Source: an uncultured Bacilli bacterium
Lineage (GTDB): Bacteria; Bacillota_I; Bacilli_A; RF39; UBA660
Assembly (NCBI GenBank): GCA_944359015.1
Contig: CALVSK010000003.1
Coordinates: forward strand, 1-47,165
Length of the DNA: 47,165 nt
Reading direction: 5' to 3'
Shown here: positions 1-47,165 of the stretch, piece after piece
Numbering within the stretch: the first letter of the stretch is position 1
How the letters are laid out: every line of letters begins with the position of its first letter
Notes under the pieces: model-generated
What the model was told of the DNA's origin: nothing
The model's database searches: none
The model's input: only the letters and a program-made list of their open reading frames with translations
Program-made: the position numbers and the translations under genes

Positions 1-142
1 TTACCCCCTTAATTAATTATATAACAACTTTAAATGACTTTCTAGTTACCATACATTTTTTTATAATAAAATAAAAAAATTTTTACAAAAGTAATAAAAT
101 TAAACATTCGTATGATATTATTTAAGACAAGGAGGAAAAATA

Positions 143-340
143 ATGCAAATAAAAGAAGTAAAAATTATTAAGAATGTTGTTATGAGAAATGAACATCATA
201 ATAAGGATTATTTCTCTAAAGATGGCATTATTATAATAACTATGGAAGATAATAACTCATTTATATTAGATATTGAAAGTGATGCAGACATATCTAAAAG
301 TGATTACATTACTATAATGACCTGCAACAAGACTAAATAA
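143..340 (+). CDS. Small hypothetical protein (65 aa)
   Basis: AAGGAGG RBS at ~129-135 and a TATGAT -10-like hexamer upstream; no recognisable motif. Confidence 0.6.
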   Translation: MQIKEVKIIKNVVMRNEHHNKDYFSKDGIIIITMEDNNSFILDIESDADISKSDYITIMTCNKTK

Positions 341-426
341 AAAATTTTATTTAAAAATATTTTTTTTGCTCCAGAACGAATAAAAAGATTAGCAAATACT
401 GATTAATATAAAAATAGGTAAATTAC

Positions 427-879
427 CTATTTTTTTTGTCTTTTAAAATAAACATGTGCTAATATATCTTTTAAAACTAGCATTGCATCAAGTTCATTAT
501 AATTATAAGTATTTTTTAAATCATCCAATAATTTTTTTAATGCATCTGAATATTTATTTATATCAACTTCATTTTGATATTGTACTAATACTGGATATTT
601 TTTTCCCCACAATTTTGTCCAATTAAGTTTTTTATTAACTTTATCATCACTATTTTTAATTGCTCTTTTTACTGTTTTTTTAGGTTTTTCTCCTAGTAAT
701 TCATAAATAGAAATATTTAATACTTCACAAATTTTCAAAGCCAAAAATATATCTGGTACGCCTATACAATTTTCAAATTTTGAAATTGTTCTATCACTTA
801 CTCCTATTAAACTTCCAAATTCTTTTTGAGATAATCCTAACTTCGTTCTTTTTTCTTCTATTACTTTTCCTATTTCCAT
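427..879 (-). CDS. XRE-family HTH transcriptional regulator with helical C-terminal domain
   Basis: IEEKRTKLGLSQKEFGSLIGVSDRTISKFEN...PD...L..S..ELL is a classic HTH_3 pattern; GAGGT RBS before ATG 879. Confidence 0.85.
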   Translation of the reverse strand: MEIGKVIEEKRTKLGLSQKEFGSLIGVSDRTISKFENCIGVPDIFLALKICEVLNISIYELLGEKPKKTVKRAIKNSDDKVNKKLNWTKLWGKKYPVLVQYQNEVDINKYSDALKKLLDDLKNTYNYNELDAMLVLKDILAHVYFKRQKK

Positions 880-957
880 CATTTTACCTCTTACTATATT
901 TTAGTATACTAAAATTATTATTAATTTTAAATGGTAATAAATATATTTAACAAAACA

Positions 958-1248
958 TTATTCATAATAAGTAATTGTTTTATCCAAAAGTTTAGCAAAT
1001 TCAATTTCTCTTTTTGTAGCATCTCCTATATAACCATCTTTATTTATTACAAAAATTTCATCAGATAATTTTATTTTTTCTTTATGCATCTTGTTTAATA
1101 TTTCAACTTCCTCATCTTTATAACTAACTCCATTTTTTAGTGGATATACAGGAGTTAAAACTACATTACCTAAAATTTCTAATCTAATAGCTTCCTTCAT
1201 CATAATTTCTTTAATTCTTAAACTACCACAAATCGTTACTACTCTCAT
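958..1248 (-). CDS. Small Rossmann-like protein, nucleoside 2-deoxyribosyltransferase-like
   Basis: ICGS...H..KI..SD.IFV.N..GYIG..T..EIEFA motif. Confidence 0.6.
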   Translation of the reverse strand: MRVVTICGSLRIKEIMMKEAIRLEILGNVVLTPVYPLKNGVSYKDEEVEILNKMHKEKIKLSDEIFVINKDGYIGDATKREIEFAKLLDKTITYYE

Positions 1249-1279
1249 ATTCTTTGCCTCATATAAATTTAATTTATTT

Positions 1280-1771
1280 TTAAGAATTTATCAATTTTTT
1301 AATTTCCTTTTTATTTAATATTATAACCTTTTTGGCATTTTCTTTTAAATATTTAATTTTCTCTTCTTTTTGTCCAACATCTTTATTAATCCAACTTAAT
1401 AAATTAAATAAATCTTTTAACGTAGGTTTATAATTATATTTCATTAATCCCAAATTTTGCTTAACCCATCTTAAAATGCATCTTTTATATAAAACAAATT
1501 TATTTAAATCAATATAATAAACAACATCGGCATTTTTTACACCATCAATAAACTTACTTCTTCCGACATCTTCAATAATCCAACTATTTTCTTTTATAAT
1601 TTTTAAAAATAAAATGGCAATATCTTCATTACTTCTTTTAATATTACCATTATCATCATCCCAAACAACTTTATCTAATTCATACATTTTAATATTTAAC
1701 TTTTTTGCTAAAGTATTTGCCAAAGTAGTTTTTCCCGAGCTTACTGGTCCTATTACATATATTTTTGACAT
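1280..1771 (-). CDS. P-loop nucleotide kinase (FlaR/adenylate-kinase-like family)
   Basis: IYVIGPVSSGKTTLA Walker A, ELDKVVW, WIIED; the start may be TTG at 1786. Confidence 0.75.
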   Translation of the reverse strand: MSKIYVIGPVSSGKTTLANTLAKKLNIKMYELDKVVWDDDNGNIKRSNEDIAILFLKIIKENSWIIEDVGRSKFIDGVKNADVVYYIDLNKFVLYKRCILRWVKQNLGLMKYNYKPTLKDLFNLLSWINKDVGQKEEKIKYLKENAKKVIILNKKEIKKLINS

Positions 1772-1772
1772 C

Positions 1773-2261
1773 TTATATAATTCCAATCTTATTTATTGGC
1801 CAAAATCTAAAGACTGCTTCGCCCATTATATCATCTTTTTTTATTGGACCAAAATATCTAGAATCCTTACTAATAAGTCGATTATCACCTAAAATAAAAT
1901 ATTCATCTTCTCCTAAAGTAATTTTATCATAATTACTAGTATCACCATAAGCATAATCATCTTCTAATAAAACATCATTAACATATATAGCATTATCTTT
2001 AATTTGAACAGTTTCTCCCGGTAAACCTATAATTCTTTTTATAATAATTTCTTTATCATCAGATTCATTTAATACTACAATATCAAATCTTTCTATTTTG
2101 GCCATTTTATATAAAAGAAGAATATCTCCATCTTCTAAAGTTTTCCGCATACTACTACCATCTACTCTCACAGGTGTAGCAATATACATTCTAATTATTA
2201 TTATAAAAAAAATTAAACAAACATATGGAATTAAATCCCTAATTATTCTAACAAATTTCAT
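1773..2261 (-). CDS. lepB: Signal peptidase I
   Basis: N-terminal TM, GSSM catalytic Ser, IIKRIIGLPGE, GDNR..SKDSR.FG. Confidence 0.95.
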   Translation of the reverse strand: MKFVRIIRDLIPYVCLIFFIIIIRMYIATPVRVDGSSMRKTLEDGDILLLYKMAKIERFDIVVLNESDDKEIIIKRIIGLPGETVQIKDNAIYVNDVLLEDDYAYGDTSNYDKITLGEDEYFILGDNRLISKDSRYFGPIKKDDIMGEAVFRFWPINKIGII

Positions 2262-2290
2262 ACAATCTCCTAACCAAAATAAGGAAAGAA

Positions 2291-2632
2291 TTAACTTCTT
2301 TCCTTAACTTTGTATTCTTTACGCATTCCCTTAATAAAGTTAAGTTTTGCTCTTCTAACTTTACCTTTTTTAACTACTGTTATTTTATCAATAGTTGGGG
2401 CATTAACTGGGAATATACGAGATACTCCAATAGTACCAGATTTTTTACGAACAGTAAAAGTTTCAGAAACGCCTCCGCCACGTTTAGCAATAACTAACCC
2501 TTCGAAAGCTTGAATTCTTTCCTTTTTACCTTCTTTTACCCAAACATCTACTCTAACAGTGTCACCAACTCTAAATTCAGGAACATCTTTACGAATATGT
2601 TTTGCATTAATCTTATCTACAAGATTTGCCAT
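2291..2632 (-). CDS. rplS: 50S ribosomal protein L19
   Basis: PEFRVGDTVRV...KEGKKERIQAFEG...GKVRRAKL; true start ATG 2632 after AGGAGG (ORF-track start 2722 is too long). Confidence 0.97.
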   Translation of the reverse strand: MANLVDKINAKHIRKDVPEFRVGDTVRVDVWVKEGKKERIQAFEGLVIAKRGGGVSETFTVRKKSGTIGVSRIFPVNAPTIDKITVVKKGKVRRAKLNFIKGMRKEYKVKERS

Positions 2633-2639
2633 TATTCTA

Positions 2640-2705
2640 ACCTCCTTATTATTTCTACCTATAATCTTAATATAAATCAGCGGATTATATACCTTTTTTG
2701 GGTCG
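2640..2705 (-). promoter_or_regulatory. Putative L19 leader (autoregulatory 5' UTR) with extended -10 promoter (TGTTATAAT at ~2711-2719)
   Basis: UTR upstream of rplS contains CCGCTG, typical of Firmicute L19 leaders. Confidence 0.45.
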
Positions 2706-2746
2706 TATTGATTATAACACAACTTTACTTAACTTGTAAACCTTTT

Positions 2747-5269
2747 TTAACTTTCCAACAATAATAACTTTTCTTTTTCTTCTTTTAAAGTTTTTCTTTC
2801 TTTTTCCACCAGTTCTTTCGGAGCTTTATTTACATAATTTTCATTTTTTAAAAGATTTTCTCTACGTATAATACTATTTTTCAAACTTTCTATTTGTTTT
2901 AATTTTAGTTCTTGATTTAAACTATTTTCTTTAATTTCATAATAAATTGACAAATCATAATCATTATATTTAATATTTATATTATTTTTATCAGAATCAT
3001 TTACAATATTTTCGTTAGATACTTTTAAAATTTTTAAAATTATACCATAATTCATATTATTATTGATTTTAATTTGAAAATCTTTACCTATTTTATTTTC
3101 TAATTTAATATTTCTAAATAATTTTATAAATTCAATTTTATTATCAACTTTTTCTAATTCTTTTTTAAAAACCATTGTTTTATCAAATAATGGATATTTA
3201 CTAATCATAATATTTTCTTCTTTTAATGGTAATAAAGAATATATTTCATCCGTAACATATGGCATAAAAGGATGTAATAATTTTAATACATCAGTTAATA
3301 CAATTAATAAAACTGACTTAGTAGTAGGACAATCTAAGCTAAATTTAGCAAATTCAATATAATTATCGCAAAAATCATTCCATATAAAACTATATAATTC
3401 TGTTCCAACATTATTAAATTCATAACGTTCCATAGCTTTTGTAACATTTTTTATTGTTAAGTTTAATTTTGTTAAAATCCATTTATCTTCTTCAGTTAAA
3501 TTTTCTATATTAAAATTAGATTTATTTAAATCTGCTATATTCATTAATACAAATCTAGATGCATTCCAAAGTTTATTAATAAAATTCCAAGTTGAAGCAA
3601 CTTTTTCTTCATCATAGCGTAAATCCATACCAGCAGCAGTAGAAGTACTTAAGAAAAATCTTAAAGCATCAGCTCCATATTTATCTATAACATCCATTGG
3701 GTCTACACCATTACCTAAAGATTTACTCATTTTTCTGCCTAATTTATCTCTAATTAAGCCATGGATTAAACAATCTTTAAAAGGCCTTTTATTAGTAAAA
3801 TGAAGTCCTTGAAAAGTCATCCTATTAACCCAAAAAGGAATAATATCATATCCAGTCACTAATACATTATTAGGATAAAACTTTTTCATATCTTCAGTAT
3901 CTTCTGGCCATCCCAAAGTCGAAAATGGCCACAAAGCACTGCTAAACCAAGTATCCAATACATCTGGGTCTTGTACCCAATCATCACCAGGTGAAGTTTC
4001 TCCTACAAATACTTCATCCCCTTTATACCAAGCTGGAATCCTATGTCCCCACCAAAGTTGTCTAGAAATACACCAATCATAAGTTATTTCCATCCAATGC
4101 TCCATTATTTTTTCAAATCTTTGAGGAACGAAATGAACCTTATTATCTTTATCTTTTTGATTTTCTAAAACTCTATCTGCTAAAGGACGCATTTTAACAA
4201 ACCATTGTTTAGATAGATAAGGCTCTATCATTACCCCACTTCTTTCACTATGGCCAACATTATGCTTTATTTTCTTTACTGCAACTAATAAATTTTCTTT
4301 TTCTAAATCTTTTACTAATTCTTCACGACACGCAAATCTATCTAAGCCCTTATATTTTAAAGCATTATCATTCATTGTTCCATCAGGATTTATAACAACT
4401 ATTCTTTCTAAATTATGTCTATTACCAACTTCAAAATCATTAGGGTCATGAGCGGGTGTAATTTTAACCACCCCAGTTCCAAAATCCATATCTGCATGTT
4501 CATCACCAATAATCGGAATTAATTTATTAACAATAGGTAATCTAACCATTTTACCAATCAATTTATTATAACGATTATCATTCGGATTTACAGCAACTGC
4601 TGTATCTCCAAACAAAGTTTCAGGTCTAGTAGTGGCAACTTCTAAATAATCATTTGAACCAGCAATAAAATATTTAATATGATAAAAAGCACCTTCAATT
4701 TCTTTATATATTACTTCTTCATTAGATAAAGCAGTCATTGCTACTGGGTCCCAATTAATTATTTTTTCTCCACGGTAAATTAAACCTTCTTCATATAATT
4801 TTTTAAATACATAAATAACGGCTTTATTCAGTCTTTCATCCAAAGTAAATCTTTCTTTTGAATAACATAATGATAAACCTAATTTCGCCCATTGCTTATG
4901 GATATTTTCAGCATATTCATCTTTCCAATCCCATGCATATTTCAACCATTCATCTCTAGATAAACTTCTTGGATTAATACCCATTTCTTTTAATTTAGCA
5001 TCAACCTTCGCTTGTGTAGCAATCCCAGCATGGTCCATTCCCGGCAACCACATAGCATTATACCCTTGCATTCTTTTAAAACGGATTATAATATCTTGAA
5101 GTGTTGTATCCCAAGCATGACCTAAATGCAATTTTCCAGTTACATTTGGTGGTGGTATAACAATTGCATAAGGTGGCAAACCATCTCTTTCTTCAAAATA
5201 ATTATTATTTAACCAATTTTCATATTTACCATCTTCAACTAATTTATGATTATACTTTTTATCTAACAT
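2747..5269 (-). CDS. valS: Valine--tRNA ligase
   Basis: [31 protein letters not shown]; start ATG 5269 after GGAGG. Confidence 0.98.
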
Positions 5270-5282
5270 TTTAATTCCTCCC

Positions 5283-5475
5283 AAAGAAAAAGGATAATAC
5301 CCAAGGAGCGCAAAAGCACGGTACCATCCTTTAAATTATCTTATCATGATTTTATAGCATCGCTGCTTTTGTTTTTCAGTTTACAACCTTCAAATAAATT
5401 TATTATTAGTTTCCATCAACCACTAACTTTCTTTAAATAAATATTATTTTACTCCTCAAACATCTTTAAAACACA
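5283..5475 (-). ncRNA. T-box riboswitch (Val)
   Basis: Stem I AGAAAG/GGTTGATGGAA apex, specifier region GTTGTA (Val codons, 5382-5387), T-box GGATGGTACCGTG, U-tract before the valS RBS. Confidence 0.9.
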
Positions 5476-5498
5476 TTTTTATTTTAACAAATTAAAAT

Positions 5499-6410
5499 TT
5501 ATATTTCAATAGTTTGATATAAATTGCCATTTATTAATATTTCAATACCCAAATCCGTAACATTAAAAGTTAAATTATCAAATGTTGCCAACTCAACGGT
5601 TTTAAGAACATTTTCAGAACAGTTTTCAAAAATATATAAATTACTTTGATTAACAACAAAAACATAATTTCCAACACAATATACATATTCTTTAGTTAAT
5701 GAACCTAAATATTCTTGTCCATTATAATCCATTATATGATATGCTGTATCATAAGTTATATAATAATTATCATTAAAATCTACAATTTCATTACTACTTA
5801 CTACAGAACGTGTATTAGTTTTATCTAAAATCAGCCACTCATTATCTTTTTTTGCTATCATTTTAGAAGTATTTAAAATAGAATTATTTAAATGTGCAGG
5901 AATTCCAATAAAATCATATTCTATAGGTATTTTTAATTCAACAGTTAATTCATTTACAGATAAAAGTCCCCATTTTTCATTATTTTCTACAATTAAAACT
6001 TGTTCACTATGATTAATATTATAATTTTTTACTGATGTATAACTACTTAAAAAATTACTAGTCATCATACTATAAATATTATTTAAATTATCTTTTTTAA
6101 TTATACCAAAGTTACTATTTAAAGTTGGCTCTAAAACTAAATCTCCATATTGATAATAATTAATATGATAATTTTCATCATCGATTGTAGTAGATACAAT
6201 TTCACAATCTGGGCAATCAAATACTGACAATAACTCATCATTTAAATAAAAGTATACTTTATCATTAAATAATATTTCATGATTAGGATTATCATCAATT
6301 AATTCTTTTTCATTACCTTCAGTTATTTTCTTATACGTTCCCAAGATGGAGCAAGGAAGAAAAATAGCAAGCAGAACAATAATTGTTATTAAAGTTTTTT
6401 TATCTTGCAT
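5499..6410 (-). CDS. Membrane-anchored hypothetical protein (beta-rich, WG-repeat-like)
   Basis: N-terminal hydrophobic anchor; KWGLL...IPIEYDFI WG-like repeat; GGAGG RBS. Confidence 0.7.
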   Translation of the reverse strand: MQDKKTLITIIVLLAIFLPCSILGTYKKITEGNEKELIDDNPNHEILFNDKVYFYLNDELLSVFDCPDCEIVSTTIDDENYHINYYQYGDLVLEPTLNSNFGIIKKDNLNNIYSMMTSNFLSSYTSVKNYNINHSEQVLIVENNEKWGLLSVNELTVELKIPIEYDFIGIPAHLNNSILNTSKMIAKKDNEWLILDKTNTRSVVSSNEIVDFNDNYYITYDTAYHIMDYNGQEYLGSLTKEYVYCVGNYVFVVNQSNLYIFENCSENVLKTVELATFDNLTFNVTDLGIEILINGNLYQTIEI

Positions 6411-6419
6411 AAAATCCTC

Positions 6420-8516
6420 CTATCCTATGTTTATTTCAACAACTTGATTTTCATCATTATACTTATAAGTTATTACTAAAACACTACCATTTAATCCATA
6501 TTTTATTTCATTTTTAATATCTTTACCATCTACTTTAATATTCTTAAGTAATGCTAAATCTAAATTACCTTTTGAAAAACTATAGACACTTACACTATTA
6601 TCTTCATTTACAGCAATATAAAATGTTTCTTCTAAAAATATGTATTTAAATTCATCTTTACTAGCAATACTTCCATCTAACTTATATATTAAATATTTTT
6701 CATTTGATTTAACTAAAATGTAATCTCCTTTATAATCGACTATTTCATTTTTAGTTGTTATATTTTCAGTTATTTCGTTTCCCTTTGAATCATACAAATG
6801 ATATGTTCCATCACTTCTTTTAAACAAAATATTATTACCTATCATTTTAACACTTACATTAGTATTACCACTTTCATCTTTAAAATCTACAAAACCAGTT
6901 ACTTTGCTCTTTTGAATATTTATTAGTCCATATGAATCACTAGTATTCTTAGCCAAAACAATTAAACCTGCAGTTTCAAGAAAGTTTACAGTTTTTTCAT
7001 CGCTATAAAATCCGGCATCAACTTCTTTATAAGTTGCTAACTTTTTATTATTATCTAAATCCCATAAAACTATATTATCATTTGCATTTGGAGTTTTAGT
7101 ATCAGCAATAAACACAAAACGATTATTATATATTGGTAAATATCCAACTTTTATATCCGCAGAAGTATTTAAAACTTTCTTCTCTTTTGCTATAAAACAA
7201 TTAGTTAATTCTTCAGTATTTTCATCAACACTATTAGCATAACTACAGGAATAAGTTCCTAATAATTCTGTCTTTTCTGCATCTTTGTAAATATATAATT
7301 TTCCTTGTAAATAGCTATAATATTCTTGTTTTTTACTAAATTTACCATCATTTAAATTAACATTTACCACCTCATCATCAAAAGTTATAGTAATTATATT
7401 TTCACTAAGACTAGCATTAAATGCCTCTTCTTTCCCAGTTTGCACTAAATCTTCATTAAAAATTAATTTAGTATTATAACTAGAACTACTTATTCTAAGG
7501 CCTTCTAACAACATCGGAGCAATGTCATTATCATATATATATAATTTTTTACTAGAAGCAGCAATTATATAATTACTTACAAACCGAATGTAATCAAATT
7601 TTTCTTCACTTTGTCTTATACCATCATAATCATATATGTAATAATCTCCATCAATTTTAACACTTATATTATTAGCATCAAAATTCTTAATTTCTCCTGG
7701 AATATTTTTACTAACTTCATTACCTTTTAAATCTAATAAAATATAATTATTATTATTTGCTCCAACTACATAATCATTATCTAAAATATAACCTAAATAA
7801 TCATAAGAAAAATCAATAACTTCATTTACTTGATTTTCAGTAAAATTTAATAATCCATATTCTTCTTCTAAATTTTCTACAATTACATGGTTTTCATCTA
7901 CTTCTTTTACAATTTTATATTCATCTATTACTTCACTCTTATTAATATCATATAATTTAATATTACCATCTTCAGATTTAGGATTATCATATATAAAAAC
8001 GAAATTATCTAATAGTATATCACTTCTAAAATCGATACTAACTCCATTTTCATAAACATTTTTGGGAACATCAAATTCATCTTCATTACTATAATATGCT
8101 ACATAACATAATTTTTCATTTTTATTACTACATTCATAACTTCCCAAATCTTTTTCATCTTCACTTACGAATATTAAAGTTCCATCTTCAAATCTATAAT
8201 TATCTTTTTCGATTATTACAACAGGTTCTTTTTCTTCTTCTAAATGTTCATCTTTATTAAATAGGAAAAAATATAAAATTACCCCAACAATAACTAATAA
8301 TACTAAAATAATAGAAATTATTATAATCGTTTTTTGCTTTTTACTTAACATACTCCATTTACTTGGCTTCTTTTCTTTCTTTTTCTTATCAGTATTATTT
8401 TCAACATGCTCCAAATCATATTGAGTATTAACTATCTCTTCATTTTCATCAATTTCTACAATTTCATTTTGTACTTTATTTTCTTCAGTATCATTTATTT
8501 CTTTATCTTCTAACAT
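6420..8516 (-). CDS. Large single-pass membrane protein with duplicated extracellular beta-rich module
   Basis: Acidic N-terminus, Lys-rich patch, one TM helix, repeated YG/YDY motifs; ATG 8516 follows GGAGG. Confidence 0.75.
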   Translation of the reverse strand: MLEDKEINDTEENKVQNEIVEIDENEEIVNTQYDLEHVENNTDKKKKEKKPSKWSMLSKKQKTIIIISIILVLLVIVGVILYFFLFNKDEHLEEEKEPVVIIEKDNYRFEDGTLIFVSEDEKDLGSYECSNKNEKLCYVAYYSNEDEFDVPKNVYENGVSIDFRSDILLDNFVFIYDNPKSEDGNIKLYDINKSEVIDEYKIVKEVDENHVIVENLEEEYGLLNFTENQVNEVIDFSYDYLGYILDNDYVVGANNNNYILLDLKGNEVSKNIPGEIKNFDANNISVKIDGDYYIYDYDGIRQSEEKFDYIRFVSNYIIAASSKKLYIYDNDIAPMLLEGLRISSSSYNTKLIFNEDLVQTGKEEAFNASLSENIITITFDDEVVNVNLNDGKFSKKQEYYSYLQGKLYIYKDAEKTELLGTYSCSYANSVDENTEELTNCFIAKEKKVLNTSADIKVGYLPIYNNRFVFIADTKTPNANDNIVLWDLDNNKKLATYKEVDAGFYSDEKTVNFLETAGLIVLAKNTSDSYGLINIQKSKVTGFVDFKDESGNTNVSVKMIGNNILFKRSDGTYHLYDSKGNEITENITTKNEIVDYKGDYILVKSNEKYLIYKLDGSIASKDEFKYIFLEETFYIAVNEDNSVSVYSFSKGNLDLALLKNIKVDGKDIKNEIKYGLNGSVLVITYKYNDENQVVEINIG

Positions 8517-8573
8517 AAGTACCTCCATCTACTATAAAAAAATTATATCACACATTATTTATATATTCAATTT

Positions 8574-8596
8574 AAAAACGAGCATTTTTGCTCGTT
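8574..8596 (-). terminator. Rho-independent terminator
   Basis: AACGAGCA-N4-TGCTCGTT stem with U-tract on the minus strand. Confidence 0.75.
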
Positions 8597-8603
8597 ACAA
8601 ATT

Positions 8604-9416
8604 TTAATTATTTTTGAAATTTTGATACCAAGAATTTAATTTTTCCTTAGTTTTTTCAAATACCGTTGTTCCAACATCCTTCACAAATGATAAAGCATTT
8701 TTAGAATATAATACTAACTCATCTTTAGCATCAATTATTGAATTATAATTTTCTTCCCCGAGTTTTTCTTTAGAAAAATTACTTAAATCTTTTGCTCCAT
8801 CTTTTATAATTTCACTAACTCTTAAAAATGCCGATGTTGCTTTATTGCTTATTGTTTCTTTATAACCTGGGAACTTTTTTTCAATTTTTAAATCTATTTT
8901 ATTTGCTAATTCTAAAACTTTTTGTTTTCCATTTTCACTCAATTCATCAAAAGTAACTCCATTAATTTTGCCATCATAAAACAAAAAGTCAACAATATTT
9001 ATAAAAGTTGTTTTTAAACAAGTTCCATCACTAGTTTCTACTTTTTTTAAATCATATTCTAATTTTTCAATAACTAAATTATCATTATTTGAATAATTAA
9101 CTTTTACAACATTATCATTTTCTTTAGAAACACTTGTATTACTATTTATTGATTCATTTTTAATATCTTTATTTAGAACATATTCTTCTTGTTTATTTTC
9201 AATTTTTTGTTCATCTATCTCATTATTTTCAGTTTCATAACTATCATGAAATTCTTTTGCTCCAACTTTACTATCATAAGTTTTTTTATCATTAGTTACA
9301 TTATAAGTTTTACTTTCACTTCGAGTATTTAAACATAACCCTGCATAAATACCAATAAGCAAAAATAGTAAAGAAATACTTACAACATAAAAATATTTAT
9401 TTTTATCACTTTTCAT
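8604..9416 (-). CDS. Hypothetical membrane-anchored protein
   Basis: N-terminal TM, low-complexity linker, helical C-terminal domain (FINIVDFLFYDG...TFDEL). Confidence 0.7.
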   Translation of the reverse strand: MKSDKNKYFYVVSISLLFLLIGIYAGLCLNTRSESKTYNVTNDKKTYDSKVGAKEFHDSYETENNEIDEQKIENKQEEYVLNKDIKNESINSNTSVSKENDNVVKVNYSNNDNLVIEKLEYDLKKVETSDGTCLKTTFINIVDFLFYDGKINGVTFDELSENGKQKVLELANKIDLKIEKKFPGYKETISNKATSAFLRVSEIIKDGAKDLSNFSKEKLGEENYNSIIDAKDELVLYSKNALSFVKDVGTTVFEKTKEKLNSWYQNFKNN

Positions 9417-9425
9417 ATATCACCT

Positions 9426-9917
9426 TTATAAAATTAAACTTTTTACATCCCTAGTATATAATATTTTCTCATCTTTAGCAAACCTTACAATATACCTATC
9501 AATTAAAGGAACTAAATAAGTTTTCTTATTATATACTACTTTTATATAATATGTATTTCCCACCAATAAGGTTTCTTTAACTATTCCGTATTCTTTTTCA
9601 TTTTCTTTTATTATAGCACCAACTAACTCCTCAACTAAATATTCATCATCTTTTAAATTTAAATCTTCTTTTCTCACATAAACATTATAACCAATATATT
9701 TAGTGATTAAATTAATATCATACCAATCATTTACAGTAATTAATATATAATTTTTATGTTTTCTAACACTACTAATTATTAATTCTTGATTATTAATTAA
9801 TATTTTCATTCCCACTTTAAAAACTTGAGAAATTTTATCAAAATTACTTAATATTTTAAGTTCTCCTTTAATACCAAAAAAATTTATTACTTTTCCAACG
9901 CAAACTAATTCAAACAT
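9426..9917 (-). CDS. rimM: Ribosome maturation factor RimM
   Basis: VGKVINFFGIKGELKI, EYLVEELVG, YLVP. Confidence 0.92.
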   Translation of the reverse strand: MFELVCVGKVINFFGIKGELKILSNFDKISQVFKVGMKILINNQELIISSVRKHKNYILITVNDWYDINLITKYIGYNVYVRKEDLNLKDDEYLVEELVGAIIKENEKEYGIVKETLLVGNTYYIKVVYNKKTYLVPLIDRYIVRFAKDEKILYTRDVKSLIL

Positions 9918-10620
9918 TACTTACCTCATACATTAAAATACTTGCTGCAATTCCAACATTTAAAGATTCACAATCATCACTTATTTTTATATAAACAAAA
10001 TCATCACATAATTTTTTAACATTTTCACTTAATCCATTACCCTCATTACCTAAAACTATAGCAATATTTTCCTTATTTATTTCTTTTATATCTTTTCCCA
10101 TATTTACATCTGTTCCAATTATTTTATATCCCAAATTTTTAAGTATAGGGATAAACTCATTTAAATTTCTTCGTAAGAAATTAATTTTAAATATCATTCC
10201 TTCAGTTGCTCTAATTACTTTAGGATTATATATATCTACAGAATCATCACTTATAATAATATTATTAATTCCAAAAGCAATACAAGAGCGAATTATAGTT
10301 CCTAAATTACCAGGATCTTGTATACAATCTAAAATAATTACATTACCATCTATCGAAGTCTCATTAATAAATTTAACAACTGCAGCATCATAACAAATAG
10401 ATTGCTGATTACTTATTTTTTTCATTATTTCTTTAGTAACAAAATAATCTGCATTTTTATCTACAACACTTATAGTTTCAACAATCAAGTTTTGTTTTTT
10501 AGCTTCTTCAATCAAATGTTTTCCTTCAATTAAAAACTTTTTTTCAGTATCTCTTGCTTTTTTATTATTTAAACTACACCAATACTTTACTTTTTCATTT
10601 TTCAAACTAGTTATTTCCAT
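9910..10620 (-). CDS. TrmH/SpoU-family RNA methyltransferase
   Basis: QDPGNLGTIIRS, LGNEGNG, ESLNVGIAASILMYE. Confidence 0.92.
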   Translation of the reverse strand: MEITSLKNEKVKYWCSLNNKKARDTEKKFLIEGKHLIEEAKKQNLIVETISVVDKNADYFVTKEIMKKISNQQSICYDAAVVKFINETSIDGNVIILDCIQDPGNLGTIIRSCIAFGINNIIISDDSVDIYNPKVIRATEGMIFKINFLRRNLNEFIPILKNLGYKIIGTDVNMGKDIKEINKENIAIVLGNEGNGLSENVKKLCDDFVYIKISDDCESLNVGIAASILMYEVSNV

Positions 10621-11252
10621 TAATATCTCAACTTCTTTCTTGCTTCTTTATAATTAGGATATGCTTCTTTTACTAACGTCCAAAAGTTTTTACTGTGATT
10701 AGGTTCAAAAAAATGACATAACTCATGAACAATAACATAATCAAGCAATGTTATATCTTTTTTTAATAGCTCTGAATTAAGAGTTATAGTTTTCTTATGA
10801 GGATTACAAACACCCCATCTAGTACGCATTTTTCGAAATTTTAAAGTAAAGTCCGGCAATGAAGCAAAACACTTTTTGGCAATTTCTACTTCTTCAGTAA
10901 ATATTTTAAGTAAATTTTTATTATAAAAACTATTTAATGCATCTATCGAAGGCGTATATACATATTTATCATCAAAAGTAATTTCACTTACATCTTTTAT
11001 AACAATATAATATTTTTTACCTAAATACCAAAATTTATCATTATCTTTAACTTTATCTTCCATTTTTTCATACATTTTTAATATACTCGTTTCATTTTCT
11101 TCAATTAATTTCAAGATACTATTTTTACTTAAATAAATCGGAGCATTAACATATAATTTTAAATCTTCTTTAACTCGAAAATATACATTTTTATTATTTT
11201 TTCTATTTATTATTACTTCAATCTTTAAACCATTACTTGTTTCGTATATCAT
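10620..11252 (-). CDS. YgjP/DUF45 zinc metallopeptidase-like protein
   Basis: [18 protein letters not shown] (HExxH), NHSKNFW. Confidence 0.88.
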
Positions 11253-11622
11253 TTTTCATCAAATCCCTTATTTCTTCTAAAACAACTAATTCATTACTTT
11301 TAGTTTTTACTTCTTCGCTCTTCTTTTTTTCTTTTTTACTAGTAAATCTATTTACAAATTTTACTACAACAAATAAGCAAAATGCTACTATTAAAAAATC
11401 AATAACACTTTGAATAAAAGCCCCATACATAATTTTAGTATCTTTAAAAGTTATTGATAAATTTGAAAAATCTATTCCTCCAAGAATTAATCCTATAATT
11501 GGAGTAAAAATATTATTAACTAAACTTGTTACAATAGATGAAAAAGCTCCACCAACAATTACCCCAACTGCTAAATCTAAAACATTTCCTCTAGCAATAA
11601 ATTTTTTAAATTCTTTAAGCAT
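11233..11622 (-). CDS. mscL: Large-conductance mechanosensitive channel
   Basis: [24 protein letters not shown]...LEEIRDL. Confidence 0.97.
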
Positions 11623-11793
11623 AAAACCACATCCTTAGTACTTAAATTTTAACATAATTTTCTTGCAAATAATAGTATTAATCTTATTATATTTTTTACC
11701 TTTAATTCTAAAAAGATTTATAATAGCAAATTACTAATTCAATATTTTGTCATATTATGTTATAATAAAAAAAATAGAAAGGAAGTAAAATAA

Positions 11794-13611
11794 ATGAACG
11801 AAGAAAATAATCAAAACAACCAATTTAATAATATTGGTATTGGTATGGAGCCACAACCATTGGGAGATTTAACAAATGAAACTAGTAATTTGAATAATGA
11901 GACTCCCAAAAAAGAAAAAAAGAAAGGAAAATTAAAACTAATAATTCTTATAATAGCTAGTGCAATAATCGCATTAAGTGCAGGATATTTTGCATATACT
12001 ACATTATTTAATACACCATATAATACGTATAAAAATGCAATTAGCATGGTATTTGATAATTTAAATAATGCAATTAAAGAAAGTGAAGATGTAATAGATT
12101 ATGATTTAAATGAAGACATATTAAAAAATAGCGGAACATTAAAATTGACAAGCAATGTCGATGAATTAAACGATTTAACAAAGTATTCATACAATTATGA
12201 AACAATGCTTGATATAAAAAATGAAAAATTAAAATTAGGATTAGACATAATCAACGGGAATGAAAATTTAGTCCAATTTTTAATATATGCAATTAAAAAT
12301 AAAGGATATATTAAAGCAGATGAAATATTTGATAAAATTATTGAATTTGAAAGTGGTATGGATTTTAACATTGAAGAAGATACAGTTATAGAAGATGAAG
12401 ATGTAACATTCTTACTAAATAAATTAAAAGAATATATTATTAATTCATTAGATGAAAAAAAAATAACTAAAGAAAAAGAAACAATCAATATAAACAATAA
12501 AGAAATAAGTGTTATAAATAATAAATATATTATCGATGAAGAAGAATACAATAAAATAATTGATAATATTTTAAATTCTATACTAAATGATAATGAGTTT
12601 TTAGACAAACTTGAAAAAATCTTTAATGCACCAAAAGATGATATTAAAGAAGCTTTAAAATCTTTACTAGACACTACCAAAACATTAGATAGCTCGATTA
12701 CTTTTAATATTTATACTACAACAATTACTAATAGAATCATTGGAGTATATATAACACTAGAAGGATTAAACATAAAATACACAGATTATAAAGATATAAT
12801 AAATATAATCTTAACTGATGATGATGAAAGTGAAAATATAACAATCAAAAATGAAAATAATAAATGGGATATATCATTTACTAGTAATGGTAATAAATTA
12901 TTAGAAGCAGATATAACTACAAAAGATAAAGAAACAACAATAAATTTTAATATTAATGAGGTAGATGGAAATATAGTATTTAAAGAATTAGAATCTAATA
13001 AAACAAAATATTCATTTAGTTTAAAAGCAGATTTAACTGATTCTTACTCAAATTTTGGAATAGAATTAACAAATAATACTGAAGTTGTTTCTAAATTTGA
13101 TGATATTGATACATCTAATAGCATAAAAGAGGATGATTTAACTGATGAAGATTTAGAAACTATATTAAATAATATTGATGAAAAACTAAAAGATACACCA
13201 TTATATACAGTTTTTGAAATTTTTTTGTTAAATTCATCTTCAAATAAAATAGTTGATTTTTCAAATAAAAAAGTCATGCTAACAACAGCTGATACAGTAA
13301 TAGATGCTGCAAAATCATATTACACTATTAATGATACAACCTATGGAAACATGCTACCAAAAAATGAAGGGGAAACAGCATGTGTTACTATTGATGATTT
13401 ATATTATGATAATTACCTAGATATTGATTCATTTGATTATTCAGGAAAAGTTGTAGTTCAAAAACTTAATAATGAATATATATATTATTTATATTTATTA
13501 AAAGACTATAAATACATGATTAATGGTAAAACCGGAGAATTAACATCCAATGACATTGAAGAATATAACTATTATGAAGCAAGTGATATATATTATTGCA
13601 ATAATTATTAA
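11794..13611 (+). CDS. Large single-pass membrane protein with C-terminal pilin-head-like domain
   Basis: One TM after KKEKKKGK; acidic extracellular region; C-terminal TADTVIDAAKSYY...CVTIDDL...YL; AAGGA RBS; TGTTATAAT promoter. Confidence 0.75.
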   Translation: MNEENNQNNQFNNIGIGMEPQPLGDLTNETSNLNNETPKKEKKKGKLKLIILIIASAIIALSAGYFAYTTLFNTPYNTYKNAISMVFDNLNNAIKESEDVIDYDLNEDILKNSGTLKLTSNVDELNDLTKYSYNYETMLDIKNEKLKLGLDIINGNENLVQFLIYAIKNKGYIKADEIFDKIIEFESGMDFNIEEDTVIEDEDVTFLLNKLKEYIINSLDEKKITKEKETININNKEISVINNKYIIDEEEYNKIIDNILNSILNDNEFLDKLEKIFNAPKDDIKEALKSLLDTTKTLDSSITFNIYTTTITNRIIGVYITLEGLNIKYTDYKDIINIILTDDDESENITIKNENNKWDISFTSNGNKLLEADITTKDKETTINFNINEVDGNIVFKELESNKTKYSFSLKADLTDSYSNFGIELTNNTEVVSKFDDIDTSNSIKEDDLTDEDLETILNNIDEKLKDTPLYTVFEIFLLNSSSNKIVDFSNKKVMLTTADTVIDAAKSYYTINDTTYGNMLPKNEGETACVTIDDLYYDNYLDIDSFDYSGKVVVQKLNNEYIYYLYLLKDYKYMINGKTGELTSNDIEEYNYYEASDIYYCNNY

Positions 13612-13614
13612 ACC

Positions 13615-13648
13615 AAAAGCAGTATGCAAAAACACATACTGCTTTTTT
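13615..13648 (+). terminator. Rho-independent terminator
   Basis: AAAAGCAGTATG-N8-CATACTGCTTTT followed by T run. Confidence 0.85.
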
Positions 13649-13905
13649 AATTGTAATTTCAACCGCACCATTTAATACAATTTAGTCATTTGATAACAGT
13701 GCTTTCTTTAAATATTTTTCAGGATTATTAGCATTTTCTTCACCTTTAATAGAGTATAATTAAATTTATATAAATGCCAAATATTGAAAATATTTTTTCA
13801 ATACTTTTATTTTAATTATTATTTGTATAATTAATTTGTATTTTTAAGTGCTACATAATATTAACTTATCAAAAATATTATCACATTTTTCCATATTTGT
13901 AATTT

Positions 13906-13941
13906 AAAAAAATTAAGCAAGATGCATTTCATCTTGCTTAA
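13906..13941 (-). terminator. Rho-independent terminator of clpB
   Basis: TTAAGCAAGATG-N5-CATCTTGCTTAA perfect 12-bp stem with U-tract on the minus strand. Confidence 0.85.
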
Positions 13942-13944
13942 ATC

Positions 13945-16056
13945 TTATTTATATTTAATAGCAAATTCCTCATTATTATTTATATCAACTATCAAAGTTG
14001 AACCAACCTTTATATCATTTGCAATAATTTCATGTGAAATTAAAGTTTCAATATTTTTAGTAATATATCTTCTTATTGGTCTAGCTCCATATCTTTCATC
14101 ATAAGCTTCATTTATAATCTTTTCTTTTGCTTCCTTAGTTACTTCAATATGTAAATAATTTTGACTAAGTCTTTCATTTAATTCTTTAACTATTTTATCT
14201 ACTATATCTCCAACAACATTTTTCTTTAAAGAATTAAACACTATAATTTCATCAATACGATTAATAAATTCAGGTCTAAAAGTATTTTTAAGTTCATTTA
14301 ATACAAGTTCATTTGCATTATCTTTATTATCTAAAATATACTCACTACCTAAATTACTAGTCATAATAATTATTGTATTTTTAAAATCCACTGTTCTTCC
14401 TTGAGAATCTGTTAACCTTCCATCATCAAGTATTTGAAGTAAAATATTAAAGACATCTTTATGAGCTTTTTCTATTTCATCAAATAAAACAATACTATAT
14501 GGATTTCTTCTTACTGCCTCAGTTAATTCTCCACCTTCATCATAACCAACATATCCTGGAGGAGCTCCGATTAAACGAGATACATTAAAACTTTCCATAT
14601 ATTCAGAACAATCAATTCTAACCATATGTTTTTCATCATCAAATAATTCATAAGCTAAAGATTTAGCTACCTCAGTTTTACCTACACCAGTAGGTCCTAA
14701 AAAAATAAATGAACCAATTGGTTTAGTTGGATCTTTAATTCCACTTCTTGCTCTAATAATAGCTTCACTGACAAGTTTTAAAGCATTATCTTGCCCCATA
14801 ACTCTTTCCTTTAATCTATCAAATAAATGAAGTAATTTATCTTTTTCACTACTTACTAATTTAGCAACTGGAATATGAGTCCAACGAGAAATTATTTCTG
14901 CAATACCTTCTTCTGAAACTATATCAGATAATATACTATTTTTATTATTATCTTGTAAATCCTTTAATTCATGTTCTAGTGCAGGTATAGTTCCATGACG
15001 TAATTTAGCACTAAGTTCTAAGTCGTAATTGGCCTCAGCATTACTTAAATCAAATTTAGCTTTTTCAATTTCTTCTTTTTTCTTATTTATAGCATCCTTT
15101 ACTTCTTTTTCACTATTCCATTTATCTCTTAAAACGTTTTCTTTATCCTTTAATTCTTTTAATTCTTCATCTATTTTTATTAATCTATTTTTAGATATTT
15201 CATCTTTTTCTTTTTTTAATGCTTGACGTTCTATTTCTAAACTCATTATTTTTCTAGTCAAAGTATCAAGTTCTACTGGAACTGAATCAAGCTGCATCTT
15301 TATAGTAGCACATGCTTCATCCACTAAATCTATTGCTTTATCAGGTAAATATCTATCAGTAATATATCTATCAGACAAAGTAGCAGCAGCAACCAAAGCA
15401 CTATCTTTAATTGTTACACCGTGAAAAATTTCAAATCTTTCTTTTAAACCACGAAGTATTGTAATTGTATCTTCTACATTTGGCTCACTTACTAAAACTT
15501 TTTGAAACCTTCTTTCCAAAGCCCCGTCTTTTTCAATATATTTACGATACTCATTTAAAGTTGTAGCACCAATAACATGAATTTCACCTCGAGCAAGCAT
15601 CGGTTTTAACATATTAGATACATCCATAGCATTAGATTCACCAGCACCAACAATCATGTGAATTTCATCAATAAACATAATAATGTTTCCATCACTATCT
15701 TTTATTTCTTTTAAAACTGCTTTTAATCTTTCTTCAAATTCACCACGATATTTAGCACCAGCAACTAAGGCTCCTAAATCAAGTTCCCAAATAGTATGAT
15801 TTTTTAAACTATTAGGAACATCTCCTTTAATTATTCTTTGGGCAAGACCTTCAACTATTGCTGTTTTACCAACACCAGCCTCACCTATTAAAACTGGATT
15901 ATTCTTACTTTTACGAGATAATATTCTAATAACATTTCTAATTTCTTCATCACGCCCAATTACAGGGTCAACTTTATTATCAGCAACATTTTTAGTTATA
16001 TCTCTTCCATATTTATTTAAAACATCTTTTAATTCTTCTTCATTACCTGGATACAT
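13945..16056 (-). CDS. clpB: ClpB disaggregase lacking the N-terminal Clp-repeat domain (703 aa)
   Basis: [19 protein letters not shown], long coiled-coil M domain, [22 protein letters not shown]; ATG 16056 after AGGAGG. Confidence 0.93.
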
Positions 16057-16095
16057 CCGAATCCCTCCTTTTACACTGCAATAATAACACAAAAA

Positions 16096-16122
16096 TTAGC
16101 ACTCGTCAATCGCAAGTGCTAA
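16096..16122. promoter_or_regulatory. CIRCE (HrcA operator) overlapping the clpB sigma-A -35 box
   Basis: TTAGCACTC-N9-AAGTGCTAA (one mismatch to consensus); minus-strand TTGACG-17 nt-TATTAT promoter embedded. Confidence 0.92.
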
Positions 16123-16164
16123 TTTATTTTATTGTTTGACATTATTTTACATTAATTTTTTTAC

Positions 16165-16890
16165 TTACAGAATACTTTTTAAAAAATTTTTACTATTTAA
16201 ATAAAGACCGGTATATCTATCATAATACATATCTAAAAACTTATTAATTATTATTTTTACATTATCATCTACTTTTATTGCAGTAATACTTTTTATATTA
16301 ACATAGTAATACATTCTTAGCATTTTAATCACTTTTTTATCAACTATTACTTCATTAGTTAAACAATTTAAACATATGTATCCACCTTTATCAGCATCAA
16401 TAGTAACAATGCCTTGTTTACTACCACATAATACACATTCATCTAAATTAAACATAACCCCTAATTGCTCTAAATACTTTATTTCTAAAATATTAGTTAT
16501 CACCAATGGGTCCAATCCATTTTCTATTTTTAAAATCGCTTCAATAAAATAATCATACATTAAATTATTATTACTTTGTTTAATAACTTGTTCCGTTAAT
16601 TCTGTTAGATAACTTATATAACTAATTAAAGTTATATCACTTCTTATATTTTTTAATGGATTAATTATATCAGCACTAACCAAATTTGAGAGTTTACCTT
16701 GTTTTAAAAAAATATTAAACTTTGCATAAGTAAAGCGAAGGGTTGCAACTCTATTTTTTGATTTTAAACTTTTAGCTCCCTTACACATAATTCCAATTAC
16801 TCCATATTCTTTAGTAAAAACATTTATTATTTTACTTGTTTCACCATATGAAGTTTCACTTAAAATAAAACCCTCAACTTCACTTAACAC
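16165..16890 (-). CDS. recO: DNA repair protein RecO
   Basis: YGETSKII.VFT.EYG...KGA; CxxC...CxxC zinc finger; downstream of era. Confidence 0.95.
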   Translation of the reverse strand: MLSEVEGFILSETSYGETSKIINVFTKEYGVIGIMCKGAKSLKSKNRVATLRFTYAKFNIFLKQGKLSNLVSADIINPLKNIRSDITLISYISYLTELTEQVIKQSNNNLMYDYFIEAILKIENGLDPLVITNILEIKYLEQLGVMFNLDECVLCGSKQGIVTIDADKGGYICLNCLTNEVIVDKKVIKMLRMYYYVNIKSITAIKVDDNVKIIINKFLDMYYDRYTGLYLNSKNFLKSIL

Positions 16891-16892
16891 TT

Positions 16893-16982
16893 TTAACCCT
16901 TCTTTATAGATTTTTTATATTCTAAATAATCTTCAACCTTTCCACTTTGTTGAAATTTTTTCCACAATTCATCTTTTTTCAT
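16893..16982 (-). CDS. yqzL: YqzL-family small protein (29 aa, MKKDELWKKFQQSGKVEDYLEYKKSIKKG); not in ORF track
   Basis: W..F...G.V..YL.YK motif, GGAAGGTG RBS, conserved era-yqzL-recO position. Confidence 0.85.
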   Translation of the reverse strand: MKKDELWKKFQQSGKVEDYLEYKKSIKKG

Positions 16983-17028
16983 ATATTATTCACCTTCCTA
17001 ATTATATATTGGGTGAATTTATATTTTT

Positions 17029-17922
17029 TTATTCATTATCTACAAAACCTAATTCAATTAAATATTTTTCTTTTTCTTTCCAATTCTTAATTGTTTTTAC
17101 AAATAATTCTAAATATACTTTCTTTCCTACCAATTCTTCTATTTCCATTCTTGCCAAAGTACCAACTTGTTTTAATCTACTTCCGTTTGCTCCGATAATA
17201 ATTTTTTTAATTGATTCTCTATCTATTATTATATCTACACTAATATTTACTATATCTTTTTTTTCTTCATAATTAATTGTATAACAAGTTATACTATGAG
17301 GAATTTCATCTTCCGTTACATGTAATAATTTTTCTCTTACAATTTCACTTACCATAAATTTTAAACTACTACTAGTATAATAATCTTCTGGAAAATATTG
17401 TACTTCATCTTTTAAATATTTTTTTATAACATCAATTAAATGTTTTATATTATCATTTTTTAATCCTGAAGTAGGTACTACTTCTACAAAAGGATAAATA
17501 TCTTTATATTCATCGATAGTTTTTAATAATTTTGCTGTACTTATTTCATCAATTTTATTTAACACTAATATTACTGGCACATTACTTCCTTTTAATGTAT
17601 CTAAAATATACATATCTCCTTTACCAATACCAGCATAAGCATCAACAACAAATAATATTAAATCGACATCTTTAGTTAAAGAATAAGCCTGTTTATTTAA
17701 CACCTTACCTAATTTATTAATAGGTTTATGAATACCTGGAGTATCAACAAATACTATTTGATAACCAGGTTCATTATATATACCTTGAATAATATTTCTT
17801 GTTGTACCAGATACATCACTTGTTATTGCTACTTTCTTATTTATAATTGTATTAATTAATGTGCTTTTTCCAACATTAGGACGCCCTATTATACTAACAA
17901 ATCCACTTTTCAAGGATATCAC
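17029..17922 (-). CDS. era: GTPase Era
   Basis: KSGFVSIIGRPNVGKSTL, DTPG, NKID, KH domain IIIGANG. Confidence 0.97.
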   Translation of the reverse strand: MISLKSGFVSIIGRPNVGKSTLINTIINKKVAITSDVSGTTRNIIQGIYNEPGYQIVFVDTPGIHKPINKLGKVLNKQAYSLTKDVDLILFVVDAYAGIGKGDMYILDTLKGSNVPVILVLNKIDEISTAKLLKTIDEYKDIYPFVEVVPTSGLKNDNIKHLIDVIKKYLKDEVQYFPEDYYTSSSLKFMVSEIVREKLLHVTEDEIPHSITCYTINYEEKKDIVNISVDIIIDRESIKKIIIGANGSRLKQVGTLARMEIEELVGKKVYLELFVKTIKNWKEKEKYLIELGFVDNE

Positions 17923-17929
17923 CTCCTCA

Positions 17930-18325
17930 TTAAAATAGGTCTATAACATAAGGAATAAATATTGCTAAACAGATTGCAGTTGCAATCAAACTACTTACAA
18001 AAGCTGCTGCTGAGCCACAATCCTTAGCAATTTTTGCCAAAGGATTAAACTCTTTTGTAACCATATCCACAACTGCTTCTACAGCAGTGTTTAGCAGTTC
18101 TACCGCTAATACTATTACCAATGCAATTACTATTACTGCCCATTCATAAAAATTAATTTTAAAAATTAAACCCAATATCACCGCTAAAATAGTTGCTCCG
18201 GCATGAGTCCATAAACTTTGTTCATTTTTATATGCATAAGCCAATCCTTCAATCGAATATTTAACACTATTAAAAAATCTTTTTAAATTCATCTTTTTAT
18301 GTGCGCTTTGTTTCTTTAAATTCAT
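17930..18325 (-). CDS. dgkA: Diacylglycerol/undecaprenol kinase
   Basis: ELLNTAVEAVVD...AKIAKD.GSAA, three TMs. Confidence 0.93.
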   Translation of the reverse strand: MNLKKQSAHKKMNLKRFFNSVKYSIEGLAYAYKNEQSLWTHAGATILAVILGLIFKINFYEWAVIVIALVIVLAVELLNTAVEAVVDMVTKEFNPLAKIAKDCGSAAAFVSSLIATAICLAIFIPYVIDLF

Positions 18326-18746
18326 TTAATACCAACTCCTGCTTCTCAAACATTTCTTTTTCTTCTTGTATTCCTAAAGTATGATCATAACCTAACAAAT
18401 GCAATAAACCATGAACAACTAAAAATGCCAATTCTCTTTTTTCACTATGTCCATAATCTTTAGCTTGTTCTTGCATCTTTGGTATAGATATAAATATTTG
18501 TCCAAGCTGCCTAATATTATAGCAAATTTTATCATTATCTTCAAATGCAAACGATAACACATCTGTTGTTCGATTAATATTTCTATATTTTTTATTTAAG
18601 GTTTGCATAAAATCATCATCTATAAATATTATTGTAAATATTGCCTTTTTAACTTTTTCCATTTTTAATGTTCTTTTTATTATTTTATCTAAATAACTAT
18701 AATCAAAATCACAACCATATTCATCTACTATCTCATATTTATTCAT
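18297..18746 (-). CDS. ybeY: rRNA maturation RNase YbeY
   Basis: TDVLSF, HGLLHLLGYDH. Confidence 0.96.
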   Translation of the reverse strand: MNKYEIVDEYGCDFDYSYLDKIIKRTLKMEKVKKAIFTIIFIDDDFMQTLNKKYRNINRTTDVLSFAFEDNDKICYNIRQLGQIFISIPKMQEQAKDYGHSEKRELAFLVVHGLLHLLGYDHTLGIQEEKEMFEKQELVLNEFKETKRT

Positions 18747-18747
18747 T

Positions 18748-19365
18748 TTATAAATTTATTACTCCCATTACACTTAATAAATAAAACAACATTATTATTA
18801 TAATTAACAAACTTATTGTATTATATATACCATCTTTTTGAAATATTTTCGGCAAATGTTTTTGAATAGCACTTAAACCTATATATAGTAAAAATCCAAT
18901 AATTCCCCCAGTAACATTTAGTATTATATCATCAACATCGAAACTTCTTCCTATATTTAGTTGAACAAATTCTACTGTTGCACTAACTAATAATGATATA
19001 ATAAACGGTGGCAATACACTTTTAGGTTTAATATAAAATGATATGATTAAACCAAATAATACAAAAGCCATAATATTTCCTACAACATTAAATATAAATA
19101 ATCTACTACCCACATCATACCTAAATATTTCTTGAAATGGTATAATGTTAAAACCACTACTAGAATTCATTTCAACTTTAGTTAATAATTGAAATAATAA
19201 GAAAATATAACATATTGACAATAGCATAAAAAACTCTTTATAAAAACTTAATCTTTCACGATGAGCTCTTAAATAGAAAAAACGAACTAAAACCATTGTT
19301 ATTATAAATATTATTAATATTGGCCAATTATCACTAAGTATAGACTTTATAGTATTTAAAAACAT
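18748..19365 (-). CDS. VanZ-family membrane protein
   Basis: NIIPF..I, GNI.AF..FG, EF.Q...GRSFDVDDIILN..G. Confidence 0.88.
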   Translation of the reverse strand: MFLNTIKSILSDNWPILIIFIITMVLVRFFYLRAHRERLSFYKEFFMLLSICYIFLLFQLLTKVEMNSSSGFNIIPFQEIFRYDVGSRLFIFNVVGNIMAFVLFGLIISFYIKPKSVLPPFIISLLVSATVEFVQLNIGRSFDVDDIILNVTGGIIGFLLYIGLSAIQKHLPKIFQKDGIYNTISLLIIIIMLFYLLSVMGVINL

Positions 19366-19367
19366 TA

Positions 19368-20525
19368 TTATTCATTCCCTTCTTCATTCTTTTCTATCGT
19401 AACTTCTTGAGTTGTACTGATTAACTCTTTAACTATTATAAACACCTCTATATCCATTTTACTATCATTTACTGTTTTTTTCAAAACTTTTTTATCAATT
19501 ATTTCATCAAATTCTCCAAGTTTTATATTAATACTTTCAATTGCCTTTTCTACTCCTACATTTATTGCTTCTTCTTCACTATATTCTTTAACTATTTTTT
19601 TAGTTTCTTCTTCTTTTTCTATATATAAATTAAAATCAAAAATTTTAAATATATTTATTAAACTACTATCATAACTACTAAATCTTTCTTTTAAAACTCT
19701 TTTTTTATTTCCATCAACTTCCCACACTAAATTATATTTAGTTTTTCCTGTTTTCTCATATTCATAATAATAAAAAGGAATAGAAATATTTGCAGTATAC
19801 CAAACAGTTGCATAAACTTTCCCTGATGCACAAGTATATCTTTTATCTTCTTCATTATATTTTATTGTACCTCTAACTAATACATCTCCTTCATTTACAT
19901 AATCATTTAAATTAACTAAAAGTTCCCCTTCATTAACTAAAATGTCATTAATAACACCAGATTTAGTTGCAATCAAATCACATACTTTATCTTCTTTTTC
20001 AATATTTGTAATAATTCTTTCTTCAACTTTAACATTTATAACCATTCCTTTAACTTCAAACTCCATCCAATCTAATTTATCAGGATATTTATCTAAAATC
20101 TTTTGTCTAATTTTATCTAACTCACTATATTTTTTCTTAAAACTTAATACTTTTATACCATAATTTTCTAATTCTTCTTTTATGATTTCTCTTATTTCTT
20201 TATTTTCATGAACAATATTAATTTTTACAATAACATTACTAAGAAAATAAAAAAATATTAAACCAACCATTAAACATAACACATATATTTTTTTAATTTT
20301 AAGGAAATTAATAATACTATTTATTCCTAAATCCTTATTTTTTTTAAACTTATAACTAACTATATATTTTTTTAATTTTTCAAAATCATCATTTTCTAAT
20401 TTCAAATATATTTTTTTGTTTTCATATTTTATATCATAAATATTAATATTTACGTATTTTATTTTTTCAATAAATTTATAATAATTATCACACTTAGCTT
20501 CAACCCAAATTTGTTTTCTATTCAT
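19368..20525 (-). CDS. yqfD: Sporulation protein YqfD
   Basis: TM plus DLIATKSGVI...G...V..GDVLV.G...A.G.VYA.VWY; follows yqfC. Confidence 0.85.
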   Translation of the reverse strand: MNRKQIWVEAKCDNYYKFIEKIKYVNINIYDIKYENKKIYLKLENDDFEKLKKYIVSYKFKKNKDLGINSIINFLKIKKIYVLCLMVGLIFFYFLSNVIVKINIVHENKEIREIIKEELENYGIKVLSFKKKYSELDKIRQKILDKYPDKLDWMEFEVKGMVINVKVEERIITNIEKEDKVCDLIATKSGVINDILVNEGELLVNLNDYVNEGDVLVRGTIKYNEEDKRYTCASGKVYATVWYTANISIPFYYYEYEKTGKTKYNLVWEVDGNKKRVLKERFSSYDSSLINIFKIFDFNLYIEKEEETKKIVKEYSEEEAINVGVEKAIESINIKLGEFDEIIDKKVLKKTVNDSKMDIEVFIIVKELISTTQEVTIEKNEEGNE

Positions 20526-20763
20526 AATTAAACCCTACTTTTACCAAAGTTCCTTTAATCAACAACTCATTTTTTAACATTTTAGTTATAATTAAATCAC
20601 TGCCAGTTATTTCAAGTTTAAAAGAAGGCAACTTTAACACTATTTTTTTATTAGTCAAAACTTCTAATTCAGTGTAATTAAACACATATATATAATTATC
20701 ATAAATGCTGATAAAATAATTTTTATCATATAAAAAATTAATTAGATTTTCTTTTATATGCAT
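20518..20763 (-). CDS. yqfC: YabP/YqfC-family sporulation protein
   Basis: NY..L...I......L.I.G..L.I......L.I.G pattern; synteny with yqfD. Confidence 0.8.
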   Translation of the reverse strand: MHIKENLINFLYDKNYFISIYDNYIYVFNYTELEVLTNKKIVLKLPSFKLEITGSDLIITKMLKNELLIKGTLVKVGFNYE

Positions 20764-20778
20764 TTTATCACCTTATAA

Positions 20779-20786
20779 ATTATATG
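20779..20786 (-). promoter_or_regulatory. Sigma-E/K-like -10 element (CATATAAT) upstream of yqfC
   Basis: Matches CATAnnnT; yqfCD is sigma-E controlled in B. subtilis. Confidence 0.45.
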
Positions 20787-20810
20787 CTTTTTAATTAAAT
20801 AAATTTTAAA

Positions 20811-20839
20811 TAAAAAATTCTGGCTTTCAAACCAGAATT
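20811..20839 (-). terminator. Terminator after rpsU-yqeY
   Basis: AATTCTGG-N8-CCAGAATT stem with minus-strand U-tract. Confidence 0.7.
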
Positions 20840-21284
20840 ATAAGTTACTTAATTTTTCTTTAACAATCTTACTAACTAAAGACATATCAGCATTTTTTCC
20901 AACTAATGCCTCATTTACCTTTTTCATTACAATGCCCATTTCTTTAATAGAAGTAGCATTAACTTCTAAAACTATATTAGAAACTAACTCTTCTATTTCT
21001 TCAGGTTTCATTTCTTCAGGTAAATAACTAGATAATATATCAATTTCTTTTTCTAAATCTTTAGCCATATCATCTTTTTGATATTTTTTATATTCTTCTA
21101 AAGAATCTTTTCTTAATTTTACTTGTTTTTTTATAACACTAGATACTTCATTATCATCTAATTCATGCTTTTTAGCAATTTGTTCTAATTGTAAAGCACT
21201 CTTTAACATTCTTAATACTGATAATTTAAATGCATCTTTTTCTTTCATTGCACTTTTTAAATCATCATTTATTTTTGTAATCAT
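20838..21284 (-). CDS. yqeY: GatB/YqeY domain protein
   Basis: DLKSAMKEKD..KLSVLR.LKS, E..IL..YLP, MG.VMK. Confidence 0.92.
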   Translation of the reverse strand: MITKINDDLKSAMKEKDAFKLSVLRMLKSALQLEQIAKKHELDDNEVSSVIKKQVKLRKDSLEEYKKYQKDDMAKDLEKEIDILSSYLPEEMKPEEIEELVSNIVLEVNATSIKEMGIVMKKVNEALVGKNADMSLVSKIVKEKLSNL

Positions 21285-21290
21285 AATATA

Positions 21291-21476
21291 TTAGCCTCTA
21301 TTTCTTTTATGAGAATTTTTTATTCCTTCTTTAATTTCATTTCTTCTTCTAACACCAGGTTTTTCATAGTGTTTTCTTTTTTTTATTTCAGAAGGGACTC
21401 CACTACGTGCTACTTTTGCTTTGAATTTTTTTAATGCTAAATCAACATTTCCGTTTTGAACCACTACCTTTGTCAT
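21291..21476 (-). CDS. rpsU: 30S ribosomal protein S21
   Basis: ALKKFK...KRKHYEKPG; ATG 21476 after GGAGG. Confidence 0.93.
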   Translation of the reverse strand: MTKVVVQNGNVDLALKKFKAKVARSGVPSEIKKRKHYEKPGVRRRNEIKEGIKNSHKRNRG

Positions 21477-21510
21477 ATTCAGCCCTCCCTTCCGTTTTTT
21501 TCTAAAATAT

Positions 21511-21539
21511 ATTATAACATTACCAATTATGCTTTTCAA
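21511..21539 (-). promoter_or_regulatory. Sigma-A promoter of rpsU
   Basis: TTGAAA-17 nt-TATAAT with extended TG. Confidence 0.75.
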
Positions 21540-21574
21540 CTCTTTTTTTCTTTTAAATTAAGCAACATTTTTAT

Positions 21575-21721
21575 TTAATTAAATATTAAACTTCTTAAAT
21601 TTCGACCTATTGTTCGACCTACTTCAAAAATAAATTCACCAATTCTAGCAACAGCATTTAAAAATGTCGCTGTTATTGCTCCACCTAAAACCAGTGATAA
21701 TTCTCGATTATTTAATTTCAT
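21575..21721 (-). CDS. Double-glycine leader peptide D (MKLNNRELSLVLGG|AITATFLNAVARIGEFIFEVGRTIGRNLRSLIFN), putative class IIb bacteriocin component
   Basis: Translated by hand; AAGGGGGG RBS; L..xEL..V.GG leader; GRTIG (GxxxG). Confidence 0.85.
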   Translation of the reverse strand: MKLNNRELSLVLGGAITATFLNAVARIGEFIFEVGRTIGRNLRSLIFN

Positions 21722-21735
21722 TTTTACCCCCCTTT

Positions 21736-21858
21736 TTAACTTTTTTCAAATAATCCACAAAATATACCTATGGCAAATAGCGCTAAACCTCCTAGAACTA
21801 ACCATATTGTTTTTGCTCCGCCATTAATACTTAATAACTCTTCATTTGATAAACTCAT
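21736..21858 (-). CDS. Double-glycine leader peptide C (MSLSNEELLSINGG|AKTIWLVLGGLALFAIGIFCGLFEKS)
   Basis: Translated by hand; AAGGGGGG RBS; LSNEEL..I.GG leader; GIFCG (GxxxG). Confidence 0.85.
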   Translation of the reverse strand: MSLSNEELLSINGGAKTIWLVLGGLALFAIGIFCGLFEKS

Positions 21859-21870
21859 TTTCCCCCCTTT

Positions 21871-22017
21871 TTAAATTGGGCAAACTTTATTATTTATTAT
21901 TCTTCTAATGCTCGAGCCTAAAGAAATTCCAAAATTATATATAGCTCTACCTATTTTTAATAATGCATTTAAAAATCCACCCTTTATTTCTTTTAATTCA
22001 TAATTTGTTAAATACAT
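21871..22017 (-). CDS. Double-glycine leader peptide B (MYLTNYELKEIKGG|FLNALLKIGRAIYNFGISLGSSIRRIINNKVCPI)
   Basis: Translated by hand; AAGGAG RBS; LTN.EL..I.GG leader; GISLG (GxxxG). Confidence 0.85.
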   Translation of the reverse strand: MYLTNYELKEIKGGFLNALLKIGRAIYNFGISLGSSIRRIINNKVCPI

Positions 22018-22027
22018 ATTGCTCCTT

Positions 22028-22165
22028 TTAGTTTTGACTATAACAATATTCAGGATTTGTATAACCCTTTATGATGCCACATATTAAAATAAACGCCCCA
22101 ATCATAAAGCGATAACCCATAAATCCCCCAGTAATATTTGTCAATTCACCTTTTTTTAATTGCAT
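22028..22165 (-). CDS. Double-glycine leader peptide A (MQLKKGELTNITGG|FMGYRFMIGAFILICGIIKGYTNPEYCYSQN)
   Basis: Translated by hand; GAGGAG RBS; L...EL..I.GG leader; GIIKG (GxxxG). Confidence 0.85.
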   Translation of the reverse strand: MQLKKGELTNITGGFMGYRFMIGAFILICGIIKGYTNPEYCYSQN

Positions 22166-22175
22166 AATATTCTCC

Positions 22176-22568
22176 TCATATAAGTTTCATTAACTTCTTT
22201 AGCACTTTTTCTTTATTATAATAAATAGTAATTTTTAATATCATATTTTCTTGATACTCATCATCTATTTTTAGTCTTACTTCTTGATAGTTTATTCCTT
22301 CACCAACTAATAAATTACTTATAGAAATAATATTTAAATCATAGTAATCATTTTCAATTTTTATTTTGGTTCCATTCACAATTGTATCAGAGTAATTTAT
22401 TGGAATATTAACTATAAGATTATTATTTGATATAACTCCATAAGTATTATATACATCGTATATTTTTTTATTTAATAGCAAAGTCACAATAATAAATATT
22501 ACAATTACTACAATTACTATATTTATTGGTTTTTTATATTTTATTCGTAATAATCTATCAACACTCAT
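22176..22568 (-). CDS. Short transport-accessory (HlyD/ComB-like) membrane protein
   Basis: N-terminal TM then beta-barrel-like region ending ITIYYNKEKVL; overlaps the transporter stop; start ATG 22568 (TTG 22583 possible). Confidence 0.6.
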   Translation of the reverse strand: MSVDRLLRIKYKKPINIVIVVIVIFIIVTLLLNKKIYDVYNTYGVISNNNLIVNIPINYSDTIVNGTKIKIENDYYDLNIISISNLLVGEGINYQEVRLKIDDEYQENMILKITIYYNKEKVLKKLMKLI

Positions 22569-24606
22569 AACTATTTTCAACATTTACTATTTTATCAAAC
22601 ATGCTATCTTGTTGTTTATGAGTTATATATAAAATAGTTTTATCCCAAAAATATTCTTTTATATTTTTTATTATTTTTCTTTCTAAACTGTAATCAACTT
22701 CACTTAAAGCTTCATCAAGTATAAGGATTGAAAATTCATTTAACAAAGCTCTAGCTAAAATTATTCTTTGTTTTTCTCCCCCTGATATGTTGTTAGACTC
22801 ATCACTTATTCTTGTCTCATATCTCAACATTTTCTTCTCAACAATTTCTTCAATACAACATAACTTACATATTTGATAAAATTTTTCATCATCTATATTG
22901 CGATTAATTATTATGTTATTTCTTATGGTTTCATTTAATATCGCTTCCTTTTGATTTACATAAGTTATATTTTTTCTTATTGTTGCAATACTTAAATCTC
23001 TTATATTTACATCACCAATTAATATAGTACCTTCATAATCCGTTATATAATTATCTATAATCTTACATAAAGTTGACTTCCCACTTCCACTTTTTCCTTT
23101 TATACATATTACTTGACCACTTTTTATTTTTAAATTAAAGTTTTTAAATATATTACTAACTTTATCATACGAATAATTTAAATTAACTATATTTATGCTA
23201 TTATCAGCAATTACTTTTGCTTCTCCTAATTTTTCTTTTTCTATATTTAAAAAATCATTAATTTTAGAAAAAGTAGCTTTTAAATAATTATATTTTGGTA
23301 AACTATCTATACAATTTCTAATTGGGTCTAAAAATAAATGCAATAATGCATTAAAAGTTATTAAATGTGTAATATTTAATTCATTTTTAAAAATCAAATA
23401 AAATCCTAAAGTATTTATAATAAAAAAACCAATTTCATTTATCCATTCTTTAATAGTATTTTGAATATTTATAAAAATTTCAAATTGGTAATTATCATAT
23501 AAAAATTTACTTAAAATTTCATCGATATTTTCTAACCTTTTTTGAGTAATATTCAAATTTTTTATACTATTTATCATATTTATATTTTCGAGTAACGAAT
23601 TATTAAACTCTGCTTCATACTCTATATTCTGATATGCCTTTTTATAAATAATTTTACTACATATTAAACCTACTATAAAATATAATAATAAACATAAAAT
23701 AAGTGCCAAAAACAATTTATTATTTATTTTATACAACAAAGGCACCGATGCTATCATTAATAAAAAGTCAAGAAGACAATTAACAACTATATCAGTAAAT
23801 AAACTTTTAATACTGGATAATTCATTTACTCTTGTAATTATTTCCCCACTAGTTCTACTCGTGATAACATCTAAAGGGAGATTAAAAATATGTTTTATAA
23901 AATTTATATTTAAAATACAATCAATATTTTTATTTAAATGATTCTCTAAATATCTCCTATAATAAGCTAACATAAGTTTTAGTATAATAATTATTCCAAA
24001 AACTACTGCAATTATTTTTAAATACGAACTAAAAATATTTAAATTTATAGCCTCAATCATTACTTGAAAATAATAAGAACTACTTATAGTAAAAATCATT
24101 AAAAACAAACTAATTATAATAATTAATATAAATAATTTTTTCTCATGAAATATAGTTTTTAAAAACACAGTTAATAATGTTTGTTCACTTTTTAAAATCG
24201 TAATAACTCTACTTGGATAAAATATTAAAATAACATTAGTCCAAATTTTCTCAAACTCATCTTTATTCATCACTACTTTACCCTTTGCAGGGTCCATTAC
24301 TGTAATTTTATTTTTAGATATTTTATAAATTACCACAAAATGGTTATATCCGTTTTTTAAACTTAAATGAGCAATCGCTGGTAATATTATTTTTTCATCA
24401 TCTATCGAATCTAATTTTAAACCATACGCATCAAATCCATATTTCTTGCCGGCTTCAATTAAATTTAATGCTGTTGTTCCTTCAATAGAGGTCTTTGTAT
24501 CTAAACGGATTTTTTCTAATGGAACATAACCATTATAATATTCAATTATCGATGCCAGTGAACATACTCCACAATCTTTTAAATCCCGTTGTTTAACTAT
24601 TTTCAT
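22558..24606 (-). CDS. Peptidase C39-containing ABC exporter (PCAT, ComA/LagD-like)
   Basis: Q....DCG, HFVV, MDP catalytic triad; TM domain; GKSGSGKST, ISGGEKQR, ILDEA, ITH. Confidence 0.95.
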   Translation of the reverse strand: MKIVKQRDLKDCGVCSLASIIEYYNGYVPLEKIRLDTKTSIEGTTALNLIEAGKKYGFDAYGLKLDSIDDEKIILPAIAHLSLKNGYNHFVVIYKISKNKITVMDPAKGKVVMNKDEFEKIWTNVILIFYPSRVITILKSEQTLLTVFLKTIFHEKKLFILIIIISLFLMIFTISSSYYFQVMIEAINLNIFSSYLKIIAVVFGIIIILKLMLAYYRRYLENHLNKNIDCILNINFIKHIFNLPLDVITSRTSGEIITRVNELSSIKSLFTDIVVNCLLDFLLMIASVPLLYKINNKLFLALILCLLLYFIVGLICSKIIYKKAYQNIEYEAEFNNSLLENINMINSIKNLNITQKRLENIDEILSKFLYDNYQFEIFINIQNTIKEWINEIGFFIINTLGFYLIFKNELNITHLITFNALLHLFLDPIRNCIDSLPKYNYLKATFSKINDFLNIEKEKLGEAKVIADNSINIVNLNYSYDKVSNIFKNFNLKIKSGQVICIKGKSGSGKSTLCKIIDNYITDYEGTILIGDVNIRDLSIATIRKNITYVNQKEAILNETIRNNIIINRNIDDEKFYQICKLCCIEEIVEKKMLRYETRISDESNNISGGEKQRIILARALLNEFSILILDEALSEVDYSLERKIIKNIKEYFWDKTILYITHKQQDSMFDKIVNVENSYEC

Positions 24607-24669
24607 ATTTCTCCCTTCACATATATATTTTATATTTATATTTTTAAATTCCTTTTTATTTTTTTCAAA

Positions 24670-24703
24670 AACAAAAAATAGGTTACATTTTAATAACCTA
24701 TTT
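24670..24703 (-). terminator. Terminator downstream of tRNA-Arg
   Basis: AAATAGGTTA-N8-TAACCTATTT stem with U-rich tail. Confidence 0.75.
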
Positions 24704-24712
24704 CATTTTTTG

Positions 24713-24789
24713 TGGTGTCCTCGAAGTGATTCGAACACTCGACCTAATGCGTCGGAGGCATTCGCTCTATCCAACTGAGCTACGAGGAC
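24713..24789 (-). tRNA. tRNA-Arg(CCG), CCA encoded
   Basis: Acceptor GTCCTCG/CGAGGAC, D-loop with A20, anticodon arm AATGC-CTCCGAC-GCATT, TTCGAAT T-loop, ACCA end. Confidence 0.96.
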
Positions 24790-24797
24790 TCACAACA

Positions 24798-24826
24798 ATT
24801 TTATCATTAATTTTTTAGAATAGCAA
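24798..24826 (-). promoter_or_regulatory. Putative sigma-A promoter for tRNA-Arg overlapping the ileS stop
   Basis: TTGCTA-17 nt-TAAAAT with extended TG. Confidence 0.5.
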
Positions 24827-27800
24827 TTTTTACTTTTTCATCATTAATAATTATTTCTTCCGTAACATTTTCATCTAATTCTATATTTGTCGCTAATGTT
24901 TCGCACATTATATAATCTTTAAAATCTTCTATAGCATTTATTATTTTTTCATTACTGTTATATTTTATTATTATTCTATCTGTCAATTCTAAATTTATAT
25001 TTTTACGCATTTGTTGTACCTTAGATACAATTTCTCTTGCTATTCCTTCATTAATTAAGTCTTTATTTAACGTTGTATTTAATATTACAAAATTATTATT
25101 TTCCATTCCAACATTAAATCCTTCTTTAGAATCAATTCTTATATCAACCATATTTGAAGTAACTTCCATATTTTCTCCAAGCATTTCCAATTTTATTATT
25201 TCATTTTTTTGTAATTTCTTAATATCATCTAAGCTTAAAGTCAATAACTTTTCTTGAAACTCTTTTAAATTACTACCTAATAATTTACCAACTTCTCTAA
25301 AGTTTGGTTTTACTGTGAAATTCATATATAAAGATGTATCATCTACAAAAGTAACTTTTTTAACATTTAATTCTTCTTTAATGAGTTCTTTTAACTCTCC
25401 AATTATCATTTCATTTTTTCCATCTAATAAAATTTCTGATAATGGCTGACGTACTCTTATTTTATTTTCTTCTCTTACATATCTACCAATACTAATTAAA
25501 TCTCTTACTAAATCCATTTTTTCTTCCAATAATTCATCAATTAATACTTCATTATATTTTGGAAAATCAGCAGTATGCACAGAATAATTACTAGTTAAAT
25601 TAACATAAATTTCTTCTGATAAAAATGGTACTATCGGAGCCATTATTTTTGATAAGCCTACTAAAACTTCATAAGTTGTTTTATAAACAGACTTTTTAGA
25701 ATCATTTAATTTTGAACCCCAGAACCTATCCCGATTTCTTCTTATATACCAATTTGATAAATCTTCAGAAACAAAATCAGTTAGTGCTCTTGTTACTTTA
25801 TTTAAATCATATTCTTCATAGGCATCTGTAACATATTTTAATAATTTATTATATTTACTTAAAAGCCAACGGTCTATGTCTTCCCGCTTTTCTACAGGAA
25901 TATCACATTCATCAATATTAATTTCATCGATATTGGCATACATTGTAAAGAAATTATAAGTATTTTTTAAAGGATTAAAGAACTTTGAATGTACTTCTTT
26001 TAGACCTTCAATATCAAATTTAAGTGGTATCCATACTGCTGAAGCATAAGGTATATAAAATCTTACAGTATCTGCCCCATATTCTTTAATAGTTGTAAAA
26101 GGTTCTACAATATTACCCTTACTTTTACTCATTTTTTTACCATCTTTATCTAATAATAAATCATTAACTAAAACATTTTTATAAGGACTTACACCTTTTA
26201 CAAAGGTAGAAATGACAAGTAATGTATAAAACCAACCTCTAGTTTGGTCAATTCCTTCACAAATAAAATCTGCGGGAAATTGAGTTTCAAACAAATCATT
26301 ATTTTCAAATGGATAATGATATTGAGCAAATGGCATTGAACCAGAATCAAACCAACAATCTATAACATCTTTACAACGATTCATTGCTTTTCCACATTCT
26401 GGACATTTTAAATGGACTTCATCTACATAAGGACGATGTAAATCAATACCTTCATCAATATCTTCGATAGCCTTTGAAATTAATTCTTCTCTTGAGCCAA
26501 TCATTTCGGTATGGCCACAAGAGCAAATCCAATAAGGAAGTGGAGTTCCCCAATATCTACTTCTTGATATTGCCCAATCATTTAAATTTTCTAACCAATT
26601 ACCAAATCTTTTTTCTCCAACAAAAGATGGATACCAATTAACAGTTTTATTATTAGCAATAATTTTATCTTTCAGTTTAGTAACTTCTAAATAATAACTT
26701 GGTTTAGAATAATAAATTAAAGGACTATGGCATCTCCAACAATGCGGATAATTATGTTTTATTTTTTGTTTTTTAAATAATTTATCATTTTCCTTCAAAT
26801 AATTAATTACTTCTTTATCCGCATCAAATACTAACATCCCTCTCCAAGGGCCTTCAGTATATTTTCCATCTTCTCCAACCGGATTTAAATAAGGTAAATT
26901 ATATTTTTTACCAACACTAGCATCATCTGCCCCAAATGCTGGAGCAATATGAACAACTCCCGTTCCATCTTCTGCAGTAACATAATTATCACAAGTTACA
27001 AAGAAGCCTTTTCTATCTACTCTAAGTTCTGGTATTAATTGTTCATATTCTACATATTCTAATGTTTTACCTTTAAATGTATCCAATATTTTTACATCAT
27101 CACCTAAAACCTTTGATATTAAACTTGTTGCTAAAATAAATTTTATACCTTTAGATTCCACTAAAGAATAATCATAATCTGGATTAACACATAAAGCAAC
27201 ATTAGATATTAAAGTCCAAGGTGTTGTTGTCCAAACTAAGAAATATACATCTTCATCTTTCTTTTTAACTGGTACAATAACAGTTTCTACACTAATTTCT
27301 TCATATCCTTGAGCAACCTCATGAGAAGCTAAACCAGTTCCACATCTAGGACAATAAGGTAATATTTTTGCACCTTCATAAAAAAGTCCTTCTTCAAAAA
27401 ATTTTTTTAATATCCACCATTCAGTTTCAATATAATTATTATCATAAGTTACGTAAGGATTTTTAGTATCGATAAATTGTCCCATTTTATTAGTTAAATC
27501 AGTAAATGATTCTTCATTTTTCCGTACTGACTCACGACATTTTTGATTAAATTCTTTTATACCATATCTTTCAATATCTTTTTTACCATTAAATCCTAAT
27601 TCTTTTTCAACTTGAAGTTCAACAGGTAAACCATGAGTATCCCACCCAACTTTTCTAATTACCTTATACCCTTGCATAGTTTTATATTTACAAAAAGTAT
27701 CTTTTAAAAATTTTGATACCATATGGTGTAATCCTGGATGGCCATTTGCTGTTGCTGGTCCATCAAAAAATACAAAATATGGAGCACTATCTCTATTTTC

Positions 27801-27899
27801 AATACATTTATTCAATATATCATCTTTTAGCCATCTATCTAAAATACTTTTTTCAACCTCACAAACAGGTTTTTTACTTAAACTTTTAAATTTTTCCAT
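24807..27899 (-). CDS. ileS: Isoleucine--tRNA ligase, type 2 (IleRS2)
   Basis: DGPATANG.PGLHH, GWDTHGLPVE, WAISRSRYWGTP, EGIDQTRGWF, KMSKS, long IleRS2-type C-terminus (EGIAREIV..VQ.MRK); ATG 27899 after AGGAGG. Confidence 0.97.
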   Translation of the reverse strand: MEKFKSLSKKPVCEVEKSILDRWLKDDILNKCIENRDSAPYFVFFDGPATANGHPGLHHMVSKFLKDTFCKYKTMQGYKVIRKVGWDTHGLPVELQVEKELGFNGKKDIERYGIKEFNQKCRESVRKNEESFTDLTNKMGQFIDTKNPYVTYDNNYIETEWWILKKFFEEGLFYEGAKILPYCPRCGTGLASHEVAQGYEEISVETVIVPVKKKDEDVYFLVWTTTPWTLISNVALCVNPDYDYSLVESKGIKFILATSLISKVLGDDVKILDTFKGKTLEYVEYEQLIPELRVDRKGFFVTCDNYVTAEDGTGVVHIAPAFGADDASVGKKYNLPYLNPVGEDGKYTEGPWRGMLVFDADKEVINYLKENDKLFKKQKIKHNYPHCWRCHSPLIYYSKPSYYLEVTKLKDKIIANNKTVNWYPSFVGEKRFGNWLENLNDWAISRSRYWGTPLPYWICSCGHTEMIGSREELISKAIEDIDEGIDLHRPYVDEVHLKCPECGKAMNRCKDVIDCWFDSGSMPFAQYHYPFENNDLFETQFPADFICEGIDQTRGWFYTLLVISTFVKGVSPYKNVLVNDLLLDKDGKKMSKSKGNIVEPFTTIKEYGADTVRFYIPYASAVWIPLKFDIEGLKEVHSKFFNPLKNTYNFFTMYANIDEINIDECDIPVEKREDIDRWLLSKYNKLLKYVTDAYEEYDLNKVTRALTDFVSEDLSNWYIRRNRDRFWGSKLNDSKKSVYKTTYEVLVGLSKIMAPIVPFLSEEIYVNLTSNYSVHTADFPKYNEVLIDELLEEKMDLVRDLISIGRYVREENKIRVRQPLSEILLDGKNEMIIGELKELIKEELNVKKVTFVDDTSLYMNFTVKPNFREVGKLLGSNLKEFQEKLLTLSLDDIKKLQKNEIIKLEMLGENMEVTSNMVDIRIDSKEGFNVGMENNNFVILNTTLNKDLINEGIAREIVSKVQQMRKNINLELTDRIIIKYNSNEKIINAIEDFKDYIMCETLATNIELDENVTEEIIINDEKVKIAILKN

Positions 27900-27913
27900 A
27901 TCATTTCCTCCTA

Positions 27914-28132
27914 AACAAAAAAAGGATAGTACCAAAAGGAGTGCTATTGCACGGTACCATCCCTTATTTTACTTATTTATCTTAACGCGATTAACGAAAT
28001 AACTTACTAATATTTCAGTTATTCAATTCCCAAGTGATATATATTTTTAATTTTATTATTCTTTTCCACCATTTTAGAACTCTCTTTAAATTTTTTAAAA
28101 ATATACTTGTCTTGTTCAAAATTTCTCCTAAT
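27914..28132 (-). ncRNA. T-box riboswitch (Ile)
   Basis: AGAGA/GGTGGAA stem I apex, specifier ATC at 28036-28038 followed by A, stem II with AGTA, CGTTAA IIA/B, T-box GGGATGGTACCGTG. Confidence 0.92.
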
Positions 28133-28138
28133 GCTTTA

Positions 28139-28167
28139 ATTATAATGATTATTTATTAATAAGTCAA
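28139..28167 (-). promoter_or_regulatory. Sigma-A promoter of the T-box/ileS unit
   Basis: TTGACT-17 nt-TATAAT. Confidence 0.8.
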
Positions 28168-28174
28168 TAATTTT

Positions 28175-28807
28175 TTAATCTGTACAATAACCATCACACA
28201 AAACTAAATTAAACCCATTAAAAATTAAACCCTTTGTAATATCATAACCTATTATAGTATAATCATAACTCGAATTATAATAAAAAGTTCCTTTTTCTTG
28301 AGTTTCAATTTTTTCGTAATAAGTCTCATCATTTAAAATCGCCAACAGCTCTTCTTTCAAAATTTTTTCATCTTTTGGATTTTTAAACCTATATAATTCA
28401 CTCCAAGCAGAACCATTATTAATTGTATAAGTAGGAACTATTATTTGTCTTTGTAATTCTGCAAACTCAACAGTAACTCCCATAATTCCACTAGGATAAC
28501 TTTTTTTTGCTGTATTTATTTCTTTAAATATATTTACTAAGTAGCTAATTCCCAAAATAACTATTAATAAAGTAATTGTATTACTTATTATTAAAATATT
28601 ATTCTGCTTTTCTAAAATCTTTTTATCAACTTTTTTCTTTTTTTTCTTTTTACAACTCACTAATATAACTATAATAATTTCAAATAATATAAGCATTATC
28701 ATTATCCAAAATTTACTTTTTGTTATATTAAATGGATAATTCATAAATACCATAGTCAAACTTATTAAAACTATTATTATACATAAATTAATTATTTTAT
28801 TTTTCAT
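28175..28807 (-). CDS. Hypothetical membrane protein (3 TM)
   Basis: Three hydrophobic segments, GAGGAG RBS. Confidence 0.7.
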   Translation of the reverse strand: MKNKIINLCIIIVLISLTMVFMNYPFNITKSKFWIMIMLILFEIIIVILVSCKKKKKKKVDKKILEKQNNILIISNTITLLIVILGISYLVNIFKEINTAKKSYPSGIMGVTVEFAELQRQIIVPTYTINNGSAWSELYRFKNPKDEKILKEELLAILNDETYYEKIETQEKGTFYYNSSYDYTIIGYDITKGLIFNGFNLVLCDGYCTD

Positions 28808-28856
28808 ATATACTCCTCAATAAATATTTTAACACAAAATATTTATTTTACATAGT

Positions 28857-30236
28857 TTATAATATTTCTTCTTTAACATTAAGTTTTTGAAGCATTGGTA
28901 TATAAATATTTTCTAAAGCCTTTAAACCTACTTCACTAGTTGCTTCTGCTCTAAAAGTTATATTAGGTCCAGTATTGCTTGCTCTTACTAAAGCCCAACC
29001 ATTAGTATAAGTTATTCTTACCCCATCAATATTATTGATTGGATAATTTTTTTCTTTAGCATATTCTTCTATTTTCTTAACAACTTCAAATTTAGTTTTA
29101 TCATCACTTGGAATTTTTATTTCTGCCGTAGAATAATATACTGGGAATTCCTTTACTATTTTACTAAGTTTTTCACTCGTTTTACTCATAATTTCTAAAA
29201 ATCTTAAAGTTGCATAAATTGCACTTCCACAATCTGCATCTCTATCTCTAAAATATATATGACCAGAATATTCTGCACCAAATGAAATATTATCAGTATG
29301 AGTTTTATATTGCGTATAACTTGCACCAGTTCGATAACAAAGCGGAGTACCACCCAATAATTTTATATAATCTTCTACACTTTTGGAACATTTTATATCA
29401 TATAAAAATGTTTTATTATTTACATTATTAAACATATCCTTAATACACATAATCATAAAATATTCTATTGGCAATATTTCCCCATTATCCATGACTATAC
29501 CTAATCTATCACCATCACCATCATAAGCAACTCCAAAATCAGCTTTCTTTTGTTTTACCATTGCTTGTAACTGTTTTAAATTTTCATAATCTGATGGATC
29601 AGGATGATGATTAGGAAAATTTCCATCTAAAGTTTCATTAATATAAATCGGCGTACAAAACGTGGAATCAAAAACCTTTCTAATAATTGCACAGGTTGCT
29701 CCATTACCACAATCGATGACAATTTTTCTTTTATTTTTGCCGTATTTTATAGAATATTTTAAATATTCTACATATTTATCTACTAAATTATTATTAGTGA
29801 TTCTTCCAGTTCCATTTTTAAAAACACCTTTTTTTGTATACTCTTTAAATTCTTCAATCATTTCTCCCCTGGCATTAATCATACCATCAAAAGAAAACTT
29901 AAACCCATTTTCATCTTTAGGATTATGCGATGCAGTTACCATTATTCCTGGCAACTGATTTATATATCTAGCATAATAATTCATCGGTGTAGTTGTTAAT
30001 CGATAACTTATAATATTACAACCACTAGATATTATACCTTTCATCAAGTTTTGAGTTAACGTTTCACTAGATAACCTATTATCATGGGATACTATACACG
30101 TATCTTTGTTATATTTTTCTTGAATATATGAACCATAACTTCTTCCAATAGTATAAGCCGCTTGCTCATTTATTTCCGATGGATACTTCCCTCTTATATC
30201 ATAAGCTCTAAATATTTTTTCATCAATATTATTCAT
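28857..30236 (-). CDS. Phosphomannomutase/phosphoglucomutase
   Basis: IFRAYDIRG, TASHNP, DGDGDR, GAEYSGH, LVRASNT. Confidence 0.95.
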   Translation of the reverse strand: MNNIDEKIFRAYDIRGKYPSEINEQAAYTIGRSYGSYIQEKYNKDTCIVSHDNRLSSETLTQNLMKGIISSGCNIISYRLTTTPMNYYARYINQLPGIMVTASHNPKDENGFKFSFDGMINARGEMIEEFKEYTKKGVFKNGTGRITNNNLVDKYVEYLKYSIKYGKNKRKIVIDCGNGATCAIIRKVFDSTFCTPIYINETLDGNFPNHHPDPSDYENLKQLQAMVKQKKADFGVAYDGDGDRLGIVMDNGEILPIEYFMIMCIKDMFNNVNNKTFLYDIKCSKSVEDYIKLLGGTPLCYRTGASYTQYKTHTDNISFGAEYSGHIYFRDRDADCGSAIYATLRFLEIMSKTSEKLSKIVKEFPVYYSTAEIKIPSDDKTKFEVVKKIEEYAKEKNYPINNIDGVRITYTNGWALVRASNTGPNITFRAEATSEVGLKALENIYIPMLQKLNVKEEIL

Positions 30237-30248
30237 ATTTTCCCCTTT

Positions 30249-30986
30249 TTATCTAATTATGGCTTCAAGTGCTAATTTTATCATTTCATTTAAAGATTGT
30301 TCTCTTTCTTCAATACTTAATACTACATTTGAAAACTTTGAATCTACAACAGTTGCTAAAGTCGTTGACTGTCTATTCATCGTATTAGCAATATGAGTAA
30401 GAGCAAAAGCCTCCATTTCTTCACCTAAAATTTCATATTCTTTAGGAATTCTATTTAAAACCCTTTCATAATCAATATAAGGGCCAAAAACATCCATAGT
30501 TGTAAGCATACCTTTATGTAATCTATTTTCAAATCCTAACTCTTTAGCAACATTTACTATTTGTTCATTCAAACTATTACTTGTACTTACTACATGTTCT
30601 TTAAAATCATTATAGGTATATGCAAAATTTGATTCAGAATATATTTTATCTCCCAATAAAATTTCATTTATTTTAGCTTTTGGGCTAACAGCACCACAAG
30701 TTCCTATTCTAATAATTTTTTGAACATTGTAAAAATGAAATAATTCAAAAGCATAAATGCTCATACTAGGCATACCCATACCACTACTCATTACTGTTAC
30801 TAATACATTTTTATAATAGCCAGTGTAACCTAGCATATTTCGAACACTAGTAACTAATTTTGCATTTTCTAAAAAATTTGTCGCAATATATTTTGCTCTT
30901 AAAGGGTCTCCAGGCATTAACACAAGCGGAGCAATATCACTTCTACTTTCAGTTTTAATATGTACAGGGTCTTCACCAATAAACAT
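30249..30986 (-). CDS. deoD: Purine-nucleoside phosphorylase (DeoD type)
   Basis: VLMPGDPLRAKYIA, VRNMLGYTG, GMGMPS, IIRIGTCG, EME. Confidence 0.92.
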   Translation of the reverse strand: MFIGEDPVHIKTESRSDIAPLVLMPGDPLRAKYIATNFLENAKLVTSVRNMLGYTGYYKNVLVTVMSSGMGMPSMSIYAFELFHFYNVQKIIRIGTCGAVSPKAKINEILLGDKIYSESNFAYTYNDFKEHVVSTSNSLNEQIVNVAKELGFENRLHKGMLTTMDVFGPYIDYERVLNRIPKEYEILGEEMEAFALTHIANTMNRQSTTLATVVDSKFSNVVLSIEEREQSLNEMIKLALEAIIR

Positions 30987-31071
30987 TTTTATCACCTATC
31001 CTTATAAATATATTTTAACAAATTATTAAACAAAAACCAATATATATTTATATTATTTTGACATTTATACT

Positions 31072-31929
31072 TTAAATAGGATTTACATGAATAATTGTTA
31101 AATATATATCATCTAAACTAGTTATTTCTTTTTCTAATTTATTAGCTATTTCATGACTTTCATAAGTAGATAAATTTCCATCTAAAAAAATAGTTAAAGA
31201 GATTTGATATAAATATCCAACTGGTGTAACATTAAAGTGTTGAGTTTTCTTTATTTCAGGATGTTGTTTAATTATTTTCATAACTTCATTTTGTACGTTT
31301 TGACTTACTGCTTTATCCATCAACACATTATAACTTTCAACAAATATCTTAATACCAGTTATTAGGATAAATACTGAAATACCAGCCCCAATAATTGAAT
31401 CAAATAAAGGTATTTTTAAAAAATTTAATACACCTGATAATAATGTAAAAGAAGTTATAAGCATATCATTTCTATGGTCTTTTGCATTTGCTAATACCAA
31501 AATATTATGGCACTTTTTATAAACATATAAAGTATATAAATATAATAAAAATTTAGTTAATATAGTTACTATACATACTATAAAATACACAATATTAACT
31601 TTAAACTTACTTGGATAAAACAAAGATACTACCAAATCTTTTAAAATAGTTAATGCTAATAAAATAATTAAAAGACTTATTAATAAAGAATATACATACT
31701 CAGCTTTCCCATGGCCTAAATGATGGTCATCATCTGCTGGTTTACTAGCAATTTTATTACCTACAAATGTAAGAATTGATGAAATAATATCACTTGCACT
31801 ATTAAAAGTATCTGCTATCATTGCTTGACTATTTGTAATTATTCCTATAATACCTTTAATAATCATTAAAAATACATTTCCTAAAATTCCTAAAATACTT
31901 GCTCTATTTGTTAATTTATATCTATTCAT
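31072..31929 (-). CDS. Cation diffusion facilitator (FieF-like)
   Basis: SQAMIAD..NS.SD, KPAD..H..GHGKAE, HEIA, IHVNP; ATG 31929 after AAGGAG. Confidence 0.92.
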   Translation of the reverse strand: MNRYKLTNRASILGILGNVFLMIIKGIIGIITNSQAMIADTFNSASDIISSILTFVGNKIASKPADDDHHLGHGKAEYVYSLLISLLIILLALTILKDLVVSLFYPSKFKVNIVYFIVCIVTILTKFLLYLYTLYVYKKCHNILVLANAKDHRNDMLITSFTLLSGVLNFLKIPLFDSIIGAGISVFILITGIKIFVESYNVLMDKAVSQNVQNEVMKIIKQHPEIKKTQHFNVTPVGYLYQISLTIFLDGNLSTYESHEIANKLEKEITSLDDIYLTIIHVNPI

Positions 31930-31950
31930 TTTTCTCCTTATTCTCCATAT

Positions 31951-31974
31951 AAAAAGCAAATCATTTAGATTTGC
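31951..31974 (-). terminator. Terminator after the phosphorelay pair
   Basis: GCAAATC-N5-GATTTGC plus U-tract on the minus strand. Confidence 0.65.
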
Positions 31975-31986
31975 ATATAGATTATT

Positions 31987-32769
31987 TTATATATTATTAT
32001 TTAATGTTTTTTCAACAATTTTTTTAACATCTCTTTCATTAAATGGTTTCAATAATATATCAACTATTGGATATTTATATGCTTTTTCTATTGATTCTTT
32101 ATCATCTACTCCAGTAATTATAGAAACTGGATACTTTTTAAATAAATCGTTTGTTTTAAAATGATCTAATACTTCAAAGCCATTAACATTTGGCATGTTT
32201 AAATCTAATAATATTGCTTTGATATTATTATTTTTACTTTCATCATTTATTATATCCATTGCTTCTTTTCCATCATTAGCAACAACTACTAAAAAACTAT
32301 CTTTAAATATTTTCAATATAAAGTTTCTTATTAAATTTGAATCATCAACCACTAATATTGATTTATCATGAGAAACACTAGGCTTCTTATATTCTTCTTC
32401 ACTTACTATGCCTACACCCATATATTTTTTTACTAAATTTATTACTCTATTAGTTTCTTCCATTAATTCATCAAAATGTTCTGTTACAAAATATAAATTA
32501 TTTGCTTTACTTTCAAGTTCATGTTGGTAAGCAATTTCTCCTAAATTTTCAAAGCCAAAATATCTAGCATCACTTTTTAAAGAATGAACTAATATTGCAT
32601 AATTAGCCATATCTCCAACTTCTTTACAATTTTTAATTTTTTGTACTTTTTGAGGAACTTCATTCAAAAATACTTCAAGGGTTTGGTCATAAGTTTCCAT
32701 ATCACCAAATAATTCTAAGGCTTTTTTTACATTAGCACCATTTTCAATTAAAATATTTACATCTCTCAT
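31987..32769 (-). CDS. Hpt + receiver-domain phosphorelay protein
   Basis: YAILVHSLKSDAR.FG (Hpt His); ILVVDDS...LLDLNMP...LKPF (REC). Confidence 0.88.
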   Translation of the reverse strand: MRDVNILIENGANVKKALELFGDMETYDQTLEVFLNEVPQKVQKIKNCKEVGDMANYAILVHSLKSDARYFGFENLGEIAYQHELESKANNLYFVTEHFDELMEETNRVINLVKKYMGVGIVSEEEYKKPSVSHDKSILVVDDSNLIRNFILKIFKDSFLVVVANDGKEAMDIINDESKNNNIKAILLDLNMPNVNGFEVLDHFKTNDLFKKYPVSIITGVDDKESIEKAYKYPIVDILLKPFNERDVKKIVEKTLNNNI

Positions 32770-32781
32770 TTTCTTTTCTCC

Positions 32782-34596
32782 TTACTCACTATTTAAATAT
32801 TTATTTATAATTTTATTTAATTCATCTTTATCAATTGGTTTTGCTAAATAATCATCAAAACCTTCACTTAAGTATTTTTCTCTCATCCCTGTTAAAGCAT
32901 TTGCAGTTAAAGCAATTACCTTCATATTAAATTTATCATCTTTCTTTAATTTTTTCAAGGTTTCAGTTCCACTCATTTTAGGCATCATATCATCCATTAA
33001 AATTAAGTCATACTTATTTCCTTCCTTAATCTTATCGATACATTCAAAACCGCTTTTTACACAATCACAATTAATCTCATATTTTTCTAACAATTTTTCT
33101 GCTACTTTCAAATTAATTGCATTATCATCAACGATTAAAACTTTTTTATTTATTGCTTCTACTACTTGTTCTAAATTTCTTGTTTCATCTAATTTTATTG
33201 TAGGATTTTTTACTATTCTTTGATCTATACTAACAGTAAATTTAGAACCTTTACCGAATACACTTTGAACTACTATTTTTCCATTCATTAAATCTACTAA
33301 TTTCTTAGTTATTGCTAATCCTAATCCTGTTCCTTCAATAGTTATATTTTCTTCTAAATCAATTCTCTCAAATTTATTAAACAATTTATCAATATTTTCT
33401 TTTTTTATACCTATGCCAGTATCTTCTACTGAAATTATAAGTCTACAAACATTATTTTTAATTATTGAACTAATACTAAATTCAATTGAACCTTCTTTAG
33501 TATATTTAATAGCATTAGTTAATATATTTACACATATTTGTTTTATTCTTTGGACATCTCCATATAAAACTGGAGGAATAGATAAATCAATATTTGTTTT
33601 AAACTCGATTGGTTTTTCACCTAATCTTCCTTTACTTAAAACTATTAATTCATTTACTAATTTTGAAAATTCGTACTCAGTATTTACTATTTCTAATTTA
33701 TTTGCTTCTATTTTTGATATATCCAATATTCCATTTACAATTTCTAACAAATTATCGGATGCCAAAACTATATCTTTTACATTTTCTTTTGCTTTTATAT
33801 CTAAGTTTTTATCTTCCAATAACAGATTACTAAAACCTACTATAGCATTTAATGGTGTCCTTATTTCATGAGACATATTTGACAAAAATTCAGTTTTTGC
33901 TTCATTAGCTTTTTCAGCAGTATCACGTGCTATATTTAATTGTTCTATCATTTTTATATCAGGATTTTCAATAGTAAAATACATTAATATTGTAGCAAAT
34001 GCCGAAGAAAAAGAATTTAATAAGAGACCTGGTATAATAATCCTTGCAATTAACATTAATACAAAACACATTATATATGAAATAAATGGAATTATTTTTT
34101 TACCAAGCTTTTTTTTATTTTTCAAAATTATAAATAACCAAAGTAATGAATAAATAACACATACACCATATAAAACATAAGTTGGCAACCCAGTTGAATA
34201 TGCAACACCATTTTCATTTACTAATTCTAAGGGAAGAAATGTCAACAAAATTATCATTATAAAATAGTAAATAATAAACATCACATAATTACGTTTAGTG
34301 GCTTTTAAAAAATTAGATACACTTACTATATAAATGGTAAATAAAGAAAACCAAGTAAATAAGACTACTAAAAAAAATTTATTTATAAGCAAATTATAAA
34401 ACGATAATAATCCTATTTTTAATAAAATATTAGTGCATAACATAAATTCAGTAACTAAATTAATTAAAGAAAAAACAAGAATATAATTATATAACTTTGT
34501 TTCAATTGTATTAACATGTTTTTTGGCAAAATAATTTATAGATATCATCACTGTAAATATAAGTGTGCATATAATGAATGACATACCTATAATCAT
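32782..34596 (-). CDS. Hybrid membrane sensor histidine kinase (multi-TM + HisKA + HATPase + REC)
   Basis: [31 protein letters not shown]; REC VDDN...MDDMMP...KP; ATG 34596 after AAGGTG. Confidence 0.93.
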
Positions 34597-34664
34597 TTTA
34601 TCACCTTCTATTATAAGAATAGCATATAACAGATTAATTGTAAATAAATCAAATAAAAAAACCA

Positions 34665-36500
34665 TTAATTGGTTTTTCTAATCCTTTTTAAAACTGTTCC
34701 ATTTTCTCTTACAAAGTCTACTTTATTTATATCTTCAGAACTTGCTAAATAATAATCAGTTAAATCCTCTTCCATTGCTTCTCTATCACATTTTCCACTT
34801 GTTGCATTTATACCAAATACATCATAATATTTAATAGCATCAACCTCGTTTGCTAATTCATAAATTTTTCTAATAACTTCTTCCTTTTGTTCTTTTGCAT
34901 ATTCTTTTAAAACTATATGGACTGTAATGTAATCATTTCCATTGTTAGGTATTGATAGAACCTCACATTCTTGAACTTCTGGAAGTGCATTTATTTGTTC
35001 CTTTAAATTAAATAAATAATAAACTTTACCATCTTTTACAGCAGAGTCTTTTGCTCGACCTAAAACCATTATTGATAATGTTTTATCTGGTAATTCTATT
35101 AATGTTGCAATATCTTTTGCTCTTGCCCATCTTATTCCTTCACTATCTACGATAGATTCATCACTTTTACCTTCCTTATTATAATCATCTAAATAACTAT
35201 GATTTATTGGTTGTACAGGACTACTTACTAATATTTCTCCTTGTACTCCTGGAGTTTGTGGAATATCTTTTAAAGTTCCAGCTTCTACTATCTTAGCTTT
35301 TATTCCCGGTAATGGGACACCATTAGTATTAATTCTTCCTTCTAAATTATAAGGAGTTATAGTTAATGAACCCTCTTCGCTACGCCCATAACCTAAATAT
35401 AAAAATGGATTTGGACTACCAGCAAAAGCTAATGTATCATTTATTTCTTTACATACAGATAACGGTATACCCTCTCCCCCACTATAAGCATTTTTAAATA
35501 GTTCAAAATCTCCTGGTTTTAACCTGCCATCTGATTTATCTTGAATAAGTTGAGCATAAAAAGGCTTAGCTTGTACAGCGTGGTTAATTTCATATTGTTT
35601 AATATCTTGTGAAAACAATTTTTTATCATACCTTGGTTCAAGTACTAAAGTTTTTCCCTGAGCCATCTGAAAAACCATTGAATAAAATAGTCCTGTCGGA
35701 TGTTGCAATGGGATAGTTACCAACGTCCTATCTTTTCTGTTTTCATCTCTTTTTATTGTGTCATGTGCTGCTACTAAAAATAGTGGTGCTAAATCAGAAT
35801 GCCCCATACATTTTGGTCTACCTGTTGTCCCGCTAGTATAATTTAGTGTTGATATTCTTTCTTCATTATAACCTACTGGTGTTATTTTTTCGTTTTCTTT
35901 AGCATTTTTCAAAAATTCATCAAATGATATAATTTCTGTATTTATTAATCCTGCAGGCTTAATAAATTTATCACTATCTTTATGGTGAGTATATGTTGCA
36001 TCACCTGAAACTATTAGCGTTTTTAAATTCGTATCATTAAAAGCATTATGAGCAAATAATATTTTCAAATAGTTTTCATCACATATTAATGTATTAGAAT
36101 TTCTTTTTGATACATATGGTTCAATACCTTCATTAAGCAAAAACATAACATTTAAGGCATTTACTGTTATTCCAAGCGTTGTAAGTGCATAATAGGCACA
36201 TATAAATTCAAAGCCTACTGGCAGGCAAAGACTTACTACATCGTGTTCTTTTAATCCCATATTTTTAAAAGCACTAATATATTTTTCCACTTCCTTAAAA
36301 AACTCTAAATAAGTCATTTTAGAATCACTACCTACAATTTCTAAAGCAGTAGTTTCTAAATTATCCAAGTTCCTTAAAACTATATCTTCAAAAATAGTAA
36401 GTTTGTGGACATCAACCCCATTTTTATTCACAATTGGAACTTCTGTTCCATTTTTTGTTTTATTTACGACTTCATCGTAAACTTGTGAAAAATTTGCCAT
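34665..36500 (-). CDS. Adenylate-forming (ANL superfamily) acyl-CoA ligase-like enzyme
   Basis: [25 protein letters not shown]-terminal lysine. Confidence 0.85.
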
Positions 36501-36539
36501 TTAATCCTCCCTATTTTTAGACTCATTGTCTACATTTTT

Positions 36540-36568
36540 ATTATATAGAGCATTTTTAAGGTTGTCAA
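36540..36568 (-). promoter_or_regulatory. Consensus sigma-A promoter of the ANL gene
   Basis: TTGACA-17 nt-TATAAT. Confidence 0.85.
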
Positions 36569-36586
36569 ATAAAAAAGTACTAAATT

Positions 36587-38368
36587 TTATTTTTCTAGTA
36601 CTCCTTTAATTCTTCTTACTCCAGCTGCTGATGATTCTTCTTTAACAATTTTAAACTTACCGAGTTCATTAGTATTTTTTACATGTGGTCCTCCGCATAT
36701 TTCTTTTGAATAATCGCCAATAGAATATACTTTTACAATACTACCATATTTATCTTCAAATGTCCCATGGGCATTATTCTTTTTGGCATCTTCATAAGAC
36801 ATTTCTTCCATTACAACTGGAATATTTTTTTCTATTACTGCATTTACCATATTAGTTAATTCAAGTTTTTCTTCCTCACTCATTTTATGGTCCAAATTAA
36901 AATCAAATCTAATTCTTTCTGGAGTTATATTACAACCCTTTTGAATTATATTTTCCCCATACATTTTTTGTAAACTTGCCAATAATATATGAGCAAGTGT
37001 ATGATATTTTGTAGATTCTATTGAATTATCTGCTAAACCGCCTTTGAACGAACCAGCATCAATAGTACGTGATTTTTCTTGATGTTCCTTAAATTTTTCT
37101 TCAAAACCTTTAACATCAACTATCAAATTATTTTCTTTAGCAAGTTCTTCAGTCATTTCTAGAGGAAAACCAAAAGTATCAAACAATTTAAAAGCATCTT
37201 CACCACTTATTACATTACTATCTAAATGTTTAATGACTTTATAAAATAACTTTTCACCATCTTTTATTGTTTTACCAAATTTAATTCCTTCTTTTTCTAA
37301 TTCAGTTTTTATAAAGTCTTGATTTTTTTCAAGTTCATGATAAACATTTTTATAATCGTTAATTATTACATTTGCTAAATCAACTAAATTATTTTCAGAC
37401 AACCCAATTTTTCTTAAATGTCTAATTGCTCTTCTTATTAATCTTCTTAAAACATATCCCGCTCCAATATTTGAAGGTACAATTTGATGGTCATCTCCCA
37501 AAATAAATGTTGAAGTTCTCATATGATCCATAATTATTCTAAAACTTTTTTTATTATCTATATATTTTAAACCACTTAATTCTTCTAATTTATTTTTTAA
37601 ATTACAAAATATATCTGTATCATAAACGGATTCATAGCCATTTAAAACTGTAATAGTTCTTTCAAGTCCCATACCAGTATCAACGTTTTGTTGTTTCAAT
37701 TTAGTTAAATTACCTGCTTCATCACAATAATATTCCATAAAAACATCATTCCAAATTTCTAAATATTTACCACAATCACATGCAGGATTACATTCTTCAC
37801 AACACTTTTCTTTACCAGTATCATAAAACATTTCTGTATCAGGACCACATGGACCAATCCCACTACCTAAAATCCAAAAATTATTTTTCTTTGGCAAATA
37901 AAACAAATGGCTTTCATCTACTCCTAAACTTTGCCATATTTTATATGATTCTTCATCCTTTGGAGCAGTTTCATCGCCACCAAAGCAGGTAAAATACAAT
38001 TTTTCTTTAGGAATATTTAAGTACTCTGGACTTGTTAAAAATTCATAACTCAAATTGATTGCTTCTTCTTTAAAATAATCTCCCAAAGACCAATTACCTA
38101 ACATTTCAAAAAAAGTTAAATGTGATGCATCACCCACTTCATCAATATCACTAGTCCTAATACATTTTTGAACATCACATAATCTTTTTCCTTCTGGATG
38201 TTTTTCTCCTAATAAATAAGGTACTAAAGGATGCATACCTGCAGTAGTAAATAACACTGTTGGGTCATTTTCAGGAACTATTGATGCTGATGGAATCAAA
38301 GCATGATTATGTTTTTTAAAAAAATCAAAATAAAATTCCCTTAATTCTTTACTAGTTAACTGTTTCAT
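36587..38368 (-). CDS. alaS: Alanine--tRNA ligase, short form without C-Ala domain (593 aa)
   Basis: DPTVLFTTAGM, HLTFFEMLGNWS, VDTGMGLER, editing HTLAH/CGGPH, ends at AGVRRI. Confidence 0.95.
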   Translation of the reverse strand: MKQLTSKELREFYFDFFKKHNHALIPSASIVPENDPTVLFTTAGMHPLVPYLLGEKHPEGKRLCDVQKCIRTSDIDEVGDASHLTFFEMLGNWSLGDYFKEEAINLSYEFLTSPEYLNIPKEKLYFTCFGGDETAPKDEESYKIWQSLGVDESHLFYLPKKNNFWILGSGIGPCGPDTEMFYDTGKEKCCEECNPACDCGKYLEIWNDVFMEYYCDEAGNLTKLKQQNVDTGMGLERTITVLNGYESVYDTDIFCNLKNKLEELSGLKYIDNKKSFRIIMDHMRTSTFILGDDHQIVPSNIGAGYVLRRLIRRAIRHLRKIGLSENNLVDLANVIINDYKNVYHELEKNQDFIKTELEKEGIKFGKTIKDGEKLFYKVIKHLDSNVISGEDAFKLFDTFGFPLEMTEELAKENNLIVDVKGFEEKFKEHQEKSRTIDAGSFKGGLADNSIESTKYHTLAHILLASLQKMYGENIIQKGCNITPERIRFDFNLDHKMSEEEKLELTNMVNAVIEKNIPVVMEEMSYEDAKKNNAHGTFEDKYGSIVKVYSIGDYSKEICGGPHVKNTNELGKFKIVKEESSAAGVRRIKGVLEK

Positions 38369-38894
38369 TTTCTACCATCTCCAAATACTTAAATACTTTA
38401 TCTTTTAATACTTGCAAATTATCATTTGCAAAAGTATAGTCAAATTCGTTATAATTTTCTAACGCAGTTTCTGTTATATGGGCTTGTTGTTTTATAGTTA
38501 ATTTACTTTGAGCAAATTGATTTACTACCAACAAACTATAAACTTCATCATAGTTTTCTTTTAATTTTTCAAACTCTTCTGGCATTCTAGCATCCGCTAT
38601 TATTAAAACATCTACTCCCGCAATTTCATAAATGTTTATATCTTCAATCATTCTTTTAGTAAAAAAATATTTATCATATTCTCTAATTTTACTACCAAAC
38701 TCTTGCAAGAAATCTCTTGGTTTATTTTGACTTATGCCATCCCAATCAGTTAATTCTTTAGCAAATAATTTTAAATACTTACTATATTCTGTTACCACAC
38801 ATTTTTTTAATTTATAAATATAAAATTCTTCAATCATTTTGGCTACTTCGCCTTTACCACTACCACTTTTTCCACCAACTATAAATATTTTCAT
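38352..38894 (-). CDS. P-loop kinase, dNMP-kinase/phosphomevalonate-kinase-like
   Basis: GKSGSGKG, R..LQ.FG...R, IIADAR...E, H.TET.L..Y..FD...N. Confidence 0.7.
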   Translation of the reverse strand: MKIFIVGGKSGSGKGEVAKMIEEFYIYKLKKCVVTEYSKYLKLFAKELTDWDGISQNKPRDFLQEFGSKIREYDKYFFTKRMIEDINIYEIAGVDVLIIADARMPEEFEKLKENYDEVYSLLVVNQFAQSKLTIKQQAHITETALENYNEFDYTFANDNLQVLKDKVFKYLEMVENETVN

Positions 38895-38904
38895 TTCTTC
38901 CTCC

Positions 38905-39095
38905 TAAAAAATAAAAAGAATGCTACCAAGGAGTGCATTTGCACGGTACCATCCTTTTTTTATCTTTTTTATCTTAACGCGATTAACGATTAATCTAGAA
39001 AAGTAGCATTAATTATTATTCTTATTAGTTTCCACCAACCACTAATTCTCTATTAAGTATTCATAATCAAATTCTTTTCTTAAAACAATTACAAA
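38905..39095 (-). ncRNA. T-box riboswitch (Ala), stem II apparently absent
   Basis: AGAGA/GGTTGGTGGAA apex, specifier GCT at 39005-39007 followed by A, CGTTAATCGCGTTAA IIA/B, T-box GGATGGTACCGTG. Confidence 0.9.
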
Positions 39096-39116
39096 TCTAA
39101 TATACCATAATATTTT

Positions 39117-40268
39117 TTATTCTTCAACCAATTGTTGTCTATAATCTTTATAATTTTTAGCTTTTTTGACACCAAATTGCCATATAACTTTAAATATCGA
39201 CATTATTGGTGTTGCTAAAATCATTCCAATAATTCCAAAGAAATGACCAAATATCAATAACCCACAAATTATTGTAACTGGATGAAGTTTTGTTGCTCTA
39301 CTCATAACCACTGGTTGTAATATATAACTTTCTACAAGTTGTACGATTATTGCAATAATTAACACCCCAATACCAATTAATGGACTTTGTGTTAAACCAA
39401 CTACTGTTGCTATAGCAGTACCTATATATGGACCTATATAAGGAATTAAATCTGTTATTCCACAAAATAAACCAAATAGTAATGCCGACTTCAAACCGAT
39501 AATTGAAAAACCTACAGTATCACAAACAAATACCATACAAGCAACTAACAAAGTACCATTAACACATTTTCTAACTTCTTTTCCTATATCATCTAATAAG
39601 TTTCCTATTTCCATTTGATTTTTTTTAGGTATTAATTTTAAAAATAAAGTTGTAACATTATTAAAATCAAATAGCATATATAAGCCTATAATTAAGCCAA
39701 AGAAAATACTACCTAAACCACTAAACAACTTACTTATTAAATCCATTGCTGTAGTTGGCATATTCGATGTAATATTATTACCATAATCAGTTATAGCTGT
39801 TAATATACTATTTTTTATTCCATTTACATCAATTCCTTCAACATCAATTTTAGAAAAAATCTTATTAACAAAATCTGTTAAATCACTCATTATCCCCGGA
39901 ATCGTTTTAATTAATTCATTAAACTCATTATATATTACTGGAATAAATATTCTAAAAAATAATACTAAAAACAAAATAAATATTATATAAACTATAATTG
40001 AGGCTAATATCCTTGGTAAACCTTTTTTAGTTAATCTATCAACTAATGGAGCAAATAACCATGCAACCACAAAACCTATAAACAAAGGAGATAAAACATT
40101 TAAAATTCTACCTAAAATTTTAAATATACCTACTTCTCTTAATAATACAACTGCAATTAAAATAATACTTACTATTAATGCTATAAATAATACTTTTAAA
40201 ATATTTTTACCTAAATATATTACTTCATTTAATCCATCTATATCTAACTTATTTTTATTTCTAAACAT
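39117..40268 (-). CDS. AI-2E family transporter
   Basis: PLFIGFVVAWLF.P.V, LIPYIGP, LQP.VM....LHP, FGIIGMILATP. Confidence 0.92.
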   Translation of the reverse strand: MFRNKNKLDIDGLNEVIYLGKNILKVLFIALIVSIILIAVVLLREVGIFKILGRILNVLSPLFIGFVVAWLFAPLVDRLTKKGLPRILASIIVYIIFILFLVLFFRIFIPVIYNEFNELIKTIPGIMSDLTDFVNKIFSKIDVEGIDVNGIKNSILTAITDYGNNITSNMPTTAMDLISKLFSGLGSIFFGLIIGLYMLFDFNNVTTLFLKLIPKKNQMEIGNLLDDIGKEVRKCVNGTLLVACMVFVCDTVGFSIIGLKSALLFGLFCGITDLIPYIGPYIGTAIATVVGLTQSPLIGIGVLIIAIIVQLVESYILQPVVMSRATKLHPVTIICGLLIFGHFFGIIGMILATPIMSIFKVIWQFGVKKAKNYKDYRQQLVEE

Positions 40269-40347
40269 TTAACCACCTTCATTTAATATTATAATACATT
40301 TTAATTTTTTTTAATTATTTTTTTCATTTTTTGACAAAAAAAGCAAC

Positions 40348-40908
40348 TTATGCTGCTTTTTCTCTATCTCTAATTAATTCTTTTTCTTTATTTTCATTTC
40401 TTTTTTCTTCATCTATTTCTATTATATAAATAATCAATCTTCTTTGAATTAAGTATGGCAAAGAAAATATAGTTTCCATTATTTTATTTATATCTTTATT
40501 CCGTAACAAATTACTAAAATTCTTTTGTTCATCTATATCTTTAACCATTGACCTAAACTTATTTGATATTTTATTTAAAGTTATTTTATCACTTATATAT
40601 TCTCTTAAAAATACATCTAATCTAAATCCATTATATAAATCTTTAGTTAATACAGGTAATGGATTATGTTTTTGATTATCTTGGATTACTAATTTACCAT
40701 TAAGATATTTAACATCTGCTAAATTGGCATTCTTTATTGCCATTATTATTTCCTCTTCAGTAAAATACATTGTAAATGTATCTATTTCCATTATTGAATT
40801 TGGATTAAAACCATTTGCAATTTCTAATTTGCTAATATCTATAAATATAAAATCACCAGGTCTAGCCATTAATGCCAAAAAATGTCTTTGTTCTTCAATC
40901 TTTTTCAT
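40348..40908 (-). CDS. Hypothetical protein
   Basis: GGGGAG RBS; TTGACA-17 nt-TACAAT promoter upstream. Confidence 0.7.
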   Translation of the reverse strand: MKKIEEQRHFLALMARPGDFIFIDISKLEIANGFNPNSIMEIDTFTMYFTEEEIIMAIKNANLADVKYLNGKLVIQDNQKHNPLPVLTKDLYNGFRLDVFLREYISDKITLNKISNKFRSMVKDIDEQKNFSNLLRNKDINKIMETIFSLPYLIQRRLIIYIIEIDEEKRNENKEKELIRDREKAA

Positions 40909-40969
40909 AACACTCTCCCCTTAATGAAGAGTGTATTGTAACATATTTTTATTTATTTTGTCAACTTAT

Positions 40970-41212
40970 CTAAAACATTTTTTCTACATTCTTCGGTACT
41001 TTATCAGATACTATTTTATCAATAATTTTATCACTTTGTTCTTTACTTACTTTTTTACCAGTTATTTTACTTAATGTATCTATTACTTCTCTTAAAGTAT
41101 TTTCATCTTTCATATTTCCATTTTGTAATTTTTGAGCTAAAGAAATTATAGTATCTTTATCTACCTTAGTTTTTTTCTCAACTTTTTTAAAAAAATCATC
41201 CCCAAATTTCAT
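40970..41212 (-). CDS. spoVIF: Stage VI sporulation protein F-like
   Basis: FFKKVEKKT.V....I..LA..LQ..N..DE..LR.VI..LS...GK.VSKE..DKI; ATG 41212 after GAGGTG; CATATATT at 41228-41235. Confidence 0.85.
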   Translation of the reverse strand: MKFGDDFFKKVEKKTKVDKDTIISLAQKLQNGNMKDENTLREVIDTLSKITGKKVSKEQSDKIIDKIVSDKVPKNVEKMF

Positions 41213-41259
41213 AAACACCTCTAAAATAATATATGCATTATTTTGCATAGGTTGTTTAT

Positions 41260-42561
41260 TTATTCTCCTTTATTTTTAAATTGTAATATAATTGGTGTTC
41301 CAGTTAAATCAATATTATTTCTTATTTGATTTTCTAAATATCTTTCATAACTAAAATGCACTAACCCTTTATTATTTACTTGCATAGTAATTTTTGGTGG
41401 TTTATTCCCTGTTTGACTTACAAAATAAATTTTAAGTCTTTTACCTTTATATGATGGCGGCTCATGGATACTTACTGCTTCCATAATTATATTATTTAAT
41501 AATGATGTTTTTATTTCTTTTTTATTATTTTCATAAGCATTTATTACCTCAGGCATCAGAGTATTCATTCTTTTTTTAGTCATAGCGCTTAAAAATACTA
41601 CATTAGCATAAGGAATAAATTGAAATTCACTTTTTATTAATTCCTTCCACTTACTTATTTCTTTATCAGGATTATTTATAGTATCCCATTTATTTACAGC
41701 AATTACTATTCCCTTACCAGCATCAATTGCATAAGATGCTATATGTTTATCATGTTCTATTATTCCCATACTTGCATCAATTACTAGTACACAAACATCA
41801 CTTCTATCTATAGCCTTTAAACTTCTAATCAAACTATACTTTTCAATATTTTCGTATATTCTTCCTTTCTTACGCATTCCAGCAGTATCAATTACTGTAA
41901 TATCTTGATGTTCATATCTAAATTTTGTATCAATTGCATCTCTTGTTGTTCCGGCAATATCACTTACAATTACTCTATTTTCATTTAATAATGCATTTAT
42001 TAAACTACTTTTACCTACATTAGGTCTACCTATTACACAAAATTTCAAACTATTATCTTCAACTATTTCTTCTTCTTTAATATCCTTAGTTATTTCATTT
42101 AATAACTCTTCAAACCCTAAATTATGTTCAGCACTTACCCCAATTACTACTGGAAAGCCCAATTCATAATAATTATATATATTTTCTTTTCTTTTTTCAT
42201 TATCTAATTTATTTACAACCACTATAACTTTTTTATTACTTTTATGTAACATATTTTTTATATGATTATCAGTAGAATTCAATTCATTTAAACCATCAAC
42301 CACAAAAAGAATTATGTCCGCCTCATCAATCGCCAATTGAGCTTGCATAATTATTTCATGATCAAATTGACTATTTTCTAAACTTATGCCCCCAGTATCG
42401 ATTAAATGAAAACTTTTTCCTTTATATTTAACTTTTCCATATAATCTATCTCTAGTTATACCAGGAGTATCTAAGATTATTGCTTTTTTTTCTCTAATTA
42501 ATCTATTAAATATACTACTTTTTCCTACATTAGGTTTTCCTATTAAACATATTGTTTGCAT
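41260..42561 (-). CDS. der: Ribosome biogenesis GTPase Der (EngA)
   Basis: Two G domains (GKPNVGKSS, GRPNVGKSS), HFSYERYLEN. Confidence 0.97.
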   Translation of the reverse strand: MQTICLIGKPNVGKSSIFNRLIREKKAIILDTPGITRDRLYGKVKYKGKSFHLIDTGGISLENSQFDHEIIMQAQLAIDEADIILFVVDGLNELNSTDNHIKNMLHKSNKKVIVVVNKLDNEKRKENIYNYYELGFPVVIGVSAEHNLGFEELLNEITKDIKEEEIVEDNSLKFCVIGRPNVGKSSLINALLNENRVIVSDIAGTTRDAIDTKFRYEHQDITVIDTAGMRKKGRIYENIEKYSLIRSLKAIDRSDVCVLVIDASMGIIEHDKHIASYAIDAGKGIVIAVNKWDTINNPDKEISKWKELIKSEFQFIPYANVVFLSAMTKKRMNTLMPEVINAYENNKKEIKTSLLNNIIMEAVSIHEPPSYKGKRLKIYFVSQTGNKPPKITMQVNNKGLVHFSYERYLENQIRNNIDLTGTPIILQFKNKGE

Positions 42562-42569
42562 AAATCCCC

Positions 42570-43022
42570 CTAATTGTTACTTTTTATATCCTTCATTATA
42601 GAATATATTTGATTATTTTTCCTATAAATTGTAACTATATCTTGTTTCATACTTTTTCCTGTTACATCATTTATTAAGTCATATTCGCCACTACCATCGT
42701 CTAAATACTTACTTTCAATAAAACTACCTTCGATTAACACTTCTACAGTTATATCTTTACAATACTCTGGTTTAAATCTTGTTTCTTCTCCTTCTTTATT
42801 AGTTGTAACTATCTCATCACAATTAGTATTATTTATTTCATTTGGATTTTCTTGTCCATATATTATTGCAGAATGTTCTATTTGTTCTATTTTAGTTTTT
42901 AAAATATTTTTTAATGAATTATTTTTTATTGCCATATAACTTGAAAATGATATTGTTACCACTATTGCTAATATTGTAATAACTCCTAAAAGCTCCACTA
43001 AAGTAAATCCCTTTTTATTCAT
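42570..43022 (-). CDS. Type IV pilin-like protein
   Basis: MNKKG|FTLVELLGVITILAIV class III signal with E5. Confidence 0.9.
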   Translation of the reverse strand: MNKKGFTLVELLGVITILAIVVTISFSSYMAIKNNSLKNILKTKIEQIEHSAIIYGQENPNEINNTNCDEIVTTNKEGEETRFKPEYCKDITVEVLIEGSFIESKYLDDGSGEYDLINDVTGKSMKQDIVTIYRKNNQIYSIMKDIKSNN

Positions 43023-43032
43023 GTTATTCTCC

Positions 43033-43614
43033 TTATAATTTTGATTCTAATATTTCCAATATTTCACTTCTACCCTTTTTAGTAATTGTTGAAAAAGTTA
43101 CTAAATTATCATCTTCACTTAACTTTAATGTATCAACAATTAATTTATCTTGTTTTATCCGATTATTTTTAGTAATTTTATCATATTTTGTAGCTACTAT
43201 TGTTATATCGATATTATAATATTTTAAAAATTCATACATTAATACATCATCTTCTGTTGGTTTATGACGATAATCGATTAACAAAAAAACATGTTTTAAA
43301 TTACTTCTACTTTTTAAATATTCTTCAATCATTAAACCAAACTTTTTTTGTTTATCTTTACTAACATTTGCATATCCATAACCTGGTACATCAACTAAAT
43401 AAAATAAATCATTTACTAAATAAAAATTTAGCGTTTGCGTTTTTCCAGGTTTTGATGAAGTTCTTGCAAAATTTTTTCTTTCAATTAATGTATTTATGAA
43501 ACTACTTTTACCGACATTACTTCTTCCAACAAGCAAAAATTCTGCTTTTTTATCTTCTGGATATTGACTTCTTCTAACCGCTATAATTGGTTCCTCTACC
43601 TTTTCAATTTGCAT
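43033..43614 (-). CDS. ysxC: Ribosome biogenesis GTPase YsxC/EngB
   Basis: GRSNVGKSSFIN, SKPGKTQTLNF, VDVPGYGYA, TKYDK. Confidence 0.96.
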   Translation of the reverse strand: MQIEKVEEPIIAVRRSQYPEDKKAEFLLVGRSNVGKSSFINTLIERKNFARTSSKPGKTQTLNFYLVNDLFYLVDVPGYGYANVSKDKQKKFGLMIEEYLKSRSNLKHVFLLIDYRHKPTEDDVLMYEFLKYYNIDITIVATKYDKITKNNRIKQDKLIVDTLKLSEDDNLVTFSTITKKGRSEILEILESKL

Positions 43615-43674
43615 TATTGCATCACCAATTTAATTATAAAATATATTAAAAAAAAAAGCAAATTACCCAAATTT

Positions 43675-44436
43675 CTATTTTTCTCTTGTTAATGTCATTT
43701 GCTTTTCAATTCTATCACTTTCTTCTAACTCAGAATAATATAAATTGCCCTTTTCAACAAATTGTTCACTATTTGAAATATCACCAAAACTAGCATAAAA
43801 ACTTAAATAATCATGCATAGATTCCAAACTATATAAAAAATCTATTACTGCTTGGTATATTGGACCTTCTTTTATTCCTAAATATTTTTTATATAATCCA
43901 CTTGTATATACTGATGATTGGTTTACTAATGTTATTTGTTGATAAATATTATTTCCATTATCTTCACCAGTTACTTTTAACACTTCATAAACCCATTTTT
44001 TACTTAAAGTTCTATTATAAAAAGTATTTATAACAGCATAAGCATCTTCATAACTATTTGCTGCTGCCTCTCCATAAACTGTTGCAACAATTTCATCAAA
44101 TTGTTCTAGTGTTAAACCGTCTTGTTCTAATATTATGGCTATTTTATCATCATTTGTTAATTCTTTTGATTCTTTTTCTTCAGCTTCTTTCATAGCTTCT
44201 TCTAAAAATGAATATGATGTAGCTAATCTTAGAATTCTTTCTTGCATTTGTTCTAAACTATATTTTTTGTTTTCGCTTGAAACACTTTTAATTTGTTTTT
44301 TTACTGAGCCACAATTTGTAAGCATTATTATTAATGCTAACCCAATTATACTAGTTTTTTTAACCCCCAATTTATTTAATCTTTCACAAATTTTTTTAAA
44401 TATTTCACTATTATTCACTTTAATCACCCCAAACAA
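43675..44436 (-). CDS. SleB/CwlJ-like cell-wall hydrolase (Hydrolase_2-like), possible lipoprotein
   Basis: ATVYGEA...AYAVINTFYNR motif; hydrophobic stretch ending LTNC; start uncertain (GTG 44418 possible). Confidence 0.6.
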   Translation of the reverse strand: MFGVIKVNNSEIFKKICERLNKLGVKKTSIIGLALIIMLTNCGSVKKQIKSVSSENKKYSLEQMQERILRLATSYSFLEEAMKEAEEKESKELTNDDKIAIILEQDGLTLEQFDEIVATVYGEAAANSYEDAYAVINTFYNRTLSKKWVYEVLKVTGEDNGNNIYQQITLVNQSSVYTSGLYKKYLGIKEGPIYQAVIDFLYSLESMHDYLSFYASFGDISNSEQFVEKGNLYYSELEESDRIEKQMTLTREK

Positions 44437-44504
44437 AGCGATATTTTACTATAAAAATATTATTTTGTAAAGTTTTTTAATAAAATTTATATAGAGGTTT
44501 TATT

Positions 44505-44876
44505 ATGAATCGAAACCAACACAATACAAATTTTCCACCCAGTACTAATCCTCATCTTTTTTCTATGTTGGCAGTAACTGTTGGCTTTGCTTGCGTTGGA
44601 GATTATAATGCAAATGAGCAAAATTCCATAGGTAACTGGCTTATTTTAGTAGGCCAATACATTCTTACCCATGCTGCTCAACAACAATTAATTGAAGCAA
44701 GACTTGAAAATAACAACTTAAATATAAATTCTAAAAAAAGCAAAAATGGTTATGGGGGACCTTTTACTGACAATGAAAATAATAAAAGTAATCAAACCCA
44801 AAGAGATGAAGTAGATTTTTTACTTAATGCTGTAGAAAAAATACAAAAAGAATTAGAAAATTTGCAAAAAAAATAA
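44505..44876 (+). CDS. Small hypothetical protein of a type common in spore-formers
   Basis: GAGG RBS; A..VG.......EQNSIGNW..LVGQ...T.AAQ motif. Confidence 0.7.
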   Translation: MNRNQHNTNFPPSTNPHLFSMLAVTVGFACVGDYNANEQNSIGNWLILVGQYILTHAAQQQLIEARLENNNLNINSKKSKNGYGGPFTDNENNKSNQTQRDEVDFLLNAVEKIQKELENLQKK

Positions 44877-44897
44877 TTATTCATTTTTATTGAATAA
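44877..44897. terminator. Probable bidirectional terminator between convergent genes
   Basis: TTATTCA-N7-TGAATAA; AT-rich and weak. Confidence 0.45.
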
Positions 44898-45686
44898 CTA
44901 TTCAAAATTTATATTTACTGCCCCAATACCAATTTCAAAATCTATTAGATTTTGACCATTACCATACTTGCCACTTGAAATTTTTTCGTTATCTATTTTT
45001 AGTTCACCAATGCCTTTATCAATTGTAAATTGATAATCATCTTTGTTACCCATCAACGTCAAATTTGTTTTGCCTATACCAGTATCAATTTTTGATTTTC
45101 CAGTTATTTGAGCTCTTATATTGACTTCACCAATTCCAGTATCTAAATCCAAATTATTTAAAACTGTATTATTTATCTCAATTTCTCCAGTACCTCCATC
45201 AATTTCACTTTCTTTAAATTCTGAATTATTAATATTAACTAACCCTATTCCTAAGTCTAATTCTAACTTATTAGCTTTTATGTCCTTTATAGTATTATTA
45301 CCTGTATTAGCGTCAATTTTTAACTCATTTATTTCTTGAGGAATATAAACTATTACTTTACTATCATTATTTTTTACATAGTTATTTAAAAACCAACCAT
45401 TTTTTTCTTTAATATATAAGGTATTATTTTTTTCCACTACTTCAAAACTTTTAGTAACATTATGTGCTTCAACCTTAAATTGAACACCACTAACTATTTC
45501 TAAATTAGTTACATTCAAATCTATTTCTACATTATTTATGTTATTAAAACTCTTAACATAATCTTGTAAATTATTAGATGTACTAAATAAACCTACTAAT
45601 GATAGTAAAGCATTTATTATTATACCTATTATTAATGCCGCTAGACAGATGGCTATAACTTTTATTACTTTTTGTCCAGATGTCAT
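44898..45686 (-). CDS. DUF4097-like beta-strand repeat membrane protein
   Basis: N-terminal TM; repeated (D/E)xG(I/T)GxVxI units. Confidence 0.8.
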   Translation of the reverse strand: MTSGQKVIKVIAICLAALIIGIIINALLSLVGLFSTSNNLQDYVKSFNNINNVEIDLNVTNLEIVSGVQFKVEAHNVTKSFEVVEKNNTLYIKEKNGWFLNNYVKNNDSKVIVYIPQEINELKIDANTGNNTIKDIKANKLELDLGIGLVNINNSEFKESEIDGGTGEIEINNTVLNNLDLDTGIGEVNIRAQITGKSKIDTGIGKTNLTLMGNKDDYQFTIDKGIGELKIDNEKISSGKYGNGQNLIDFEIGIGAVNINFE

Positions 45687-46363
45687 TTAATTTCAATGCC
45701 TCCAAACAAAGCTAAAGCATCAATATAAATAGTTTTCTTACCATCTTTAGTTTTACTCTTATTGGTAACACCACCAAAAATTGGAGTAGATTTTACTTTT
45801 ACTATAACATTTTTAGGAACAATTATATCAACACTACCAAATATAGCACTAGCATTTATATACGTTTCTTCTTTTAATGTAGCATTTGTTAAATCAAGCA
45901 CTACTCCCCCAAATATGGCTTCTACTTTAGCATTAGAAACCTTATCATTTTCCTTATTTACATATTGTTCTGCAAAAGTTGCACATATTACTTCACAATC
46001 TTTCTTTCCAACTTTTTCTTTTATTTTTTCATACTTTTTATTAGCAAATACATTTCCAATTATTAAATATATTCCAATAAATACAAATACTCCTGGAACG
46101 AATAATTTGAATATAGTAGTTATATCAATAATGTTTTGACAAATTAATAATAATAACAACCCTATTATCATCCCAAATATATTCTCAATTTTACTTTTAT
46201 TAGTTTCATCAAATAAACCAATAAAACATGGAATAATTATTAAAAGTGTCCACCAACCATTAAAGAAGATATTAAAATTTATAATATCTAAAGTATTTAA
46301 AGCTACTATTACTCCTAAAGTTATAAATACTATTCCCCATAATATACGATTTATTTTTTCCAT
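45683..46363 (-). CDS. LiaF-like membrane protein
   Basis: WG..FI.LG...GWWTL.IIIP TMs; AIFGG..LDL, AIFG.VDI.VP, LFGGIEIK. Confidence 0.8.
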   Translation of the reverse strand: MEKINRILWGIVFITLGVIVALNTLDIINFNIFFNGWWTLLIIIPCFIGLFDETNKSKIENIFGMIIGLLLLLICQNIIDITTIFKLFVPGVFVFIGIYLIIGNVFANKKYEKIKEKVGKKDCEVICATFAEQYVNKENDKVSNAKVEAIFGGVVLDLTNATLKEETYINASAIFGSVDIIVPKNVIVKVKSTPIFGGVTNKSKTKDGKKTIYIDALALFGGIEIK

Positions 46364-46421
46364 AATCACTTTCCTTACTATTTATTTTTGTTAATATAAT
46401 TTTATGTTGATAACTCGCGGA

Positions 46422-46448
46422 CCCTCGCCGTTTTAGATGCGGCGAGGG
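46422..46448. repeat. GC-rich inverted repeat (CCCTCGCCG-N9-CGGCGAGGG); candidate DGR target-recognition hairpin
   Basis: Perfect 9-bp stem 15 nt past the stop at 46464; no U-tract on the gene (minus) strand. Confidence 0.7.
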
Positions 46449-46463
46449 CTTTTGTTTCTCCTT

Positions 46464-47165
46464 CTAACTTATTCTATACGGATTACTCTCTATTCCATCT
46501 CCACTAACATATGTGACATTAGAGTTTAGATAAAAGACTGGCCTGGCCGAATAGCCATTGCTCGCGTAGTCGTTGTTCAAGGTGCCGTCATAGTTCAGAA
46601 GAAACACGAAAGTACTGTACGACGAAATCGGAGAAATAGTCCATTCATGAGAACCTAAATATAACCAATTTGTACTTCTTAAGGTTGAATTACTATAACT
46701 ATATAATGCTGTTGTCCAATAGTCTGGACTTACTGCAAATCCATAATCACTTACATACATTAATCCTATTTTCATAATGTCTGTTGTACTACTTGATGAA
46801 CTTCCTACTTCTGTATCATAGTATTGTTTTGCTGTATTCGTTGTACTCCAAGCCATTCCTCCAACTTTCCAGGTATGTGTTGCTATTTTGTTTTGCCATG
46901 TAGCACTTAATGTATTGTAATATGTGGTATTTAATGTTGTTTTTATATCTGATGTACTCCATGAATTATCATTTCCACTATCCCACTCATAACTTCCATA
47001 AATTGTTGATTTAATTAGTTTTATCTCATTGTCAAATACTCCAATTATTCTATATAAATTATCTTCTGGACATGTTGCTGCATCGCTTCCAAAGCATACA
47101 TAGTTATTTGGATTTGCTCCAGCATATCTATAACTATTATCTGCTGCACTATTAGCTAGATTTGT
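46464..47165 (-). CDS. 5'-truncated surface protein with C-terminal CLec-like (DUF6273-like) domain; probable DGR target
   Basis: Frame is open to the window edge (TNLANS...YRYAGANPNNYVCF...YRIIG...IKLIK...W); KIGLMYVSDY..A; EWTISP...RPVFYL...G.G...PY.I. Confidence 0.85.
   Translation of the reverse strand, partial: TNLANSAADNSYRYAGANPNNYVCFGSDAATCPEDNLYRIIGVFDNEIKLIKSTIYGSYEWDSGNDNSWSTSDIKTTLNTTYYNTLSATWQNKIATHTWKVGGMAWSTTNTAKQYYDTEVGSSSSSTTDIMKIGLMYVSDYGFAVSPDYWTTALYSYSNSTLRSTNWLYLGSHEWTISPISSYSTFVFLLNYDGTLNNDYASNGYSARPVFYLNSNVTYVSGDGIESNPYRIS
46535..46643 (-). other. Putative DGR variable region (VR)
   Basis: 48/95 GC over 46536-46630 in an AT-rich gene; 34 consecutive codons (TGG to AGG) with no third-position A; many AAC/TAC/GAC/GGC/AGC/ACC/TTC codons. 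Confidence 0.7.

Follow-up and report, generated by a model that had tools for sequence, protein, structure and literature searches.

According to passages of two accounts of canonical T-box riboswitches (PMC7583486 and PMC10907184), the terminator takes its 5′ strand from the 3′ strands of helices A1 and A2, and the T-box sequence stays single-stranded. The leader of valS in an uncultured Bacilli bacterium raises the question of how a T-box could switch if its terminator arm pairs with the opposite side of the antiterminator, tRNA-binding bulge included. An earlier note on this DNA had claimed that the canonical strand rule is broken at this locus, and measured against the rule as worded in those passages, it is. 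The window, i.e., the whole stretch of DNA analyzed, comprises 47,165 nt, and valS, its leader and the two further T-boxes described in it lie on the reverse (−) strand.

The valS leader and its parts

The valine-tRNA ligase gene valS is an 840-aa open reading frame (2747..5269, AUG at 5269–5267) that matches the NCBIfam model NF004349 with 1090.8 bits (cut-off 704) and TIGR00422 with 1033.3 bits. A σ70-type promoter is predicted upstream of its leader (5481..5509) by a consensus scan, with 10 of 12 consensus matches plus the TG: the −35 element TTGAAA (5509–5504) is followed by a 17-nt spacer and the extended −10 element TGTTAAAAT (5489–5481; TAAAAT preceded by TG), and the UUUGUUAAAAUA block of the −10 region is kept in the leaders of relatives. 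The leader itself (5301..5467) matches the Rfam T-box model RF00230 over model positions 1–219 with 48.1 bits (E = 1.3e-9). This score lies below the gathering score of 93, which is why a default Rfam scan of the window lists only a tRNA.

Stem I (5379..5461) is aligned by cmscan with its base helix GUUUG/UAAAC, a specifier loop containing AGUA and GAA, and a distal AG-bulge/loop platform, the elbow platform, in which AGAAA and GGUUGAUGGAA align to AGAGA and GgUUGGUGaaA of the model. The distal hairpin is also predicted by RNAalifold, with compensatory changes, from 26 valS leaders. The specifier codon GUU (5385..5387), followed by the purine G5384, occupies the position expected from the consensus, within the 8 nt on the 3′ side of the specifier loop, and agrees with the amino acid of the downstream valS; GAAG-GUU-G/A is kept across the genus, and two relatives have GUA. 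The match to RF00230, the GUU specifier and the gene downstream bear out the assignment of the leader as a Val T-box in the earlier note.

Downstream of Stem I, a small hairpin, AGCA-GCGA-UGCU (5356..5367), aligns with the Stem IIA/F-box region of the model and not with Stem III, and its GCA/UGC stem is invariant in 25–26 of the 26 valS leaders. The 23 nt that separate it from A1 contain no hairpin. The antiterminator follows (5303..5331): A1 is formed by AAGGA (5331–5327) with UCCUU (5307–5303) and A2 by GUGC (5319–5316) with GCGC (5311–5308) around a UUUU loop, and the 7-nt bulge UGGUACC (5326–5320) lies between their 5′ strands, with UGGU adjoining A1. Its predicted energy of −8.0 kcal/mol and its covariation in relatives agree with the earlier description of a normal antiterminator. 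A GG spacer after the A1 3′ strand overlaps the terminator arm.

The sole tRNA-Val among the 26 tRNAs found in this genome, which is 90% complete, carries the anticodon UAC (C18:7524-7600), and its A73-CCA end matches the UGGU of the bulge, discriminator base included. Two positions of GUU pair with the UAC anticodon, and the third would be a U-U opposition or require a modified U34. T-boxes prefer C at the third specifier position; this preference is not kept in the AT-rich, Stem II-less valS leader. At the level of sequence, the valS leader is confirmed as a Val T-box riboswitch, predicted to sense tRNA.

Alternative folds and the proposed switch

The terminator arm GGUAUUAUCCUUU (5289..5301) can form 13 of 13 pairs with positions 5332–5320, i.e., with the A-tract and the A1 5′ strand (5332–5327) and with the entire T-box bulge. 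The pairs are consecutive, and two of them, G5325–U5296 and G5324–U5297, are G-U pairs placed centrally in an A-U rich helix. Base-by-base reading and RNAfold both support the claim that the arm complements this 5′ strand (5320..5332) and not the 3′ strand. The minimum free energy (MFE) structure of RNAfold (−20.7 kcal/mol, z = −2.11, with 7 of 200 shuffled sequences as stable) contains the same helix and retains A2 as a hairpin cap, as had been proposed, and the helix is also part of the RNAalifold consensus. The remaining U tract, UUCUUU (5283..5288), follows directly, and the Shine-Dalgarno sequence GGGAGG of valS (5277..5282) lies 7 nt upstream of the AUG. The leader thus has the layout of an intrinsic terminator, a 13+4-pair hairpin of −19.8 kcal/mol (helix plus A2) and then UUUUUCUUU, in which the last, paired UUU of the arm is counted. 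A simple terminator scan omits this hairpin because the scan allows only loops of 3–8 nt, and its omission is not counter-evidence. Assembled sequencing contigs from four studies, with mostly tentative RNA labels, contributed a few pieces of 51 to a few hundred bases (one of 4,382) at mostly low depth, and these show neither transcript starts nor ends. For comparison, the mean energies of T-boxes in TBDB, as given in the methods of the preprint, are −7.4 kcal/mol for the antiterminator and −19.5 kcal/mol for the terminator, and the two energies predicted at valS are ordinary by that standard.

No canonical terminator, composed of the A1/A2 3′ strands plus downstream sequence, was detected at valS: the antiterminator 3′ strand can form no more than 5 consecutive pairs downstream, and these are with the Shine-Dalgarno sequence. 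To assign pairing partners, we took all nucleotides from the end of the A1 3′ strand up to the U tract and summed their base-pair probabilities for each partner segment. In the valS leader, 11.9 of about 12.5 summed pairs fall on the A1 5′ strand and the bulge (hereafter bulge-pairing) and 0.0 on A2..A1 3′. The search for a more stable canonical terminator therefore leaves standing the statement that the T-box 5′ strand, UGGU included, is part of the sole terminator-like hairpin. In truncated transcripts, the antiterminator is the MFE structure until 7 arm bases have emerged, and the first contact of the arm is with the bulge.

At a single locus a helix of this length is not vanishingly rare. 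When the 33 nt downstream were dinucleotide-shuffled 20,000 times, a run of at least 13 pairs arose in 66 cases (P = 0.0033), a chance that is not negligible because a U-rich arm lies opposite a purine-rich strand, and the case therefore relies on relatives.

The valS leader is probably a working Val-specific, transcription-attenuating T-box with a rewired expression platform, as modeled from these folds. We infer termination by the hairpin, its block by tRNA and a toehold order of events as follows. While the polymerase advances, Stem I would catch tRNA-Val via the GUU specifier; the small antiterminator (A1, UGGUACC bulge and A2) would fold next, and the 13-nt arm would appear two bases later. 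Without uncharged tRNA, the free bulge would be the landing pad for the arm and the nucleation site of the terminator. Starting at the bulge and continuing along the A1 5′ strand, the arm would zip into a helix, expelling the short A1 3′ strand and leaving A2 as the cap, and the resulting 13+4-pair hairpin just 5′ of the U tract would stop transcription. With uncharged tRNA-Val present, the ACCA end would pair with UGGU and stack on A1, so that the landing pad would be taken; the arm would then be single-stranded, and the polymerase would continue into valS. The earlier note had the tRNA end and the arm compete for UGGU. Mutual exclusion follows, since both pair with the same bulge; that this exclusion operates the switch is the part that is conjectured.

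Conservation, distribution and rival explanations

The assembly (976 kb, 56 contigs) contains 11 T-box cores, counted as nine RF00230 matches, the valS leader and one core found by motif and antiterminator alone. Three of the nine matches reach the gathering score and two more T-boxes are unlisted; routine annotation would overlook most T-boxes of this lineage. By partner segment, 7 of the 11 are bulge-pairing, 3 pair with the 5′ flank of A1, and 1 is canonical-like, with pairing to A2..A1 3′. The bulge-pairing set includes the three T-boxes of the window, those of valS, ileS and the alaS operon. The T-box at 27934–28128 precedes ileS (TIGR00392, 945 bits), and that at 38926–39085 precedes a 180-aa open reading frame that matches no NCBIfam model; a short alaS of 593 aa (NF002436, 890 bits) comes next. 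With 76 and 57.5 bits, respectively, both T-boxes score below the gathering threshold.

The leader is present in 24 of 24 genomes of the same genus. Our script classed 21 of them as bulge-pairing, and the other three, one near the end of its locus (L016) and two duplicates of L029 (L031 and L032), show the arm on inspection. A wider set of 80 valS loci was picked by similarity of the ValRS protein, from genomes labeled uncultured Bacilli, 'Mycoplasma sp. CAG:611' or 'CAG:776', and uncultured Tenericutes. No T-box lies within 330 nt in 42 of these loci, and the remainder divide into 21 bulge-pairing, 12 canonical, 3 5′-flank and 2 unclassified leaders, i.e., bulge-pairing accounts for 21 of the 38 T-box-bearing loci. 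In a quick, midpoint-rooted ValRS tree the bulge-pairing label is clustered, yet at least five changes are required. Four other genera of the family differ in composition: 8/8 canonical; 6 canonical and 2 flank; 3 bulge-pairing and 4 flank; 1 bulge-pairing and 4 canonical.

As class-level controls we took the best T-box of each of 30 genomes, and 27 are canonical (21 by script, 2 with a nested insertion, 2 after correction of a misplaced U tract and 2 read directly), 1 is bulge-pairing (L148), 1 is of the flank type (L147) and 1 is ambiguous (L124). A pattern search matched 65 of 401 genomes, with T-box-like matches in four families and a similar rate for the reversed-pattern control; since chance inflates the raw 65, only T-box-like matches were counted and a subset was verified. 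A stricter pattern, which covers one sub-type, matched 6 of the 401 genomes and gave 0 control matches. In total, 13 bulge-pairing loci lie outside the home family (12 and L148), and RF00230 matched all 9 of those scanned, 4 of them above the gathering score with 97.8–107.9 bits. Beyond the home genus, the topology extends to additional genera of the same family and to three more families, all within the one class sampled. Within that scope, the predicted rewired terminator recurs across a group of small-genome gut bacteria. Both this lineage-wide spread and the missing Stem III go beyond the earlier note.

We examined covariation in an alignment of 63 distinct bulge-pairing T-boxes. The terminator helix is 91.3% paired, compared with 46–68% when the partner is slid by 1–3 columns, although the former value is partly circular because the sequences were chosen by predicted pairing. 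Columns (12,55) and (14,53) switch between A-U and G-C, with 28 AU, 24 GC and 7 GU in one column pair and 30 AU, 14 GC and 15 GU in the other, and the A1 3′ strand also covaries with the same two 5′ columns. In the antiterminator, 95.9% of cells are paired, and 6 of the 9 pairs have changed on both sides. Sequences in which the 5′ strand has AGG in place of GGA show matching changes in the A1 3′ strand as well as in the arm. One strand covarying with two alternative partners is, in sequence terms, the signature of a switch. De novo prediction by RNAalifold from the 26 valS leaders yields a terminator helix of 9 pairs, 2 of them with compensatory changes, again with some circularity as the leaders come from a pre-classified set. 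A U-rich tract lies 3′ of the arm in each of the relatives printed. The earlier expectation that relatives keep the pairing between arm and 5′ strand, with compensatory changes, is borne out, and conservation in relatives and paralogues raises the predicted helix above chance. The sequences, the two alternative folds with their energies, this conservation and the match of the bulge to A73-CCA are shown here by computation.

The arm bases that face the two bulge G's are the loosest of the helix, with 32 GU, 17 GC and 14 unpaired among the 63 sequences at one position, and the tRNA gives G-C pairs at the same two G's; the loose pairing may reflect tuning. The median gap between antiterminator and terminator energies is −10.7 kcal/mol for the 63 bulge-pairing and −11.4 kcal/mol for 69 canonical T-boxes from the same data, and this likeness argues that the set-point of the switch is preserved with the strands exchanged.

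Several features count against a working switch at valS: Stem III is absent, the Rfam score is low (48 versus 93), the z-score of the fold is only −2.1, the helix is rich in A-U with its two G-U pairs at the center, and the third base of the specifier is mismatched. The low score, the mismatch and the loss of both Stem II and Stem III, together with P = 0.0033 for the run at one locus, would also fit a decayed or simplified leader in which base composition produces the complementarity and which acts as a non-switching, leaky constitutive attenuator. We consider this unlikely. valS is essential, and a terminator of −19.8 kcal/mol ahead of it must be bypassed. Across species the leader retains its specifier, its platform, the UGGU/A73 match and a covarying antiterminator; the arm tracks changes of the 5′ strand, and the same design occurs in four families, in T-boxes that pass the gathering score (98–108 bits).

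It is distinctly improbable that the leader is a translational or dual-level T-box, in which the freed A1 3′ strand CUCCU hides the GGGAG of the Shine-Dalgarno sequence as in actinobacterial ileS and the long helix is incidental. The 5-pair CUCCU/GGGAG match exists, and the long helix leaves the A1 3′ strand without a partner. The pairing spans a 21-nt loop, however, and is not part of the MFE structure computed through the start codon, and the U tract right after the helix fits termination ahead of Shine-Dalgarno synthesis. CUCC complements any Shine-Dalgarno sequence, and relatives conserve the arm and U tract but differ in their Shine-Dalgarno sequences. The suggestion of the earlier note that the displaced CUCC pairs with the Shine-Dalgarno sequence finds no support on these grounds, i.e., 5 pairs, absence from the MFE structure and a target beyond the terminator, and the match carries little weight because any Shine-Dalgarno sequence would yield one. 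A missed canonical terminator or control element (further downstream, Rho- or protein-dependent, or a tertiary contact), with the long helix as a storage or stability structure, could be invoked given that the evidence is secondary-structure prediction alone and that our U-tract rule misplaced the terminator in 2 of the 30 controls (L125 and L139) before inspection, but we hold it to be very improbable as only 19 nt, Shine-Dalgarno sequence included, separate the U tract from the AUG, no complement of the 3′ strand longer than 5 pairs occurs there, and RNAalifold on 26 leaders shows no other 3′ helix.

Stem III, known systems and gene arrangement

Stem III is held to belong to the discriminator that senses tRNA charge. 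In the cmscan alignment of the valS leader the model positions of Stem II and Stem III are deleted, and between 5320 and 5367 the purine flanks AAGU..AAAUAAA are left. Stem III is likewise deleted in five paralogues (L003 and L006–L009), and a flank-type paralogue keeps it. For the stretch from the small upstream hairpin to A1, RNAalifold on the 26 valS leaders gives no hairpin. The median distance from F-box to bulge is 28 nt in bulge-pairing T-boxes (found in 52 of 63) and 40 nt in canonical ones (61 of 69). In one other family, Stem III is retained in the bulge-pairing T-boxes, and it is absent in two T-boxes classed as canonical (L037 and L070); loss of Stem III and bulge-pairing are loosely linked.

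A second unorthodox design is found at three loci of this genome, C1:13851(+), C8:23447(−) and C51:2638(−), and at L147, L093, L108 and L159. In this flank type, the partners of the arm are the linker and the 3′ half of Stem III, and the antiterminator is thereby extended coaxially below A1. The bulge is unpaired in both states, and the tRNA perhaps acts by holding Stem III.

Canonical class I T-boxes (B. subtilis tyrS and glyQS; RF00230) share with valS the Stem I, specifier, elbow platform, UGGN bulge and A1/A2, as well as an off state that consists of a much more stable hairpin and a U tract at similar energies. Unlike in these, the T-box sequence with its bulge is the terminator 5′ strand in valS and the A1 3′ strand is expelled, A2 is present in both states, and Stem III is missing. 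Reduced T-boxes of the glyQS type (no Stem II or IIA/B) resemble valS in the shortened leader and the missing Stem II. They retain a Stem III adjoining A1 and a canonical terminator, in part according to passages of PMC11404447, whereas valS keeps a IIA/F-box-like hairpin and has no Stem III. The translational ileS T-box of Mycobacterium tuberculosis, as described in passages of PMC10907184, is like valS in having a non-standard platform that works by strand invasion. It hides the Shine-Dalgarno sequence in a sequestrator made from the 3′ strand, whereas in valS the hairpin and U tract precede the Shine-Dalgarno sequence and the 5′ strand is reused. Stem Sa in the glyS T-box from Staphylococcus aureus (PMC9177973, in part) is, like the valS design, a lineage-specific change within the terminator/antiterminator domain; it is an insertion, and unlike in valS the strand logic is canonical.

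In the pbuE adenine 'ON' riboswitch and similar platforms, as in valS, a downstream strand invades a ligand-stabilized helix and the ligand blocks the invasion. The pbuE terminator reuses the 3′ part of the aptamer; unlike in pbuE, the invading strand of valS pairs with the very nucleotides that bind the end of the ligand.

A full-text literature search, with the main comparative studies beyond its scope, turned up no earlier account in which the terminator pairs with the bulge or the 5′ strand of the T-box, and none was found in the portion of Wels 2008 covered. TBDB, according to its description, seeks terminators only downstream of the discriminator, and the bulge-pairing design would therefore go unregistered. 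Together, the Rfam gathering score and the TBDB terminator search under-annotate such regulators in uncultured gut bacteria.

We give an even chance to the broader proposal of a previously unrecognized class of expression platform, 'bulge-capture' or toehold-occlusion. In this class, the tRNA end and the terminator strand would contend for the same UGGN, A2 would be a permanent cap, and the discriminator would be workable without Stem III; it would have arisen or spread repeatedly in reduced-genome gut bacteria, beside the second design that extends A1 via the 3′ half of Stem III. Among RNA-RNA riboswitches, T-boxes are the best understood. The mechanistic accounts examined assume that the A1/A2 3′ strands feed the terminator and that Stem III is part of the discriminator, and a widespread natural family appears to break both assumptions while keeping the usual energy balance, which offers a direct test of what the sensing of tRNA charge needs. 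If the proposal is true, the T-box switch is far more plastic than one textbook topology suggests, and charge can be sensed by a unit smaller than the minimum that structural studies imply. It would also put a simpler competitive-displacement design on offer for synthetic tRNA-responsive switches.

Some valS loci of relatives vary in ways of their own. In the valS leaders of three close relatives (L013, L051 and L056), the otherwise invariant ACC of the bulge is AAC (UGGUAAC), and the arm is re-matched as GGGCCAUCCUUU, giving G-C pairs with both bulge G's. In many relatives valS has no directly adjoining T-box, and a bulge-pairing T-box stands before another open reading frame that precedes valS. 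This distant T-box lies ~530–590 nt upstream of valS in L057, L060, L063, L065, L068, L069, L071, L078 and L087, and about 1,330 nt upstream in L066; the arrangement points to an operon in which valS comes second. In three genomes of the same genus (L023, L025 and L034), the homologous leader is followed by a protein that differs at its N-terminus (...SIDTPPPTVN) and may be an alternative type of ValRS.

Follow-up and report, generated by a model that had tools for sequence, protein, structure and literature searches.

DGRs are recognised by their reverse transcriptases (RTs), whose hallmark, as described in the available text of PMC3521204, is an (I/V/L)GxxxSQ motif in domain 4 together with YxDD in domain 5. 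[quoted passage not shown] Phage DGRs have a hairpin close to the VR, at a distance of 4-34 bp, with a stem of 7-10 bp and a GRNA loop of 4 nt (PMC3240598). [quoted passage not shown] Here, we describe a locus in a stretch of 47,165 nucleotides (the window) from an uncultured member of the Bacilli. We believe, with high confidence, that the window ends in the 3' half of a chromosomal surface-protein gene that is a DGR target, and that one cassette, on contig C15 of the same 976-kb genome, serves eight such genes (Table 1). The system is of a known kind, a DGR with remote targets, and the member itself is new; when we searched the literature for DGRs together with chicken and RF39, no paper with the term DGR was among the matches listed.

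Table 1. Coordinates of the target gene, its flanking elements and the remote cassette; positions without a contig label refer to the window
Feature	Position	Strand	Remarks
DGR target gene, 3' part	46464..47165	(-)	233 codons and stop; from the ORF list
VR core	46542..46630	(-)	89 nt, residues 179-208; ungapped homology to the template repeat on C15
GC-rich 3' end of VR	46543..46556	(-)	14 nt, GGCTATTCGGCCAG on the coding strand
Constant C-terminal tail	46464..46541	(-)	PVFYLNSNVTYVSGDGIESNPYRIS then stop, after the VR
GC-rich inverted repeat	46421..46449		9-10 bp stem, 9-nt loop
GTTATCAACA motif	46405..46414	(-)	after the hairpin; conserved past most target-gene hairpins in this genome and in relatives
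Reverse transcriptase	C15:~19147-18086	(-)	PF00078, 70 bits
Template repeat (TR)	C15:18069-17981		~89 nt, ~13 nt past the RT stop, in non-coding DNA

A preliminary description, made from the window alone, had noted a gene open past the window edge and, in its C-terminal part, a jump to about 50% GC and 34 consecutive codons without A at the third position, the segment being bounded by W-T-x-S-P and R-P-V-F-Y-L. All of this stands. The run spans 34 codons exactly, from TGG ACT ATT to GCC AGG (minus strand, window 46643-46542; in the 233-aa fragment, residues 175-208), 44.7% of the 199 codons outside it end in A, and so long an A3-free run is expected about 4e-7 times per gene of such size. The GC content is 49.4% in the 89-nt core (46542-46630), 31.6% in the remainder of the gene and 24.9% in the window, where the only other 89-nt stretches with at least 48% GC are a tRNA-Arg (24713-24789) and the hairpin just 3' of the gene itself. 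The bounding motifs occur as WTISP and RPVFYL. The gene runs off the end of the window, which is also the end of contig C3, and its 5' part is cut off. A full-length protein of 484 aa, P0129, is 100% identical to the window gene over 233 aa; a search of the assembly with residues 1-255 of P0129 returned paralogues only, with 34-41% identity, and the 5' half of the window gene was therefore not assembled. Separately, an alternative genetic code with TGA as a sense codon was considered and dropped, since among 26 tRNAs the only one for Trp is tRNA-Trp(CCA) and none reads UGA; long-ORF totals rose only modestly with TGA as sense, and code 11 was kept.

The near-copy with adenine-biased mismatches that the preliminary description had predicted somewhere in the genome lies directly past the RT on C15. 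The window VR is 83% identical to this TR, and 14 of its 16 mismatches fall at TR adenines (binomial p=7e-5). Eight VRs in the genome, that of the window included, align to the TR without gaps; among them 122 of 152 mismatches fall on TR adenines, that is, 80% on 38% of the positions (p=3e-26), and 33 of the 34 adenines are variable, as against 14 of the 55 other positions (Fisher p=3.7e-12). The adenines are themselves placed with respect to the reading frame: the TR holds 15 Asn codons (AAY: AAC or AAT), with 17, 16 and 1 adenines at codon positions 1, 2 and 3, respectively. Of the 152 mismatches, 30 fall on TR bases other than adenine, and for 26 of the 30 the site is a third codon position, with the same sites recurring in several VRs; the window VR carries C>T at TR positions 41 and 74. 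The VRs were thus not simply written from the present C15 allele of the TR. The expected paralogues with the same VR ends number eight in all. Every one of the eight target ORFs is open, with the VR 25 or 26 codons before the stop; two adjoin the cassette, and six, the window gene among them, are on other contigs, making at least six contigs in all. The TR and six VRs have the GC-rich 3' end of the VR in identical form, the other two, C15a and C8, being one base off, and TR and VR begin to diverge right past it, where an IMH-like element is expected. By its sequence and position, GGCTATTCGGCCAG is a candidate for that element.

The cassette itself was also placed correctly by the preliminary description, which had supposed an RT and template further upstream or elsewhere in the genome. 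The RT on C15 carries IGNMTSQ and YMDD, motifs that assign it to the DGR clade, and its top sequence match in the PDB is 8ub7_A, labelled 'Reverse transcriptase' (E=1.7e-14); the genome has just one further RT, which is of the retron type (E=5.5e-124). Upstream of the RT, and overlapping its start, is an Avd-like ORF of 118 aa, which matches bAvd PF22296 (E=5e-6, 27.4 bits, below the 40-bit cut-off) and the DGR Avd model NF033474 (E=3.7e-9, 36.8 bits, below the 80-bit cut-off), both over the full length; a PDB sequence search with this ORF gave no Avd match. The order of the cassette is target, small ORF, Avd-like gene, RT, TR, about 126 nt of non-coding DNA, small ORF and second target. The non-coding segment of about 126 nt directly 3' of the TR is structured and conserved; scanned against Rfam, the cassette (L011:4300-6600, E up to 1) gave no match. 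The arrangement is widespread among relatives, with the RT present in 31 of the 36 other genomes of the genus and an AAC-rich TR directly past the RT stop in nine of 11 loci examined. The close relatives of the RT come from ENA and Logan sources, while JGI records are at most 59% identical.

The RT ORF on C15 is split in this assembly by one in-frame TAA, at a codon that specifies Glu in the G019 orthologue and in the near-identical P0362. This interruption was not foreseen in the preliminary description. Split halves of the same RT recur in other assemblies, with substitutions of their own (P0365, P0366), and the stop is therefore probably real; a strain with the RT so broken may be frozen, with no current diversification. 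From here it is a short step to a fossil DGR, in which the VRs were written formerly, the element died through the nonsense mutation and the segment is now slowly drifting coding sequence, a reading that would also suit the third-position non-adenine differences of the VRs from today's TR, of which the window VR has two. However, P0362 is an intact RT, about 99% identical and within the same 90% cluster, both halves of the C15 RT are otherwise intact and keep all motifs, and the TR has kept its 15 AAY codons and is near-identical to the TRs of relatives whose RTs are intact. Moreover, the variation anticipated at strain level can be seen in P0129 and P0132, two strain variants of the protein, of 484 aa each, that differ at 10 of 30 residues in the VR and at eight of 454 elsewhere (Fisher p=5e-9); all 10 differences in the VR are at TR Asn codons. 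Although this comparison is of two sequences at the protein level, such differences amid about 98% identity indicate recent rewriting within the species. Across the family, an alignment of 44 proteins has an entropy of 3.10 bits at the TR-Asn columns against 0.69 in the rest of the domain. That the element is a fossil thus seems to us possible, if somewhat improbable, and we favour a DGR that has rewritten its targets recently.

We aligned the Logan contigs of runs X1, X2, X5 and X7 to positions 45200-47165 with a minimum likeness of 90. Long pieces cover the unique flank with no differences in X1 and X2, and with 35 differences per 1014 nt in X5 and 23 per 618 nt in X7, which places the organism in chicken-gut-labelled runs from three studies. 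The flank contigs end at 46533 or 46541, just before they would reach the VR, whose 3' end is at 46542; within the window gene the contigs are short, the bin 46586-46651 is nearly uncovered, and a few joints skip from 46536/46544 to 46695/46739. With eight copies of the 3' VR end, tail and hairpin in the genome, paralogues may be the source of such breaks and joints.

P0129 begins with a hydrophobic helix, continues with a beta-sandwich domain and closes, at the C-terminus, with a DUF6273/C-type-lectin-like domain. By profile the last is borderline: Pfam DUF6273 (PF19789) matches the window fragment with E=1.2e-4 and 22.4 bits and P0129 with 18.4 bits, both below the cut-off of 23.5, and the paralogue P0001 (C2a) with 23.7 bits, above it. 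The AF2 model of the window-gene domain alone (pLDDT 92.2) finds its best structural match in residues 37-303 of 9qa6_A (Z 17.6, rmsd 2.7, 190 residues aligned, 20% identity; Foldseek E=7.5e-8), followed at a distance by the C-terminal domain of Legionella Lcl (Z 6.7) and Treponema TvpA (2y3c, Z 6.2). C-type lectin domains make up about 35 of the 50 matches listed, at Z 5-6, where values below 8 may mean a common arrangement only. The predicted structure is thus DUF6273-like and, less surely, C-type-lectin-like, in line with the CLec fold proposed in the preliminary description. In the model of full-length P0129 the same domain has a pLDDT of 30-55, unlike in the domain-only model, whereas the middle domain (residues ~45-215, pLDDT 80-94) resembles CUB-like and other beta-sandwiches with a best Z of 6.4.

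The suggestion that these proteins are pilins or pilin tips did not hold. A prepilin leader is short and charged, ends in Gly and is followed by a hydrophobic segment with Glu at +5. P0129 and its paralogues begin with a Lys/Arg-rich stretch and then a plain hydrophobic helix (residues 6-34 in the model), inspection of these N-termini showed no prepilin-type motif, and there was no Pfam or NCBIfam match to a pilin family. The helix is followed in target N-termini by a (T/S)(Y/F)(A/S)F motif. A SipW/TasA-type signal was considered and dropped, as there was no NCBIfam or Pfam match to the signal or to TasA, and TasA was one of many beta-sandwiches in the structural comparison (Z 5.5). The target proteins are probably membrane-anchored or secreted and would bind ligands at the cell surface. 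Most DUF6273 DGRs of gut Firmicutes are borne by phages or prophages, in which targets of this domain family have been described (PMC10743442, PMC11792537), and the targets here might likewise be tail or receptor-binding proteins of a phage. We consider this very unlikely, as the targets are spread over at least six contigs, their products begin with a membrane or signal helix, and, in the available text of the 2017 survey, remote targets are reported for non-phage DGRs only (PMC5758913). The neighbourhoods are also those of a chromosome, as had been proposed for the window gene, which adjoins genes for LiaF-like and DUF4097 proteins; the cassette adjoins a serine-hydrolase-like ORF and HTH regulators.

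The targets belong to a family that has 15 loci here and, in each relative, 21-43 matches. Near-identical tail DNA follows the VR in the paralogues C2a, C2b and C11, and tails have been exchanged among paralogues. A family of this size that exchanges tails could in principle be a conserved paralogue module with no DGR at all, the TR being a stray gene fragment that differs by chance or selection, but we find this scarcely credible given that the TR lies in non-coding DNA just past the stop of a DGR-type RT both here and at the loci of nine relatives, that an Avd-like gene adjoins that RT, and that the mismatches concentrate so strongly on adenines placed at positions 1 and 2 of Asn codons.

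Seven of the eight targets share a further element beyond the coding sequence. In the window a hairpin begins 14 nt past the stop codon and 92 nt past the end of the VR (-12.2 kcal/mol folded as DNA, z -2.79), and a GC-rich hairpin follows the stop directly in seven of the eight VR targets. There are exactly eight copies of the hairpin in the genome, all directly 3' of genes of the family, one of them after a paralogue that lacks a VR. In relatives, a GC-rich hairpin occupies the corresponding position in six VR-bearing targets, though the stems differ. The conserved hairpin may have a role in target recognition.

With the cassette, the adenine bias, the fold and the hypervariability of Asn-coded positions between strains and across the family, we propose a model in which eight genes are rewritten from one template. 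Its retrohoming steps follow the Bordetella phage paradigm. First, the TR and the structured RNA 3' of it would be transcribed, probably along with avd and RT. An RT-Avd complex would then copy the TR into cDNA, with random bases inserted opposite template adenines. Finally, the cDNA would replace the VR of any gene with a matching GC-rich 3' end. Because the TR holds 15 Asn codons and 33 of its 34 adenines are at codon position 1 or 2, each rewriting would randomise at least 15 of the 30 residues in the presumed ligand-binding patch and yet create no stop codon, so that about 10^19 proteins are possible.

Two more speculative ideas follow. The hairpin and GTTATCAACA may together serve as a tag, portable between genes, by which cDNA is recruited to eight dispersed loci; if so, target recognition would take place much farther from the VR, and with a different loop, than in the phage paradigm. 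The stop-interrupted RT allele may act on hypermutation as an off switch at the population level or, through a leaky stop, as a throttle. That both are true, the RT allele acting as switch or throttle and the hairpin-GTTATCAACA pair as recruiting tag, we regard as doubtful; were it so, a gut bacterium of about 1 Mb would offer a compact natural case of regulated multi-locus surface hypervariation.

Within a genome of about 1 Mb we link one cassette to eight targets, spread over at least six contigs, and this number of targets equals the largest counts in the 2017 survey of 372 DGRs, the supplements of which may list larger ones (PMC5758913). A gut member of the Bacilli with a reduced genome thus invests in a family of 15 lectin-like surface proteins, of which about half are hypervariable. 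This suggests ligands that change, for instance host glycans, antibodies, phages or partner cells. The eight sites with VR and hairpin, together with a pair of intact and interrupted RT alleles, provide a natural set for the study of target recognition and DGR control. For annotators, an island that is GC-rich and A3-free, at the 3' end of a gene in an AT-rich genome, reliably flags a DGR target, even where the cassette is remote.

The system has its closest counterparts in four places. Like the DGR of Treponema denticola, it is cellular rather than phage-borne, one RT and TR serve several non-adjacent surface-protein genes, and the target domain is C-type-lectin-like and ends in the VR, as in TvpA (2y3c, Z 6.2 against our model). 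It differs from the Treponema DGR in that the target domain is of the DUF6273 and not the TvpA/FGE type, that the order is avd-RT-TR with the TR after the RT, that two targets are adjacent and six are on other contigs, and that the host is a gut member of the Bacilli with a genome of about 1 Mb and 25% GC. With the DGR of Bordetella phage BPP-1 (mtd, avd, TR, brt) it has in common an Avd-like accessory gene, an RT with (I/V/L)GxxxSQ and YMDD, an AAC-rich TR and a VR at the 3' end of the target with a GC-rich common 3' VR end. In both, moreover, the VR has a GC-rich inverted repeat 3' of it, and the TR is followed immediately by a structured non-coding segment. In contrast, the order in BPP-1 is avd-TR-brt, there is one target rather than eight, and the system described here is chromosomal; the hairpins of phage DGRs, that of BPP-1 included, have a GRNA loop of 4 nt and are separated from the VR by 4-34 bp (PMC3240598), whereas here the loop is of 9 nt and the hairpin lies 92 nt away, past the stop.

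The DUF6273 targets of gut phages, namely the tentaclins and the targets of Faecalibacterium prophages, belong to the same domain family, a kinship that is borderline by Pfam and clear by structure, and they too resemble C-type lectins and carry the VR where the domain ends, on its C-terminal side. However, those are receptor-binding or decoration proteins of phages, while ours are cellular proteins and form a family of 15 in one genome; in tentaclins, moreover, the DUF6273 domain is N-terminal, whereas in ours it follows a membrane or signal helix at the N-terminus and then a beta-sandwich spacer. The IgA peptidase of T. ramosa has in its DUF6273 domain (9qa6) the closest solved structure, and this peptidase, too, is secreted by a gut bacterium of the Bacillota (PMC12402451). 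There, the domain is fused to an M64 peptidase, and the available text of that paper reports no DGR or VR for it (PMC12402451); here, a similar domain is part of a probable surface protein and ends in a region that one remote cassette would rewrite.

The gene that runs off the end of the window is, as the preliminary description held in substance, a chromosomal target of a remote diversity-generating retroelement (DGR). The window takes up all of contig C3 in a 976 kb genome (56 contigs, 25.4% GC, estimated completeness 90%), and the GC-rich segment of the gene was described exactly: 34 codons in a row (residues 175-208; 46643-46542, minus strand) lack A at the third position, against 44.7% of the 199 codons outside the run that end in A, and for a gene like this about 4e-7 such runs would be expected. 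Besides this segment and the hairpin downstream of the gene, the sole window stretch of at least 48% GC is tRNA-Arg(CCG) (24713-24789, minus strand). The neighbours, a LiaF-like gene and a DUF4097 gene, make an ordinary chromosomal setting.

When the segment was used as a query against the genome, near-copies were found on six further contigs, and an RT family search returned two RTs, on contigs C5 and C15. The C5 enzyme (C5:10392-11342; L009:1270-2220; minus strand) is retron-type, PADLOC RT_Ec107-like (E=5.5e-124), and unrelated to the DGR. The C15 enzyme carries motifs of the hallmark DGR pair, (I/V/L)GxxxSQ together with YxDD (PMC3521204), and lies beside an Avd-like ORF in the RT/TR cassette that had been predicted to lie elsewhere in the genome. 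On the minus strand, the order is target gene, 90-aa ORF, 118-aa ORF, RT, template repeat (TR), non-coding DNA, 96-aa ORF and target gene. No family match was found for the 96-aa and 90-aa ORFs. The 96-aa ORF lies past the TR; its start is conserved among five relatives, and it may be a DGR accessory gene that has gone unrecognised.

Features of the window target, the C15 cassette (L011, locus slice around it) and related elements
Feature	Location	Strand	Remarks
Target gene, 3' part	window 47165 (contig end) to stop 46464-46466	minus	ORF, 233 codons
Variable region (VR) core	window 46542-46630	minus	89 nt; GC 49% vs 32% in remaining gene and 25% in window
Window hairpin	window 46421-46449		starts 14 nt past stop, 92 nt past VR; then GTTATCAACA
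First cassette target gene	C15	minus	481 aa
90-aa ORF	L011:6499-6770 (C15)	minus	
Avd-like ORF	C15	minus	118 aa; full-length match to bAvd (E=5e-6) and DGR Avd (E=3.7e-9), both under curated cut-offs
RT	C15	minus	motifs IGNMTSQ and YMDD
TR	C15:18069-17981	minus	89 nt; about 13 nt past RT
Non-coding DNA after TR	C15	minus	about 250 nt
Segment directly 3' of TR	C15:17855-17980 (L011:4856-4981)	minus	126 nt; conserved also in relatives' loci L013, L015-L018
96-aa ORF	L011:4439-4729 (C15)	minus	
Second cassette target gene	C15	minus	378 aa
GC-rich (57%), A-poor segments at VR position	C40:~5610-5770; C12:~15298-15457	minus	two paralogues
TR2	L042 (G020:C3:5898-5999)		related genome

Translated in the target frame, the TR reads S N S S N S N N V F N L N N N G N L N N N N A N N G Y S A R. 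Fifteen of its codons are AAY, A stands at codon positions 1/2/3 in 17/16/1 cases, and the repeat could encode about 3.5e19 protein variants, with no stops in the AAY codons. Eight VRs align to it without gaps (a pair on each of C15 and C2, that of the window on C3, and single ones on C8, C11 and C27), and 122 of their 152 mismatches fall at TR adenines, which make up 34 of the 89 positions (p=3e-26). For the window VR the count is 14/16 (p=7e-5), the adenine-biased near-copy that a DGR target should have. Of the 34 adenine positions, 33 vary in one or more VRs, compared with 14 of the 55 other positions (Fisher p=3.7e-12), and the reading frame is kept open in all eight target genes. The non-adenine mismatches are not random: most are at codon position 3 (26/30), and they recur across several VRs at TR positions 5, 14, 20, 26, 29, 41, 62 and 74, the last a C>T change common to the VRs of C2b, C3, C8 and C11. 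Since these third-position mismatches recur, and since some have the base that TRs of related species carry, their pattern points to a TR allele older than, or different from, the present one as the source from which the VRs were last written.

The C15 RT contains one in-frame TAA (~18600, minus strand; L011:5585-5605 region) where the orthologue in a related genome (G019; 354 aa, 90% identical) has GAA (Glu). Its 90%-identity cluster holds an intact 354-aa RT (P0362), about 99% identical with Glu at this codon, and two RT halves (P0366, 181 aa; P0365, 166 aa). As the halves come from other assemblies and carry their own substitutions, the interrupted allele seems to be present in more than one strain beside the intact one, which would make the gene polymorphic. 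The full-length window protein (P0129, 484 aa), which matches the 233 aa of the fragment with 100% identity, differs from a strain variant (P0132) at 18 residues, of which 10 are in the 30-residue VR and 8 in the other 454 (Fisher p=5e-9), so that the anticipated strain-level hypervariability is seen in protein. All ten VR differences are at TR Asn codons, and across 44 aligned homologues the entropy is 3.10 bits in the 15 Asn-templated columns against 0.69 for the remaining domain. These comparisons indicate that the window VR has been rewritten recently within the species; the present strain may or may not still do so.

Searches for the RT were positive for 31 of 36 other genomes in the genus and for 2 of 24 outside it, and an AAC-rich TR immediately follows the RT stop in 9 of 11 relatives' loci inspected. 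Across six species the 126-nt segment after the TR is more conserved than the TR itself and shares a three-hairpin fold with a few compensatory changes; an Rfam scan gave no match. In Bordetella, a 'spacer' RNA at the same position primes cDNA synthesis, and by analogy the segment may form the priming or 'spacer' portion of the DGR RNA. The C40 and C12 segments do not match the C15 TR but match TR2, from a second DGR type, with 26 of 37 C40 mismatches at TR2 adenines. Because searches of this assembly found neither a second DGR RT nor a second TR, we regard both as orphan VRs, whose cassette would have been lost or left unassembled.

The model of the 233-aa domain (pLDDT 92.2, pTM 0.90) has its best match in the DUF6273 domain at the N-terminus of the IgA peptidase from Thomasclavelia ramosa (9qa6_A; Z 17.6, rmsd 2.7, 190 residues; Foldseek E=7.5e-8). 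Weaker matches are the C-terminal domain of Legionella Lcl (Z 6.7), a fimbrial protein from Bacteroides (Z 6.6), TvpA of Treponema (Z 6.2) and about 35 domains of C-type lectins (Z 5-6), values at which the agreement with the CLec fold foreseen earlier may be one of general arrangement only. Pfam DUF6273 scores 22.4 bits for the window fragment, borderline against the 23.5 cut-off, and 23.7 for paralogue C2a; in gut phages, DUF6273 is known as a C-lectin-like domain that DGRs target and that has the VR at its C-terminal end (PMC10743442, PMC11792537). The full-length model adds a hydrophobic helix (6-34) and a beta-sandwich domain (~45-215) for which structural comparison found no clear relative. 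The protein lacks a prepilin leader, and the suggestion of a pilin is not supported.

The family counts 15 loci in this genome and 21-43 matches per relative. Exactly eight copies of a GC-rich inverted repeat (CCTCGCCG, 9 nt, CGGCGAGG) occur genome-wide, all directly after the stop codon of family genes: the seven VR targets other than C11, and a VR-less paralogue on C41. The C40 and C12 paralogues are without it. In the hairpin after C15a (C15:16294-16318), the 9-nt loop is the exact reverse complement of that in the hairpins after C15b (C15:19737-19761) and C2a (C2:36519-36543), between the same stems, and the hairpin has thus been flipped at one locus. A canonical terminator of the target gene is ruled out because no T-run follows on the coding strand. 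In three relatives, a GC-rich hairpin stands at the same place in 6/6 VR-bearing targets fetched, with three stem sequences; this constancy of position with different stems argues for a structure under selection. It may act as a target-site element, by analogy with the hairpin/cruciform that phage DGRs have 4-34 bp from the VR, with a 7-10 bp stem and a 4-nt GRNA loop (PMC3240598); the hairpin here differs in its loop (9 nt) and distance (92 nt in the window).

What stands out in this system is the apparently polymorphic RT stop, together with a putative hairpin tag far from the VR and non-adenine differences that recur. The window gene is one of eight targets served by a single cassette; the maxima given in a survey of 372 DGRs are seven non-adjacent targets, or eight in tandem (PMC5758913).
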